A stretch of DNA of 64,000 nucleotides, from contig JBBFKW010000003.1 of the NCBI GenBank assembly GCA_037481835.1, forward strand, positions 32,001-96,000, in the 5' to 3' direction. Numbering within the stretch: position 1 is the stretch's first letter; each line of letters starts with the position of its first letter. A program made the position numbers and the translations under genes. Positions 1 through 64,000 of this stretch are shown one piece after another. The notes under the pieces were generated by a model. The model saw only the letters and a program-made list of their open reading frames with translations, was not told the DNA's origin and ran no database searches. The DNA is from Desulfosoma sp. Lineage in GTDB: Bacteria; Desulfobacterota; Syntrophobacteria; Syntrophobacterales; DSM-9756.

Positions 1-336
1 CCGGTTCCCGACCGGGAATCCTTGGAAAGATTGGCGGCTCACGGCGCTACGCTCATTATTTACCTCAGCGTGCAGGTGATTGATGACGTGGTCCGAGCGC
101 TGGGCACCGCCTACGGACCGAAGACTCCCGTGGTGGTGGCCTATCGCGTCGGCTGGCCCGATGAGCGGATCGTGCGGGGGACCCTGGAGGACATCGCTCA
201 GCGGGTCCGCACGGCTGGCATCCGACGCCAAGCGCTCATCATGGTCGGCGACGTGTTTGAACAAACTCGGCGGCCGGTGCGCTCCCGCCTTTACGACGGG
301 TCCTTCGCCCATGGTTTTCGTTCCGCCCGATCCTGA
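1..336 (+). CDS. cbiF: Precorrin-4/cobalt-precorrin-4 C11-methyltransferase, C-terminal part (5' truncated by window edge)
   Basis: ESLxxLAAHGATLIIYLS...TPVVVAYRVGWPDERIVRGTL...ALIMVG...RSRLYD..F.HGFR is the CobM/CbiF C-terminus; upstream of cbiG/cbiH. Confidence 0.88.
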   Translation, partial: PVPDRESLERLAAHGATLIIYLSVQVIDDVVRALGTAYGPKTPVVVAYRVGWPDERIVRGTLEDIAQRVRTAGIRRQALIMVGDVFEQTRRPVRSRLYDGSFAHGFRSARS

Positions 337-1459
337 TCTCCCGCACCCCATCGCGGTCATCTCCGTGACGCGACAAGGGACGGCGCTTGCCTTGAGGCTC
401 ACGGCCGCGCTCCCGAACTGTTCGGCTTATGTTCCGGCTCGGCATGCATTCGCCGTCGCCATGGGCGGAAAACCTTACGATCGGCTTCGCGACCTTTTTG
501 CGCGGCTGTGGCTGGAAAATCGAGCTCTGGTATGCATCATGGCCGCCGGCATCGTCGTTCGGTGTATCGCGCCTTTGATCCGGTCCAAGACCCGGGATCC
601 CGCCGTCGTGGTCGTGGACGAACGAGGGTCATACGCCGTCAGTTTGCTTTCGGGCCATCTCGGAGGCGCCAACCGGCTGGCTCAAATCGTCGCCGACCTT
701 CTGGGAGGCCGGGCGGTGATCACCACGGGGTCCGATGTGTCGCGAAAACCCGCCGTGGACACCATGGCCGCTTCAGCGGGTCTCGTCATGGAAGACATGA
801 CCTGGGCGGCTCGAGTGACAACGGCCGTCTTGGACGACGAACCCTTCTGGGTGTACGATCCCGACGGCCATCTGGCCAACTACCGTGAAAGCCTTCCCAG
901 TGCCCTGTGGATTGCGGATGTGGTGCCGCACCCCGACGAGCATCCTTTGGAGGCCTTGGAGGGCGGTCTTTGGGATGCCGCCGCCCGCGCTGCGGGAATG
1001 GATCTTCGAAAGGTTCCAGGCCTTTGGGTTTCCGAGCGCATAAAACCCGACCCATATCCGGCCGTGGTGCTCCGGCCCCGGTGCCTCACCGTCGGGATCG
1101 GCTGCAATCGAAAGACACCCGCGTGGGAAATCGTCCAAGCGGTGCGCGACGTGTTTTACCGCAATCGGCTGGCCCCGAATTCCATTCGGACTGTGGCCAG
1201 TGTGGATGTCAAAGAGGACGAAGCCGGGCTGCGGGAAGCCGCCCGAAGGCTTGAGGTCCCGATTGTTTTCTTTTCCAGGAAATCCTTGCAGGGGCAGCGG
1301 GTTCCCAATCCGTCGCCCATGGTGCACCGGCACATAGGAGTGTCCAGCGTATGCGAAGCCGCAGCCCTCATGGCGGCCTGGAACGGCCGCTTGATCGTGG
1401 AAAAACAGAAAACCCCCAACGTGACCGTGGCCGTGGCCAAGGACGGCTCTGGATCGTGA
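311..1459 (+). CDS. cbiG: Cobalt-precorrin-5A hydrolase CbiG
   Basis: IMAAGIVVR, KTRDPAVVVVDE, SLLSGHLGGAN, VGIGC, SVCEAAAL motifs; ATG 311 chosen inside ORF 80..1459. Confidence 0.9.
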   Translation: MVFVPPDPDLPHPIAVISVTRQGTALALRLTAALPNCSAYVPARHAFAVAMGGKPYDRLRDLFARLWLENRALVCIMAAGIVVRCIAPLIRSKTRDPAVVVVDERGSYAVSLLSGHLGGANRLAQIVADLLGGRAVITTGSDVSRKPAVDTMAASAGLVMEDMTWAARVTTAVLDDEPFWVYDPDGHLANYRESLPSALWIADVVPHPDEHPLEALEGGLWDAAARAAGMDLRKVPGLWVSERIKPDPYPAVVLRPRCLTVGIGCNRKTPAWEIVQAVRDVFYRNRLAPNSIRTVASVDVKEDEAGLREAARRLEVPIVFFSRKSLQGQRVPNPSPMVHRHIGVSSVCEAAALMAAWNGRLIVEKQKTPNVTVAVAKDGSGS

Positions 1460-2223
1460 GCCTCGGGCCGGGCTCCTCGGAACACCTCACGCCGAGGGCC
1501 GCAGCAGCCCTGAGCGAAGCCGAGGTCGTCGTCGGCTACAAGACCTACGTCGGGCTCGTCTCAGATCTCATTCAGGGAAAGGAAATTCGCTCCAGCGGCA
1601 TGCGAAAGGAAATGGACCGATGCCGGGAAGCTCTGGAGCTGGCCCTGCAAGGCCGACGTGTGGCCTTGGTTTCCGGGGGGGATGCGGGGATTTACGGCAT
1701 GGCGGGCCTCGTGTTCGATCTGTGTCGAGCCCAGGGGGTCGCCGTCCGGGACGGCCGAGGGGATACGGAGGATTGTTCCGAGGCTTTGCCCGTGGAGGTG
1801 ATTCCAGGGGTGGCGGCCTTCAACGCCGCGGCCTCCCTTCTCGGAGCGCCTCTCATGCACGATTTTGCGGCGGTGAGCCTAAGCGATCATCTGACGCCGT
1901 GGGACGTCATCGAAAGGCGCCTGGAAGCGGCGGCCGAGGCCGATTTCGTCATCGCCGTCTACAACCCGCGAAGCGCCACCCGGCCCGACGGCCTGGATCG
2001 CGCCCGTTCCATCCTGCTGCGGCATCGGCCGGGGGACACTCCCGTGGGAGTGGTCCATAAAGCCATGCGGGACGGGCAGCGGCGCCTGCTGACCACCTTG
2101 GCGGGCCTGGACCCGGAAGATGTGGACATGCAGACGGTTCTTCTCGTGGGCAACAGCCGCACCTATGTCTGGAACGGCTGGATGGTCACTCCCCGCGGCT
2201 ACCTGGACAAGTATGGGAGCTAA
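1351..2223 (+). CDS. cbiH: Precorrin-3B C17-methyltransferase CbiH/CobJ
   Basis: SLGPG, VVVGYKTY, SGGDAGIYGMAG, LGAPLMHDF, SLSD.LTPW, YNPRS, VDMQT, TPRGY; true start probably nearer 1440-1456. Confidence 0.9.
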   Translation: MRSRSPHGGLERPLDRGKTENPQRDRGRGQGRLWIVSLGPGSSEHLTPRAAAALSEAEVVVGYKTYVGLVSDLIQGKEIRSSGMRKEMDRCREALELALQGRRVALVSGGDAGIYGMAGLVFDLCRAQGVAVRDGRGDTEDCSEALPVEVIPGVAAFNAAASLLGAPLMHDFAAVSLSDHLTPWDVIERRLEAAAEADFVIAVYNPRSATRPDGLDRARSILLRHRPGDTPVGVVHKAMRDGQRRLLTTLAGLDPEDVDMQTVLLVGNSRTYVWNGWMVTPRGYLDKYGS

Positions 2224-3071
2224 GAAAAACTCGAAGCTTCGGTCTCGACAATGTGCCGAATGGATTCCTCGAGGACTGCCAGCTTCTCGGGGCCCAACTT
2301 GAGGGCTCGAGCGCTTGGTACTGGCGCAAGATCTAAATCGGGCCGCTTGGTCGGTCCCAGTTCCAGCTTGTGGCAGAAGGCGTTGGCCAAATGCACGATC
2401 ACCGTCAGAGCCGGCATGAACTTGGCGGCTCCCGGCCGATGGTGACACCCGATGGCCTCGACGATTTCTTCGGGAAAACGCCATTTTGCCGCAAGCAAGC
2501 GCCCGACCTCGGCATGATCGAAACCAAAGGCATCCTTTTCGAGGGCGGGGAAAGATAAGTCCGGGTCGTTATAAACGTCCTGGATGATGCGGCGCATGGG
2601 TTCGGGATGGTGCGTCAAGAGGATCATCTTGCCCACGTCGTGAAGCAATCCGGCCAGAAAGCATTCTTCCGCCCGTGAAAAGCGCAAGCTGACCGCCAGC
2701 GTTCGAGCCGCCAGGCCGCACCCTACGGCGTGCTCCCACAAGAGTTTTTCCGTAAGGCCGAAAGGGTCGAAAAGATCTCGGGTTATGGACGCAAGCACCA
2801 GGGTTCTCACGGTCTTGAGCCCAATGACCACGACGGCGTCACGAAGCGTGGCGATCGTTCGAGACCGGGCATAGAAAGAGGAATTGGCCAGCTTGAGAAC
2901 CCGCGCCGCCAAGGCGGGATCCCTTGCGAGAACCTTCTGGATTTCGTCAGCGCTGCTGTCCGGTTCAGCAATCTTGCGCAAAGCCTCCGAAGCCACGTGA
3001 GGCATGGGAGGAAGGTCCCCGGTGAGCTGAATCAATGAGTGGAGTTCGGTGGTTGTTGCTGTGGTTTCCAT
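2220..3071 (-). CDS. HDOD domain protein
   Basis: LPPMP, DPALAARVLKLANSSFY, GLLHDVGK, FGFDHAEVG..LAAKWRFP. Confidence 0.88.
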   Translation of the reverse strand: METTATTTELHSLIQLTGDLPPMPHVASEALRKIAEPDSSADEIQKVLARDPALAARVLKLANSSFYARSRTIATLRDAVVVIGLKTVRTLVLASITRDLFDPFGLTEKLLWEHAVGCGLAARTLAVSLRFSRAEECFLAGLLHDVGKMILLTHHPEPMRRIIQDVYNDPDLSFPALEKDAFGFDHAEVGRLLAAKWRFPEEIVEAIGCHHRPGAAKFMPALTVIVHLANAFCHKLELGPTKRPDLDLAPVPSARALKLGPEKLAVLEESIRHIVETEASSFS

Positions 3072-3208
3072 GCGGCATCCTTGCGCTCGTGACGGTTGGC
3101 CCTCCGTATCGTTTTCTTATTCGGCACGGCATTGAAGCCTCTTGAGAGGAAAAAAGCTCAAAGGCGCGGGACCATGGCGCCTGCGTTCATTGCCGCTCTG
3201 CGTAGAGC

Positions 3209-3727
3209 TCAGCGAGGTTTGGAGCGGAGGACGTTATAGCTCAAGACGACCAGATCACGGCCCAGCCTTTGGACGTCTTCGAGAGCCAGGTCCATGGAAA
3301 TTTCCGAAGAAAACAAAGAAATGCCGGTTCCGAAGATTTTGGGCGAGACGGTCACGACGAGGTGATGGACGAGGCCCTCGGCGGCGAAAAGCGAATTGAC
3401 CAAGGCCCCGCCGGCGACGACGGCTTCGGTGTAGCCGAGGGATTCCAGCCAGGTGAGGATGCGCCGGGGCGAATCCGATGTGAAGACCAAGTTCGTCCAA
3501 GGGGAGGTGCGGGAGGCGTCCCGGGTCATCACGACGTTGAGACGCCCGGGGAGGGGCTTGCCGAGCGTGTCGAAGGTCCGCGACCCCATGATGACCACCC
3601 CGGCTTTTCGCGTGCGTTCCGAAAAGAACTTCTTGTCTTCCGGCGGGGTCCAGTCAGGGAAATGGTCGGCGTGTTGCGCGATCTTACCGTCCAGAGTCAT
3701 GGCCATAAGCACGGTCACGTCCATCAA
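3209..3727 (-). CDS. Dihydrofolate reductase / RibD C-terminal family protein
   Basis: AMTLDGKIA, VIMGSRTF, KPLPGRLNVVMTR, AGGA, PKIFGTG. Confidence 0.8.
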   Translation of the reverse strand: MMDVTVLMAMTLDGKIAQHADHFPDWTPPEDKKFFSERTRKAGVVIMGSRTFDTLGKPLPGRLNVVMTRDASRTSPWTNLVFTSDSPRRILTWLESLGYTEAVVAGGALVNSLFAAEGLVHHLVVTVSPKIFGTGISLFSSEISMDLALEDVQRLGRDLVVLSYNVLRSKPR

Positions 3728-3739
3728 GCCCCCCTCCGC

Positions 3740-4870
3740 TCAACGGGATTGAAACAGCGGTGCGTATTGGCCGTAGCCTTCCTTTTCCAGATCTTCGGCG
3801 GGGACGAACCGCAGGGCCGCCGAGTTGATGCAGTAGCGCCGCCCCGTGGGAGGCGGGCCGTCATCAAAGACATGGCCCAGGTGCGAGTCCCCGTGGCGGC
3901 TTCGCACTTCAGTGCGGACCATGAAAAGGGACCTATCGGCCCGTTCCACGATGTTGTCCGGCTCGAGAGGGCGGGTGAAACTGGGCCAGCCCGTTCCGGA
4001 ATCAAACTTGTCAATCGAGCTGAACAAAGGTTCCCCGGACACCACATCCACGTAAATGCCCGGGCGTTTGTTGTCCCAATACTCGTTTTGGAACGGAGGC
4101 TCCGTGCCGTTTTGGCGGGTGACCTTGTACTGCATGGGGGTAAGAATTTTTCGCAGCTCCTCGTCCTTGGGCCTGGAAGTGAAGCGCCGCGACGGATCGT
4201 GCGCCTTGGCGCCGGCGTTATCCTTCCAGACGCTTTTCAGGAAGGCGTCGCGCCCGGAAGTCGCCCGGTAAAAATGGTATCGGACCGGGGATTTTTGGTA
4301 GAAATCTTGATGGTAGTCTTCGGCCTTGTAAAATTTTTCAAGCGGGAGGATTTCCGTCACAATGGGCTTGGAGAACCGTCCCGATTCCTGAAGCTTCTGG
4401 CGGGACGCCTCGGCCAGGCGCTTTTGAGCCTGGTCGTGGTAAAAGATGGCCGTGCGGTATTGGGGCCCTCGATCCACGAATTGCCCGCCCGGGTCCGTGG
4501 GGTCGATGTGCCGCCAGAAAACATCGAGCAGCTGTTCATAGGTCACCTTGGAAGGGTCGTAGACGACCTGCACCGCTTCCACATGCCCGGTGCGTCCCGA
4601 TGAAACGTCTTCGTACCTGGGGTTTTCCACATGGCCTCCGGTGTAGCCCGAGAGGACTTCCAGCACTCCGTCAACCTTTTCAAAATCCGATTCCAGGCAC
4701 CAAAAACATCCGCCGGCGAATGTCGCCGTCTTTCTCTCATGCGTTTCATCCCTCATGGCATCCGCTCCGTAGCCCCAAAGGGCCGATAATAAAAAAATCG
4801 TGATTATCGCCATTGTGACACGCCGAAAAGGTCCTCGTGCCTTCATGAGACCAATTGCCGCCTTGATCAT
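3740..4870 (-). CDS. msrAB: Bifunctional peptide methionine sulfoxide reductase MsrA-MsrB with N-terminal hydrophobic export segment
   Basis: [22 protein letters not shown] (MsrA); [28 protein letters not shown] (MsrB); GGAGG before ATG 4870; start uncertain (4813 possible). Confidence 0.92.
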
Positions 4871-5084
4871 CGCCGCCTCCGTGGATCGCACGTCTTTTCC
4901 GGTCCATCTCATTTGTCCACGGGATTTCATTAATCACGACAGGGCATCCCTGCACGGCCCCAGTCGACGCAGCGGCACCCGCCGACATGGCGGCCAACCA
5001 CGCACGGGGGCGCCGTGGAGGTTTTGCAGGAAAGCAAGGGTTGTTGGGCATCGGTGAGTCGGTGTTGGGGTTCTCTGACTCGGT

Positions 5085-5184
5085 GTTGGGGTTCGCTTCG
5101 CTCACCCCAACCTACGGGTTTACGGAAGGGTTTCCAGCCTCGGAATCTCGAATGGAGGTTGGGATATGCGCAGCGCACCCCAAC
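5085..5184. repeat. Inverted pair of GTAG-type REP-like palindromes (5085-5115 and degenerate 5155-5184)
   Basis: GTTGGGGTTCGCTTCGCTCACCCCAACCTAC and GAGGTTGGGATATGCGCAGCGCACCCCAAC; same unit recurs at 41.7-41.9 kb and 63.1 kb. Confidence 0.8.
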
Positions 5185-5233
5185 ACGAACCGGCAACAAG
5201 CAACCATCGGCCCCAACCGGAACACCGCAATCC

Positions 5234-5266
5234 AAAAAAAAGAGGGCGCCCCAAGGCACCCTCTTT
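5234..5266 (-). terminator. Rho-independent terminator after the hgcA-hgcB-FmdB genes
   Basis: AAAGAGGG(cgcc)ccaa(ggca)CCCTCTTT hairpin with A8 run at 5234-5241 (U-tract on minus strand). Confidence 0.75.
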
Positions 5267-5285
5267 GCGCATGGAACCCGACGGT

Positions 5286-5450
5286 TCAGCTTTTCTTACT
5301 CGTTTGCGCCGTGAAGACGGACATGAGCTGTTTGACCTTGGCGCTCTTGCATTCAGGGCATTGGACCGGGTTTTTCCCATGCTCAGAAATGCTCTGAATA
5401 ATGGTGAATTCCTTTTGGCAGGACTGGCATTGGTATTCGTACGTCGGCAT
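5286..5450 (-). CDS. FmdB-family zinc-ribbon protein
   Basis: MPTYEYQCQSC...CPECKS..VKQLMS; GGAGG SD before ATG 5450. Confidence 0.85.
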   Translation of the reverse strand: MPTYEYQCQSCQKEFTIIQSISEHGKNPVQCPECKSAKVKQLMSVFTAQTSKKS

Positions 5451-5585
5451 GGCGTCCTCCTCTTGGATTGACAAGGAATCGTGTCACGCCTCTCGGCGGA
5501 AAGCGCCCTGGGCGCTTTTCCCTTTATACGTATCATGGCGGGTCGGAGCCGCCAAGATGCCCTTCCGATACTCGTCCGCAAGGCC

Positions 5586-5882
5586 TCAACAACATCCCGA
5601 ATCCAGGCTGCAGCAGCCCTCCCCCGAACGGCCGATCATGGTGTTCAGCACCGCCTGGGCGCACCCGACGCCGGCCTGGACGAAGATGGCGTTCGCCGGG
5701 CAGTTTCGCGCACACGCGCCGCACTCCATGCAGGCGTCCCGATCCACCATGCGCGTCGTCCCGTTTTCCCGGACAAAGACACCATGAGGGCACACAACGG
5801 AACAGAGACCGCAGCTTACGCACTTTTCGGGATCCCATCGGAGCGTCACCACGTCCTTCAAATACACAAAACGGCCGATCAT
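5586..5882 (-). CDS. hgcB: Mercury methylation ferredoxin HgcB
   Basis: Two CxxCxxCxxxCP motifs including CMECGAC, AGVGCA, and C-terminal vicinal CC pairs; directly after hgcA; GGAGGAG SD. Confidence 0.95.
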   Translation of the reverse strand: MIGRFVYLKDVVTLRWDPEKCVSCGLCSVVCPHGVFVRENGTTRMVDRDACMECGACARNCPANAIFVQAGVGCAQAVLNTMIGRSGEGCCSLDSGCC

Positions 5883-5925
5883 GAAAGGCTCCTCCACGGG
5901 GCGAGGCAAGGGACGCAGGTCCCCA

Positions 5926-7086
5926 TCACGCCCCAGCACACAGCGCCCACAGCCACAACCCCACAAGTCCGGCAAAGAGGGCGATTTCCAAGGGTACGGC
6001 CCAACGCATTTCCCGGCGCACGCCGGAAAGGGAAGTGTAGGTCGAGGCTCCCGTAAAGTTCATGGCGAGGAAGGCGGAGACGGCCAAGAGGCCCGAAATC
6101 CAAGAGCCGGCTTCCAGAGGACGGCGAACCGCCGGGTCCAGAAAAGGCCAAAGGATCGCGACGAGAATCCCGCCGGCGAAAAGCCCTTTCGTCGTAAAGG
6201 CCCGGCCGGGAAGCCATGGGAGCAAAAGAGGAGTGAGGACGGCTCCGGCGGCGATTCCCGCCGCAAGAGCGGTCAGGGGACTCCAAGACGCCCTCCATGC
6301 CGCGCTCAGGAAAGGGCCTTTCGAAAGGATCCCGCCGAGGACGAAAAAAGCCACCGCCGCAAGCCCCGCCCATTTGAGGCTGTGGACCAGTTCCACGGGG
6401 ATGAGCGCCATTCGTTCGCGGAAGGGAAATCGTTTGCGCCGCATGGCCTCCGAAGCCTTGTAGCCTTCATCCAAATAGGCGGGAAGGTCTCGAGCGTCCA
6501 CGGGGCCGAAAAGGGCCCGGAATCCCGTTCGAGCCTTGACATGCCGGGCCGCCACGCCGGGGGCCGAAAGCTGAGGCAGGACCACGGTGCCGTGAGAAAC
6601 GATTTCTTTAAGGCGGCAGGCCTGGATGCGGAAAACCACTTCATCCGTGCCGAAGGTGCCTTTGCCCGCAGCGCACCACACATTGATCCCCTTGGTGTCC
6701 ACAACCAGGATCCACGCGTCTCGTCCCGGCAAAGCCGCTCGCAACGCGTCAAAACTCAATTTGTAATTGGCCGTGACCAAGACGGGATCTTTCGGGCCGG
6801 GATTTCCCAAGGCGTACAAGCCGGGATCCACCCTGTAGCGCATCCGCCCGTATCCCCAGCGGACCTTGAAGGCGCCCCATCTATCCCGGGCTGTGAGAGC
6901 GGACGAAACGCGCGGCACGGGGCCGACGGATGTTTCCATGCGGCCGACGACGAAGGGCTGATCCATCCGAGGGGGGCTCACCTGAGCCCGCCTTTTGGGC
7001 GGTCAGCACGAAGATTTCGGCGTCAGCACAGGGCCGCAGCACGGTTGGGCGGTTTGGCGAAGAACATCTGTCGTTCGTGTATCCAT
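5926..7086 (-). CDS. hgcA: Mercury methylation corrinoid protein HgcA, predicted selenoprotein (TGA 7003-7005 = Sec28)
   Basis: VTANYKLSFD, cap-helix GINVWCAAGKG, LPQLSAPGV, C-terminal TM helices, MNFTGASTYTS; frame extends upstream through TGC-TGA to ATG 7086 with AAAGGA SD. Confidence 0.93.
6970..6993 (-). promoter_or_regulatory. Candidate bacterial SECIS hairpin in hgcA
   Basis: mRNA AGG-C-GGGCUC-AGGU-GAGCCC-C-CCU; upper stem begins 13 nt and G-containing loop about 19 nt after the in-frame UGA. Confidence 0.7.
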
Positions 7087-7132
7087 CCGGGGCATCCTTT
7101 CGCGTCGTGGGGAACAGTTTTCACCCAGCCGT

Positions 7133-7162
7133 GAACTAACCCCGGCAAAGGATTTTTGTCAA
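7133..7162 (-). promoter_or_regulatory. Possible sigma70 promoter for hgcA
   Basis: Perfect TTGACA at 7162-7157; only a weak -10 (TTAGTT/TAGTTC) at 17-18 nt spacing. Confidence 0.35.
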
Positions 7163-7206
7163 TCGCCGACGTCTGCCCTAGGATTCCCCCAGGCAGGCGG
7201 ATCCCC

Positions 7207-8469
7207 TCACGGAGGGTTTTCCCGTTCGCAGGCCCTCTTTTCAGCGCCGTCCGGATTGGGAGCAATGCCGAGGAAGGCCAGTGCGGCGCCGGTGGCCAAA
7301 AGGCCCAGGGCCGTGTGGCCGTGCAGGCTGTGGGTGTGCTCCCAGAGCCACGGGCCCGTCAAGGCTCCGGCGACGCGGCCGGCCACAATAAGGCTGTAGT
7401 TGGCCGAAAGCCAGCGGCCTCGCGCGTTGGGGTTGAGTTCCGAAACATAAGGGAAGGAGCTGACCACGGTAAATTCGAAAGAATAAGCGATCCAGCCGAA
7501 CACGGCGATGGAGACGCCGAGAGAGGCCGGCGCGACCATGAGGGCTGCATAGGCCGTGGCCGCGCCCAGAAGCCCTGCGGCAAGAGCGCGTTTCTTGCCC
7601 AATCGATCCACGATCAGAGCGACACTGAGCTCCGCCGCCAATTCCATGAAACCGATCACCGTGGAAAGCAGGCCCAAAGAACCGATGCCGACGTCAAAGC
7701 GCGTTTCCATCCATGCGCCGTAGACGAGCATCAGGCTCTCGTTGGCAAAGAGTGCAAAGAAGGTCACCCCCAAGGCGGGCCAAAGCTTCCGATGGGGCGT
7801 GGAGCGCGAGGCCCTGCGGGCCGCTTGGCCGGGCCCATGCCCCGAATCCGGCCTTCTCATATCCGGGATTTTTCCGGCGCACTCATGCCGCCTTTGGTAA
7901 GGATCGAAGCCCGTCCCGGAACCCTGCGGCGCCGCGGGGAGGCGTGTCGTTGCCAGGAAAAGAGCGATCCCGATCAGTCCCAAGGCCGCATAGGGGACAT
8001 GCCAGCCGTATCGGGCGATGAGAAACCCGCCCAGCGGCATGCCGACGAACCATCCCATGGACCAGGACGATTCCAGCAGCCCCAAGGCCCGGGCTCGTCC
8101 GGCATAGGGGACATGAGCGCTGACGTAAGACTGGACCGCCGGATTGTAGACGGCGTGGGCCAACCCCATGAGGACGAAGCCCGCGAGGACCCACGGGTAG
8201 GTTCGATAAAAACCGATGAATAGACCGCTCAAGGCAAAAAAGGCCAGGCCCGTGAGGAGCCCGACCTTTTCTCCCTTCTTCTCGGAAAGGATGCCGAAGA
8301 CAATGCCGGAAAGGCCGACGAAGGACCGTGCGGCCACCAGAAACCCGGCCTGTTCCATGCCGATCCCCAGACCGCGGGCGATGGTGGGAAGGAAAGGGTA
8401 GGCCAACCGCACCCCGGCATTGAGCCATAGGCGGCTGAAGATGAGAATCCACCATCGGCTCGGCGGCAT
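7207..8469 (-). CDS. MFS transporter
   Basis: About 12 hydrophobic segments, GILSEKKGEK and VDRLGKKR loop motifs, long central loop; ATG 8469 chosen inside ORF 7207..8664. Confidence 0.85.
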   Translation of the reverse strand: MPPSRWWILIFSRLWLNAGVRLAYPFLPTIARGLGIGMEQAGFLVAARSFVGLSGIVFGILSEKKGEKVGLLTGLAFFALSGLFIGFYRTYPWVLAGFVLMGLAHAVYNPAVQSYVSAHVPYAGRARALGLLESSWSMGWFVGMPLGGFLIARYGWHVPYAALGLIGIALFLATTRLPAAPQGSGTGFDPYQRRHECAGKIPDMRRPDSGHGPGQAARRASRSTPHRKLWPALGVTFFALFANESLMLVYGAWMETRFDVGIGSLGLLSTVIGFMELAAELSVALIVDRLGKKRALAAGLLGAATAYAALMVAPASLGVSIAVFGWIAYSFEFTVVSSFPYVSELNPNARGRWLSANYSLIVAGRVAGALTGPWLWEHTHSLHGHTALGLLATGAALAFLGIAPNPDGAEKRACERENPP

Positions 8470-8641
8470 TCCCAAAAGCACCTGAAGGGCCTCCTTGGAG
8501 CTTCGGCATGATAGGCCCGCAAGAGAATACCCCCTGGCGGAGGTGGTCGTAGTCCCGGCGGGCCGCCCAAAGCCCGGGACATTACCAGAAGGCCCTCCCG
8601 TTGTCGCGCAAAAACAGCTCGAGATCCCATGCCGTCGAGCA

Positions 8642-9004
8642 TCAACTCCAATGGGCTTCCGCATTCGGGGCCGTCGAGGGGGTGAGCTCGCCTTTTTGGA
8701 AGCAGGCGATAGCTTCCTTTACGGTACCCGAAACCCCCACGTAAACGGGAATGCCTGCGGCCTGAAGCACCTGGAAAGCCTTGGGACCGCAGTGCCCGGT
8801 GAGGACGGCGTCGGGTTTCTTTCTGGCGATCAAGGATGCCGCCTGCACGCCGGCGCCCTGAGCGGCCTGAAGATTTTGGGTGTTGGAGACGACCTCAAAG
8901 GCCAGGGTTTCCGTGTCCACCAAAAGGAAACACGCAGCCCGGCCGAACCTCGGATCCACCTGGGAATCCAGATCCTTTCCCGTACAGCTCACGGCGACTT
9001 TCAT
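8642..9004 (-). CDS. NifB/NifX-family Mo-Fe cluster-binding protein (orange-protein like)
   Basis: MKVAVS, VDPRFGRA..F, GAGVQAA, LTGHCGPKAF. Confidence 0.88.
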   Translation of the reverse strand: MKVAVSCTGKDLDSQVDPRFGRAACFLLVDTETLAFEVVSNTQNLQAAQGAGVQAASLIARKKPDAVLTGHCGPKAFQVLQAAGIPVYVGVSGTVKEAIACFQKGELTPSTAPNAEAHWS

Positions 9005-9064
9005 CCGCGCTCTCCTTCCAACGGTTTCATCATGTCCAACGGTTTCAGCATGCGGCCGACTCGG

Positions 9065-10324
9065 TCAATGATCGCAGACATTGGCGCCGCATTCCAAGGT
9101 GCCTTCCAAATAGCGCCGCACAAGATTGCGGGGATCGTCGGCGGGAGCACCCGTCAGCACCCGGATCCCCCTCTCTTCAAAAAGACCGATGGCCCGTTGT
9201 CCCATCCCTCCGGCAATGACCATCCCCACACCCTGATCGGCCAGCCAACGCGGCAGAAGGCCGGGCTCATGAGGAGGTGGTGTCACTTCGGTGTGGTTTT
9301 GGATTTGCGAGTCGCGGACGTCCACAAGGACGAACTTTTCACAATGCCCGAAGTGGTTGCAAAGCTTTCCGTCGGCGGTGGGAACGGCGATGCGCAAGAC
9401 GTTCGGTTCCATGGCGGGTTTCTCCTCGTTTTGATCTGTCGGGCCTTTTTCGGTTTTGAAGCCGAGCGGCGGGGAACACCGTTCGATGACCTGATCCGTC
9501 AAAGCGTTCAAGGCGCAGGCAAACGGACCGTTTTCCGATCGACCGAGCTGCAGGGTCGTTCCGGCATCCCCGGCGTTCACCACGCTGAGATCGAAGGGCA
9601 AACTCCCCAGGAAGTGAACCTGCATCCGCTCGGCGGTTTTCCGGCCCCCTCCGGATCCAAAAAGGGGCACTTCCTTGCCGCAATGCGGGCACACCAACGC
9701 ACTCATGTTTTCCACCAGGCCCAGGATCGGCACATGGGCCTGACGGCAGAAGTTGATGGATTTTCGAACGTCCTGCAGCGCGATTTCCTGGGGCGTGGTG
9801 ACGATCACGGCGTGAACGTCCGGGATGGTTTGCGCAATGCTTAAAGGCTCATCGCCCGTTCCCGGCGGGCAGTCCACGATCAGGTAGTCCAGACTGCCCC
9901 AATGGACCTGACCGATAAACTGCTTGATGACCCCATGTTTCACGGGCCCTCTCCAAATCACGGCGGCATCGGGATCATCCAGCAGGAGCTGGATGGACAC
10001 CACATGGAGGTTTTCCGTCAGGGCATGGGGAACCAATCGCTTTTGGTCGTCCACGTGAAAAGTTCCCTGAACCCCGAGGATCTTGGGGATGCTGGGCCCG
10101 TGGAGGTCCACGTCGAGGAGCCCCACCATGAAGCCTCTTCGTGCCAGGGCAACGGCCAAGCCCGCCGCCACACTGCTTTTGCCCACCCCGCCTTTCCCGC
10201 TCATGACCAACAGCTTGTGGCCGATGCGGCGCAATTGTTCGTGCACCAAACGGTCCTCGTCCCTTTCGGCATGGGCCGTCTTGGCCGAGCATTCAGAATC
10301 TCCGTGATGACATGCCTGCGTCAT
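9065..10324 (-). CDS. Mrp/NBP35 Fe-S carrier ATPase fused to C-terminal NifX-like domain
   Basis: SGKGGVGKS, DVDLHGPSIP, VIWRGP, DCPPGTGDE, ENMS..CPHC; C-terminal IAVP..HFGHC..PHEPG..IAGGMG..CDH; GGAGG SD before ATG 10324. Confidence 0.9.
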   Translation of the reverse strand: MTQACHHGDSECSAKTAHAERDEDRLVHEQLRRIGHKLLVMSGKGGVGKSSVAAGLAVALARRGFMVGLLDVDLHGPSIPKILGVQGTFHVDDQKRLVPHALTENLHVVSIQLLLDDPDAAVIWRGPVKHGVIKQFIGQVHWGSLDYLIVDCPPGTGDEPLSIAQTIPDVHAVIVTTPQEIALQDVRKSINFCRQAHVPILGLVENMSALVCPHCGKEVPLFGSGGGRKTAERMQVHFLGSLPFDLSVVNAGDAGTTLQLGRSENGPFACALNALTDQVIERCSPPLGFKTEKGPTDQNEEKPAMEPNVLRIAVPTADGKLCNHFGHCEKFVLVDVRDSQIQNHTEVTPPPHEPGLLPRWLADQGVGMVIAGGMGQRAIGLFEERGIRVLTGAPADDPRNLVRRYLEGTLECGANVCDH

Positions 10325-10410
10325 GATGTCTTGAACCTCCTTTGCATGAACGCGATGAATCCGTGCATGGCTTGAAAAAGTTTTTAGGAATGAACCCCGT
10401 GAAGCCATAG

Positions 10411-10425
10411 TCAAGGACCGTGCCA
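10411..10425 (-). promoter_or_regulatory. Candidate sigma54 (-24/-12) promoter for mrp-nifX
   Basis: TGGCAC-GGTCC-TTGA on minus strand (consensus TGGCAC-N5-TTGC), 87 nt upstream of ATG, next to a sigma54 activator gene. Confidence 0.6.
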
Positions 10426-10522
10426 GGCGCGCGTTCCCATGGCGGGCCTTCTCCGAATGCTTTTGGGAGGTGGGAAACCGGGGGGGCGCGGAGCCGGCGC
10501 GGACCCGGCCGGGCGAAGAAAA

Positions 10523-10571
10523 GGGAACAAAATGCATCCCCTAAAATTTCTCCCGGTGCCGTTTTGAGGCG
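10523..10571. promoter_or_regulatory. Two candidate enhancer (UAS) sites for the OrpR-like activator
   Basis: GGGAACAAAATGCATCCC (10523-10540) and GGTGCCGTTTTGAGGCG (10555-10571) share an inverted YRTTTTG core, 100-145 nt upstream of the sigma54 site. Confidence 0.4.
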
Positions 10572-10768
10572 ACGGGGCGGGGGAGCGGGCTGGGGCGATG
10601 GCGCGGGAGTTTCGGGGGTTTTATTGATCTGTGGGCAAGGAAACAGTGTTGGGGTTCGCTGGGGCGGTGGTTTGCGGAGGGAAACTCTCTTCGGCTTGGA
10701 AGGCGGGACGGGCCCGAAAAGACAGTGCGCAGCGGGAGGAAGGGAGCCGTGGGGGAAGGGCGCAGGGG

Positions 10769-12196
10769 TCAGGAGGCGGCGGGGGTGGAGGAGGATTTGC
10801 GAGCTCTGGGCGGGATGAGGGAGTCCAGGCGGTGTCTGAGGATCTTTCGGCGGAGCGTGTTCTTGTCGATGCCCAGTTCGCGGGCCGTCGCCATGCGTTT
10901 CCACTGATTGCGCTCCAAGGCTTCCCAAATGGCGCGCTTTTCAATGTCGTCCAGGCTCCAGCCTCGGGGCGGTTCGAAGCCTTCCCGCACTTTCTGAAGA
11001 TGCTCGGGCAGATGTTCGGGGCGGATCCAGCCTTCGCGGCACAAGATGAAGGCGTGCTCCACGGCGTTTTCCAGTTCCCGGATATTGCCGGGCCAGTCAT
11101 GTGTCATGAAGATGTGCAGGGCTTCATGGCTCAAGCCATAAATTTTTTTGTTTTGCACGCGGTTGAAGCGCTCTACGAAGTGGTTCACCAACAAGGGGAT
11201 GTCTTCGCGGCGTTGGGACAGGGGCGGCAGCCACAGCTTGACCACATTGATCCGGTAAAAGAGATCTTTCCGGAACAGCCCCTCTTCCACCAGCTGCTCC
11301 AGATCCTTGTTGGATGCGGCGATGATGCGCACATCGGCCTTGCAGCTCTTGGAAGAGCCCAAGGGTTCGTAGACGCGTTCCTCCAAGACCCGAAGGAGCC
11401 GAACCTGCAAGGCCGGCGACACATCCCCGATTTCATCCAGAAACAGGGTCCCGCCTTCCGCCAGGGCGAAACGGCCGCTTCGGTTTCGCTTGGCGTCGGT
11501 GAAGGCGCCCGCCACGTGCCCGAACAGTTCCGATTCCAAGAGGGTATCGGGTAAGGCCCCGCAGTTGACGGCCACAAAGGGCCCCTTGGCCCTTCGGCTC
11601 AGCGAATGGATGGTTCGCGCCAGGACTTCCTTGCCGGTGCCGCTGTCTCCCTGGATCAGCACCGTGCTTTCGCTTTGGGCGATCTGGGGCAGGATGGTGA
11701 AAAGGCGCTGCATGGCGGGCGCCTTGGAAAGAATGTCCCCGAACCGGTACTTCCTGTGGATTTCGCGGCGCAGCGTTTCCACTTCCGTAAGGTCACGGAA
11801 GGTTTCCACGCCGCCCACCGTATGCCCGGCATCGTCTTTGAGAAGCGCGGTGCTGATGCTGATGGGGACTTCACGGTTTTCGGCGTTGAGGATCGCCACG
11901 GCCTGTTCCACCACGGCTTTGCCCGTTTCCATGGTGTGGCGCAAGGCGCAGGCCGCCTCACAGATGTTGGCCCGAAAGACTTCGCAGCACGGCCGGCCTA
12001 GAGCCTCTTCCGCAGGAACCCCCGTGATTCTCTCCGCCGCCTTGTTGAAGAAGGTGATGCGAAAATCCGCATCCACCGTGAAGACCCCGTCGGCGATGCT
12101 GTCCAGAATGGTTCGCGCCCATTCCAAAGGCGGAGGGGATTTCGGATCTGGTGACGACACCCGCCCAGGGGTTGTCTCAGTTCGAGTGTCCGGCAT
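10769..12196 (-). CDS. PAS-domain sigma54-dependent activator, OrpR-like
   Basis: PAS with Cx8Cx3C (CCEVFRANICEAAC); [37 protein letters not shown], Fis HTH. Confidence 0.88.
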   Translation of the reverse strand: MPDTRTETTPGRVSSPDPKSPPPLEWARTILDSIADGVFTVDADFRITFFNKAAERITGVPAEEALGRPCCEVFRANICEAACALRHTMETGKAVVEQAVAILNAENREVPISISTALLKDDAGHTVGGVETFRDLTEVETLRREIHRKYRFGDILSKAPAMQRLFTILPQIAQSESTVLIQGDSGTGKEVLARTIHSLSRRAKGPFVAVNCGALPDTLLESELFGHVAGAFTDAKRNRSGRFALAEGGTLFLDEIGDVSPALQVRLLRVLEERVYEPLGSSKSCKADVRIIAASNKDLEQLVEEGLFRKDLFYRINVVKLWLPPLSQRREDIPLLVNHFVERFNRVQNKKIYGLSHEALHIFMTHDWPGNIRELENAVEHAFILCREGWIRPEHLPEHLQKVREGFEPPRGWSLDDIEKRAIWEALERNQWKRMATARELGIDKNTLRRKILRHRLDSLIPPRARKSSSTPAAS

Positions 12197-12246
12197 AAAC
12201 CGAGCCCCAAAAACCCGCACCGATCCCCGCCTGGCCTAAAGGCGCC

Positions 12247-12705
12247 TCAATCCCTCTTGACCACGATGACGGGTTGCTTGGCATGGCGGATCACATAGTC
12301 GGAAACCGAACCCAAAAGCACGGAACTCAGGTTGCTCCGGCCGTGGGAGCCCAAGATGATCGCCGACACGTTTTCCTCGTCGGCGACTTCCAAAATTTTA
12401 ACATGGGGAACGCCCTCTTCCAGCCGCGTTGTCACGTCAAAGCCCGCGGCCTTGAGCTCCTCTTCGATCGGGCGCATGTCCTCCCAGGCCTCCTGCCGAA
12501 GCGACTCCAGGACCTCTTTGAGGAAGGTGGCCACATCTTTTCCGGAAAGCGCCACACCCTTGGCGATGCACGCCATGGTCTTGTCGTTGAGCACCCGGAG
12601 GACGATGACGTGTTTGGCTCCGGCCCCTCTGAGGACTTTGAGGTATTGGAGCGCCTTGCGGGAGACTTGGGAAAAATCCGTGGGGTAGAGAATCTTTTCG
12701 AACAT
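12247..12705 (-). CDS. Universal stress protein
   Basis: KILYPTDFS, IILGSHGRS...LLGSVSDYVIRHAKQPVIVVK. Confidence 0.92.
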   Translation of the reverse strand: MFEKILYPTDFSQVSRKALQYLKVLRGAGAKHVIVLRVLNDKTMACIAKGVALSGKDVATFLKEVLESLRQEAWEDMRPIEEELKAAGFDVTTRLEEGVPHVKILEVADEENVSAIILGSHGRSNLSSVLLGSVSDYVIRHAKQPVIVVKRD

Positions 12706-12718
12706 GAGGAGCCCCTCC

Positions 12719-13645
12719 TTACGCCTGCGCGGTTCCCATCCCCCGCGGACTCTGCTCCACAGGCTTGGGGACGCCGCACTCTAAGTTTTCCAGCAAAGCC
12801 TTCAGCCCGTTCCAGACCTCTTGAATGGATCGCACCACCGGCGTTTCACCGTAGTCCACCAGGCTCCGGCCGTCAACCTGAGAGCGTGTCACCAAGGGGT
12901 CGAAGGGGATGAAGCCGAGAAAGGCCGCCCCTCGTGCGCAGGTCTCTTGCGCAATCCGATGCGCTTCTTGGGGGTGCACGTCCCATTTATTCACACACAC
13001 GGCGGCGGGAACTCGAAAATGACCCGCCAGGGCAAGAACGCGTTCCATGTCGTGACGCCCGGTCACCGTCGGTTCGGCCACCACGAGGACGGCGTCGGCG
13101 TTGCCCATGGAGGCGATCACCGGGCATCCCACACCCGGCGGCCCGTCAGTCAGGATGAGATCGATATGGCGGCTTTCAGCGAGGCGGCGCGCTTCCCGCC
13201 GGACGAGGGCCACCAATTTCCCCGAATTTTCTTCAGCGATCCCCAGCCGGGCGTGGACCATGGGGCCGTAGGCCGTTTCGGACACATGCCAGAGGCCGCA
13301 AGTCTTTTCGAAAAAATCCACCGCGCGATCGGGGCACAAATGGGCGCATACGCCGCAGCCTTCACACAGCAGCGGTTCCACGCGAAAAGCCTCGTCGATG
13401 GCGTTAAACCGGCACCATTTCCGGCATAGGCCGCACCGGGTGCAGCGCTCCAGGTTGATTTGAGCGTCGTGGCCGGACACGAAATCGTGGGTTTCCAAGA
13501 TCCGAGGCCGGGTCACAAGGTGCAGGTCGGCCGCGTCCACATCTGCATCACACAAGACGACTTTTCCGGCAAGAGCCGCGAATGCCGCAACAAGACTCGT
13601 CTTTCCCGTGCCGCCTTTGCCGCTGATGACGACCAATTCCCTCAT
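12719..13645 (-). CDS. MinD-type P-loop ATPase with inserted 2x[4Fe-4S] ferredoxin domain
   Basis: SGKGGTGKT, DADVDAADL, CTRCGLC..C, CEGCGVC..CP, ENSGKLV, DGPPGVGCPV. Confidence 0.9.
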   Translation of the reverse strand: MRELVVISGKGGTGKTSLVAAFAALAGKVVLCDADVDAADLHLVTRPRILETHDFVSGHDAQINLERCTRCGLCRKWCRFNAIDEAFRVEPLLCEGCGVCAHLCPDRAVDFFEKTCGLWHVSETAYGPMVHARLGIAEENSGKLVALVRREARRLAESRHIDLILTDGPPGVGCPVIASMGNADAVLVVAEPTVTGRHDMERVLALAGHFRVPAAVCVNKWDVHPQEAHRIAQETCARGAAFLGFIPFDPLVTRSQVDGRSLVDYGETPVVRSIQEVWNGLKALLENLECGVPKPVEQSPRGMGTAQA

Positions 13646-14553
13646 GCCGAAACCTCGCGCATCTCGGGCACTGAAGCCCGGCCTCCGGGTATAGCGCCGG
13701 AGCGGGCCTGCTTCAGTTCACGAGTCACGGCGTCGTAGAGCCGCTGCATCATCTCTTTCCATTCGGGAAAAACTTCCACGAGGAGACGCCCCTGGGCGTA
13801 GTGTTCTGCCACTTTTCGATCGAAGGGGATTTCCAGGAGTATGGGCAGGTTTTCTCGACGGGCGAAGTCACGGATGCGGTCGTCTCCAATGTCGCATCGG
13901 TTGACGACAAGCCCGCAGGGAATCCCCATCCTTCTCACGGCGGCGACGGCCAGGGCGAGGTCATTTAGCCCGAAGGGCGTCGGTTCGGTCACCAGAAGGA
14001 CGTAGTCGGCTCCCCAGAGGCTGGCCACCACGGGACAGGACGTGCCCGGCGGCGCGTCCACGACCATCACGGCACACTGCGGGATTTCCGAGGCCGCCCG
14101 GCGCACGTTTCGGATCAAGGGCGGGGCCATGGCTTCTCCGATTCTCAGCGTGCCGTTCACAAAAAGGATGGAGCCGCGACGCCCGGTGCGCCGCTCCCCG
14201 ATCTGTCGAGACCCCCACGAGATCGCCTCCGCGGGACACACCAGCGCGCAGCCGCCGCAACTGTGGCACAATTCGGGGAAGGCGAGGACGGTTTCGGGCA
14301 GCACTGCGATGGCCTTGAACCGGCACAGATCCTGACACGCCCCGCACAGGGTGCATTTTTCCGCATCGATGACCGGGACGTCCACCGTGACCGGGACCGT
14401 GTGATCCCATTGCGGTTTCAAAAACAAATGGGCGTTGGGTTCTTCCACGTCGCAGTCGGCCAAAACCACCGGATGCTCGAGAGCCGCCGCCAGGTTGCAG
14501 GCCACGGTGGTTTTTCCCGTCCCGCCCTTGCCGCTTGCGATGGCGAGGATCAT
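13642..14553 (-). CDS. MinD-type P-loop ATPase with inserted 2x[4Fe-4S] ferredoxin domain (paralog)
   Basis: ASGKGGTGKTT, DCDVEEPN, CTLCGAC..C, CHSCGGC..CP, DAPPGTSCPV, EPTPFG. Confidence 0.9.
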   Translation of the reverse strand: MILAIASGKGGTGKTTVACNLAAALEHPVVLADCDVEEPNAHLFLKPQWDHTVPVTVDVPVIDAEKCTLCGACQDLCRFKAIAVLPETVLAFPELCHSCGGCALVCPAEAISWGSRQIGERRTGRRGSILFVNGTLRIGEAMAPPLIRNVRRAASEIPQCAVMVVDAPPGTSCPVVASLWGADYVLLVTEPTPFGLNDLALAVAAVRRMGIPCGLVVNRCDIGDDRIRDFARRENLPILLEIPFDRKVAEHYAQGRLLVEVFPEWKEMMQRLYDAVTRELKQARSGAIPGGRASVPEMREVSA

Positions 14554-15197
14554 GTGGCATCCCCCCGCACCATGGCCTTCCCGCACTTGGGACAGGTCAT
14601 CTGCACGCATGGCACGCCTTGCCGATGGGGCACCTTTTCGCCGCAAGCGGGGCATACGCAGAAAGCGGGAGCCCCCTGGGCGCCGCGGCCCATGCCGGCC
14701 CCCTGTGCCGCTCCTCCCCGGCATCGACCGCCTTGTCCCTGGCCCCTGCCTGGCCCTTTCCCTGCACCCCCGCCCGAACCTCCGAAGCCTCTGCCTTTCC
14801 CCGGCGCCATGATCTTTTCTCCTTCCTTGTCCAAAGAGGACCGACATGATCGGTACCGCCTCGGCCCGCCACATCCCGGCAGCCAAAAGGCGGGCTGATC
14901 CAACCGCCCGCTGCGGTAGGCCCGGATCACTTCCTCCACCTCCCCCGCCACGCCGTGCAGCACGCGAAGGCCAAGGCCCTCGGCGTACAGGAGCAATTCC
15001 CGGCTGACGGCCCCGCAGATCAGGGTGGCAGCCTTTCGGGCTTTAAGCCTCTCCAGCCTTTCATATGGGTTGGAACCGCCCACATCCAAAACGCGTGCGG
15101 CCCAATCCCCCTCACCGCACACGTCGATGAGAAGAATCTGGCTACACCAGTCCAAAACCGGCGCCACCCGGCCCTTGGATACGGCCACAGCGAGCAT
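14550..15197 (-). CDS. NifX-like domain fused to Gly/Arg-rich linker and Cys-rich zinc-ribbon domain
   Basis: RVAPVLD..LICGAVS..GEVEEVI..F.LPGC; C-terminal CVCPACG..H..GVPC...CPKCG; GAGGAG SD before ATG 15197. Confidence 0.75.
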   Translation of the reverse strand: MLAVAVSKGRVAPVLDWCSQILLIDVCGEGDWAARVLDVGGSNPYERLERLKARKAATLICGAVSRELLLYAEGLGLRVLHGVAGEVEEVIRAYRSGRLDQPAFWLPGCGGPRRYRSCRSSLDKEGEKIMAPGKGRGFGGSGGGAGKGPGRGQGQGGRCRGGAAQGAGMGRGAQGAPAFCVCPACGEKVPHRQGVPCVQMTCPKCGKAMVRGDAT

Positions 15198-15433
15198 GGG
15201 TTTCCTCCTCGTGGGGGTCGAAGACCGAAGGGGCAAGTTCCATGCCCAAGGCGGCTGGCCGTCCATGGGACTTCAACCCAGCGGCGCTGCACCTCAAAAA
15301 AACGCGGGAAAGGAAAGCCGGGCGGCGAAAGAACGACGGGGGAAAGTGCCCGGGGCCGAAAAAGGAAGGGTGCGCATCGTTCCCGATAAAAGGCAGCCAG
15401 GGAACGATGTGCACCGTCAAAAGAGCAGGCCGG

Positions 15434-15622
15434 TCATTTCTGGGATTTGTAGCTTTCTTGGAAAACCTGGGGGTTCACGTTGCCCGAACCGGGGCCGCCG
15501 CATTCCGGAATGTAGCAGGTCACATCGAGGAACTCACATTTTTCCTTGCACGAAGGGCATGTTTCCGGGGGGCTTACGGCATCCAGGGTGTGGCCGCACT
15601 TGTTGCATTTCCACATGGTCAT
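15434..15622 (-). CDS. Small rubredoxin-like / zinc-ribbon protein (62 aa)
   Basis: WKCNKCG...PPETCPSCKEKC...CYIPEC; AGGAGGAG SD. Confidence 0.75.
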   Translation of the reverse strand: MTMWKCNKCGHTLDAVSPPETCPSCKEKCEFLDVTCYIPECGGPGSGNVNPQVFQESYKSQK

Positions 15623-15783
15623 GGCGTCTCCTCCTTCCAAACGATCTCGGCGATGGCAAACAGTTGAGAGTCGACCCCATAAAGAGCCGACTCGATCCTT
15701 TGTTTCCACCCATAACACACTTTGAAAGGAAAGACACCGTGATCCGGCGAATCCGAGGCGCCGGCGGAACCGGCCCCATCCCA

Positions 15784-17163
15784 TCAGTCTTCAGGGGCGC
15801 TCTCCTCTTTGCCGCCGTGCCCGTCGTCTTTGACGCCCATGAGGAAACCCCGCACGTGTTCCGGCAAAGCGCCGGCTTTCTTTTCAAGGCTCGGGCGCAC
15901 GTGCTCCCGGGTGAGGCTTTCCACGTCCCTGAACCGCATATTCAAGAGGCGCAGCCACTCCTCGTTGAACGGTTTCCACAGGGCCTCTTTCGACGCCCCG
16001 CCGATGGACTCGGCGCACAGGTGCGAGACATGGAGCATGGCCACGAGAGGACGCACCTCGACGGGCAGCTGTTCCGGAGGGCTGAAAATGGGGTAGTCCT
16101 GGAATTCCACGGCGCGGCAGACATTTTCAGGGATGTTCCATTCCTCCAACAAAAGCGCCCCCAGCTTTGCCGGATCCAGAATGTCGATGAGGACGGAAAG
16201 CTTGGGGTTTTGCTTTTTCATGAGCAGCAAGACGCTCTTGCCGATATCGTGCAACAGGGCGATGGTGCTCATCATGGAGGCCTGCTGGCGGTTGAACAGC
16301 TGTGCGATTTCGTAGGCCACATGGGAAATGACCACCGAGTGGTTGTGCAGGGCTCGAAACGGCGGCGTGTTGGGCATGGTGCGGCGCAGTCCGTCGGCGA
16401 TGACCAGCTGGTAGACCTGGTTGAAGCCCAGGAGGATGACGGCGTGCTGGAAGTCGGAAATTTTCTTTTGCCAATTGTAATAAGCGGAATTCACCCGTTT
16501 GAGCACGGCGCTCACCAAGGACGGGTCGTTTTTGGCCAAGGCGGCCACGTCCTTGGCCGACACGTTGGCGTCCAGGAGCATTTGGGCCAACCGGCTGGCG
16601 TACATGGGAAGCTGGGGCACTTTTTTCAGCATCCCCACGATCATTTCCGACTGCGTGTAATCCTGGGTGCGTTCCACGATGCTGCGGCGCACGAACCGGG
16701 TCATGAAATCGCACTGGGCAGCAAGGCTTTCCTGGCGGGCGACGGTCTCAGAGAGATGCCTCTGGAAAGTCTCCACGAGCTTCTTCGTAAGAAAGGCGGT
16801 GAGAGGCGGATCTAGCGTGTCCAGAATGCCCTCGGGAAAGGAAAGCACAACGGAAGGTTGTACCGCGACGGCGGCGACGAGAGTCCCCGGGGTGCCGGAA
16901 AAAACCGTTTCGCAAAAGGCATCGCCCGCACTCAAAAGGGCCGCTTGCCTCGCCGTGGCGCCCGCTCTTTTGACGAGTCGAAGGCATCCCTTGAGCAGCA
17001 AACGAATGGCTCGGTCGGGCTCCCCTTCGCGAAAGAGCACATCTCCCGGGGCGAGGTTTTTCAGCGCCCCCGCGTTGTAGAGCCCGATAAAGGTCTTTTC
17101 GTCCACCTCTCCGAGGCTCTTGGTCCCCTCGTGATCCAGCATCGTTTTCGGCGTTCCTCTCAT
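15784..17163 (-). CDS. Cyclic-nucleotide-binding domain + HDOD domain protein
   Basis: GDVLFREGE..LLLKG..GDAFCE (cNMP-like); DPSLVSAVLKRVNSAYY, LLHDIGK, WNIP (HDOD). Confidence 0.82.
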   Translation of the reverse strand: MRGTPKTMLDHEGTKSLGEVDEKTFIGLYNAGALKNLAPGDVLFREGEPDRAIRLLLKGCLRLVKRAGATARQAALLSAGDAFCETVFSGTPGTLVAAVAVQPSVVLSFPEGILDTLDPPLTAFLTKKLVETFQRHLSETVARQESLAAQCDFMTRFVRRSIVERTQDYTQSEMIVGMLKKVPQLPMYASRLAQMLLDANVSAKDVAALAKNDPSLVSAVLKRVNSAYYNWQKKISDFQHAVILLGFNQVYQLVIADGLRRTMPNTPPFRALHNHSVVISHVAYEIAQLFNRQQASMMSTIALLHDIGKSVLLLMKKQNPKLSVLIDILDPAKLGALLLEEWNIPENVCRAVEFQDYPIFSPPEQLPVEVRPLVAMLHVSHLCAESIGGASKEALWKPFNEEWLRLLNMRFRDVESLTREHVRPSLEKKAGALPEHVRGFLMGVKDDGHGGKEESAPED

Positions 17164-17237
17164 GGAGCGCTCCGTCTTAGGGTTTCGGACCGATCTCTTC
17201 CACTAGATCATTCGGTCGATCGGGTGCAAAAGGTTAA

Positions 17238-19363
<2,126 letters not shown>

Positions 19364-19386
19364 GATCCTTCCCTCCGCCGCCGGCC

Positions 19387-21639
19387 CTAGGGTGTGGTGC
19401 TCAAGGACAGGTCGCCTTCTTGGGCGAAGGTGCCGCCGATTTGCCCCAATCCGACCAGGACGAGGGCCAGGGTGACTTCCCTGTCCTCGGCTTCTTCCCG
19501 GTAGCTTAAGCGAATCCCCCAGCAGCCGTGCCGGTATTGGACACCGTAAATCTGCTTGAAGGATTCCTGCTTTTCGAAAGAATAGTCGTAGAGCGCGTAG
19601 AGGCTGAGGCGGGGATGGACCTGCACGGCCGCACTGCCGATGATTTCGTCCACATTGGGGGCCTCGCGGTACCGGTACGTCACGTGCGCCCAATCACCCC
19701 GATGGGAATTGAGCCACAGGGAAAGGTCGTGGAGGGTGGTGCGGGTTTGGGACGGGGAGTAAGTGGCGTCATAGGACAGGGTGAGATACTGCTCCGGAGT
19801 GATGTCCACGGCCAACTGGACGTCGGAAAAGCGCTTTCCCGGCTGGGTTTCGATGGGAGGTTTATCGATGTCGTCCTCCAAAAGATACGCCTGGTGCACC
19901 CCGACCCGGGCCCATTCCCGATACGCTGTCCACGGTTCCCTGGTTCCCGTGGTCAGGCCCGTTTTCTTGGTGGTAAAGAAGCTGGAAAAACCGTAAACGA
20001 CGGTGTTTTGGCGGCTGATCCGGTCTAGGGCATCGAACAAGGGAAGGTCGCCTTGGTCGATGTCGGGGATATAAGTGTAAAACAGGTCCGGCCGAATGAC
20101 GTGCTGCACGGCCAAGGTCTCGGACGGTCGATAGACCCGTTCCAGGCGCGTTGTGGCGCTCAGGCGCGCTTCCGGAACCCATCGCGAGTCGAAACCCGAA
20201 GCGCCGTCACTGTTTCCGTCCGTCTGGTACAGAGTGGATCGCAGTCCCACGGAAGGTTCCACGGCCAGGTAGGGAAACCACTGCAGGGGGGAAGACACTG
20301 ACGGGGCGATGTCGGTGCGGACTCCCGTTTCTCCTTCAGGGCGCCAGAAATGGACCACGGACGAATCCACCGTGTAGTACGCGGGCCATGACTCGATGAG
20401 AGAAGGGGTCACCGCGGCGCGGAGGTAGGGCAGGTGCTGGATCGTCGTTTCATCGAGCGAGCGGTCCAGCTGATCCCAATAGCGGACATCCATGCTGGCG
20501 ACGGCCGATTCCCAGCGCCGCAACAGGTACAGGCTCGACTCGCGGCTCGTCACCGTCTCGTCGTTCAGGATTTCCCGTTGGCTCACACGCCGAAAGGCGC
20601 GGTTCGTAGCCGTTTGGGAAACGGATCCGGACTTGAATTCTTTTAGAAAATTGCGGTCGCTCACCATGTCCAGATCCACGAACATTTCCACGTCGTGGGG
20701 CAGGGCCGCGCTGTGGCGGGCGCGCAGCCAGTAGCGGTCCTTTTCCTGGAAGGGGTATCCCTTGTCCGCAAGATGATCCCGGTCGGCCTGGTCTTCCAAG
20801 ACGTTCAGCATCCAGACTCCTTCGCCCAGTGTGGCATGGGCGATGCGGTATTCGGCGCCGAGCATGGCCCCTCGTTTTTCCATGGCGTTCACGGAAAAGG
20901 TCCAGTCCATGTCTTGCCGCCACGCCCAGTAGAAAGGCACTTCCACGTAAGGTCCATGAAGGGTGCTGGACCCGAAGGTGGGCATGAGAAAGCCCGATTG
21001 CCGCTCCCGGTTCACGGGAAAGAGGGCGAAGGGGGTGTAGAAGACGGGGATCTTGCCCAGGCGCAGAACGCCGTGCTTGGCCCAGCCCAGCCCGTCCACC
21101 GTGACATCCATGTCGGCGAAGGAGACGGACCAGTCCGGGGAAGACGGATCGCACGTGGTCAGGGTGCCTCGAGACACATGGTAGCGGTCTGGCCCTCGCT
21201 TCGTGATGCTTTTTCCCGAGACGTAGAAACCGTTATCGGAAAAGTACACCGTGCCGCCGTCCACCCATCCCGTTTCCGTGTCCAAATGCCAGATGACCTT
21301 GTCTCCCGTGAGCCAATCCGATCCGTATTGGATGCGCACGGACCCCGCCAATTGGGCTTCCTGGCGGTTGAGGTCCACCTGGGCCCAGTCGGCGCGGATG
21401 GACTTGTCTTGAGAGCTGATGCGCACGTCCCCTTCCGCCTGGTAGATGCGGTTGAGGGCGTCGTAGCGCAGGGTTTGGGCTTCAATGGACCACGGTGCAT
21501 CGCCTTGGGAAAAGAAGTTCTTGGCCTGGGACGGGTCCGCAGCGGCGGCGTGTCCGTCAGGGCACACAGGGCGCCACAGGAGCGCCGCCAGCCCGAGGGC
21601 CGCGAACCAAAGGGAGAGGAAAAAGCGACGTCGGCGCAT
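19387..21639 (-). CDS. lptD: LPS-assembly outer-membrane protein LptD
   Basis: Signal peptide, OstA-like N-terminus, TTCD...PDWS, RQSGFLMP, beta-barrel C-terminus Y..GCWG; 750 aa. Confidence 0.85.
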   Translation of the reverse strand: MRRRRFFLSLWFAALGLAALLWRPVCPDGHAAAADPSQAKNFFSQGDAPWSIEAQTLRYDALNRIYQAEGDVRISSQDKSIRADWAQVDLNRQEAQLAGSVRIQYGSDWLTGDKVIWHLDTETGWVDGGTVYFSDNGFYVSGKSITKRGPDRYHVSRGTLTTCDPSSPDWSVSFADMDVTVDGLGWAKHGVLRLGKIPVFYTPFALFPVNRERQSGFLMPTFGSSTLHGPYVEVPFYWAWRQDMDWTFSVNAMEKRGAMLGAEYRIAHATLGEGVWMLNVLEDQADRDHLADKGYPFQEKDRYWLRARHSAALPHDVEMFVDLDMVSDRNFLKEFKSGSVSQTATNRAFRRVSQREILNDETVTSRESSLYLLRRWESAVASMDVRYWDQLDRSLDETTIQHLPYLRAAVTPSLIESWPAYYTVDSSVVHFWRPEGETGVRTDIAPSVSSPLQWFPYLAVEPSVGLRSTLYQTDGNSDGASGFDSRWVPEARLSATTRLERVYRPSETLAVQHVIRPDLFYTYIPDIDQGDLPLFDALDRISRQNTVVYGFSSFFTTKKTGLTTGTREPWTAYREWARVGVHQAYLLEDDIDKPPIETQPGKRFSDVQLAVDITPEQYLTLSYDATYSPSQTRTTLHDLSLWLNSHRGDWAHVTYRYREAPNVDEIIGSAAVQVHPRLSLYALYDYSFEKQESFKQIYGVQYRHGCWGIRLSYREEAEDREVTLALVLVGLGQIGGTFAQEGDLSLSTTP

Positions 21640-21644
21640 GGTCT

Positions 21645-22988
21645 TTAGGCCAGCAAGCGGTCATGCACTTGAGACGGTTCTCCGTAAAGCTCCTTCACTT
21701 CCCCGGCGAAATAAAGGGATCCGGTAATGCACACAACATCGTCGGGCGATGCCAGGGATTTGGCCTGAGCGATGGCTTTCGCCGGCTCGGGGATGACGTA
21801 GATTTTCTTGATGAGCGGGGAGGCAAGGCGCCTGAGCGTTTCCGGGTCAGCGGCCCGGCCGTAGCGCGGCCGAGTGAACACGGCCGTTTCCGCCATCGGC
21901 AGCAGGCGGCGGAAAATGCCGCGGATATCCTTGTCGGCCATGATGCCCATGACCAAGTGGAGACGGCGGTAGGCGAAGGTGGTCGTCAGGGCCGTGCGGA
22001 GGGATTCGGCGCCGTGAGGGTTGTGGGCTCCGTCCAAGACGACCAAAGGGGAGGTCTCCAGAATCTCCAGCCGGCCGGGCCATTGCACCTGCTCAAGTCC
22101 TTGGGAGACGAGCGTGGGATTCAAAAGGAGCGCGCCTTTGGCTTCGACGATTTCGAGGGCGGCCAAGGCTGTGGCGGCGTTGGTGTATTGGTGTTCTCCG
22201 AGAAGTCCCAAAGGAAGGTCAGGCCAATTGTGGGACAAGCCGTGATAGTGGAACCGTTGCGGGCCGTTTCGGCGCGACCGGAAATGGATACCGTAGCGGA
22301 AAAGGGGCGCTCTTTTTTTCAGGCAGGTGGTCTTCAGCGTGCTTTGGACGACGGGCTGGCGCGCGGCGGTCACCACAGGCGTGGCGTCCTTGATGATCCC
22401 CGCCTTTTCCCGCGCAATGGCCGAAAGGCCGGGCCCCAGGAACTCCTGGTGGTCCATGGCCACGTTCGTGATGACGGCCACTTCCGGGTAAATGACGTTG
22501 GTGGCATCCAATCGCCCGCCCATGCCCGTTTCCACCACGGCCCAATCCACCTTCTCCTGGGCGAAATAATGGAACGCCATGGCGGTGACGGCTTCGAAGA
22601 AGGTGGGCCACTCGTCCCCGGTCATCACGGCCATGAGCTCTTGAAAGACCTGAAAAATCCTATCCGCCGGCGCTTCACGGTCGTTGATGCGAAACCGTTC
22701 TGTAAAGCGCACCAGGTGGGGGGAGGTGTACAGGCCCACACGGAAACCGTGGCTCTTCAAAATGGAAGAGATCATGGCCGCCGTGGACCCCTTGCCGTTG
22801 GTTCCCGCGATGTGGATGGAGCGAAATCGCAGATGCGGGTTGCCCAGCCGTTGCAGGAGGTTTTCCGTCCGGTTCAACCCGAACTTGATCCCCACTTTCT
22901 GCAAGCGGCACAGAAAATCGACGGCGGAATCATAGTCAGGTATGGTGTTCGTCATCAGTGCGAACCGCGCGTGTTTAAGCCTCTCCAT
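21645..22988 (-). CDS. folC: Folylpolyglutamate synthase/dihydrofolate synthase
   Basis: IHIAGTNGKGST, YTSPHL..FTER, ETGMGGRLDATN, WPGRLE, LDGAHNP, TGSLYFAG. Confidence 0.95.
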   Translation of the reverse strand: MERLKHARFALMTNTIPDYDSAVDFLCRLQKVGIKFGLNRTENLLQRLGNPHLRFRSIHIAGTNGKGSTAAMISSILKSHGFRVGLYTSPHLVRFTERFRINDREAPADRIFQVFQELMAVMTGDEWPTFFEAVTAMAFHYFAQEKVDWAVVETGMGGRLDATNVIYPEVAVITNVAMDHQEFLGPGLSAIAREKAGIIKDATPVVTAARQPVVQSTLKTTCLKKRAPLFRYGIHFRSRRNGPQRFHYHGLSHNWPDLPLGLLGEHQYTNAATALAALEIVEAKGALLLNPTLVSQGLEQVQWPGRLEILETSPLVVLDGAHNPHGAESLRTALTTTFAYRRLHLVMGIMADKDIRGIFRRLLPMAETAVFTRPRYGRAADPETLRRLASPLIKKIYVIPEPAKAIAQAKSLASPDDVVCITGSLYFAGEVKELYGEPSQVHDRLLA

Positions 22989-23139
22989 TCCCTCATGGGG
23001 CCGGCCCGGGCCGAAACCCGGCGTTCCCGCTCTTCAGGGCGTTGTCGGCTCTCTTCCTAGCACAGTTCGCTGGAGGATGAAAGGCGGGAAAAATTCGCCT
23101 TTGCGGGCCGCATCCCTATCCCGGATGCGGCCCGATCCC

Positions 23140-23751
23140 TCAGCTGGGTCTCGGCGTGTAAAGGACGGCTACGGCCCGAGCCGGCTTGTCGCCGACGCAC
23201 CGGAAACTGTGGCTCAGATCAGAATCAAAGTAAATGCTGTCTCCCGCCCGCAAGATTTCCACGCGATCCACGGTCCGGAATTCCACCTCCCCCTCCAGGA
23301 TGAACAGGAATTCCTCCCCTTCGTGGCTCTGGAACACCATCCGATCCGCGTCCTGAACGGGAAATTCCACCAGGAAAGGTTCCATGTGCTTGTAGCGCTT
23401 TCGAAATTCCAAGGACTCGTAAATGTAATTCGTCTCCCCCTTGCTCTGATGCGGGCGCCTTTCCAGCCTGGAGCGCTCCTCGGGCCGCGTAATGGAAATT
23501 TTTTCGTCCGTTTCCTGTTCTTGGAAAAAGTGGGCGAGGGTGACGTTCAAGGCCCGAGCCAGTTTCATGAGGGTGGCGATGGGGGGGACGACATGGTCGT
23601 TTTCGATTTGCGACAAAAAAGGCTTGGACAATCCCGTCTTTTGAGCCAGATCCTGCAAGGTGTACTTGTGCTGCTGGCGGAGTTCCCGCACTTTGTGCCC
23701 GATTTTCAACGCCTTCACAGCCAGGTGGATGTCGTCTTGACCGGCCATCAT
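23140..23751 (-). CDS. XRE-family HTH + cupin transcriptional regulator
   Basis: TLQDLAQKTGLSKPFLSQIEND..PPIATL; HEGEEF.FILEG..GDSIYFDS..H. Confidence 0.9.
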   Translation of the reverse strand: MMAGQDDIHLAVKALKIGHKVRELRQQHKYTLQDLAQKTGLSKPFLSQIENDHVVPPIATLMKLARALNVTLAHFFQEQETDEKISITRPEERSRLERRPHQSKGETNYIYESLEFRKRYKHMEPFLVEFPVQDADRMVFQSHEGEEFLFILEGEVEFRTVDRVEILRAGDSIYFDSDLSHSFRCVGDKPARAVAVLYTPRPS

Positions 23752-23955
23752 GCCTCCTTTTCCCTGTTCCCTGTGCCATGGGGTTTAGGCCCGACGAATA
23801 TGCATGCCCTGGGGAGAATGGGTGGAGGTGGAGACAAGATCGGGAAGATGGGCCCCCTGTCCTGTTGGGGGCCCATCTTAGCGGAAACTTGATTTGATGG
23901 GAACAAAATTCTGGAGGCGGGCCTTTGGCACGGGGGTTCCAGGCGGAAGAACCTC

Positions 23956-24273
23956 TCAGATGGGCGGCGCGATGGTGACAACAACGCGCATGGCCGATCG
24001 GGCACGGATGCCGTGGGGTTCTGCGATGTCGCACACCACCATGTCGCCCGCCGCGACGGGGATTGTCTTATCGTCGCCCGCCAGGTAGTCCCCTTCGCCT
24101 TCAAGGATGAGCAGACTCACCTGGCCTTCGATGTCGTGGGCGTGCAGCGGCAGAGCTTGGCCGGGCAAAAAGTTGAAGTTGAGGATCTTGAAATAGGGCG
24201 AATCGTGGACGATGAGCCGTTTCATTCCCTTTTCCGAGAAATCGTTGGCGCGGATGATATTGATGTGTTTCAT
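23956..24273 (-). CDS. Cupin domain protein
   Basis: GQALPLHAH...ILEGEG...AGD...EPHG. Confidence 0.82.
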   Translation of the reverse strand: MKHINIIRANDFSEKGMKRLIVHDSPYFKILNFNFLPGQALPLHAHDIEGQVSLLILEGEGDYLAGDDKTIPVAAGDMVVCDIAEPHGIRARSAMRVVVTIAPPI

Positions 24274-25055
24274 GAGGTGGCTCCTTTCGAGGCTGCCTCG
24301 CGGGCTTCAGCGGCAATGACGGTTCGTGTTTCCAAAATGTCCCCGCGGACGCCGATGACGATGTCGTCCAAGGGGATCCTTGTGCCCGCCTTTTCCATGG
24401 CTTTTTTCACAACGCCCAAAAGAGCCGAACAGCATGGGACTTCCATGGACAGGACGGTCACGGAACGGATGGGGTTTGAAGCGAAGATTTGGGCGAACCG
24501 TTCCACATATTCGGCCACGTTGTCGAACTTGGGACAACCGATCATGACCACGCGGCCGTTGAGGAAACGGCCGTGAAAGTCGGGGACGGCCACCGCCGTG
24601 CAGTCCGCCGCGACCAACAAGTCCGCGCCGCGCAGGAACGGGGCGTTGGGGGGAATGAGCCGGATTTGCACGGGCCAATGGCCTAGGGCCGAAGCGGCCG
24701 AACCCGACGTTGGGGCCGGAGCCGGCGCTTTGTCCAGGATGCGAATCTGTTGGGACGGACACTGAGGGACCGCCGCCAGGACGTGGCTTTCGGAATCGGG
24801 GCGTGCCTGCTTGTTTTCCAGGTACCGCTCCACGGCTTCCGGGTCGAAATCCTCCGCTTCCCGTTCGATGAGCCGCAAGGCCCCCTGAGGGCATTCGCCC
24901 AGGCAGGCGCCAAGGCCGTCGCAGTAGGTGTCGGAGACCAGGGTCGCCTTGCCGTCGATGATCTCGATGGCCCCTTCGGCGCAGGCGATGACACACTGGC
25001 CGCATCCGTCGCAGCGTTCCTGATCGATTTCAATGATTTTTCGAAGGATCTTCAT
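24270..25055 (-). CDS. 4Fe-4S dicluster protein with extra Cys-rich C-terminal domain (FrdX-like)
   Basis: CDGCGQC..AC.EGA, CDGLGACLGECP, WPVQ, AADC, GCPKFD, MEVPCC. Confidence 0.85.
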   Translation of the reverse strand: MKILRKIIEIDQERCDGCGQCVIACAEGAIEIIDGKATLVSDTYCDGLGACLGECPQGALRLIEREAEDFDPEAVERYLENKQARPDSESHVLAAVPQCPSQQIRILDKAPAPAPTSGSAASALGHWPVQIRLIPPNAPFLRGADLLVAADCTAVAVPDFHGRFLNGRVVMIGCPKFDNVAEYVERFAQIFASNPIRSVTVLSMEVPCCSALLGVVKKAMEKAGTRIPLDDIVIGVRGDILETRTVIAAEAREAASKGATS

Positions 25056-25102
25056 CGCTTAAGCTCCTCATGTCTCCGGCGGGCGCTCGTCGCCCGCCTT
25101 TG

Positions 25103-25804
25103 TTAAAACCTTTCTCCGTTGACCATCCGTTCGGCCATGGCTCGCGCCGCCTCGCTCATGAGAGCCCCAAGGGCGCTCTCCCGCAGGTCCCGAGCCCTTT
25201 CGGGATTTTTTGCCAGGGTTTCTTCCAAGTGCGCCAGGGTGTGGGCGTCCCGGACGCACTGTTCGTTGACGCCGCCCTCAGAGGCTGTCTCGGCCATGGC
25301 GGCGATGATGGTGCAGACTTCATCCACCAGGTCCGGGCGCGCTCCAAGCCGGGAGAGGATGTCCCGGGCCGCCTGGGAAGCCGCATCGGTTCCAGCCGCG
25401 GAACCGGCTTCGTGGAGCAAGGCCGCGATCAAGACCACTGCGGGTTCCGCGCCGAGGGGCATGGCCAGCTTTTCGGCGAATCGGGCGACTCGGCCTGCAT
25501 GGGCGATGCGTTTGAAGTCCCGCCCGAAGTGTTTTTTCATTTCCACGGCGACGCGATCCTTCAGAAGATTTTCCCTTTGGGCCAAAAGTTCCGGCGGCAG
25601 GTCCCCCAGGCACTGATCGGCAAACTTGCAGTAGGCCGCGCACCCGAAGTCCATCTGGGGGTTCACGAACTTATGGCCGCACGTGGGGCATTTTCTGCTC
25701 GTTTCGTCCTTGAAAAACTCCACCGTCCGGCCGCACTTGGGGCATTGGGCTTCAAAAATGGCCCCGGGCTTCCAAAACCGGCTGTCTTGTCCCGGACATC
25801 TCAT
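25103..25804 (-). CDS. Zinc-ribbon + HD-like phosphohydrolase protein
   Basis: CPGQD, CPKCG..VEFFKD, CPTCG, GCAAYC.FA.QC; H..RV..A and ALLHE (HD-like). Confidence 0.75.
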   Translation of the reverse strand: MRCPGQDSRFWKPGAIFEAQCPKCGRTVEFFKDETSRKCPTCGHKFVNPQMDFGCAAYCKFADQCLGDLPPELLAQRENLLKDRVAVEMKKHFGRDFKRIAHAGRVARFAEKLAMPLGAEPAVVLIAALLHEAGSAAGTDAASQAARDILSRLGARPDLVDEVCTIIAAMAETASEGGVNEQCVRDAHTLAHLEETLAKNPERARDLRESALGALMSEAARAMAERMVNGERF

Positions 25805-25881
25805 GGTGTGGGCTCCTCTTTTCGCGGCATGGGGTCGTTTTCTTTCTGCATTCTCAATCTAAGGATGTTTCGCCTCCATCG

Positions 25882-25899
25882 CCTTGATTTAAGTCAAGG
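25882..25899. promoter_or_regulatory. CRP/FNR-family (FNR/HcpR-type) binding site
   Basis: Near-perfect palindrome CCTTGAT-TTAA-GTCAAGG about 80 nt upstream of the 25804 start. Confidence 0.6.
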
Positions 25900-26028
25900 G
25901 CCGGTTTTTTCTTCGTTCCCTCCGCCAGTCCCGCATATGCCCTTGCCAATCCGCCAAGATGCGTTAATTAAAGAGGGCTTTCGTCGAGGGTACTTTTTGA
26001 CTCTTTTCAATGCCGACGAGGCCGGCCG

Positions 26029-26853
26029 GTGAACTCTTCCCAGCGCCTGTGCTGTTTCTTGGACGAAGTCTATCATCGATATCATCGCCGCGAGATGGTG
26101 CCTCCGGACCCGCTGCAGTGCCTCTACGCCTACGAGGACCCTGCGGAAAGGGAAGTGGCGGCGCTGCTGGCCGCTTCTCTTGCGGTGGGAAAAGCCCAGA
26201 GCATCGTGTGCCAGGTGAGCGCCGTCCTTTCCCGAATGGGGCCCAAGCCGGCTTCTTTCCTGAAACAGGCGGATGCCGAGGAACTGCATCGGGTGTGTCG
26301 GGGGTTTCGGTACCGATTTTTTTCGGAAGACGAACTTCGGGCTTTTCTCGGCGGCGTGGCGGAGACCCTTCGCCTTTACGGCTCCTTGGAAGCGGCCATG
26401 GCCCGCAGCCTGAAAGGCTGCCGAGGGGACGTGCTCGGGGCGCTGGATCTTTTCGCCACCGAATTGTCCCGTGCCGCAGCCGCCGGAGGGGCGCCGAAAA
26501 ACCGGTTGGTGGCGTTGCCGTCGAGCGGCAGCGCATGCAAGCGATGGCATCTCTTTCTTCGGTGGATGGTGCGCTGCGATGACGTGGACCCCGGCGGCTG
26601 GTCGTGTCTCAAGCCTCGGGATCTTATCGTCCCCGTGGACACCCACATGTTCGCCATCGCCCGCACGTGCCGGCTCACAGGTCGCCGGCAGGGCGACCTC
26701 AAAACCGCTTTGGAAATCACGGAAGGGTTTCGGCGCATCCGCCCCGAGGATCCCGTCCGGTACGATTTTTCATTGACGCGAATGGCCATGAAAGACAAGG
26801 CATTGTTGGATTCATGGTGGCCGGCTTCGAACATAAAAGAAGGAGAGAACTGA
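26029..26853 (+). CDS. TIGR02757/DUF2400 family protein
   Basis: DP...Y..P.EREV, SACKR..LFLRWMVR.D.VDPG.W, L.VPVDTH, DPVRYDFSL. Confidence 0.85.
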   Translation: MNSSQRLCCFLDEVYHRYHRREMVPPDPLQCLYAYEDPAEREVAALLAASLAVGKAQSIVCQVSAVLSRMGPKPASFLKQADAEELHRVCRGFRYRFFSEDELRAFLGGVAETLRLYGSLEAAMARSLKGCRGDVLGALDLFATELSRAAAAGGAPKNRLVALPSSGSACKRWHLFLRWMVRCDDVDPGGWSCLKPRDLIVPVDTHMFAIARTCRLTGRRQGDLKTALEITEGFRRIRPEDPVRYDFSLTRMAMKDKALLDSWWPASNIKEGEN

Positions 26854-27662
26854 TGAGGCGAACACTCTTGATCACGGCAATGGTCTTTGCGGTTCTTTGT
26901 GCGGCCTTTTCCGCCCGGGCCGTCACACCCCACGAAATCTTCCAAGGAAGCACTCTGAACCAGATCCTCCAGAGGGGCACGCTCATCGTGGGCATGGAAG
27001 TGGAGTACTACCCCTTCGAATACGCCGACACCAACGGCAAGCCCATGGGTTTCGATGTGGATCTGGCCAAACTCATCGCCCAGGAACTGGGGGTTCAGAT
27101 CGAAATCAAGGACATCGAATGGACGGGCCTCATCCCGGCGCTCCAGAGCGGCAAGGTAGATCTGGTCATTTCCGGTATGACCCGGACTTTGGCTCGGGCC
27201 AAGACGGTGAGTTTCACCGAGCCCTACTTCACCACGGGCTTGTGCGCGCTGCTCAGCGCCAAGAAGGCGGCCGACGTCCAAACCGTGGATCAATTGAACG
27301 CGCCGGATCGAGTCCTCGCCGTCAAGACGGGAACCACGGGGGATCTTGTGGCCACGAAAAAGTTTCCCAAGGCGACCATCAACCGGTTCAAGGATGAGAC
27401 GGCCTGCGTGCGCGAGGTGGTCACGGGGCGTGCCGACGCCTTTTTCTACGACCAGATTTCCATCGCCAAACACCACGCCCAGAACAAGGACACAACCCGG
27501 GCCCTCTTGAAACCCTTCACCTACGAGCCGTTCGCCATGGCCATTCGCAAGGGGGATGCCGATTTCCTCAACTGGCTGAACATCTTCTTGGACACCATTA
27601 AGGGCGACGGCCGCTACGACGAGCTTTACCAAAAGCACTTGGGAGAAATCATCAAACCATGA
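26853..27662 (+). CDS. Polar amino-acid ABC transporter substrate-binding protein
   Basis: Signal peptide, Y.PFE, GFDVDLA, WTGLIPALQSGKVD.VISGMT.T..R, FTEPY. Confidence 0.9.
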   Translation: MRRTLLITAMVFAVLCAAFSARAVTPHEIFQGSTLNQILQRGTLIVGMEVEYYPFEYADTNGKPMGFDVDLAKLIAQELGVQIEIKDIEWTGLIPALQSGKVDLVISGMTRTLARAKTVSFTEPYFTTGLCALLSAKKAADVQTVDQLNAPDRVLAVKTGTTGDLVATKKFPKATINRFKDETACVREVVTGRADAFFYDQISIAKHHAQNKDTTRALLKPFTYEPFAMAIRKGDADFLNWLNIFLDTIKGDGRYDELYQKHLGEIIKP

Positions 27663-28399
27663 TGTATCGGCTTTTCGTGCGCAGCCTCATCGGGGCCATG
27701 GTCGTGGCGACCTTGGCCCTTTTGTTGGCAACCTTGGAGTATCCGTGGAACTGGTGGGTGCCGTGGCAGTACCGAAGCCTGTTCTTGAAAGGTTTTGTCT
27801 TGACGCTCCTTATTTCCCTGGGAGCCATCGCTTTGGGGTTCCTCATCGGGGTCGCGGGGGGGCTCGCCCGCGTGTCCAAAAACGCCATCATCCACGTCTT
27901 GGCTTCGTATTACGTAGAGCTTTTCCGAGGCACCCCTTTGCTGGTCCAAATCTACATCTTCTATTTCTGCCTCGCCGCGGCGGCTCGCTACGATAACCCC
28001 GTGGTCATCGGCATGATCACGCTGGCTTTCTTTTCCGGGGCCTACATTACGGAAATGGTGCGAGCCGGGATCGAATCCGTTGATCCCGGCCAGATCGAGG
28101 CCGCCAAGTCCACGGGGCTCAACGAGCGCCAGACCATGCGTTATGTGGTTTTTCCCCAGGCTTTTCGCCGCATCATCCCTCCCGTCACAGGGCAATTCGT
28201 CTCCCTGATCAAAGATTCCTCCCTCCTTTCGGTCATTTCCGTCAGGGAATTGACCAAGGCCTCCGAAGTCATCAACGCCACCACCTACAAGACCTTCGAA
28301 GCCTACCTGCCTCTGGCCCTCTTCTACCTGGCCCTGACTTATCCCCTGTCGTACCTGACGCGAAAGCTGGAGCAGCGCCTCGCCAACGGCAAAAAGTAA
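27659..28399 (+). CDS. Polar amino-acid ABC transporter permease
   Basis: YVELFRGTPLLVQ, GAY..E.VRAG, GQIEAA, PQAFRR..PP..GQF.SLIKDSSL. Confidence 0.92.
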   Translation: MMYRLFVRSLIGAMVVATLALLLATLEYPWNWWVPWQYRSLFLKGFVLTLLISLGAIALGFLIGVAGGLARVSKNAIIHVLASYYVELFRGTPLLVQIYIFYFCLAAAARYDNPVVIGMITLAFFSGAYITEMVRAGIESVDPGQIEAAKSTGLNERQTMRYVVFPQAFRRIIPPVTGQFVSLIKDSSLLSVISVRELTKASEVINATTYKTFEAYLPLALFYLALTYPLSYLTRKLEQRLANGKK

Positions 28400-28549
28400 C
28401 TTCGGGATCAGTTCTCGGAGTTTCTATTTCCTCTCGGACGGAAGCATGGGGTGGGTTCGTCTTGTGTTGGCGGGCCTCGGCCTTTATGTTAGAAGGCATG
28501 GTGACGGAAAAAACGTGGCTCTTAACGCGGGACGATGAGGAGACGAGGC

Positions 28550-28804
28550 ATGTCCGAAAAGTCGGTCAAGCTGTATGCGCTGAGCACTTGTATCCATTGC
28601 CGCCACACCAAAGATTTTCTTAACGAGTGCGGTGTCAAGTACGAATGCGTGGACGTGGACACACTCCAAGGCGAGGAACGCCAGGCGATGATCGAAGAGG
28701 TCAAGCGCTTTAACCCCAATTGCACTTTCCCAACCATTCTCATCGGCGACAAGGTCATTGTGGGGTTTCGAAAGGACGAAATCGAGGAGGCTTTGAAACC
28801 GTGA
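28550..28804 (+). CDS. Glutaredoxin/NrdH-like protein
   Basis: YALSTCIHC, NP.CTFPT, IVGF. Confidence 0.88.
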   Translation: MSEKSVKLYALSTCIHCRHTKDFLNECGVKYECVDVDTLQGEERQAMIEEVKRFNPNCTFPTILIGDKVIVGFRKDEIEEALKP

Positions 28805-29136
28805 CGGCTGCCGAACTGCTTGAAAAATTGCGCCCCATTCAGGAAGCCAAGGGGTACTTTTTTAACAAAGACCTGAAAGGGATGACCCTGCCTCTTTTGG
28901 AAAGCCTGCTCGTCAATAAGGAACGATACGGCTACATGGCGTGCCCGTGCCGCTTGGCTTCCGGCGATCGAGAAAAGGACAAGGATATCATCTGCCCGTG
29001 CGTTTACCGGGAACCGGACGTGGCCCAGTACGGCAGCTGCTACTGCGGATTGTACGTGTCCCGGGAATGGAACGAAGGGACCATCCCGCACGTCGCCGTG
29101 CCGGAACGGCGCCCGCCGGAAAAGATGTTCTTTTAA
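28801..29136 (+). CDS. Ferredoxin-thioredoxin reductase catalytic-subunit-like protein
   Basis: RYGYMACPCR, ICPC.Y, GSCYCGLYV, VPERRP; GTG start overlaps grx stop. Confidence 0.88.
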   Translation: MTAAELLEKLRPIQEAKGYFFNKDLKGMTLPLLESLLVNKERYGYMACPCRLASGDREKDKDIICPCVYREPDVAQYGSCYCGLYVSREWNEGTIPHVAVPERRPPEKMFF

Positions 29137-29180
29137 GGAGGCACCTTTCCCCGTCGAGAGCAACAGGAGGCCGACATTTC

Positions 29181-30173
29181 TTGAAAATCGGGACGGTGTC
29201 CGTGCCGACCCCTTACGTCATGGCGCCCATGGCGGATTTGACCCACGCGGCCTTTCGGGATCTGGTCGCGGAATGGGGGGGCTGCGGGCTCTATTACACG
29301 GAGATGCTCAACGCCCGGATCGTGGCCTCTTCCGATCCGGCGCAAGACCCCTACTGTGCTCCCGGATTCCTAGACACGCCCCGTGCCGCCCAACTGGTGG
29401 GGGACGACCCTTCGGTGGTGGCCAAGGCCATAGAAAAATTGCAGGGTCTCGGTCGATTTGATCTCTTCGACTTCAACCTGGGCTGTTCCCGGGGCGTTCC
29501 GGCTCGATACGGATGGGGAGCGGCCCTCCTGAACCGCCCGGATCGGGTCCGAGAGATTGTCACCGAGGCTCGCAAGGTCCTTCGAAGCCCTCTTGTGGTT
29601 AAAATGAGGATCCCCGAAGGAAGTGGAAACAGCCTGGAACTTTGGGCGCACTGGTTGGCGGACTGGGGCGTGGACGCCGTGGTGCTCCATGCGCGCTATG
29701 CGCAGGATCTTTTCAAGAGGCCGGCCCGCTGGGAGGCCCTCAAGAGGTTCAAGAGAGTTTTTTCCAAACCCGTCATTGGAAACGGCGATGTGTTTTCGCC
29801 CCAAGATGCCCTGCGCCTGATGGAGGAGACGGGCTGCGACGGGGTCATGATCGGACGGGCGGCCCTCATGCGCCCCTGGATCTTTTCCGATCTCGACCAT
29901 TACGCCAAGACGGGCCGCCTTCCCGATCCTCCCGATGCGGCTGCCGTCGTGGTGCGCTACGCCGACTCCGTGGCCGCTCGTTTCGAGGAAAGGGAAGCCG
30001 TGCGGCGGTTTCGGCTTTTCGCTTTCTGGATCTGCCAGAATTTCTCTTACGGGGCCCATTACTTCCACACGGCCTGTCGGCGGCCGACCCTGCGGGCCAT
30101 GGTGGAAACCCTGCAAGGTTTTCTGTCCCGGGAGACACTCCCGGGTTACCCGGTGCGACCGTTTTTGATGTGA
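29181..30173 (+). CDS. tRNA-dihydrouridine synthase family flavoprotein
   Basis: MAPMA.LT..AFR, YTEM, QLVG, DFNLGC, GAALL, VKMR, HAR, IGNGDV, GVMIGRAAL.RPWIF. Confidence 0.85.
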   Translation: MKIGTVSVPTPYVMAPMADLTHAAFRDLVAEWGGCGLYYTEMLNARIVASSDPAQDPYCAPGFLDTPRAAQLVGDDPSVVAKAIEKLQGLGRFDLFDFNLGCSRGVPARYGWGAALLNRPDRVREIVTEARKVLRSPLVVKMRIPEGSGNSLELWAHWLADWGVDAVVLHARYAQDLFKRPARWEALKRFKRVFSKPVIGNGDVFSPQDALRLMEETGCDGVMIGRAALMRPWIFSDLDHYAKTGRLPDPPDAAAVVVRYADSVAARFEEREAVRRFRLFAFWICQNFSYGAHYFHTACRRPTLRAMVETLQGFLSRETLPGYPVRPFLM

Positions 30174-30199
30174 TCCTAAGAGGCCAAGGTGCGGGCCCT

Positions 30200-31726
30200 A
30201 TGAAAGAATCCGGAAAACCCACAAGCGGCGTCGCGGCGGAGGGGGCTGCACCCCGCGGCGTCAATTATTGGGCCCGCATCATAGGTCGGGAAGAACTGCC
30301 CGTCCTGCGCCCAACGGTCATGACCATCGCCCGGATTTTTTCCCAGGTGGGGGCATCTTCTTCCGCCATGGCGGACGCGGTCGCCAAGGATCCCTTCATG
30401 ACCGCACGCCTAATTCGGATGGCCAACAGCGCCTATTACAATCCGGGCTTGAAAAAGGTGAGCGCGGTCCAGCGCGCCGTGGTGGTCGTCGGGTTCGACG
30501 GCGTGCGGCATCTGTGTGTGTCTGCTCGTTTTGTGGAAGAAACCTACGCCGGAGACAGGTTGGAAGAGATTCTGCGCCGCATCGCCTTGAGCTACAAACA
30601 GGCTCTCATGGCCCAATGGCTCGGCGAGACGCTTCGAGACCCCGCACCGGAAGAGCTCTATACGGCCGGGTTGCTTCTGGATATGGGGCTGCTCGGCCTC
30701 CTGGGCGCGGTGCCGGCCGAAGCGGTGAGCGCCTTTAGGAAAAAAACCGCGCGGAGCCCCCTGCGCGAACTCCCTTTGGTGGAAAGGGAGGTTTTCGGAA
30801 TCGAATCGCGCCGGCTCACCGTAAAGTTGGCCGAGGAATGGACCTTGGGGGAACTCGTCAAGCGGGCCGCCCAGGAGCGGGAAGAGCCGGACCTGCGCGT
30901 CCAATGTGTGCGCATGGGCGCCGCCCTCGTCACAGCGTCGGCACGGGGTCCCGACTGCGAGGAAGGGGCCGAGGCCATCCAGGCGGCCTCCGATCGCCTG
31001 CGGATTTCCGAAGCCGCCCTCATGCGTCTGCTGGAAGCAGCCGAAAAAAGGGCCCGGGATTTTTCCCAAGAACTCGGTCTTGGTGCCGAAACGCCGCCGG
31101 AGGCCCGGGAGAGGCCGAGGCACAAAGCAGACGAATCGTCCCCGGCAGGAGCTCCGGCCGAGCCGCCTGTCCCCGACCTCTGTCTCGTGGGAGACGTCCC
31201 TTTTAGGCCCGCCGACCCTGCGCGACAGTGGGAGCTCCTAGACGACATCCTTGCCTACCTCGTGGGACAAAAGCGCGGGCACACCCAGGGGCTGTTGGAA
31301 CGCGCCGCGTGCGGCCTGATGGAAGGCGCCGGCCTGAATCGGATCATTTTCCTGAGGCTTACGCCCGATGGAAAATTCCTTGAAGTGAAAAGCCTTTACG
31401 GCGCCTTCGACCTCCGCTGGCAGGGGCTTCTCATTCCAGTAACCGCCTATCCCAACGCCTTCGCCCAGGTGCTCCAAGACCCCCCGTGGCTATGGATCCA
31501 CGAAAACAGCCCAGCGTCTCTAAAGGCCCTTATTACGCCGGAGGTATTGCAATTTTTCCCATCCCGGGAGCTTTTTGCGGGTCGAGTAGGGCTGCCGCCA
31601 CAACCCTTGGGGGTTCTGGCTGCAGGGCGTCATCCCGGGCCCCCTCCGTTGAACGAAGAGGCCTTTCGCACCTTTCGGCGTTTGTGCGCCCTCACGTCCC
31701 TGGGCGTGGCCTTGCTTCATAGCTGA
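30200..31726 (+). CDS. HDOD domain protein with C-terminal GAF-like domain
   Basis: ELPVL, DPFMTARLIRMANSAYY; degenerate GLLLDMG; C-terminal GLNRIIF..L..DG region. Confidence 0.75.
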   Translation: MKESGKPTSGVAAEGAAPRGVNYWARIIGREELPVLRPTVMTIARIFSQVGASSSAMADAVAKDPFMTARLIRMANSAYYNPGLKKVSAVQRAVVVVGFDGVRHLCVSARFVEETYAGDRLEEILRRIALSYKQALMAQWLGETLRDPAPEELYTAGLLLDMGLLGLLGAVPAEAVSAFRKKTARSPLRELPLVEREVFGIESRRLTVKLAEEWTLGELVKRAAQEREEPDLRVQCVRMGAALVTASARGPDCEEGAEAIQAASDRLRISEAALMRLLEAAEKRARDFSQELGLGAETPPEARERPRHKADESSPAGAPAEPPVPDLCLVGDVPFRPADPARQWELLDDILAYLVGQKRGHTQGLLERAACGLMEGAGLNRIIFLRLTPDGKFLEVKSLYGAFDLRWQGLLIPVTAYPNAFAQVLQDPPWLWIHENSPASLKALITPEVLQFFPSRELFAGRVGLPPQPLGVLAAGRHPGPPPLNEEAFRTFRRLCALTSLGVALLHS

Positions 31727-31761
31727 AAACGGCATGCGGCGCAGTCATCTTCCGAGGCCGC

Positions 31762-31788
31762 AAAAAAGCCCGGCTCAAACCGGGCTTT
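31762..31788. terminator. Probable bidirectional terminator
   Basis: AAAAAAGCCCGG-ctcaaa-CCGGGCTTT between convergent genes. Confidence 0.65.
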
Positions 31789-31871
31789 GCTGCCTCCCAT
31801 TAAATAGGTTTGGGAGGCCAACGTACGCTTTTCTTTAAGAGGGGCGGCCGTAACCGCCATCGGCACCAGAG

Positions 31872-32054
31872 CTAGTGAAGCGTTTCACCTTCCGGGAGTT
31901 CTTCCCCGGCATCGCGCGCCCATTCGGCATGGAGCCGATCGGCCCACACGTCACCACCGCCGCCTAAAAAGTCAGCCACATTTTCCACACCCCAGTGGGT
32001 CATCCAAAGCGGCCGACGCGCCTTTCGAAGTTCGTCTATATTCAGGGTCAGCAT
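31872..32054 (-). CDS. Hypothetical small protein (60 aa)
   Basis: AAGGAGG SD before ATG 32054; terminator downstream; no recognised family. Confidence 0.55.
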   Translation of the reverse strand: MLTLNIDELRKARRPLWMTHWGVENVADFLGGGGDVWADRLHAEWARDAGEELPEGETLH

Positions 32055-32400
32055 GGCCAACCTCCTTTGATTTCTTTGAGAATCCTTTCTCGTTCCTTCG
32101 TTGCCCATACATTAAGATCGGCTGTGCCGCCGTCAAGGGGGGCGACGCTTCCCAAACCGCGAGGCCCGCGGCGAACCTTATTGACAGAGCCGCGCCGGCG
32201 GTGCCATCATACAATCAATCGAGCGGCTTTGCCCTGTCCCCATCCATCGTGACTTATCCCCCTCGCGTTCCCTCTCCCGGACCTGCACCGGAAAGCAGAA
32301 GAGCGGTATCGAGCTTGTCCGGCGGGATTTTGGCACCAGGTTACTGAAGGGATCGGCGATTCCCCCAGGAACAGGGCCGTCTACGGACCGGAGGGACTGG

Positions 32401-34656
32401 ATGACGGAAAAAATCCGTGGGTTTTTCCTCATCGATTCCAAGCTGAACGTCATTCACGTAAGTGACGCCCTGGCGCAGGACTTCGGGCTCGCCCTCGGGT
32501 TCCGCGCCACGCGTTGGAGTGTGGAAAAGTTCCTGAAAAGCCTGGGCTGTCATGTCACGATTCGGGAAATCGCCGCCCACCTTCATCGCAATGCCCAAAA
32601 AACGCTGCACTGGCGAGGGCGGCCCGATCCCGAGGGCGATTCCTTGTCCGTGGTTCTGGAACCCGTTCCCATTAAGGACAAGGTGGCCTTTGTGGGCATG
32701 GTGGTGTCGGGGAATGCCGACACATCGGAAAGAATGTCGGCTTCCGCAGGCCACAGTGTGCTCCAATGGGCCATGGACAGCCTGCGCGAAGGGTTTTTCG
32801 TCGTGGAGGCCCGATCCAAGATTATCGTGTATGCCAACAACGCCTTTCACCGAAAGCGCGGCTTGAGGCCCCCCCTCGCCGTGGGCACCCCCTGTTACCA
32901 GGCTGTTCGAGGGCTGGAACGGCCCTGCGCCGCCTACGGCCGACCGTGCCCTCTCGAGACCTTGGGCCCGGACGGGCCCATCGCCTATTGCCCCAATGGG
33001 GATGGCCATCAAAACGGATCGGCGTTGGTGCACTTGAGTCCCCTGAGCGACGCAGGGGAGGGAAACTATGTGGCGGGCTTGGAGTGGAGTGGCATGGAAG
33101 GGGTCCCCGTGGATCCGTCCAACCGTGAGGGTCGATTCACAGAAGGCCGAGTCAGCGGTTGCGAACCCACCCTCGGCGGCCGGGCCCCGTCCTACCGAAG
33201 GTTGAGGGAAATCGTCGAAGAAGCGGCCAGGGCGGTGTCCCTGAGCGCCATGGTCCAGGCACTGACGGAGGCTTTACGGCGCGATCTCGGTCCGGTGGAC
33301 GTGATCTTCATTGTGCCGGATGCTGCGGGCAAAGGCCACCTGGTCGTCTCGGAAGCCCACGTGACGGACAGTCGGGTCTTACAAAATCTTCGAAATGTGT
33401 TTTCCGAAGGGGCCAGAGCGCGACCGGTCTTCGAGGCGTTCCACAGGGCGGCGCAGGGCGCAGGCGAAGGGGCGGCGGCCGAACTGAACAAGACCCTTGG
33501 GCCTTGGACCGGTCCCTTAAAAGTTCTCGGGCATGGAACCTTGGGGACTCCGGAAAGGCCTTCCGGCTATTACCTCGTGCTGTCCGCCGAGTCCCAAAGG
33601 CCGGTTCAAGACGTGCGTTGTTTCCTTGAAGCGCTCTTCGCCTTGATCGCCGGCCCCATGAAACGCCTCATCGTGGAAGAAGCCGCCGTTGAAGGCGCCT
33701 CGTTCCAGGAGGCGGACCTGTCCGGAAGGGACGGGATTATCGGCCGAAGCAAGGAAATGCGCGATGTTTACGAACTCATCGATCTCGTGGCCGCCTCCGA
33801 CGCCACCGTCCTCATCACCGGCGAAAACGGGACGGGCAAGGAGCTGGTGGCCCAAGCCATACACAACCGAAGCCACCGCAAGAAGGGTCCTTTCATCGTC
33901 GCCCATTGTTCCGCCTATTCGCCCACGCTGCTGGAAAGCGAACTGTTCGGTCATGAAAAAGGGGCGTTCACAGGGGCCATCCGCCGCAAGATGGGCCGCA
34001 TCGAAAGGGCGCAGGGCGGCACCTTGTTTCTCGACGAAATCGGAGACATCGCCCCGGCCACCCAGGTGCTGCTCCTTCGCTTTCTTCAGGACCACCGCTT
34101 CGAAAGGGTCGGCGGAGAAGCCACCTTGCAGGCCGATGTGCGGGTGCTGGCGGCCACCAACCGTAATCTCTTGGATGAAGTGGAAAACGGCCGGTTCCGG
34201 GACGACCTGTACTACCGGTTGAATGTCATCTCCATTCATCTTCCCCCTCTTCGGGACCGCAAGGAAGACATCCCGCTCCTGTGCCATTATTTCCTCAAGA
34301 AATACAGCGCCAAGGAAGGGAAACCCATCACGAGCTTTTCTTCCGGAGCGTTGCAGGCCCTCATGGACTACGATTGGCCCGGCAATGTGCGGCAGTTGGA
34401 AAACGCCGTGAGCCACGCGGTCATCCTGGCCCAGGAAGAGATCATTCGACGCCAACACCTGCCCCGTTTCCTCTTCCAGGCCCACGATCCTGCTCCGGCC
34501 GCCTCCCTGTCGGAAAACGAAAAAAGACTCATCCTCCAGGTCCTTCGCCAAACCCAGTGGAACAAACACGAAGCGGCCCGAAAGCTCCAAGTGAGCCGAA
34601 GCACCCTCTACAGCAAGATCCAGCGCTACGGTCTTCATCCGGAATCCGGCGTCTAG
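32401..34656 (+). CDS. Sigma54-dependent activator with PAS/GAF-like sensory region
   Basis: [45 protein letters not shown] with CYQ..RPC..RPCP. Confidence 0.9.
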
Positions 34657-35344
34657 AATGTGGATTGTAGGGTCTGAAATAGGACAAATATTCTATCAAG
34701 CGTATTATCCGGCTCTTGTATCCACTAGAGCGAGTCATGGCGTCGGATTCCGGTCGATCCGGCGGGCCTGCGAGCCCCCTTCAACCGGGGGGATGGGGGC
34801 GGCCCGAGCCCGGAGGACTTTTCAAGGTCTTGAAAACATGCGGAGAAAGAATGCGTGAAATGAAGCACAACATAAGAGGCGTGGGCTGGCTCGGATTTTG
34901 TATAAAGTAAACGGACGATGATTCAGCGTGGTGGTCACGGCATGCGGATGGTTCCAGGAGCCGGAGCACTTCGGGCAGAAGCCCACTGTCCCATTCCTTC
35001 TCTTCACGCGATGCGGCGCATCCATTCCTGATTCCCAATCCTACGGCGGATCTTTTTCCACGGCGGTAAGCAAGCGGTCGCGTTGGCGCGCGAAAGCGCA
35101 CGGCGCATCGTGCGCCGTTTGAACGTTCCCTTGTTCGCCGCCCATGGGCGGGCAAGGGGCCGCGGAAGAGGCGTCATTCCCTTGAGAATCCCAAGGTGTC
35201 CAAATTTATAAGGAAGGGGGGTGGGAGTCGGCCAAAGAGCCTCACGAAGCGTGGGGAACCCGGGAAAGCGGCGGAAATCCCGGATCCCGAAAGTTGCAGC
35301 GAGAACGTGGTGGGGATGGTTCCGGAACTCAAGGAGGTTAAAAG

Positions 35345-36832
35345 ATGGCGAAAAAAGTTCGCGAAGTGGAAATTAACAGTCGGGAGGATACCCTGACATT
35401 GATGGGGCCGGATGTTCGGCCGTGGCCGGTCACGCCGCCTCCGTCCCCGGAGGAAGTGGCCGCCGTCTATGCCCGCAGGAAGGCGGAGGAGTTCGGCAAG
35501 TGGTGCGAGGACAATCTGCGCATCGAATATGCCAAGGGAAAACCCGAGGCCCTTCAGGGCGTGCGGGTCCTTTCCTGCGGCCTGTGGCGCATGGGCCATA
35601 AGTTCGCCGCGGGCCTTCTGGGGGAGCTGGGAGCGGAAGTGATTAACGTGGAGCCGCCCGAAGGGGATCCGCTCCGGAAGCTCACGCCCTTCGGCCGCGA
35701 AGAATACATGCTGGAAGACAAAAACGGCGACAAGTGCGGCTTGGATTTCATCCATGAACTGCGAAACGCCTATTCCGTGACCCTCAACCTGGAAACGGAA
35801 AAGGGCCGGGAACTCTACACCAAGCTCGCACAGCACGCCGACATCCTCATCGAGGAATACCCGCCGGGCTACATGGACCAACTGGGCATCGGATACCGGC
35901 AGCTGTCCCAGATCAACCCCAGGCTCATTTACTGCTGGATCGGCGAACACGGCCAGTGGGGGCCCATGAAAGACAAGGTTTCCAAGTACGGCCAGTGGAT
36001 GCTCGATCCCTTCGGCCAAGCGGCCTGCTCCTTCATCCACAACACGGGCTTTCCCGAAGACCTGCTCCCTCGCGGCAAGGGCGGCGATCCCACCCGTTCC
36101 GGGGTGTGGTTTGCCGACTACGTGGCCGGGGAACAGACGGCGGTGAACGCCCTGGCGGCCCTTTTCTGGCGAGACGAGTTCAGCGGGGAAGGCCAGTTCA
36201 TCGAGACCACGGCCGCCGAAGCCCTTATGGACATTCTGGACTTCGACATCACGTGGTACGGGTTCAACAAGAGCATCAAGGCCCGAACGGGCGGTTGGGA
36301 CCCCAACTTAAACCAGTACGCCTGGAACCCGTGTAAAGACGGCTACATGATGATCGGCGGCCAGACGGACCGCCTGTGGTACCGCATCGGCATGTGCATC
36401 GAGCGGGAGCTGCCCATCTTCGGGCGCCTTATCCACGAAGACCCGCTCTTGAAAGAAATGGCCGCCCGCAACGCCCTCCAGGCCCTCACCAAAACCTACA
36501 CCATGACCACCATGTGGCTGAGGAACATCAACCGCGTGGAAGCCGAAGAAAAACTTATGCAGTACGAAATCGCGGCCGGTCCGCTGCTCTACATCGACGA
36601 AGTGGCCGAGTTCCCGCACTTCAAGTATCGGCCGTGGGTGAACGTGCTGGAAGATGAGGAATACGGCACCCTCATGTATGCCGAGTCCACCAACGCCTAC
36701 CAGATGCGGACTCCGGCCCGCGTGAAGTGGCTCGGGCGGCCTCTGGGCAAGGACAACGCCGAGATTTTCATGAAATACATCGGCTTGGGGCAAACCGAAT
36801 TGAGGGAACTCAAGGAACAAGGAGTGGTCTAA
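35345..36832 (+). CDS. Family III (CaiB/BaiF) CoA-transferase, A
   Basis: [30 protein letters not shown]...GRE, PG.MD.LG.GY..L..INPRLIY, FADYVAG; AAGGAGG SD. Confidence 0.88.
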
Positions 36833-36833
36833 G

Positions 36834-38246
36834 ATGAAAGATCAGCGAGTGACCCGAATCGAAGATCTGCCGGGGCCCAAGAGTCAGGGGGAACTGGAAG
36901 AGATGAAGATGCCCTATGAGGAGTATTGCCGGAAGGTCTTCGCCCCGGGGCAGGAGAAGACCAAGCCGGAATCCCTCAAGGGCATCCGGTGGCTCAGCAC
37001 CACCATGTACATCTTCACGCCCCACTCCGTGGCCAACCTGGCCGAACTGGGGGCGGAATGCATCAAGGTGGAGATGCCGCGCATGGGCGACCCCATGAGG
37101 CACACGTCGCCCTTCAATGAGTGTTATCTCTATCCGCTCCATGACAGCCGTCCCATGACGGGAACCGGCCTGGGGTTCACCAACGCCAACCCCAACGAAT
37201 ACTACATCTCCATGGACTATCACGTGCCGGAGATGAAAGAAGCTTTTTACCGGCTCGTGAAACTGTCCGACGGCCTGACCGAATGTTACCGCCCCGGAAC
37301 TTTCGACCGCTGGAAACAGAGCTACCGGTATCTCCAGGAGCTCAATCCGCGGTTCATCTACGTCTGGGGCGGCGGTTTCGGTTACGGCCCCAAGGTCTTC
37401 GGCGGCTCCTACGACATCCTCGGGCAGGCCCACGCCGGCTTGGCCAGCGTCACGGGCTTCCATGAAGACTTCGGCGGCCACTGCACCAAGCACTCCAACT
37501 GGTGTATCGACTGGTATTCGGGAACCCAGATCACGGTGGCCATCTTGGCGGCCCTGTATTGGCGCCGCAAGACGGGTCTGGGCACCATGATCGAATTTTC
37601 TCAGGTCCAGGCGGCCACCCGTTGCCTCGGCTACACGGTGCCTCTCTACGGCCGGTTCGGCATCGTCCGCCAACGGTGGGGCAACTGGGATACCCAGCTG
37701 TGCGTCCACGGGATCATCCTGTGCGGCAAGAGCGATTATCCCGATGAGCCCAACCCGCAGCTCAAGTACGAAGCCCGCTACGCCGTGGTGAGCGCCTTCA
37801 ACGATCCGGACTTCAAGGAACTGTGCGCCATCATCGGCCGAAATGACCTCTGGGATCAGTACAAGACCCTGCAGCAGCGTGTGCGGCCTCAGGCCCAGAT
37901 CGCCATTTACAAGGCCCTGGAAGAGTGGGCGGCGGACAAGACCCGCTCCCAGGTGGTGAAAACCTTGACCGACGCCGGGCTCCTCGCCATGCCCGTCATG
38001 AACGACAAGGAAGTGTACGAGTGCGAGCACTTCCGTCAGAGGGGCACCATCCGGTGGCTGGATGATCCGGTCTTCGGCGATGTGCTCATCCAGAGCGGCT
38101 ACAGCTGCGGCCTCATGAGCAAGACCCCTCGCCGGGTCAACTGGATCTGGCGGCCGGTGGGGGCCGACAATGTGAAGATCTACCACGAAATGCTCGGGTA
38201 CCCCATGAGCAAGATCGAAGAGTGGTACGAAAAGAACCTCATCTAG
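36834..38246 (+). CDS. Family III (CaiB/BaiF) CoA-transferase, B
   Basis: [55 protein letters not shown]. Confidence 0.88.
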
Positions 38247-38262
38247 AGGGGAGGAGCGGCCG

Positions 38263-38730
38263 ATGTGTGACATCATTTGGTGCAAAGAGTGTGATACGGT
38301 CAATTACCTGGATCCGTATTACTTCTGGAATTGGGAAGGCAAGATCAAGTGTGCCGGCTGTGAAAACGTCTATTACATTTACATGATCCAGGGGCACATG
38401 TACAAAGGGCCGGACAAAAAACCCGGGGAAAAGCCGGACATTCTGCCCGTCTACGCAGACAAACCCAACGACGGCTATGAACAGATCCTTCCCGGAACGC
38501 CGGGGAAGACCCGTCCTTACAACTGCTTGCCGCGCCACATCTACCTGGGCCGGGCCGACATGGTGAAATTCAGCGCCCGAGGCCGCCCCGTGCGCGGGTG
38601 GCGTCCCCAGCCGCCGTCCACGGGTGTGGCGGGATCCTGCGGCTTTACGTGGGATATCCAAAAACTTTCGCCTGAAGTGTGGCAGGAATACCAGGAAAAG
38701 ATCAAAAAGGGCGAAGTGGGTGAGTGGTAA
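38263..38730 (+). CDS. Hypothetical protein with N-terminal CxxC...CxxC zinc ribbon
   Basis: CKEC-x19-CAGC; GGAGGAG SD; strong GC3 codon bias like its neighbours. Confidence 0.8.
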   Translation: MCDIIWCKECDTVNYLDPYYFWNWEGKIKCAGCENVYYIYMIQGHMYKGPDKKPGEKPDILPVYADKPNDGYEQILPGTPGKTRPYNCLPRHIYLGRADMVKFSARGRPVRGWRPQPPSTGVAGSCGFTWDIQKLSPEVWQEYQEKIKKGEVGEW

Positions 38731-38750
38731 AAGAAAGGAGTGGTGCGACC

Positions 38751-38978
38751 ATGGCAGAGTTGACTCCCCGGCAATTTCTCGACACCGTCCTGGTGCCCGA
38801 GAAGCAGAGCGACCATATTTGCTGGCAGTGCCTCCATCTGAAACCGGCCCTCAAGGGGTCCAAGTTTCCTCCGGCCGACATCATCGGCTGGTGCAAGAAG
38901 ATTCACTGGCCTCACTATTGGTGTGTGGCGGACTTCAACGTGGTGAAAAAATGCTTCGCCTTTGAAGCCAAACAGTAG
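38751..38978 (+). CDS. Small Cys-rich protein, possible [4Fe-4S] binder
   Basis: CWQC-x20-C-x19-CFAF; AAGGAG SD. Confidence 0.72.
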   Translation: MAELTPRQFLDTVLVPEKQSDHICWQCLHLKPALKGSKFPPADIIGWCKKIHWPHYWCVADFNVVKKCFAFEAKQ

Positions 38979-38985
38979 GACGGCC

Positions 38986-39282
38986 ATGCACGAAGCAATG
39001 TTGGAACAGGCACGGATCTTTGCGGCCCAGGAACTGGAACGGCTCAAGTCCATGGTGCTCACCTGGAAGGCCAGCTACCTGGACATGGCCGACGGCGACG
39101 GCCACGATGATTTCCTCGTGTTGGAATTCGCCCACGAGATCGAGGAATACATGGGCCCATTCGTCCGGCGGATGCACATGACCCAACAGTTGGACGACGA
39201 TCAGGTGAGCGCCTTTTGGGACTTTTGTTACGGGCAGGTCAAGGACCTGCGGTCGTCTCTATCGACGCAAGAGGAGGGTTAG
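38986..39282 (+). CDS. Hypothetical acidic helical protein
   Basis: 98-aa ORF filling the gap between coupled genes. Confidence 0.7.
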   Translation: MHEAMLEQARIFAAQELERLKSMVLTWKASYLDMADGDGHDDFLVLEFAHEIEEYMGPFVRRMHMTQQLDDDQVSAFWDFCYGQVKDLRSSLSTQEEG

Positions 39283-39283
39283 C

Positions 39284-39703
39284 ATGCCCGAAAAATGCCG
39301 AGTGAGCGTGTGCGGATTCGACCCCATGCTGGTCCGGGGTTATGTGAAGACGGGCTACAGGGCCCTGTGGTGGTACTTGCCGGATGACGTCTACAACGAC
39401 TTCAAGGTCAAACCCGGCGACAAGGTCATCGGACGGCTCCTGGCGGTCTACAACCCCAAGGGGGAAAAGACGGCGGAGCCCAACGAAGATTTTCGTTGGG
39501 AAGCCAGCAAGGAAACGGGCTACGCCGTGCTGCTGCCGCCCGAGGTCATCACCAAGTACGAACTCACCGAGTTTCATTTCATCGAGCTCGTGATCAACAA
39601 GATCAACGAAGCCGATGTCTATCCCGGTGAGGAAAAGAAAACCAAGTGGTGGCCGAAGGAAAAAATGAAACTGAGCTATTTCCTGCCCTACGCGGCGCCG
39701 TAA
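39284..39703 (+). CDS. Hypothetical protein
   Basis: 139-aa ORF with GAGGAGG SD and strong codon bias. Confidence 0.8.
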   Translation: MPEKCRVSVCGFDPMLVRGYVKTGYRALWWYLPDDVYNDFKVKPGDKVIGRLLAVYNPKGEKTAEPNEDFRWEASKETGYAVLLPPEVITKYELTEFHFIELVINKINEADVYPGEEKKTKWWPKEKMKLSYFLPYAAP

Positions 39704-39896
39704 GACACGGTGGGGAAAGCCGTCGATGGTGCGGGCGCGCTCCGTGACAAGCGGCCTTCCCCATGCAAACGTCGCCCGGGTCGCCGACTCTGTGAACCCA
39801 GCGGGTCGGCGGCCCGCCGCGCGCTTCCCTCCCTGACGGGAATCCTGCCGCTGCTCCGAGAAACTGGATGATTATCGGTGACGACGTGAGTTCGAA

Positions 39897-41150
39897 ATGC
39901 TGCCTGATGGAAAGGACCTTCGCATGTTAGCGACCCCCCAGGAAAACGACTACGAAAACCTTCAGTGCACTCCCTACGAATTGGAAAAACCCACTCAAGG
40001 CTGGACGCGTTTGGCCCAGATGACCGAAGAATCGGAGCCGCTTTTCGAGAGCACCTGGTTTCTCGAGGGGTACAATTTTTCTTCCAACATCTACATCGTC
40101 CAGGATGACGGTCTCACCGTCATTGACCCGGGAAACGACTACACAGCCTATCTCCAGTTTTTCGACTTGGGACTGGACCCGGCTTCCGTCACACGGGTCG
40201 TCATTACCCACGGGCATTTCGATCATGCCATGGGCGTCCTGGAACTGTGCAATTACCGGGGGATCCGCGAAAAGAAGACGATGGAGATCGTCATGCACGA
40301 AGCCGGCCCGGAAGAGCTCAAGAAGAACCTGGAGCCTTTGGGTTTTCCCGTGCGTTTTGTCCAGGGTGGGGAAACCCTTCACACGGGCCGGTTTGCTCTG
40401 GAGGTGGTCCATACCCCGGGCCATACCTTCGACGGGATCTGCCTTTACCACAAGGATTCGAAAAGCCTCTTCAGCGGGGATGCCGTGCTCCCCCACGGCC
40501 TTTCGGCGCCGGACAAGCACGGCGGCGGACGCCTGGACCACATGCTCCAGGCCTTCAGAACCCTGCGACGCATGGATATCGCCCATGTCCTTCCCGGGCA
40601 TGGGTGGCCGGTTTTCGGTTTGGGCCCGAGGCTCTTGGAGGCCAGCTACGAGGAAATGATCAAGCACCTGCTGGGGGTGAGTCGGGAGGTTTCCTGCGAG
40701 GAGGCCGCCCGGCACCTGATCGGCAAAGGCTGTCTGGAAGAAGCCTTGTACTGCGCCGAAAAGTCCATCCGCTGCAATCCGGGGGACGCTTCGGCCTTGC
40801 GCGTGAAGGTCCTGTGCCTGAACGACATGGGCCGGTTCGACGAGGCCCTGCAAACCCTCGAGGGGCTGCAGGCAATCCTCCCGGGCTCGCACCAAGACGA
40901 CGAGGGGCGCTTCCAAGCCCTCGCCCGCGGTTATGCTCTCATGGGCTTGGGACGCTACGAAGAGGCCGTCACCGCTTTCGATGAAGTGCTCCGTCGCCAT
41001 GGGGACGTGAAGGAAGCCCAGATCTACAAGGGGATGGCCTTGTACCTTTCGGGGCGCCAAGACGATGCCATGGACATTGAGCCTTTCCGAAGCGAATTCG
41101 TGGGGCGGTTCAAAGAGGAGCTGATGCAGAAGGTATCGCAAAAGGATTGA
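39897..41150 (+). CDS. Metallo-beta-lactamase-fold hydrolase with C-terminal TPR repeats
   Basis: IDPG, THGHFDH, HTPGHT, FSGD, PGHG; TPR-like GRFDEAL, GRYEEAV. Confidence 0.88.
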   Translation: MLPDGKDLRMLATPQENDYENLQCTPYELEKPTQGWTRLAQMTEESEPLFESTWFLEGYNFSSNIYIVQDDGLTVIDPGNDYTAYLQFFDLGLDPASVTRVVITHGHFDHAMGVLELCNYRGIREKKTMEIVMHEAGPEELKKNLEPLGFPVRFVQGGETLHTGRFALEVVHTPGHTFDGICLYHKDSKSLFSGDAVLPHGLSAPDKHGGGRLDHMLQAFRTLRRMDIAHVLPGHGWPVFGLGPRLLEASYEEMIKHLLGVSREVSCEEAARHLIGKGCLEEALYCAEKSIRCNPGDASALRVKVLCLNDMGRFDEALQTLEGLQAILPGSHQDDEGRFQALARGYALMGLGRYEEAVTAFDEVLRRHGDVKEAQIYKGMALYLSGRQDDAMDIEPFRSEFVGRFKEELMQKVSQKD

Positions 41151-41249
41151 GCCGACTCGAAAGAGAAGGCTCCGGCGCTCGCTTTTCTCAGCAAGCTTCC
41201 GCGGTGCTCGAGGCCCTGGGCGGCCTCGGGGCGGCGGTGTGAAGAAAAG

Positions 41250-41699
41250 ATGGCATCCAAAAAGGAACCCTCAAAGGTCTTCTTGTGGGTTTCCCGCGAA
41301 GAGGTCCGTCTCCACGCGCTCGAAGCCCTGGCTCAAGTGGGGGCGCAGACGGAGAGCGTTGAAAGCTTGTCGGCTCTTCTGGAACGCCTCGGGGGTGTCG
41401 GTCGCGCCATCGTGATCCTTGACAGCGGGTCGATCCACCATCACGGCCCCACGATCTACGGGCGCATTCGTGCGGCGTGCAAGAGTTGCCGCCTCATCGT
41501 CTTGTGCGCCCAGGACTCCCGCGGGCTGATCCGCGAGGCCATGGAAGCCGGGGTGTACGGCTGCGTCGTCGAACCCTACGCCCCTTGGGAAATCCAGACC
41601 ATGGTCCGCCACATCCTCGCCGATTTCGACCATGAAGTCGTGAGCGCCACCAAGCCCCTCCCCAAGAGCAAAGCCGCGGACGAAATGCCCCACCGTTGA
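41250..41699 (+). CDS. Atypical stand-alone receiver-like protein
   Basis: IVILD, LIVLCA, EAMEAGVYGCVVEPY; lacks the acidic pair and conserved Lys. Confidence 0.6.
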   Translation: MASKKEPSKVFLWVSREEVRLHALEALAQVGAQTESVESLSALLERLGGVGRAIVILDSGSIHHHGPTIYGRIRAACKSCRLIVLCAQDSRGLIREAMEAGVYGCVVEPYAPWEIQTMVRHILADFDHEVVSATKPLPKSKAADEMPHR

Positions 41700-41750
41700 G
41701 CCGGATCTTCCGCCCAACCACCCGTCATCAACCGTGTCTAGAAGAGTTTT

Positions 41751-41954
41751 GTTGGGGTTCGCTGCGCTCACCCCAACCTACGGGTTTGTTGTCGGGCGGC
41801 GGGATGAACATGTACGTTGGGACTGGCGGCGCTCACCCCAACCTGCAGCTCAAGCGCGATGCTGCGCAATTTTTGTTGGGGTTCGCTGCGCTCACCCCAA
41901 CCTACGGGTTTGTTGTGGAAGATGTAGGTTGGGGTGAGCGGAGCGAACCCCAAC
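41751..41954. repeat. Cluster of four GTAG-type REP-like palindromes
   Basis: 41751-41781 and 41875-41905 are identical (GTTGGGGTTCGCTGCGCTCACCCCAACCTAC); 41816-41846 degenerate; 41924-41954 inverted (GTAGGTTGGGGTGAGCG..CGAACCCCAAC). Confidence 0.85.
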
Positions 41955-41999
41955 GCACAACAGGCTCGAGCATGGTTTTTTTCGCAGGAGGGGAGCCTG

Positions 42000-42028
42000 A
42001 AAAAAAGGGGCGGGAAAGATCCCGCCCC
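42000..42028 (-). terminator. Rho-independent terminator after aor
   Basis: GGGGCGGGA-aaga-TCCCGCCCC with A7 run (U-tract on minus strand). Confidence 0.8.
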
Positions 42029-42051
42029 ATGTCCCAAGGCCGTGCAAAGGC

Positions 42052-43788
42052 CTACCAGTTGAAGACTTTGTCCAGTTCTTCATCCGGGACGTCAAAGACG
42101 ACGTTGTGGGGCGGCAGGGCTTCTTTCTTGAAATAATCGGGCAGTCGGTCGTCCTTGGACGTGAAGCCCGCCCGCAGATTGAAGTCCCTTTCCATGGACA
42201 GGACCTTCTTGCCCAGGGCGGCCACATCGTCTGCGGTCATGTTGAGCCCGTAGAAGGCGTTGATCATGTCCACCAGGGCCTGGAACGTGTCAGGTTGATC
42301 GAGGAGGGCGAAGGCGATGAACAGGCACATGCCGGTGGAGTCGATGGCGGCCGTGGCGATTTGGAGATTGCGCGACAGCTCCACCTGACCCTGGGGCGAC
42401 AGGGGATCCACATCCCCGCCCACTTTGAGGATGTTGGTGGCCACAGCGTATCCCGCCGTGTGATCCGCCCCCATGGTGCTGGTGGCGTAGGTGACCCCGA
42501 TACCCTTGACGGCCCGCGGGTCGTAGGCGGGCATGGCTTGGCCCTTCACCACGGGGACGCGTTCCACACCGAAGACTTTGCCGGTTACGGCCGCGCCGCT
42601 TCCCAGGATGCGGCCGAGGGGCGTGCCTTTGCCCACTTCCTTGACGAGTTCGATGGCCGCCTGGGCATCGCCGAACTTGGCCAGGCCGGCTTCCATGGCC
42701 ACACCGATGGTGGCTCCCATTTCGATGGTGTCGAGGCCGATGTCATCGTCAAGGAAATCGATTTGAGCGATGGCGTCCAGATCGTCGATGCCGCAGTTTC
42801 CCCCGTGGGCCCACACGGTTTCGTATTCCGGCTGCTTGCTGATGTAGTTGCCGTCTTTGTCCACGTAGATGCCCGAACAGCGAATGACACAGCCCCGATG
42901 ACAGCCGTGGGTGGGATTGCCGCCCCGGGCCTTTTCCGTTTCCGCCTGGGTTTCCCCGCTGATCTTGGCGGCTCCGGCGAACCGGCCCTCCTTGAAATTG
43001 TACGTCGGGTACGCCCCCGCTTCGTTGATGACGTTAGTGAGCACATTGGTCCCGTAGGCAGGGAGCCCCTGGCCTGTCACGGGGTGGCGCCTCAGACCTT
43101 CCACGAAGCGTTTGTTGGCGTCCTTGAATTTTTCCGGATCCTTGGGCGAGCGCATCTTGACGCCGGTGTCGTCGAGCACGATGAGCTTGACGCCTTTGGA
43201 CCCCATGACGGCACCCACGCCGCCCCGGCCCGCATGGCGCGTAGGACGAAGCTCGGGATCCGTGCAGGCCACCGAGGCCCCTGCCAGTTTCATCTCGCCC
43301 GCCTGGCCGATGGAGATGCAGGCGATCTTGTCGCCGTATTCCTCCTTGGCTTTTTCCACGGTCTTGTAGTTGCCGAGCCCTTTGAGGTCGTTGGCCGGAA
43401 GAACCTTCACGCCTTCTTGATTGATGACGATCTTGTAGAGCGTGTCATCCTTGGGCTTGCCTTCCAGGACGATGGCGGCGTAGCCCAGTCGCCCGAGCAC
43501 CTGGGCGGGTTGACCGCCGGCATTGGCTTCCTTGATGCCTCCCGTAAGGGGGCTCTTGCAGCCCACGGATATCCGCCCCGTCATGGCCCCCGTGGTGCCA
43601 CTCAAGAGCCCCGGCGCGATGACCAGCTTGTTTTCGGCACTCAGGGGATGGCACGTGGGCGGCACCTCCTTGGACACGATGGCCGACGTCATGGCCCGGC
43701 CGCCCAAACCCGCGTACTCTCCCAGAGGTTCCACGCGCACCTTGGGCCCGCCGTCCGCTCCCATATCCACGCGCAAGATCTTATCCAT
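42052..43788 (-). CDS. aor: Tungsten-type aldehyde:ferredoxin oxidoreductase
   Basis: KSPLTGGIKE.NAGG, AGRGG.GAVMGSK, CHRGCVIRC, PEYET, DDIGLDTIE, AYDPR..KG.G.TYATS.MGADH. Confidence 0.93.
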   Translation of the reverse strand: MDKILRVDMGADGGPKVRVEPLGEYAGLGGRAMTSAIVSKEVPPTCHPLSAENKLVIAPGLLSGTTGAMTGRISVGCKSPLTGGIKEANAGGQPAQVLGRLGYAAIVLEGKPKDDTLYKIVINQEGVKVLPANDLKGLGNYKTVEKAKEEYGDKIACISIGQAGEMKLAGASVACTDPELRPTRHAGRGGVGAVMGSKGVKLIVLDDTGVKMRSPKDPEKFKDANKRFVEGLRRHPVTGQGLPAYGTNVLTNVINEAGAYPTYNFKEGRFAGAAKISGETQAETEKARGGNPTHGCHRGCVIRCSGIYVDKDGNYISKQPEYETVWAHGGNCGIDDLDAIAQIDFLDDDIGLDTIEMGATIGVAMEAGLAKFGDAQAAIELVKEVGKGTPLGRILGSGAAVTGKVFGVERVPVVKGQAMPAYDPRAVKGIGVTYATSTMGADHTAGYAVATNILKVGGDVDPLSPQGQVELSRNLQIATAAIDSTGMCLFIAFALLDQPDTFQALVDMINAFYGLNMTADDVAALGKKVLSMERDFNLRAGFTSKDDRLPDYFKKEALPPHNVVFDVPDEELDKVFNW

Positions 43789-44080
43789 AGCTTTCTCTCC
43801 TCCTTGTCAGTTCACGAAGCCCTTCCTCGATTTCTTCGGGCCGATAGCCCACAACCACCCGATCGCCCAAAACCAGCGTGGGAAACGTGCACGCCGGATT
43901 CTTCCGCTTCAGGGCATCCAGGGCCAGGGATCGTTCCTCCCCGGTCAAGAGGTCCACGTGATGGATTTCAAAGGAAACGCCGCGATCGTGCAAATACTCC
44001 TTGAGGCGCCGGCAATGGGGACAGGTGAGCAGCGCATAGAGGACCACTTCCGGACGGCCGTTGCGCATTGCATCCAACAT
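43781..44080 (-). CDS. Glutaredoxin/NrdH-like protein
   Basis: YALLTCPHC, NPACTFPTLV, VVGY; AAGGAGG SD; overlaps aor start. Confidence 0.85.
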   Translation of the reverse strand: MLDAMRNGRPEVVLYALLTCPHCRRLKEYLHDRGVSFEIHHVDLLTGEERSLALDALKRKNPACTFPTLVLGDRVVVGYRPEEIEEGLRELTRRRESYG

Positions 44081-44354
44081 GAGAACACCTCCTTCGGCAG
44101 CGCCCGTGCATCGCTCCACGAGGGTTCCCGCCGTCTTTTTCCCCTCATGCTTGTCTTTCAAATCATATTTTCCTTCGCCTGTAAAGATTTGTGCGAAAGC
44201 TTCCGGTTCGGGACATCGGCCCGTGACAAGACGACATCCCCGGTCCTTGGGGGAAGGGGGACCGGGGATGCGGTCAAGGCGCGCCGGCGGAGGCTTGATC
44301 GGGTGTGATGACAGCGTGAACGGGGAAAGCCGGCGCGCGGGGCGGCTCCACTTC

Positions 44355-45521
44355 TTAAAGAGCGTTCTTGTAGATTTGGATGACGTCCTCAAGCGTCGGG
44401 CATCGAGGATTGGTCAAGCCGCAGGCGTCCTTCTGGGCGTTTTGGGCCATAATGGGAATGTCTTGCTCCTTCACGCCCAGTTCGCTCAAACCGCGAGGGA
44501 TTCCCACGTCCCGGGATAGGGTGACGATGGCTTCCAAAGCCCTTTCTGCAGCGCATCGCGTGGACAGCCCGGCGATGTTTTCCCCCAAGGCCACGGCGAT
44601 ATCGGCAAACCGCTCCATTTTGGCGATCATGTTGAAACGTTCCACGTGGGGGAGCAAGATGGCGTTGCAGACTCCGTGAGGCAGATCGTAAAAGCCGCCC
44701 AGCTGGTGCGCCATGGCGTGGACATGGCCCAGGCTCGCGTTGTTGAAAGCCATGCCGGCCAGATATTCCGCGTAAGCCATTTTGTCCCGCGCTTCCACAT
44801 CGGCCCCGTTGGCCACCGCGGCCCGAAGATTTTCCGCGATGAGTTCGATGGCCTTCAGCGCACAAGCGTCGGTGACAGGGGTGGCGATGGTGGACACGTA
44901 GGCCTCCACGGCGTGAGTGAGGGCATCCATGCCTGTGGCGGCGGTGAGGGCGGGGGGCATGCCCATCATGAGCAAGGGGTCGTTGATAGCCACGTTGGGA
45001 GTGACCCTCCAGTCCACAATGGCCATTTTCACCTTGGTGTCCGTGTTGGTGATGATACAAAAACGGGTCATTTCACTGGCCGTGCCGGCCGTCGTATTCA
45101 CGGCGATGAAGGGCGGCATGGCCTTGGAGGACTTGTCGATGCCTTCGTAATCGCGGATGTGGCCCCCGTTGGTCGCCACGATGCCGATACCCTTGGCGCA
45201 GTCGTGGGCGCTGCCGCCGCCAAGGGAAATGATCAGATCGCAGCGGTTGTCCTGATAGACCTTCAGGCCGTCATGGACATTGACGTCCGTCGGGTTGGGG
45301 ACGGTCTCATCGAAGACCACCACATCCAATCCCGTGTCCTTCTTGATAAGCTTGATGATTTCATCCGCGATGCCCGCAGACACGATCCCCTTGTCCGTGC
45401 ACAAGAAGGGCTTTTTCCCGCCCAAGACCTGGATTTGACGGCCGATTTCCTTGTGCGCTCCAATGCCCATCAAGGTGACCGTGGGAATGAAAAACCCGTA
45501 GACCTGCTCTCTCACCGCCAT
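44355..45521 (-). CDS. adh: Iron-containing alcohol dehydrogenase
   Basis: GGGSAHD.AK, NTTAGTASE.T, GMDALTHAVE, AFNNASLG.VHAMAHQLGG, HGVCNA. Confidence 0.93.
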   Translation of the reverse strand: MAVREQVYGFFIPTVTLMGIGAHKEIGRQIQVLGGKKPFLCTDKGIVSAGIADEIIKLIKKDTGLDVVVFDETVPNPTDVNVHDGLKVYQDNRCDLIISLGGGSAHDCAKGIGIVATNGGHIRDYEGIDKSSKAMPPFIAVNTTAGTASEMTRFCIITNTDTKVKMAIVDWRVTPNVAINDPLLMMGMPPALTAATGMDALTHAVEAYVSTIATPVTDACALKAIELIAENLRAAVANGADVEARDKMAYAEYLAGMAFNNASLGHVHAMAHQLGGFYDLPHGVCNAILLPHVERFNMIAKMERFADIAVALGENIAGLSTRCAAERALEAIVTLSRDVGIPRGLSELGVKEQDIPIMAQNAQKDACGLTNPRCPTLEDVIQIYKNAL

Positions 45522-45599
45522 GACTGACCTCCTTACCCATATGTCGATCCTGAAAAGTCCCTGCGCCCTTCCCTATGAAGGCGCGCACAAACCCCAGGA

Positions 45600-45614
45600 T
45601 CAATTTCGGTGCCA
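45600..45614 (-). promoter_or_regulatory. Candidate sigma54 promoter of adh-grx-aor
   Basis: TGGCAC-CGAAA-TTGA on minus strand, 79 nt upstream of adh; palindromic GGGGCGTTTTGTCCCC (45775-45790) further upstream as possible UAS. Confidence 0.62.
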
Positions 45615-45849
45615 GTCCGAAAAACAAGGAGATAACAATAGATTCGATCGCCGAAGGGTCGAAGCGCCCCCCTGGATTGGGTCTTTTCGCCGCACGCCCG
45701 AACCTCCCCAAGGGGCACGGCGAGTCGGATAAACGCAGGGTAGTAAAGGCATAGAAAAGAGGAAAGCTCTCTATGGGGCGTTTTGTCCCCTGGTCATGCC
45801 CTTGTGGGTCACAACGACACATTGAGAGCCGTGGGCACGATGGGCGGGT

Positions 45850-47193
45850 TTATTCTTCCAGACCGTAGGCTTTAATCTTGCGGTAGAGGGTCTTTCGACT
45901 GATCCCGAGCGCCCGTGCCGCGTCGCTTCGATTCCCGGAAAAGAGGGCCAAGGCCTTTTGAATGTGCAGGCGTTCCACCTCGTGAAGAGGGAGGCATCTG
46001 CGTGGATCGGCCCCGTATGGCCGTAGGTCGCCCGTCAGTTCCCGAGGCAGGCTGTGGGGCAGGATCACGGTGCTTTCCGAAAGGATTATGCACCGTTCCA
46101 GCACGTTTCGCAGTTCTCGAACATTGCCGGGCCAGTCGTAGGCCATGAGATGCACCAAAGTTTCGTCGGCAAGACGGTAAGGATGAGCCGGGGGACTCAA
46201 AAGGCCGAGGAGGTGCTCCACAAGGACCGGGATGTCCTCCCGCCGTTCCCGAAGTGGCGGCAAATGAAGGTGAAAGACGTTGAGTCGATGGTACAGGGCT
46301 TCATGGAATCGGCCCGCCCGCATCTCCGCCGAAAGGTCCCGATGGGTCGCGAAAAGAAAGCGCACATCCACGCTGCGCTCCTGCTGTTCGCCCACGCGCC
46401 GAAACTTCTTGGTTTCCAGCAAGCGCAGCAGCGCGCCCTGGAGTTCCAGGGGCATGTCCCCGATTTCGTCAAGGAAGAGGGTCCCGCCTTCCGCCAAACT
46501 CACGAGACCCTCCCGGGTTTCCAGCGCCCCAGTAAAAGCCCCCTTCACGTATCCGAAAAGTTCGCTGCGCAAAAGATCCTTTTGCAGAGACGCACAGTTC
46601 TTGACGATGAAAGGCCCCTTGGCGCGCCCGCTCAGGGCATGGATGTTCCGGGCCGCCACGTCCTTCCCCGTGCCCGATTCCCCCGTAATGAGTACCGAGG
46701 TGTCATGGGGGGCCACTTTTTCGATGAGCTTGATAATGCGGCGTATCGCCTCGGAACGGCCGACGAGCCGTGGGGCCTCGGCGCCTTTTTGTCCCTCGAG
46801 CAGCCGTCGGTTATGTTTTTTGAGGCACACCCGTTCATAGGCTTTGTCCAAGACCACATCCAGCCGTTCCAGGTTGAAAGGCTTGGTAATGTAGTCGTAG
46901 GCGCCCATTTTCATGGCCTTAAGGGCGCTTTCCACGGTCCCGTAGCCGGTGATCATGATGACTTCGGCGTCGGGGAGTTTTTCCTTCAGGGAATTCAAAA
47001 GATCCAGCCCGTCGCCGTCCGGGAGGCGAATGTCGGCGACGATCACGTCGAAGGTTTCGCGATCTGCCATGGCCAAAGCGGCGACCGCGCTTTCCGCCGT
47101 GGCGATGTGACGGTGTGGAGCGGCCAATTCCCTTTCCGCAAGTTTGCGGATGGATGCTTCGTCGTCGATGACAAGAACGCGCATGGGAGTCAT
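45850..47193 (-). CDS. NtrC-family sigma54 response regulator
   Basis: IDDE..D.RLPD..TG..KPF receiver; GESGTGKD, GAFTGA, DWPGNVREL, HTH. Confidence 0.92.
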   Translation of the reverse strand: MTPMRVLVIDDEASIRKLAERELAAPHRHIATAESAVAALAMADRETFDVIVADIRLPDGDGLDLLNSLKEKLPDAEVIMITGYGTVESALKAMKMGAYDYITKPFNLERLDVVLDKAYERVCLKKHNRRLLEGQKGAEAPRLVGRSEAIRRIIKLIEKVAPHDTSVLITGESGTGKDVAARNIHALSGRAKGPFIVKNCASLQKDLLRSELFGYVKGAFTGALETREGLVSLAEGGTLFLDEIGDMPLELQGALLRLLETKKFRRVGEQQERSVDVRFLFATHRDLSAEMRAGRFHEALYHRLNVFHLHLPPLRERREDIPVLVEHLLGLLSPPAHPYRLADETLVHLMAYDWPGNVRELRNVLERCIILSESTVILPHSLPRELTGDLRPYGADPRRCLPLHEVERLHIQKALALFSGNRSDAARALGISRKTLYRKIKAYGLEE

Positions 47194-48383
47194 GACATCT
47201 TCCCGAAAACGACTCGAAAGACGGATCCTTCCCCCTGTCGGCTTTCCACTTCGATGGAGGCGTCATGGGCTTGGGCGATGGTATAGCACATGGACAGGCC
47301 CATACCCGTGCCGCGACCGACGGGTTTGGTGGTGAAGAACGGATCGAAGATTTTGTCGAGATCCTTGGGGGCGATGCCACAGCCCGTGTCCCGGACTTCA
47401 AGGAACACGTGGTCTTCCCCGCGGATTCCCGTGCGTACGGTGATCGTCCCCTTCGTGTCGGCCACGGCGTCAATGGCGTTGAGCAGCAGGTTGAGCAGGA
47501 GCTGCTTGATTTCGGAAGGCGTCCCGCGAATGGGGGGCAGATTGGGTGCGCATTCCTGGTGTAGGCCGATGTGGGGATATTCTTTGAGTTTGTGCCGAAT
47601 CAAGCGCACCGTGTCCTGGACGCAGCCGTTCAAGTCCACTGCGATCATGGTCCCTGAATGGGGGCGACTAAAGCTGAGGAGGCCCTGGACGATCTCCTGG
47701 CACCGGGCGCATTCGTCCAGGATGATCCCCATGTATTCTTCCAAGTCGGATCCAAAGTCTTCAGGGAGCCGATCCCGGACTTCAGGCAGCCGCTTTTTGA
47801 TGGCCTGAGCAAAGCCCAGGATGGCTGTCAGGGGATTGTTGATTTCGTGGGCCACGCCCGCAGCCAACAACCCGACCGTGGACATCTTTTCCGCGTGGTT
47901 CAACTTCGCCTGGTATTCGCGCTCGAGGGTGACGTCCCTTTTCAAGAGGAGGACATGGCAAGGGCGTCCTTGGGAATCCCTGAGGGGCGACGCCGTGATC
48001 TCAAAATGACGGGTCACGTCCCCCACCTTGTAGATGTGTTCCTGGCGGCACAGCCGGTTGGTGCGGAAGGCGATTTCCGCAGGACAGGGGCGGCACGGTT
48101 CTTCCTGCTTTCGAAATACCCTGTAACACGCCCGTCCCACGGGGGAGCTTTCTCCAAAGACGTCGTAATACACCCGATTGACGGAAGTAATGCGTCCTTT
48201 CGGCGTGATGACCGCCATAATGTCGGTGATGCCGTCCAGAATGGCTTGGATTTGCTGCCGCCGGCGCTCCAGTTCCACCGTGGAAGCGTGCAGCTGGGCG
48301 ATCTTTTCTTGGGCTTCTCGAAAAAAGCCCAGCTTGGAATATTCGATGCCGATGAGGTCTTCCAGCTTGGGAGGGGGTTTCAT
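47190..48383 (-). CDS. Cytoplasmic PAS sensor histidine kinase
   Basis: AGVAHEINNPL, NLLLNA.DA, DTGCGI, FDPFFTTK..G.GTGMGLS; ATG overlaps the upstream stop. Confidence 0.9.
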   Translation of the reverse strand: MKPPPKLEDLIGIEYSKLGFFREAQEKIAQLHASTVELERRRQQIQAILDGITDIMAVITPKGRITSVNRVYYDVFGESSPVGRACYRVFRKQEEPCRPCPAEIAFRTNRLCRQEHIYKVGDVTRHFEITASPLRDSQGRPCHVLLLKRDVTLEREYQAKLNHAEKMSTVGLLAAGVAHEINNPLTAILGFAQAIKKRLPEVRDRLPEDFGSDLEEYMGIILDECARCQEIVQGLLSFSRPHSGTMIAVDLNGCVQDTVRLIRHKLKEYPHIGLHQECAPNLPPIRGTPSEIKQLLLNLLLNAIDAVADTKGTITVRTGIRGEDHVFLEVRDTGCGIAPKDLDKIFDPFFTTKPVGRGTGMGLSMCYTIAQAHDASIEVESRQGEGSVFRVVFGKMS

Positions 48384-49525
48384 CACCAAGCCTCCTCGCA
48401 GATGGACAAGAGATCCTCCCACGTGGCGGGTCTCGGGTTGGTGAGAAGGCACGCATCCTGGGCGGCCATGCGACATACCGTGGGCAGTTGGTCTCTGTCG
48501 GGGACCAGGTCGCGCAGGCGATGTTTCATGCCCAGAGAATGGAACAGGCTTCCCAGGTTTTCGATGCCCGCAAGAGCCGCCGCCCGCTCGTTGCGCCACT
48601 TTTTCCCGGTAAGAATTTTTCCGATTTGAGCCAATTTGGGCAAGGCATGGTCCAAGTTGAATCGCATCACGGCCGGCAGCAGCACCGAATGGACCTCGCC
48701 GTGGAGGATGTCGAACATGCCGCCCAGGGAATGGGCCAGAGCATGGTCCGCCCCCAAACTGGCGTTGCTGAAAGCCATGCCTGCCGCCGTGCTCGCGATG
48801 CTCAAGGGCTCCAAGACGTCCAGGGATGGTTCCTGGGCCGCTTGAGGCAGATGCGCGGCAATGATTTCGATGGCCTTGAGGGATTGCAGTTCGGTGAAAG
48901 GGGAGGCGATGACGGACACGTAAGATTCCACGGCATGGGCCAAGGCGTCGACGGCGGCGGCCAAGACGAGATGCTGGGGCTTGGTGACCAATAGCACCGG
49001 ATCGATGATGGAAATGTTGGGCACCAGGGTGCGGCTGACGATGGTCATTTTGAGACGCCGGCGCGTATCGGTGATGATGGCGAACTGCGATATGTCGGAT
49101 CCGCTTCCCGCCGTGGAAGGCAAAAAGACCATGGGAGGCAAGGGCCGGTGAATCCGGTTGGCTCCTTCGTAGTCGTGAATGGATCCGCCGTTTCCGGCCA
49201 CAATGGCGATCCCTTTGGCGGCGTCCATGGGACTGCCGCCCCCCAGGGCGATGATCACATCGGCCTTCTGTTCGGCATAGAACAAAGCGCCGTGGGCCAC
49301 CTGGGTGTCTCGGGGGTTGGAGACCACATCTTCGAAGTAGCACCATTGCAAGCCTTCCGCCGCAAGGACGTCGAAAAGGCGTGAGACCCACCCGGCTTCG
49401 CGAAGTCCGGGATCGCTCACCACCAAGGGCTTTTCAGCCCCGAGCCTTTTGGCGCAGAGCCCGGCGTATTTCAACGCGCCGCGCCCGAAGATGATTTCGG
49501 GAATGGAAAACTTGACGATGTCCAT
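48383..49525 (-). CDS. Iron-containing ADH-like protein, ErcA-type regulatory homolog
   Basis: KFSIPEIIFGRG, GGGSPMDAAK, TAGSGSDISQF, DALAHAVE, HALAHSLGG; translationally coupled to the kinase. Confidence 0.8.
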   Translation of the reverse strand: MDIVKFSIPEIIFGRGALKYAGLCAKRLGAEKPLVVSDPGLREAGWVSRLFDVLAAEGLQWCYFEDVVSNPRDTQVAHGALFYAEQKADVIIALGGGSPMDAAKGIAIVAGNGGSIHDYEGANRIHRPLPPMVFLPSTAGSGSDISQFAIITDTRRRLKMTIVSRTLVPNISIIDPVLLVTKPQHLVLAAAVDALAHAVESYVSVIASPFTELQSLKAIEIIAAHLPQAAQEPSLDVLEPLSIASTAAGMAFSNASLGADHALAHSLGGMFDILHGEVHSVLLPAVMRFNLDHALPKLAQIGKILTGKKWRNERAAALAGIENLGSLFHSLGMKHRLRDLVPDRDQLPTVCRMAAQDACLLTNPRPATWEDLLSICEEAW

Positions 49526-49534
49526 GACGTGTCC

Positions 49535-50869
49535 TCATGAGTCCTTGTGGTCGTGCCGGGGCCCTGCCGTTTCATAGTATCGCCGGTAGAGCACGGCATT
49601 GGAAACCCCCAGGAAGTGGGCAAACAGGGTGGCGTGATTGCGGAGCGACGTCTTGAGCAGGCCTCCGGCGAGGTAACGGCGTGGAGAGGTCGGCAACGCA
49701 TCGGGAACGACGAGGAGCCGGCCCAGGGGTCGGCACGAGCGCACAAAGTCCACATCTTCCATGAGATAGGGCCGGCGGAAGCCTCCGACCGCATCAAAGG
49801 TATCCCTGCGGCAGAACATGCCTTGGTCGCCGTAGGGCAAACGAAACAGACGCGTTCTCAAATTGGCCCAGGCCGCGATGGCGTTCAGAGCGCGGTTGGT
49901 AGGGGAGAAAGCCAGGCGGAAACAACCCAAGGCGAAACGTTCGTCCCGGGCGATGGTTCGCACCTGGTAGGCCGCCGCAAAATTGGGAAGACAATCGTCG
50001 TGGAGAAACCAGAGAATCCTCCCGGGGCTCACTCGGACTCCGGCATTCATCTGCAGCCCGCGTCCCAGAGCGCTTTCGACCCACACAAGGCCGTTTGCCC
50101 GTTTGTTTTCCGAAAGGGGCGGCGAGGATGAGCCGTGGACGACGCACAGGGTATCCTGGGGCCAGAGGATCCCCTGGAGGGTCTGCAGCCACGGGCGCAG
50201 CGCCGCCCTGGGTGCCGTCGTGGGAACAATGACGGAGACGGGGTTCGAAAACGCCCAGTGGCGGTCCAGACAAGAAAGATCGTCCGGGCGGTCGATATCG
50301 GTCCGGACGGGCAAAAGGGCGGGAGGGAGGCCGAGGCGTTCCAGGGACGTTCGGGTTCGTTCAAAGACATCGGCCGTTCCCCAGGAAGGGGAGGTGAAAA
50401 TGGGCGGACACGGCCGACGAAGCCCGATGGCGTAAAAACCGCCGTCCCGGGCCGGGCCCAGCACGGCGTCCCGGTAATGCAAGCTTTGGAAGGCGTTTCG
50501 AAGATCCTTCGCGCTGAGATCGCAAAGATCGGATCCCACGAGAACGACCGTGCCGTAGCCTCGATGGAAAAGTTCTTGAAAGGCTTCGGCCATGCGTCGG
50601 CCCAGGTGTTCCCCCTTTTGGGCAACGACCGGCCACGGGACGCCGAAACGCCGGCGGAAGGCTTCGAGGTGTTCCTCCGCGCTTACGGCCACAAAGACGG
50701 CCGTGTCCGGGCAGAGCCGGCAAAAATCATGGACGACGCCCAAGGTGTAGCGAAGGAGCTTTTCGTAAAGGTCGCAGGCCGCTTGCGCGCCCAGGTCCGG
50801 CACCAGCCGTGTCTTGACCTTTCCCGGTTCGGGGTGGCGCGCGAAAACGATGAGGGCTTTTCGATCCAT
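49535..50869 (-). CDS. Fusion of DUF2064/TIGR04282-type transferase and GT2 TIGR04283-type glycosyltransferase
   Basis: FARHPEPGKVKTRL, Q.G.HLG.RM, GSD, LGPARDGGFY.IG, DID..DDL; then GRG.QMNAG, FLHDD, PYGDQG.F, GGF....MED, TSPRRY. Confidence 0.85.
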   Translation of the reverse strand: MDRKALIVFARHPEPGKVKTRLVPDLGAQAACDLYEKLLRYTLGVVHDFCRLCPDTAVFVAVSAEEHLEAFRRRFGVPWPVVAQKGEHLGRRMAEAFQELFHRGYGTVVLVGSDLCDLSAKDLRNAFQSLHYRDAVLGPARDGGFYAIGLRRPCPPIFTSPSWGTADVFERTRTSLERLGLPPALLPVRTDIDRPDDLSCLDRHWAFSNPVSVIVPTTAPRAALRPWLQTLQGILWPQDTLCVVHGSSSPPLSENKRANGLVWVESALGRGLQMNAGVRVSPGRILWFLHDDCLPNFAAAYQVRTIARDERFALGCFRLAFSPTNRALNAIAAWANLRTRLFRLPYGDQGMFCRRDTFDAVGGFRRPYLMEDVDFVRSCRPLGRLLVVPDALPTSPRRYLAGGLLKTSLRNHATLFAHFLGVSNAVLYRRYYETAGPRHDHKDS

Positions 50870-52833
50870 CAGTACGCGAGACTACCCAGGGAACGCATGA
50901 TGAGCGTAAAACCCATGGCGAGCATGCCCATGAGGCCCATGCCGCATGAAAATCCGGCAAGGAGCACCGGGGCGTACTGGCGCCAGGCCAACCCGTACTT
51001 CTTGGAAAAGTAATAGCGGCCGAGGAAGGCCCCGATGATTTCCAGGAAGATGCCGTGAGGCGTGGACTGGCCCAGGCCTCGCACGATCCCGTAAATGAGC
51101 AGGATGGGCCAGTGGAAGAGGCTCAGGACGGCATAGACCACGGTGCCCAGCCCCAGGCCCCAGAGGACGTATTGGCCCTTCAGGGCTTCGAAGAAAGGGG
51201 AATAGCCTTCCAGAGTGGCGCTTTGCAGGAGCAGCGTGTTTAGCGCCTGCAGGTGCCAGAGTTCTTGGGCGTACGGGTACTGGCTCGACGGGATGGGGGC
51301 CAGTCTCCAGATGTATTGGGAGAACAGAAGGCTGGCGATCATGACCACCGGAAAGACCAAGATTTCCGCCTTGATGATGCTTCGAAAGCTCGTGCCCGTC
51401 AATTCGATTTCCCGCCAGCGCACCGTGGCCTTTCCGTAATTGTGAAAGGGGATGGGCGCATACCAAATGCCGATCCCATGGTAGCCGAAAAACTTGGACG
51501 CGGCGATGAAACTGGCTTCCCGCACCATGGGAAGACTCACGAACTGGCCCGTGATGCCCTCCATGCGCGCTGAGACGTAACTGATGAACGGCGTATACAC
51601 GAACCCGTAGGCCACGAGAAAGATCCACGGGAAGCCCGGCACGAGGATGGAACACAGGACCACATAGGCAAGGGTTGAAGCCACATAGATGGCGATGGCG
51701 ATCCACACGCTGAAATCGCCTCGACCCGGCGGCGGTTCGAAGAGCTTTTTCAGCCTCTCGCGAAGCGGTGCCATGGAATCAGAGCGCAGTCCTCGAAAAA
51801 CCTGGACGATGCCGATCACCGCGATGGCCAACCCGATGCCGATGCCGAAGCTCATGTAAAAGTCGAAATTATTGGCGAAAACCGTGTCCACCGTGCCCAT
51901 GCCCTTATGCCAGCGCTGCAGGATCCCGTGGTGGTACAAAACGGGATTGGCCGCCAAGGTGATGAGGAACCCGATGGCGCCACCCATGACGGCCCAGAAG
52001 GGCAACACCATGCCGATGAAGAGCAGGCCCAGGTCCAACTGAATGCCGGTGGCCACCGCCGGCAGAATGTCTTCCGTCACCGGGGTGAGCTCGATCCAGG
52101 GAATGGGAAGGAGCCGCACGGGTTCCGAGAGGATCACCCCGGAGGCGGCCGGAAGGAGGACGTAGATCGACCCGAAACACAACCCGATCATGCCGCCGAT
52201 GGAAAACAGCCGCCATTTCCAGCCCGTCTCCTTCTTTTCCGTGGATTCGGCCAGGGCCATGTTGCCCAAGGCCCCAACGGGCGCCATGGGAAAGGGGAGC
52301 TTTTCCACATCGGAGGTCAGCCGGTACAGGGCATAGCCCAAACCGAAATGATCCACGGCCTGGATGAGCTCAAAGCCCACCATGAGCAGAATGGGCACCA
52401 GCCAATCCCTGTGGAAGAAGGTCCTTTCGATGAGGGATTCGGACCCCGGCTGGGGCGCCACCCAGGAGGGGATGTACTGGGTGAGCCCGAGCATCCTGGC
52501 CGCTTCCGACTGCACCAGGTATTGGTTCCACAGAAGGCCGGAAAACGGCGAGGCCATGGCGGCTCCGGCCATGTAGTAAAGCACGAAAATTTCCTGCTGG
52601 TTCAGCCTCGTGTAGGCCCGTTTGGCCACTTCCGCAAAAAGGATAATCGTCACCCACCGCGCCGCCGGGCCGATCCCGGTGCCGATCACCAGCCCCAGGT
52701 ACATGGACCCGGGCATCATGAGAAAGCCGATGAAGATGGCTCCGATGACGGATTTCCATCCGAAGCCGTCGCGGAATTCTTCCGGGGGCTTCAGAAGATC
52801 CCGATATTCTTTAAGTTCCTTGTCCTCGATCAT
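50869..52833 (-). CDS. Oligopeptide-transporter-like integral membrane protein
   Basis: About 16 hydrophobic segments; PGSMYLGL, AARWVT.ILF.E, SDVEKLPFPMAPV; ATG 52833 chosen inside ORF 50869..53190. Confidence 0.7.
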   Translation of the reverse strand: MIEDKELKEYRDLLKPPEEFRDGFGWKSVIGAIFIGFLMMPGSMYLGLVIGTGIGPAARWVTIILFAEVAKRAYTRLNQQEIFVLYYMAGAAMASPFSGLLWNQYLVQSEAARMLGLTQYIPSWVAPQPGSESLIERTFFHRDWLVPILLMVGFELIQAVDHFGLGYALYRLTSDVEKLPFPMAPVGALGNMALAESTEKKETGWKWRLFSIGGMIGLCFGSIYVLLPAASGVILSEPVRLLPIPWIELTPVTEDILPAVATGIQLDLGLLFIGMVLPFWAVMGGAIGFLITLAANPVLYHHGILQRWHKGMGTVDTVFANNFDFYMSFGIGIGLAIAVIGIVQVFRGLRSDSMAPLRERLKKLFEPPPGRGDFSVWIAIAIYVASTLAYVVLCSILVPGFPWIFLVAYGFVYTPFISYVSARMEGITGQFVSLPMVREASFIAASKFFGYHGIGIWYAPIPFHNYGKATVRWREIELTGTSFRSIIKAEILVFPVVMIASLLFSQYIWRLAPIPSSQYPYAQELWHLQALNTLLLQSATLEGYSPFFEALKGQYVLWGLGLGTVVYAVLSLFHWPILLIYGIVRGLGQSTPHGIFLEIIGAFLGRYYFSKKYGLAWRQYAPVLLAGFSCGMGLMGMLAMGFTLIMRSLGSLAY

Positions 52834-52874
52834 GGGACGTCTCCGCGTGCCGTTCCCTGCACCGCCCGAAGGAC

Positions 52875-54857
52875 CTACAAAGGAAGCACATGATAGCTGA
52901 TGGGCATGAACAGACCGACGATGAGCCACGCGACGGCCATGACCATGTCTCCCACGATGAGGCCGATGAAGAGCCGTCGCACTTCCTTGAAGCTCTGGAC
53001 GCCGCCGTAGCGCAGCACCAGGGTGTTGCACACCCATCCCACGAGAAAGCTGAACCACAAGATGCGCAATGCCGAACTGTACGTGGTGAGGTATCCGATG
53101 GGATGCAAGGGCCACCACAGAAAGCGCCGATACCCGAAGACCAAAAGCGCCATGACCGCAGCCCCCACCCCGGCGAAAACCATGCTCCACTTCTTGGGCT
53201 CTTCGGGATAGCGAAGCAGCTGCGCCACACCTTCATGAACCCGCCGGCTCGTTTCCACGGCCCAGTCGTCCGGAAGCATGCTGATGCCGTATTGAAAGCT
53301 CATAACGAGCATGGCCGCACCCGAAACGATGACGCCCAAAACAATGGCGGCAAGAATGCCGAACAAAAAGCGCCGCCGCGTGCGGAGCCCCTCCGCCGCC
53401 TTGGACGCATGAAAAAGGGACGGCATCAAGGATTCCCGCACGTCCACGAACGCCACCTTTTGAATGACGAGCGCCATGGCCAGGGTCAGGGGCGCAAGGG
53501 TCTTCGTTGCCGTCATGGACAAAAAACCGTCGGACGGGGCGGCCGTAAGGGTGAAGTAGGGCAGGCCGCCCTGGCAGATAAGACGGGCGGTCACCACGTG
53601 GAGCATGAAGCAGACGCCGAGGAAAAACGCCGCCGCGACGGGATCCATGCCGAAGGAGATCATCCACACGACGGCTCCCAGTCCTCCGCCGAGAAAAAGG
53701 ACCATGGATGTCCTGGGATGCAGGAGGCTCTTGGGAGGCTCCTCTCCTGACGCATTCCGCCCGGTGAAGCTCACGAGCACTTCCTTCAGGTGGTACCGGG
53801 CGAGCCACACAATGAAGAAGAAAAACACGGCGAAGGCGCCGATCATCTGCATTTCTTCCACCCGGGCGAGCACCGGGCCGAAGGTGGTCCCCAGGGCCGC
53901 CGACGGAAGCTTCCATCCCACGAGCTGCAGAAGTCCCGGCAGGAGGCCCCCCAGCAGGAAGAAAAACCACAGGCTGAAGGAGACCTGTTTGGACGTGAGG
54001 TACGCAAACCCGATGAAGGCGGGATAAAGGTAGATTTTGACCTTGGCGAAGCCCGAAAGGAGCCCTTCCCGCGGGATGTAGGGCTGTGCCAGAAACAAGA
54101 CGGGAATCTGGGGCACCTGGGGGTAATAGGTATGCAGCCCGTTCAACAGATGAAGCAGTACGGGGATGGAAAATCCGATGAGGAAAGTCTTTCGCGCGAA
54201 ATAACGGCCAAGGGCCCCCTTTTCGGATTCTTGGCCGATTTCCATGGGCACCCGAAGGAGCGGGAAATTCATCTTTTCGTTTTCGATCCACTGGTGGCTG
54301 AAAAGCCCGGTGAGGCCCAAAAAGGCCGCGTACACGCAGACGATGAAAACACCCCACAGGCTCAGGGGCGCGACCCAAATGGACCACGGAATCCGCGAGA
54401 GGACTTCGTACCAGGCGAGGTTCCGACCGCCTTCCAAACCACGGTACAGAAGCTGCACCGTTTCGGTGTCCTTGGGAAAGAGCCCGTCGGGCAGGAGCTC
54501 AAGGAGAGCCTTGCCTGCCGGGTGGCCCGTGGCCGTAAGCCAGGCCGGCGTGGAGATGTTGATGAGAAACGTGCGGAAAAGGCCCGTATAAGCGATTCCC
54601 GTGGACACGGTGACCATGGCCCACAGGAGTAGAAGTTCATGGGCGGCCAAGGCGGCTCGAGGACTGATTTTTCGGGCCACGGGGTTGTACAGCACGGCGA
54701 AAAGCAGCAGCACGGCGAAAGAGGTCAGGGGGAAATGTCCGCCCGCAAGGGGGCTGTTTTGAAGCCGCACGTTGTTGTACGGAGTCAGCGCGCAGAAGAG
54801 AACCGACAGGAGAATGCCGACTCCCACAACGCCCCAGCGCAGTTTTCGTCCATGCAT
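52875..54857 (-). CDS. DUF6785/DUF6784-like polytopic membrane protein (OPT-related)
   Basis: QWIENEKMNFPL, LNGLH.Y.P..P, WWPLHPIGY, RYGG...F. Confidence 0.7.
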   Translation of the reverse strand: MHGRKLRWGVVGVGILLSVLFCALTPYNNVRLQNSPLAGGHFPLTSFAVLLLFAVLYNPVARKISPRAALAAHELLLLWAMVTVSTGIAYTGLFRTFLINISTPAWLTATGHPAGKALLELLPDGLFPKDTETVQLLYRGLEGGRNLAWYEVLSRIPWSIWVAPLSLWGVFIVCVYAAFLGLTGLFSHQWIENEKMNFPLLRVPMEIGQESEKGALGRYFARKTFLIGFSIPVLLHLLNGLHTYYPQVPQIPVLFLAQPYIPREGLLSGFAKVKIYLYPAFIGFAYLTSKQVSFSLWFFFLLGGLLPGLLQLVGWKLPSAALGTTFGPVLARVEEMQMIGAFAVFFFFIVWLARYHLKEVLVSFTGRNASGEEPPKSLLHPRTSMVLFLGGGLGAVVWMISFGMDPVAAAFFLGVCFMLHVVTARLICQGGLPYFTLTAAPSDGFLSMTATKTLAPLTLAMALVIQKVAFVDVRESLMPSLFHASKAAEGLRTRRRFLFGILAAIVLGVIVSGAAMLVMSFQYGISMLPDDWAVETSRRVHEGVAQLLRYPEEPKKWSMVFAGVGAAVMALLVFGYRRFLWWPLHPIGYLTTYSSALRILWFSFLVGWVCNTLVLRYGGVQSFKEVRRLFIGLIVGDMVMAVAWLIVGLFMPISYHVLPL

Positions 54858-54860
54858 GGC

Positions 54861-57800
54861 CTATCCTTGCCCTGTGAAGGAAGCCGGCACGGGAGCGGGT
54901 GCCGCTTCGGGGCCGAGGGGTGCGGCCCAGCGGGTGTAAAGGGCCTTGGTGTTCGCGTCCAGGAGCCGCCACAAAAGCATCTGCTTGCGCATGACCTTGA
55001 TGAAATTGCGGTTGGCGCGCTGCCATGCCGTGCGTTCCCCGGAAAGGCGGATCATCTGCAGCGCCACTTCCATGTAGCCGGGATCGTCCGCCGACGGGCA
55101 GCAGTGCAGATGGAGCCTCTGCTTGATGCCGAAATCGAAGGGGGCCAGCCACACGTTGGCGTAGAGCCACATGCAGACCGGTTCGGGAAGGTGCGTGCCG
55201 TCGCTTTCCGGGGCGGCCGGGGCGAGGTGCACGTCGTCCACGATGAAGGGCCCTTGAGCCACATCCTGGTGATCCCGGATGAAAGCGCTCAGAAAGGCCA
55301 TGATCCCCGGTTCTTCTTCGGGCTTGAGAAGGAAGGGCAGATGGAGTTCCAGGAGATCCCCTTGGGCCTTGGGCACGGTCCAGGTGCGGGTCACATCGGG
55401 CATGGCCAAGGCGGCGGCCACGCGCGCCGGATACAAGGACGCCAAGAGCACCACGGAAAAGACGAGGACCATGCACGCCACGCTGGCCAGGGAGGAGTAG
55501 TTGAAGGTAAGTTCGGAAAAGAGCTGGGTTTTTCCCAAGAAGTGGGCTGTGAGCTGGGCGAGGATGTAGCCGATGACCGTGGAAAGGACCGCTAGGGAGA
55601 GGGCTTCCACGATGAACAAGAATCCCACGTGGTTGGGGGCGAGGCCTACGGAGGTGTAGACGCCGATTTCCGATTTGCGCTCATGAACATGGCCGATCAT
55701 GGTGTTTAGGCAGATGAAAACCACGATGAGCATGGGCACGAGCAGATTGGCCACTCCTTGGTAGCGCAGGGTCTTGGCCGCCGAATGAAAATACGTGACG
55801 TCGGCTCCGACGTAGAGGGGGTAGGTGAGCCTGCGGGAAAGGTCGTCGGCGATGTCCAAGGCCGTTTCGGACGTGTCGGTAATGAGCGCGACCGCCCGCA
55901 ACGTGCCTCCCAAGGAAAGGCACGTGTGGTGCGGAATCAGAACGACGGCATCGCCCGCCGCCGAGCGGAACCGTTCGACCATGGGCCCGACGGCCTCCCC
56001 GGCTTGCATGGCTTCCGCTTCGGCCTCGGAAAGGTCTTCGTCCGGGGAAATTTCTAAGTAAGCGGGTTTGACGGAGGTGCCGTCCAGGTCGGTAAAAGTT
56101 TCCAGGTGGTTCGGATCGAAAAAACCGATGACGGTCAAGGGGACTTCCCACAAATGGACGACCGCCCCCACGTCCCGGGTGGGCTCCAGACCCAGCTTTC
56201 GTGCCAAACTCGTGGGAAGGAGCACCGCCCGGCCGTCTTCTTCGGTGAACCACCGGCCCGCTGTGACGATCTTTTTCAGGGCCTCTGGCGCATGGGGGCC
56301 GACCCCGAGGACCCCTTCCACGGGGACCACCTCGTTACGGGCGGCGACGGATGCGACGGCCCGAAGGGATGGATGAGAGGGGTCGATCCAGGAACGGGGC
56401 CACAGCACGGCCCGATTCCCGTAGCGTGCCGCAAGACTTTCCAAGGAGACGGACGTCAGAGGCCTCCACAGATGATGGTGCAGAAGCACCCCCACGTAGG
56501 CCGGGGTTTCCCCTACCCGGGTCATGGTCGTCTTCGTTAGGCTCCGGACGTTGGTAAACGACATGATGGTGAAGGTGAGGATGATCAGGGTCACCGAAGT
56601 GAGTGCCGTGCGAAGGCGCCTTCGATTCAGGTTGGAGGCTCCGATGGCGAACCCGGCCCCGAAGGCCTGCCACTTGTTGACACTTTCCTTGGCCGCCGCC
56701 GGAGAGCCGCCGCCCGCCGACGTCCCTCCCATTTCTTGTTCGAATCGCATGAAGAGGATCCAGGATACCAAGACGCTCAGCGCCACGATAAAAAAGGCGA
56801 TGATGACCACCATGGGGTTGTAGGTCAGGCGGAAAGCCGGGTGCAGGGCGCGGATGGTGAGGATGGTGGCGATGAGAAGCAGGAAAAAGGCCGTGATCTG
56901 CTTGTAGATGTTTCGAAAGCAGAAGAGATAGCGTTCCAGGCAGTAAGCGAAAGGCACAAAGAGGGCGATGAAGAACATGACCCCGCCCAAGACGTCCCTT
57001 TGGGTGTTTTCGATTTCGTTGTAGACGGAATTGAGTTTGGCCCAGGCGGACACGGTCCTGTCCCAGGCGAGGCTGTGGCGCAGGGCGGTTTCATCCTCGC
57101 GCGCCCGCTCCCGCTCTTCCAAGGCGTCCCGGTACAGGTTTTCCAAATAGCGGTTACTGATGCCATGGGCGATGAGATTTTTCAGGCGCTCGCCCACCAA
57201 GTGGACCAGATCTTCCACGACCCGCTCAGGGGTTCGCGTGATCACGGAAGGCTCCCCGATAGCGTAGCCCAAGCCCATGGGGTTTTCGGCATCGCCTTTG
57301 ATGAGCAGGAATTCCTTGCGCAGCAGCGTGTCGGAAAGGATGACCTTGAATCGGGCGCCCCTTTCCAAAAACAGGGACACGGCGAAAGTGTCCCGGCCGT
57401 CCACGCGGCTGTACCAATACCGCAATGGACGCGCTCCCGTAACCCCGTCCAACACGGTGATCTTGGTCAGGTAATCCAGGCGCTGGGGGTCCAAGACGCC
57501 CACGATGTCCGTCTGCCGGCAGGGAAACATGACCAGCGTCGTGGAAGCGATGCGCCCCTTGATGTTCAGGCGGTAACTATCCTTGGAGGTCTGCACCTTG
57601 TCGGCGACCCAGCGGATCTTTCCCGTTTCGGGATCGACCCCATAGGGTTCCAGGATGAGCTTTTGGAAGGCGACCCGCTTGTTGGCCACCGCCGGGATGA
57701 AAAAGGAGCCGTCGCGAAAGGTCATGGCCCGAACGAGGGAATTGCCTTGCAAAGCGCAGACAATGGTTCCCGGAGCCGGCTTGTCCGGGAAGAGTTCCCC

Positions 57801-59645
57801 TTGCCGGATGAACATGGCGCGGCCTTCCACCGACGCCAGGCCTTCAAAGCCCATCCGGCAGCTTTCCTTGAGTTTGGGATGGCCGAGGACCTTGGCCAAA
57901 ATGGCGGGGAAGGCGTCTTGGTAGGCTCTGACGCCGTCCCAATCCATCCGGGTCTTGACGTCTTCGGGCGTTTCCCAGAGGGTGCGCCGGTTGTTGGCCC
58001 CGGTGAGGGCGAAAGACGGACAGCCGGTCAAGGCGCCGATATCGCACGCCATGCAGTGGGGCCCTTGGCTTTCCACGGCGCGGGGTGCCGTGTCCGCACC
58101 ATGGCGGGCCGTTTTTTCAAAAAGAGGGGCCCGTCCCGTGTGCCGGGCCACCTCTTCCGCCGCCTGGCGGAAAAAATCGGCCAGAGCCACATTGCGAACG
58201 AGCCGGTACACCTGCTCGCGCAAGGGAAAGGTGCCACCCCATTCGCTGAGGGTGACCCAGCGGGAGTGGGACGACAGGGACAGGCCGATGTGGAGCACCC
58301 TTTCGAAATCGTCCGCCAGGGAGCGCAAATCCCCCCACGATTTGACGGCCTTCAGCCGGGCTTGGGTTTCCGCGCGTTCCTTTTGCAGGTCTCCGAGCCC
58401 CGAGCGGATGAGATCCACGGCCAAAGCGCGTTCCTCCGGCCCCAGTTCCTCGGGCGATTCCTTCCAGCTTAGGCGCCGATACACCAGCGCCTGCGCCGCC
58501 AGGGCCTTTTCATGGGGGGCCTCGCGGCTCAAACGATCCGCTTCGTCCTTGGCCCGTTCCACGACATGGGACCACACTCGGGACAGGGCGCGTGGATCCT
58601 CGGGGTCGGGCTGCATGGGGTCGGGTCGGGAAAGGAGCCCGAGGAGTTCCTGCAGGTCTTTTTGTCTGTCCGAAAGGGTGCGCTGTTCTTGCCGGAGGGT
58701 GCGCCGAGGTGCTTCCAAAGCCCACAGGAAATGGCGCGTGCCCGAAAGGCCCTGGCCGTGGCCGGATACCGCCGCAAGAAGAACGCTTCGCGCCGGCGGA
58801 TCGGCCGCCAGGACCTCGGCCAGATGGACCAGCACGGCCGCCGAAAGAGCCTGGTCGGCGCCCGGAGCCAACCCGACCACGTGGGATGCCGCATCGTATG
58901 GCGCTTCGATAATGACGAGTTCTTTGGCGAGATCCGGCGAGGATCCCGGAATCAGCCCGTAGACGTTGTGCGCCGTTCGGTGTTCCCAGTGGCTGCGAAC
59001 GTATGCGTGCGCCCGCGCGTTTCGGGATGCGGCCCGGCGCAGGGCCGCGCCCACTTCGGGCGGAACGTAAAACCTCGGAAAATCCAAAGGGGTCGGGATG
59101 TCCTTCACGGCGAAGTCGTCCCGGCTGTCTTCCGCCCCGCCGAGGAAGATGACGGCCTTGGCCCCCATCTGGGCGGCGAACCACCAGTTTTCCCCGGAAG
59201 AGACGTCCATGAGCACGAGAGCGTCTTGGATGGTGTGCCCGTCGAATCGGTGCAACGCCCCGTCCCCGACGTCCACCAAGGGACCTTCAAGGCCCGAAGG
59301 CGGCGTTTGAGACAGCATGGCCATGTTGGGAGCCCAGGGAAAGAGGGGGTAGGTTTCCGATCCCACGGTGATCCTCCCCTCGTCCAAAACGGGAACGGGC
59401 ACAAAGAAAGCCTGGCGGCCGACGGGTTTGAGGCCCGCACGTTCAAAGGCTTGGGCGATGTAGTCGGCGGCGGCCTCGCAGCCCGGAGATCCTGTGGAAC
59501 GGTCGGTGGTTTGGGTGAGGGCTTCCAGGTGGCGAAAGAGGGGGTCTTCCGCCCGGGCGACGGCGCATGCGGAAAAAACGCCCATGAGGACGGCGAGAAG
59601 GACGGCGGAAACCCGAAATGTGCGGCGTCGTGCCTTCATGTTCAC
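54861..59645 (-). CDS. Giant (1594 aa) M28-peptidase-like + FtsX/MacB permease fusion
   Basis: Signal peptide; DRSTGSPG..AA.YI, PA-like insert, NVYG.IPG..E.VII.A.YD..APGAD; TM block, RRRLRTALT, V.ER.SEIG...SVGL.P (FtsX). Confidence 0.8.
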   Translation of the reverse strand: MNMKARRRTFRVSAVLLAVLMGVFSACAVARAEDPLFRHLEALTQTTDRSTGSPGCEAAADYIAQAFERAGLKPVGRQAFFVPVPVLDEGRITVGSETYPLFPWAPNMAMLSQTPPSGLEGPLVDVGDGALHRFDGHTIQDALVLMDVSSGENWWFAAQMGAKAVIFLGGAEDSRDDFAVKDIPTPLDFPRFYVPPEVGAALRRAASRNARAHAYVRSHWEHRTAHNVYGLIPGSSPDLAKELVIIEAPYDAASHVVGLAPGADQALSAAVLVHLAEVLAADPPARSVLLAAVSGHGQGLSGTRHFLWALEAPRRTLRQEQRTLSDRQKDLQELLGLLSRPDPMQPDPEDPRALSRVWSHVVERAKDEADRLSREAPHEKALAAQALVYRRLSWKESPEELGPEERALAVDLIRSGLGDLQKERAETQARLKAVKSWGDLRSLADDFERVLHIGLSLSSHSRWVTLSEWGGTFPLREQVYRLVRNVALADFFRQAAEEVARHTGRAPLFEKTARHGADTAPRAVESQGPHCMACDIGALTGCPSFALTGANNRRTLWETPEDVKTRMDWDGVRAYQDAFPAILAKVLGHPKLKESCRMGFEGLASVEGRAMFIRQGELFPDKPAPGTIVCALQGNSLVRAMTFRDGSFFIPAVANKRVAFQKLILEPYGVDPETGKIRWVADKVQTSKDSYRLNIKGRIASTTLVMFPCRQTDIVGVLDPQRLDYLTKITVLDGVTGARPLRYWYSRVDGRDTFAVSLFLERGARFKVILSDTLLRKEFLLIKGDAENPMGLGYAIGEPSVITRTPERVVEDLVHLVGERLKNLIAHGISNRYLENLYRDALEERERAREDETALRHSLAWDRTVSAWAKLNSVYNEIENTQRDVLGGVMFFIALFVPFAYCLERYLFCFRNIYKQITAFFLLLIATILTIRALHPAFRLTYNPMVVIIAFFIVALSVLVSWILFMRFEQEMGGTSAGGGSPAAAKESVNKWQAFGAGFAIGASNLNRRRLRTALTSVTLIILTFTIMSFTNVRSLTKTTMTRVGETPAYVGVLLHHHLWRPLTSVSLESLAARYGNRAVLWPRSWIDPSHPSLRAVASVAARNEVVPVEGVLGVGPHAPEALKKIVTAGRWFTEEDGRAVLLPTSLARKLGLEPTRDVGAVVHLWEVPLTVIGFFDPNHLETFTDLDGTSVKPAYLEISPDEDLSEAEAEAMQAGEAVGPMVERFRSAAGDAVVLIPHHTCLSLGGTLRAVALITDTSETALDIADDLSRRLTYPLYVGADVTYFHSAAKTLRYQGVANLLVPMLIVVFICLNTMIGHVHERKSEIGVYTSVGLAPNHVGFLFIVEALSLAVLSTVIGYILAQLTAHFLGKTQLFSELTFNYSSLASVACMVLVFSVVLLASLYPARVAAALAMPDVTRTWTVPKAQGDLLELHLPFLLKPEEEPGIMAFLSAFIRDHQDVAQGPFIVDDVHLAPAAPESDGTHLPEPVCMWLYANVWLAPFDFGIKQRLHLHCCPSADDPGYMEVALQMIRLSGERTAWQRANRNFIKVMRKQMLLWRLLDANTKALYTRWAAPLGPEAAPAPVPASFTGQG

Positions 59646-59726
59646 CCGGAGAATGTCTTTGTGCCCTCTTCACAAGGGCTTTGATTTACGGGCTGAGGGC
59701 CGAAACCCGCTCTGCGGCGATAAGCC

Positions 59727-60461
59727 CTAAAGGACCTGGCCTATGGAAACCTGGAGCTTTTCCCGATCCTCGATGCGGTCGATGCGGCCGTCCCGAATCC
59801 AGACGACGCGGTCCGACACGTTGATCATCTTGATGTCGTGTGTGGCCGAAATGATCGTAACACCCCGCTCTTGGGACAGTTCCTTGAGAAGCGAAATGAT
59901 TTCTTCCCCGGTGCTCAAATCCAGGTTTCCCGTGGGTTCGTCGGCCAGGATGATGGCCGGATCGTTGGCCAGGGCCCGGGCGACAGCCACCCGCTGCTGC
60001 TGGCCGCCGGAAAGTTCGGCCGGCTTGTGCTGAAAGCGCTCCGCCAGTCCCACGAGCCTGAGCAGTTCCATGCCCTTGTCCATGTACTCGTCGCGGCCCA
60101 TGCCGGCGAAGATCATGGGCAGCGTCACGTTTTCGATGGCGGTCATGACCTGAATGAGGTTGAAGGTCTGGAAGATGTAGCCGATCTTTCGGCACCGAAG
60201 CCATGCCAATTCATAGGCGTCCAGTTGGGCCACGTCCACTTCGTCAATGAAGACGCGGCCGGAGGTGGGCTTGTCCAGAGCGCCGATCATGTTAAACAAA
60301 GTGGATTTTCCCGATCCGGACGGGCCCATGATGGACATGTATTCGCCAGCCTTGATTTCCAAGGTCACCCCGCGGAGGGCATGGACCTCTTCCTGCCCCA
60401 TGCGGAAGACCTTGGTCACGTCCACCAGCCGAACCACATTGTGCGCGCCGTTTCCGCTCAT
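59727..60461 (-). CDS. ABC ATPase, LolD/MacB family
   Basis: GPSGSGKST, IGYIFQTFNL, LSGGQQQRVA.ARAL, ADEPTGNLD, THD. Confidence 0.94.
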   Translation of the reverse strand: MSGNGAHNVVRLVDVTKVFRMGQEEVHALRGVTLEIKAGEYMSIMGPSGSGKSTLFNMIGALDKPTSGRVFIDEVDVAQLDAYELAWLRCRKIGYIFQTFNLIQVMTAIENVTLPMIFAGMGRDEYMDKGMELLRLVGLAERFQHKPAELSGGQQQRVAVARALANDPAIILADEPTGNLDLSTGEEIISLLKELSQERGVTIISATHDIKMINVSDRVVWIRDGRIDRIEDREKLQVSIGQVL

Positions 60462-60466
60462 AGGGG

Positions 60467-61123
60467 CTAAGGCTCCGATCTCAAGGCGATGGCCGGTTGC
60501 ATCCGAGCCGCAACCCAGGCCGGGTACATGACGCCGATGAGGCTTAGGGCGACCGCCAGGGCCGACGATTTAACCAGCAGGGCGCCGAGGCCGATCGCCG
60601 GAAGGTGGGTGATAATGGGGGCGCCGAAGCGCGCCCACAGGGTCACGACGGCCGTACCCACTCCCAAGACGCTTCCTGCCGCACCGCCCAGGACGCCCTG
60701 ATAGGCGGCCTCCAACACGAAGAGCTTGATGACGAAACTGTCCAAGGCGCCCAAGCATTTCAAAGTGCCGATTTCCCGGAAACGCTCCGTTACGGCCATG
60801 AGCTGGGCGTTGACGATGCCGACGGCGCAGACCAGCAGGGAAAGCACCACGAGCCATCGGTCCTTGGCTGTGCTGCCGAAGTGGCCGTCCTGGGGAGTAA
60901 AGCCGGCCGAAAGGATCTTGTCCTGCAAAGCGGGCTCGGCCGCCGGCCACACCCCTTCCAGGACGGCATAAACGGCGAAGGTGTAGGAAAGAAAGGCGAC
61001 GGCGAGGACGAGCGTGCTCGTTGTGATCATGGAGCGAAAGAAGCGCGCCCGCAGGGCGTTGAAGGAAATGCGGATCACCTGGGACCATGGGAGGACGATC
61101 TGTCGGTCGATGCTCTTGGCCAT
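60467..61123 (-). CDS. Small FtsX-like ABC permease
   Basis: GIVNAQLMAVTERFREIGTLKCLGA, YPA..AARMQP..ALR. Confidence 0.85.
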   Translation of the reverse strand: MAKSIDRQIVLPWSQVIRISFNALRARFFRSMITTSTLVLAVAFLSYTFAVYAVLEGVWPAAEPALQDKILSAGFTPQDGHFGSTAKDRWLVVLSLLVCAVGIVNAQLMAVTERFREIGTLKCLGALDSFVIKLFVLEAAYQGVLGGAAGSVLGVGTAVVTLWARFGAPIITHLPAIGLGALLVKSSALAVALSLIGVMYPAWVAARMQPAIALRSEP

Positions 61124-61179
61124 TTATCCGTCACTCGCGGGGCTGCGGACCAAGGACGAAGAAACCCGTGGCCTTTTCT

Positions 61180-62304
61180 TTAAGCTCTCGAGGCGAAGTT
61201 TTCAATGGCCCGAACCGTCTCAAGGGCTCCTTCGGTGCGAAGCGGCTGAACCGAAGGCCGCGGGGAAGACAAGGTCTCTTGGATTTGGGCGGCGAGCCTT
61301 TCGGGCTCCAAGGACCGAATGACGCGGAGCACCCCCCGGGATTCCAGCCGGTCGGCCCGAAGGGCCTGTTCCCGGTTTTGGGGAAAGGGGTACACGAGGG
61401 CGGTGACGCCCGAAGCCAGGATGTCCATGCAGGTGTTGTAGCCTGCCATGCTGAGAGACAGCTCGGCCTGGGCCAATTCCTTCAAGAACTCATGGGAAAA
61501 GGGGCGCCACACAATGCGGGGATCGGCTGCGGCACTCTCCTTCAGCGCCTCTCGGTCTTGAGGTTCCATGAACGGGCCTTCGTGGACCTGCAGGCGCATG
61601 TGGGGGTCCCCAAGCCTGGAGAAGGCGTGGAAGACGGCCTCGATAAAATCGATGCCGACCCTGCCGCCTCCCGTGCTGAGAACGATCCGCCCCCGGACTT
61701 TTGGGGGTGAGGGATTCGGCAGGGACCGGGTCACGTAGCCCGTGTAATGCACCGGAGGGCGGATGTCGGCGATGCGCCGGAAGGTTTCGTCGAGTCGCAC
61801 GCAGGCCGGGTCGGCGTGGACCAGGATGAGGTCGAAATATCGGTTGACCAGCGAGAGCACCTTTTCTTCGTAGGCTTCCGGGTCGGCCTTTTCCACCAAG
61901 ATGTCCCGAAGACTGCAGACCACGAGGGCTCGATGAGTGGAAGCTGCGTTTTTCTCGAGCAGGGGGATGAGCTCGAACTGGAAGCGTTTTCGGCCGAACG
62001 GGAAAAGTTCGATGAGGAGCACATCCGGCCTCACGGACTTCCAGAGGTCGACAAGGATCCCCGTGCGCCGTGCCTGGACCTGCCGGATGTCGCCTGCGGC
62101 CGTCTCCAGGTTTCGGAACTCGGGATCCATCCGCAAGGGGGGCAGGGCGATGCGCCGCACGTGGGCCGGGGCACGAAACCCGGGCAGAGGGTCGCCGCCT
62201 TCCACGAAAAAGACCGAGTGCCGGGAAAAAGCCGCGGCGATTTCCATGCTTCGAAGGAAATGCCCGATACCGAGCACATACTGGCAGTAGTGAAGGATCT
62301 TCAT
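61180..62304 (-). CDS. GT-B glycosyltransferase (GT28 C-terminal-like)
   Basis: YCQ.VLGIGH, IELFPFGR..F.FEL, SLRDILV, VHADP, YTGYV, STGGG.VG, SMAGYNT, EQ.LRA. Confidence 0.82.
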   Translation of the reverse strand: MKILHYCQYVLGIGHFLRSMEIAAAFSRHSVFFVEGGDPLPGFRAPAHVRRIALPPLRMDPEFRNLETAAGDIRQVQARRTGILVDLWKSVRPDVLLIELFPFGRKRFQFELIPLLEKNAASTHRALVVCSLRDILVEKADPEAYEEKVLSLVNRYFDLILVHADPACVRLDETFRRIADIRPPVHYTGYVTRSLPNPSPPKVRGRIVLSTGGGRVGIDFIEAVFHAFSRLGDPHMRLQVHEGPFMEPQDREALKESAAADPRIVWRPFSHEFLKELAQAELSLSMAGYNTCMDILASGVTALVYPFPQNREQALRADRLESRGVLRVIRSLEPERLAAQIQETLSSPRPSVQPLRTEGALETVRAIENFASRA

Positions 62305-62942
62305 GGACCATCCGTTCCCGAACCCAGGGGGGACGGCACGCGAAGGGCTTCCCCAGAGAGCACCCGGCGGAGCGTTTCCGTGAATTGGAGAAAAAGGGCC
62401 GTGGGATGGCGCCGCCCAAGGCGATCCAGGCTGGAGAACATTTGGTGCCGAAGCTTCAGGGACAGTTCCACCTGCACGCCCATGCCCGCGCGACCCCGAT
62501 TGCATAGGTTTTCCGGCTGAGTGCCATGGAAGAGGGGATGCGCTGCGACGGTAAAACCCGCAATCGTAAGGGCTTCGGCGCACAGGTCCCGCAGGCGGGT
62601 GTCGAGTCCCCCGAGGAAGACGTCAGCTTGGTCATGAGTGCAGCCGTGGATCGTTATGACTTTCCAGGAAGCGGTCGCAAGGGTCAGGGCCGCGGGCTCG
62701 TCGAAACGAGTGCTGGTGATGTGCAAGACGGCGTTATGCTTTCTTTTCCGTCCATCCAAGTGATAAAAGGAATGGAACCCTCGCGCGATGGCTCGGGCCG
62801 CCTCCGAGGTCCCCGGTTCGATGCCGCCGCCGTGGGGAGCCATAACCGCCAGGCCGGAACGGCCGGCCTGCCATTCGACGACGAAGTCGCGGCCGGGGTT
62901 TTCCTGGAGAAGGAGGGCTGAAAAGGAGCGGTATCCGTTCAT
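62301..62942 (-). CDS. Poly-gamma-glutamate hydrolase (PghP/DUF867) family protein
   Basis: APHGGGIEPGTSE, LHITSTRFDEP, TIHG, G..PENLCNR, GVQVELS. Confidence 0.82.
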   Translation of the reverse strand: MNGYRSFSALLLQENPGRDFVVEWQAGRSGLAVMAPHGGGIEPGTSEAARAIARGFHSFYHLDGRKRKHNAVLHITSTRFDEPAALTLATASWKVITIHGCTHDQADVFLGGLDTRLRDLCAEALTIAGFTVAAHPLFHGTQPENLCNRGRAGMGVQVELSLKLRHQMFSSLDRLGRRHPTALFLQFTETLRRVLSGEALRVPSPLGSGTDGP

Positions 62943-63109
62943 GACGCCTCAAGCCTGTGGATGTGTGTCGCATGTTCGGGCATCGCCCATGCCGCCTCGT
63001 GCCCGTGGAAGCAAAGTGGGGTGTTCCGGCATCGCATCGTCTCCATTGTGCCGGGGAAAAGGGCCCGTGTAAAGCGTCCCGCCCACGGCTTCGCCTAGCG
63101 CTGGAAGAC

Positions 63110-63140
63110 GGAGGTTGGGGTGAGCGAAGCGAACCCCAAC
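63110..63140 (+). repeat. Single REP-like palindrome
   Basis: GGAGGTTGGGGTGAGCGAAGCGAACCCCAAC, reverse complement of the 5085 copy except for the head. Confidence 0.8.
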
Positions 63141-63223
63141 ACAAAAACCCGGGAGCTTGCCGGAGAGTTCCAAACGTCTTTACTGCCGCGCAAGCGGGAG
63201 TCCCTTTAAAACGGAGGCCTCAC

Positions 63224-64000
63224 ATGGAAAGCAAGGTCGCACGCGCTTTGGGCATGTCCCACGAACCCGTAGCCGTCCTGTGGGCGGACGAGAAGCCCGA
63301 AGGGGCCTCGGTCTTTCGCCCCGGCAAATGGGGCTGTGTCATGTGGATGCTTGCGGGAGCTTCCCGCGGAAAGCCCGCCGCCTTCGACCGCGAATCCTAC
63401 GGATGCTGGGGCGGCGGCGTGGGCCTGGGTTTCGGCAACCAGTACAAGGCTTTTCCGGGCGGGGAGACGTGCTTTCACTATTTCCTTTCCGTCGGCAATC
63501 GGCACTGGGATCAAGGGCGCGCCGTAACGGAACACATGGAAGCCTCCGGCTGCGGGGCCTTTGTCGAAGACTTTCGCGACGGGGAAGGCTACCTCAAGGA
63601 CCCGGGGCTTGTGGAGCGGTTCATCCAGGACTTGCCCATCCTGGATGTGCCGACCCGCTACGTCATCTTTCAGCCCCTAAAGGCTGTCGATCCGTCATCG
63701 GCACCGCCGCAGGTCGTCGTTTTTTGGGCCGATCCCCATCAGCTGGCGGCTCTGGTCGTCTTGACCAATTACGGGAGGCCTGGAAACGAAAACGTGATCG
63801 TCCCCTTTGCGGCGGGATGCCAAAGCATCGGCATTTATGCGTATCAGGAAGCCGCGCGCGAAAAACCGCGAGGCGTCATCGGCCAGATGGATCTTTCGGC
63901 GCGTCTCAACGTGGCCAAGACCATGGGCGATCATGCCTTTACATTTGCCGCGCCGTGGCGGCTCTTTTTGGAACTGGAAGAAAACGTCGCGGGAAGTTTC
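63224..64000 (+). CDS. DUF169 family protein (3' truncated; absent from the ORF track)
   Basis: GGAGG SD, then MESKVARALGMSHEPVAVLWADEKP..GKWGCVM..YGCWGGGVGLGFG..GEGYLKDP..DPHQLAALV..PFAAGCQ, open to window end. Confidence 0.8.
   Translation, partial: MESKVARALGMSHEPVAVLWADEKPEGASVFRPGKWGCVMWMLAGASRGKPAAFDRESYGCWGGGVGLGFGNQYKAFPGGETCFHYFLSVGNRHWDQGRAVTEHMEASGCGAFVEDFRDGEGYLKDPGLVERFIQDLPILDVPTRYVIFQPLKAVDPSSAPPQVVVFWADPHQLAALVVLTNYGRPGNENVIVPFAAGCQSIGIYAYQEAAREKPRGVIGQMDLSARLNVAKTMGDHAFTFAAPWRLFLELEENVAGSF

Follow-up and report, generated by a model that had tools for sequence, protein, structure and literature searches.

Sequence evidence for a Cys-Sec form of HgcA encoded through an in-frame UGA in Desulfosoma

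We analysed a 64,000-nucleotide stretch of a Desulfosoma sp. genome (the window; contig JBBFKW010000003.1, positions 32,001 to 96,000) and find that its hgcA gene very probably encodes a 386-residue selenoprotein, an HgcA with a Cys-Sec pair near its N terminus. HgcA makes methylmercury, and gene callers routinely cut off its true N terminus, here by starting at GTG 6981 and in named relatives by giving proteins of 345-346 aa. A preliminary description of this DNA had claimed a hidden N-terminal extension with Cys-Sec, read through a UGA. That claim is supported by the selenocysteine machinery of the genome, by conservation of the site among relatives, by Cys/Sec interchange in homologues and by a covarying hairpin. 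Cys-Sec HgcA is already published at the family level, and the locus described here is one more example. Its local particulars add detail: an S-C-U-P-P motif, an extra Cys-Cys pair, variant motifs in relatives, covariation support for the candidate SECIS element and a hypervariable arm.

The hgcA locus and its product

The coordinates claimed for the extension (ATG 7086, AAAGGA, TGC-TGA and GTG 6981) were all confirmed on the minus strand, and the translation is as it had been written (Table 1). From ATG 7086 into the called gene the frame is broken by one TGA only, at 7005-7003. The called start, GTG 6981, lies 35 codons short of ATG 7086, and the called gene ends at the TGA stop at 5926. Translation gives the pentapeptide S-C-U-P-P around the proposed Sec. 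The frame is open 52 codons further upstream of the TGA, and open frames are common in this G+C-rich DNA. Given this composition and the weak z-score of the fold described below, an open frame with a hairpin is not beyond chance in a single sequence, and the significance of both comes from their conservation in relatives. An ATG at 7095 was rejected as the hgcA start: it has no Shine-Dalgarno spacing, does not align with the starts in same-genus genomes and is absent in a related strain (run X4, described below). Scanning 5400-7400 for sigma-70 promoters and terminators returned nothing on the minus strand.

The product scored 429 bits against the NCBIfam equivalog NF040863 (HgcA_corrinoid; cut-off 275). 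This match starts at residue 60 counted from ATG 7095 (57 from ATG 7086), so the profile is uninformative on the arm. The cap helix carries Cys138, the proposed corrinoid ligand, and a cap-helix motif with a conserved Cys is a defining feature of HgcA. Directly downstream on the same strand lies hgcB. An AlphaFold2 model of HgcA built from a 62-sequence alignment had a mean pLDDT of 83.4 and a pTM of 0.78. In this model residues 1-26 are without secondary structure and stay below a pLDDT of 50, the chain becomes ordered at about residue 41, and five long helices occupy the C-terminal part (222-254, 259-291, 297-321, 323-347 and 353-383); HgcA is described with five transmembrane helices (PMC11588087). 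The disordered N terminus of the model would fit a flexible tether carrying the Cys-Sec pair.

Table 1. Features of the hgcA region, in window positions
Feature	Positions	Strand	Basis or detail
hgcA full-length coding sequence, as proposed	5926..7086	minus	386 codons from ATG 7086, with Sec as codon 28, then terminal TGA stop 5928-5926
Most likely hgcA start, ATG	7084..7086	minus	AAGGA 8 nt upstream; matching, aligned start 27 codons before the TGA in three same-genus genomes
Shine-Dalgarno-like AAAGGA of hgcA	7095..7100	minus	Sequence; AAGGA ends 8 nt before ATG 7086
Predicted Cys27-Sec28 site	7003..7008	minus	TGC 7008-7006, then TGA 7005-7003
First Cys-Cys pair of the HgcA N-terminal arm, codons 16-17	7036..7041	minus	Translation; P-C-C kept in three same-genus genomes
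Downstream alternative hgcA starts	6964..6981	minus	Called GTG 6981-6979; ATG 6966-6964
Core hairpin, candidate SECIS	6974..6989	minus	6-bp stem GGGCUC (6989-6984) / GAGCCC (6979-6974), loop AGGU (6983-6980)
Extended stem-loop, lower stem including the UGA	6957..7007	minus	Single-sequence fold prediction only
Cap-helix Cys138 in N-V-W-C-A-A-G-K-G (residues 135-143)	6673..6675	minus	Translation; invariant in 62 aligned sequences
hgcB, ferredoxin gene, Cys form (G-V-G-C), with C-terminal Cys-Cys	5586..5882	minus	NF040864, 116 bits, cut-off 99

The TGA is conserved among relatives

The read-through HgcA protein was used as query against 40 further genomes of the order. Half of them, twenty, contain a match of hgcA grade (E at most 6e-80); in the rest only a paralogous corrinoid protein was hit, weakly (E about 1e-13 to 1e-16). 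The preliminary description had named an unconserved upstream frame in relatives as grounds for dropping its claim; both the TGA and the frame are in fact kept in 18 of the 20 hgcA-bearing genomes, with the TGA inside the match (17 intact and one split at a contig end); genomes G024 and G004 have no TGA, and G024 carries Cys-Cys in an uninterrupted frame. Counting the window's own gene, 19 of 21 loci bear the TGA, and in all 19 it lies 107-109 codons upstream of the cap-helix motif. A Cys codon precedes it in 15 of the 19, the exceptions to Cys-Sec reading G-G-U-C (G008 and G005), G-U-S (G007) and S-U (G021). The motifs of the relatives can be summarized as S/P/L-C-U-P/G, with G-U-C, G-U-S and S-U also present. 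The stretch from the TGA to the D-Q-P-F motif shows protein-level conservation in relatives, and in the X4 strain it is identical.

Interchange of Cys and Sec at codon 28, which had been put forward as a check, was found in an alignment of the window HgcA with 61 full-length, uninterrupted database homologues (372-396 aa). The database search behind this alignment also matched an entry from a cultured relative, a Desulfacinum strain. Conservation in the alignment column of Cys27 is at least 90%, and Cys-Cys aligns exactly with Cys-Sec in 37 of the 61 homologues, or in about 45 when a shift of one column is allowed. In the remaining homologues the Cys is absent or has Arg, Gly, Ser, Trp, Gln or Tyr after it. 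Cys homologues are therefore aligned at the UGA and homology lies on both sides of it, the general pattern that marks a probable selenoprotein, with homology upstream of the site limited to the Cys residues and the length of the arm.

Across the phylum, 250 other genomes sampled evenly, together with G000, yielded a match at E at most 1e-60 in 75 of 251. Twenty-five of these matches contain a TGA, 36 extend to query residue 27 or beyond it towards the N terminus and contain no stop, and 14 begin after residue 28 and are uninformative. A TGA is thus missing from the site in 36 of the 61 informative matches, and these counts indicate that Sec and non-Sec forms of HgcA are both widespread.

A covarying hairpin follows the UGA

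The SECIS-like hairpin that the preliminary description placed 13 nt past the UGA is present, and it shows compensatory changes across relatives. The called GTG covers the last two bases of its loop (positions 3-4) and the base that opens its 3' arm. As a single sequence the fold is unexceptional: positions 6940-7010 fold at -28.4 kcal/mol, compared with -25.3 +/- 3.0 for shuffled sequences (z = -1.04), and 25 of 200 shuffles fold equally well. The 19 loci, which give 18 distinct sequences, were aligned over 58 nt from a point 3 nt ahead of the TGA, and RNAalifold, unguided, predicted the same hairpin. Within the 7-bp aligned helix 90.2% of cells are paired, compared with 78.3 +/- 1.7% in shuffled alignments, and 0 of 500 shuffles reached 90.2%. 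The covariation score was 0.396, against 0.222 in shuffles (0 of 500); both the pairing and the covariation figures are inflated by kinship of the sequences, an effect that the controls remove only in part. Changes on both sides occur in six of the seven pairs and are classic compensatory ones; one pair, for example, is C-G in 11 sequences and U-A in 7. When the partner strand was slid by 1-3 columns, pairing fell to 22-66%.

In 18 of the 19 loci the four-base loop has G at its position 2, which is the third base of a codon. As controls from the same genome, selD and two formate dehydrogenase genes have hairpins that start 12-14 nt past their UGA, compared with 13 nt in hgcA. By these features the element has what is expected of a putative bacterial SECIS, namely a stem-loop just 3' of the UGA and a G in the apical loop. 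The lower stem of the extended structure is not established, since only its G-C-U-G / C-A-G-C base recurs in the alignment fold, and this base overlaps the conserved D-Q-P codons. Rfam gave 0 matches across the whole window at gathering thresholds, and with permissive E-values it gave no bacterial SECIS family over 6850-7150. Two sub-threshold matches to archaeal snoRNAs on the opposite strand (E 0.28 and 4.9) were taken as chance.

Start codons and the case for a downstream start

Start-codon evidence bears on whether HgcA could be made without reading the UGA. The called GTG had been described as lacking a good Shine-Dalgarno sequence. This holds for GTG 6981 itself, where a weak AAGG 9 nt upstream is all there is, but not for the next in-frame start, ATG 6966, which has AGGTGA 11 nt upstream in three of four same-genus genomes. 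Because of this AGGTGA, arguments from ribosome-binding sites do not exclude a downstream start in this genus. Neither downstream start of Desulfosoma hgcA is kept in more distant relatives. In five of these (G022, G033, G034, G035 and G039) no in-frame start comes sooner than +22 past the TGA, if one occurs in range at all; a start at +22 or later removes the invariant Gln43 and cuts a beta strand (pLDDT about 96), so that these five genes would be left without a complete HgcA unless the TGA is read. Upstream, an in-frame start with an SD-like 4-7-mer lies 27-45 codons before the TGA in 19 of 19 TGA-bearing loci, a count that is weak evidence because the test accepts 4-mers, which are often chance matches.

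One alternative is that the gene makes two isoforms, a full-length Sec-containing HgcA when selenium and SelB are available and an arm-less HgcA from ATG 6966, with the hairpin acting as a selenium-sensing switch. We consider this unlikely, although it survives better than the other alternatives. The AGGTGA upstream of ATG 6966 overlaps the hairpin in three of four same-genus genomes, and arm-less or Cys-form HgcA proteins exist in nature. Tagged recombinant HgcAB is also active: N-terminally His-tagged ND132 HgcAB from E. coli methylates Hg in lysate, from a construct that may or may not begin at the upstream start (PMC11588087). Weighing on the other side, distant relatives have TTG or a non-start codon where ATG 6966 stands, with nothing usable in the five genomes named above, and any such switch would for this reason be genus-specific. 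If it were real, it would give two HgcA isoforms with different mercury handling according to selenium supply. As RNA, the SD-like AGGUGA is buried in the hairpin loop and 3' arm, and it would be exposed if Sec insertion failed and the hairpin opened.

It is distinctly improbable that the UGA is a true stop, so that HgcA is made from GTG 6981 or ATG 6966 as a separate product, whether or not the 27-codon ORF upstream is translated. Both downstream starts have the upstream sequences just given, database entries of close relatives (P0002 and P0012) begin at M-D-Q-P-F-V, the arm upstream of the TGA is poorly conserved, and the hairpin of the single sequence is not significant. A true stop, however, does not sit easily with a TGA that keeps the same codon position throughout the order (19 of 21 loci) and usually has a Cys codon before it, or with Cys-Cys at that place in uninterrupted homologues. 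Five relatives have no start before +22, the stretch from the TGA to D-Q-P-F is conserved as protein and unchanged in the X4 strain, and the hairpin covaries. These observations argue for the Cys-Sec reading.

The genome encodes the selenocysteine machinery

The genome of the window is 99.4% complete in 38 contigs. The preliminary description had named the Sec machinery elsewhere in the genome as a check, and all four of its parts were found: selA (627 bits), selB (411 bits), a tRNA-Sec with anticodon UCA (74.5 bits) and selD, which itself has an in-frame TGA at a G-A-G-U site. Two formate dehydrogenase alpha genes have a TGA at the classical A-R-[IL]-U-H-S site. From selA, selB, tRNA-Sec, the Sec-containing selD and the two Sec-type fdh genes, we conclude that the organism decodes UGA as Sec. 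An alternative code in which TGA specifies Trp or Gly was rejected, as hgcA itself and the upstream MFS gene both end in TGA.

Contig C21 carries a second selB-like gene (278 bits) and, about 1.1 kb away, a tRNA gene on which the programs differ: tRNA-Sec-like for Rfam (53 bits), tRNA-Cys for ARAGORN. Such a pair raises the idea that the UGA of hgcA is read as Cys, through a second SelB-like factor and a Sec-shaped tRNA-Cys (selC*). Pairs of selC* and selB* are known in Syntrophobacterales and Desulfobacterales, and the form with a UCA anticodon is reported to read UGA as Cys in E. coli (PMC5389517). The C21 tRNA, however, has the anticodon GCA rather than UCA and should therefore read UGC and UGU, not UGA, and the canonical tRNA-Sec(UCA), selA and selD are all present. 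We regard decoding as Cys as very improbable, and Sec as the residue that the genome would be expected to insert.

The arm varies between strains

Independent DNA supports the TGA; among the public sequencing runs listed as containing the locus, none is an RNA run. Contigs from run X3, which belongs to a study separate from the two possible source runs, have 0 differences from the window over 6800-7300, TGA included. Run X4 contains a related strain in which 2 substitutions fall within 6800-7002, the TGA is intact and the Cys codon before it is changed silently from TGC to TGT (TGT-TGA). Hardly any probability attaches to a sequencing or assembly error at the TGA, or to this hgcA copy being a pseudogene, for which we found no point in favour: the X3 contigs from a different study are identical, the divergent X4 strain keeps the TGA, 18 relatives have the same TGA, and the remaining gene is intact, at 429 bits.

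Upstream of the TGA the two strains differ far more. Over 7006-7086 (81 nt) the X4 strain has 20 substitutions, together with one insertion and one deletion that lie 6 nt apart and cancel. In this strain the frame is still open and still has ATG 7086, but no longer ATG 7095, and Cys-Ser stands in place of the first Cys-Cys pair. The divergence between the strains is 25% in the arm upstream of Cys-Sec versus 1% in the core. The substitutions in the arm fall 8/8/4 on codon positions 1/2/3, and their number and spread point to weak constraint at the protein level on most of the arm, in this one comparison of close strains. The HgcA arm thus appears to be kept in frame and in length, with a sequence almost free to vary except at its Cys-Sec end. 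Its fast evolution, which shows no bias towards third positions, could conceivably reflect diversifying selection rather than mere relaxation.

Proposed mechanism

We propose that translation of hgcA starts at ATG 7086 and that the hairpin past the UGA at 7005-7003 acts as a bacterial SECIS, which would recruit SelB with Sec-tRNA(Sec). Sec would then be inserted after Cys27, at codon 28, in a SelB-dependent manner. The predicted product is a normal HgcA, with its corrinoid-binding domain and five membrane helices, preceded by a flexible arm of about 40 residues that bears Cys-Cys and Cys-Sec. The soft thiolate/selenolate pair may capture Hg(II), or hand Hg(II) to the methyl-corrinoid site, together with the C-terminal Cys-Cys of HgcB. 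That the Cys-Cys and Cys-Sec arm binds Hg can reasonably be inferred. The preliminary description called the enzyme selenium-dependent, but a strict need for selenium is counted against by the many HgcA proteins with Cys, or with neither Cys nor Sec, at this position and by the activity of the His-tagged ND132 HgcAB mentioned above. With Cys-Sec mounted on a flexible arm, selenium availability would be tied to the mercury-methylating machinery, and the trait may in this way bear on the well-known environmental antagonism between selenium and mercury.

Comparison with known systems

The preliminary description was right to remark that Cys-Sec extensions had already been reported for HgcA. Haft and Gwadz report that most HgcA proteins are selenoproteins and place the Cys-Sec motif ahead of the predicted start, with P-C-U-G-P in all 20 cases examined and an extended length of 363-400 aa; they added reference data to NCBI's annotation pipeline and put forward the idea that the Cys-Sec pair binds Hg(II) and presents it to the methyl-corrinoid (bioRxiv 10.1101/2022.07.06.499078). 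A 2023 version in J Bacteriol is cited in PMC13188914 and PMC11588087, and the former, a 2026 review, names HgcA (NF040863, motif CU) as one of the prokaryotic selenoproteins. In the literature searched we found no experimental demonstration of Sec in HgcA.

The hgcA gene of the window resembles the form of Haft and Gwadz in its single in-frame UGA upstream of the called start, its predicted Cys-Sec, its length of 386 aa, the Sec machinery of the genome and the extra Cys nearby. It differs in having S-C-U-P-P where their 20 of 20 have P-C-U-G-P. Support for the SECIS element differs as well, being manual inspection and a failed server check in their account and covariation in ours. The arms of G021 and G024 resemble the published Geobacter-type arm, with TGA or Cys-Cys equally far from the cap helix, which places the Sec of the window at the published site. 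Given this shared position, we read S-C-U-P-P as variation within the family.

Cys-form HgcA, of which G024 is an example, has an arm of equal length and the pair at the same position. The second residue there, however, is Cys encoded by TGC or TGT, and hence no recoding or hairpin is required.

The archetype of bacterial in-ORF SECIS/SelB recoding, and of its consensus features, is E. coli fdhF. The hairpin of hgcA is like such elements in forming a stem-loop directly 3' of the UGA within the coding sequence, with a G in a small apical loop, and unlike them in its hgcA-specific sequence, which matches no Rfam family.

Haft and Gwadz also list Cys-Sec in SAO proteins (SaoL, SaoB and SaoC) and in a small MerT group (bioRxiv 10.1101/2022.07.06.499078). 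These proteins, which are thought to act on mercury-like metals or organometallic compounds, share with the HgcA described here a Cys directly followed by Sec, whereas their folds and loci are unrelated to those of HgcA.

Sequence variation in the HgcA arm and at its probable Sec site

Comparison with one related strain, represented in a public sequencing run (X4), showed that the N-terminal arm of HgcA evolves faster than the adjoining non-coding DNA. The two strains differ at 20 of 81 positions in the arm (window 7006-7086), which also carries two compensating indels, and at 5 of 77 positions in the intergenic stretch upstream of hgcA; the core next to the arm (window 6800-7002) differs at 2 of 203. 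The arm substitutions showed no third-position bias.

The residues at the Sec site also vary. Among same-order relatives, Sec is followed by Cys (G-G-U-C) at the same codon position in G008 (L024) and G005 (L025), lacks a neighbouring Cys (G-U-S) at an unchanged codon position in G007 (L026), and is preceded by Ser at that position in G021 (L039). These motifs deviate from the published Cys-Sec rule for HgcA. In our alignment of 61 full-length homologues with the window protein, eight full-length database homologues (P0004, P0027, P0039, P0040, P0043, P0054, P0058 and P0103) keep the Cys but have Ser, Arg, Gly or Trp after it, in the column of the Sec. Each of these four residues is a single base change away from TGA, and they may represent decayed Sec codons or a gene-caller translation of TGA under another code.

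The loop and 3' arm of the SECIS hairpin contain a Shine-Dalgarno-like AGGTGA, located 11 nt upstream of the in-frame ATG 6966 (window 6966-6983) and found before this ATG in three of four same-genus genomes. It could serve an internal start at ATG 6966.

Genomic context and comparison with known systems

In selD and both formate dehydrogenase alpha genes of the window's own genome (G000), a hairpin starts 12-14 nt 3' of the TGA.

Features of the window and of other G000 contigs
Feature	Location	Strand	Remarks
selD	C9:80257-81183 (L009)		single in-frame TGA, classical Sec site
formate dehydrogenase alpha	C5:54152-57217 (L050)		single in-frame TGA, classical Sec site
formate dehydrogenase alpha	C16:12787-13536 (L052)		single in-frame TGA, classical Sec site
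hgcB	window 5586-5882		Cys form (G-V-G-C), Cys-Cys terminus
MFS transporter	window 7207-8664	minus	PF07690, 1e-34
Zn-ribbon protein, FmdB-type, 62 aa	window 5289-5474	minus	PF09723; C-x-x-C pairs
selB-like gene, second	C21:4209-6098		278 bits; loci L003 and L013 comprise this gene and the tRNA
tRNA	C21:7239-7326		tRNA-Sec-like in Rfam, 53 bits

Between the end of the MFS gene and the start of hgcA, which follows it, there are 120 nt; a similar MFS gene likewise precedes hgcA in G008 (L024). Further upstream, the same strand (window 8645-10537, minus) encodes two proteins with a Nitro_FeMo-Co domain: in one the domain stands alone, and in the other it is fused to a P-loop ATPase of the ParA/NUBPL type.

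The window's hgcB encodes Cys at the position that Haft and Gwadz (bioRxiv 10.1101/2022.07.06.499078) report as Sec in 17 of 266 HgcB proteins. Directly downstream, the FmdB-type protein has Cys at all four positions, whereas FmdB-family proteins with U-x-x-U are described as selenoproteins in other organisms in a 2026 review (PMC13188914). The C21 tRNA, upstream of the second selB-like gene by approximately 1.1 kb, was called tRNA-Cys (anticodon GCA) by ARAGORN, in contrast to its Rfam assignment. Together, this tRNA and selB-like gene match the selC*/selB* pairs known from Syntrophobacterales and Desulfobacterales (PMC5389517).
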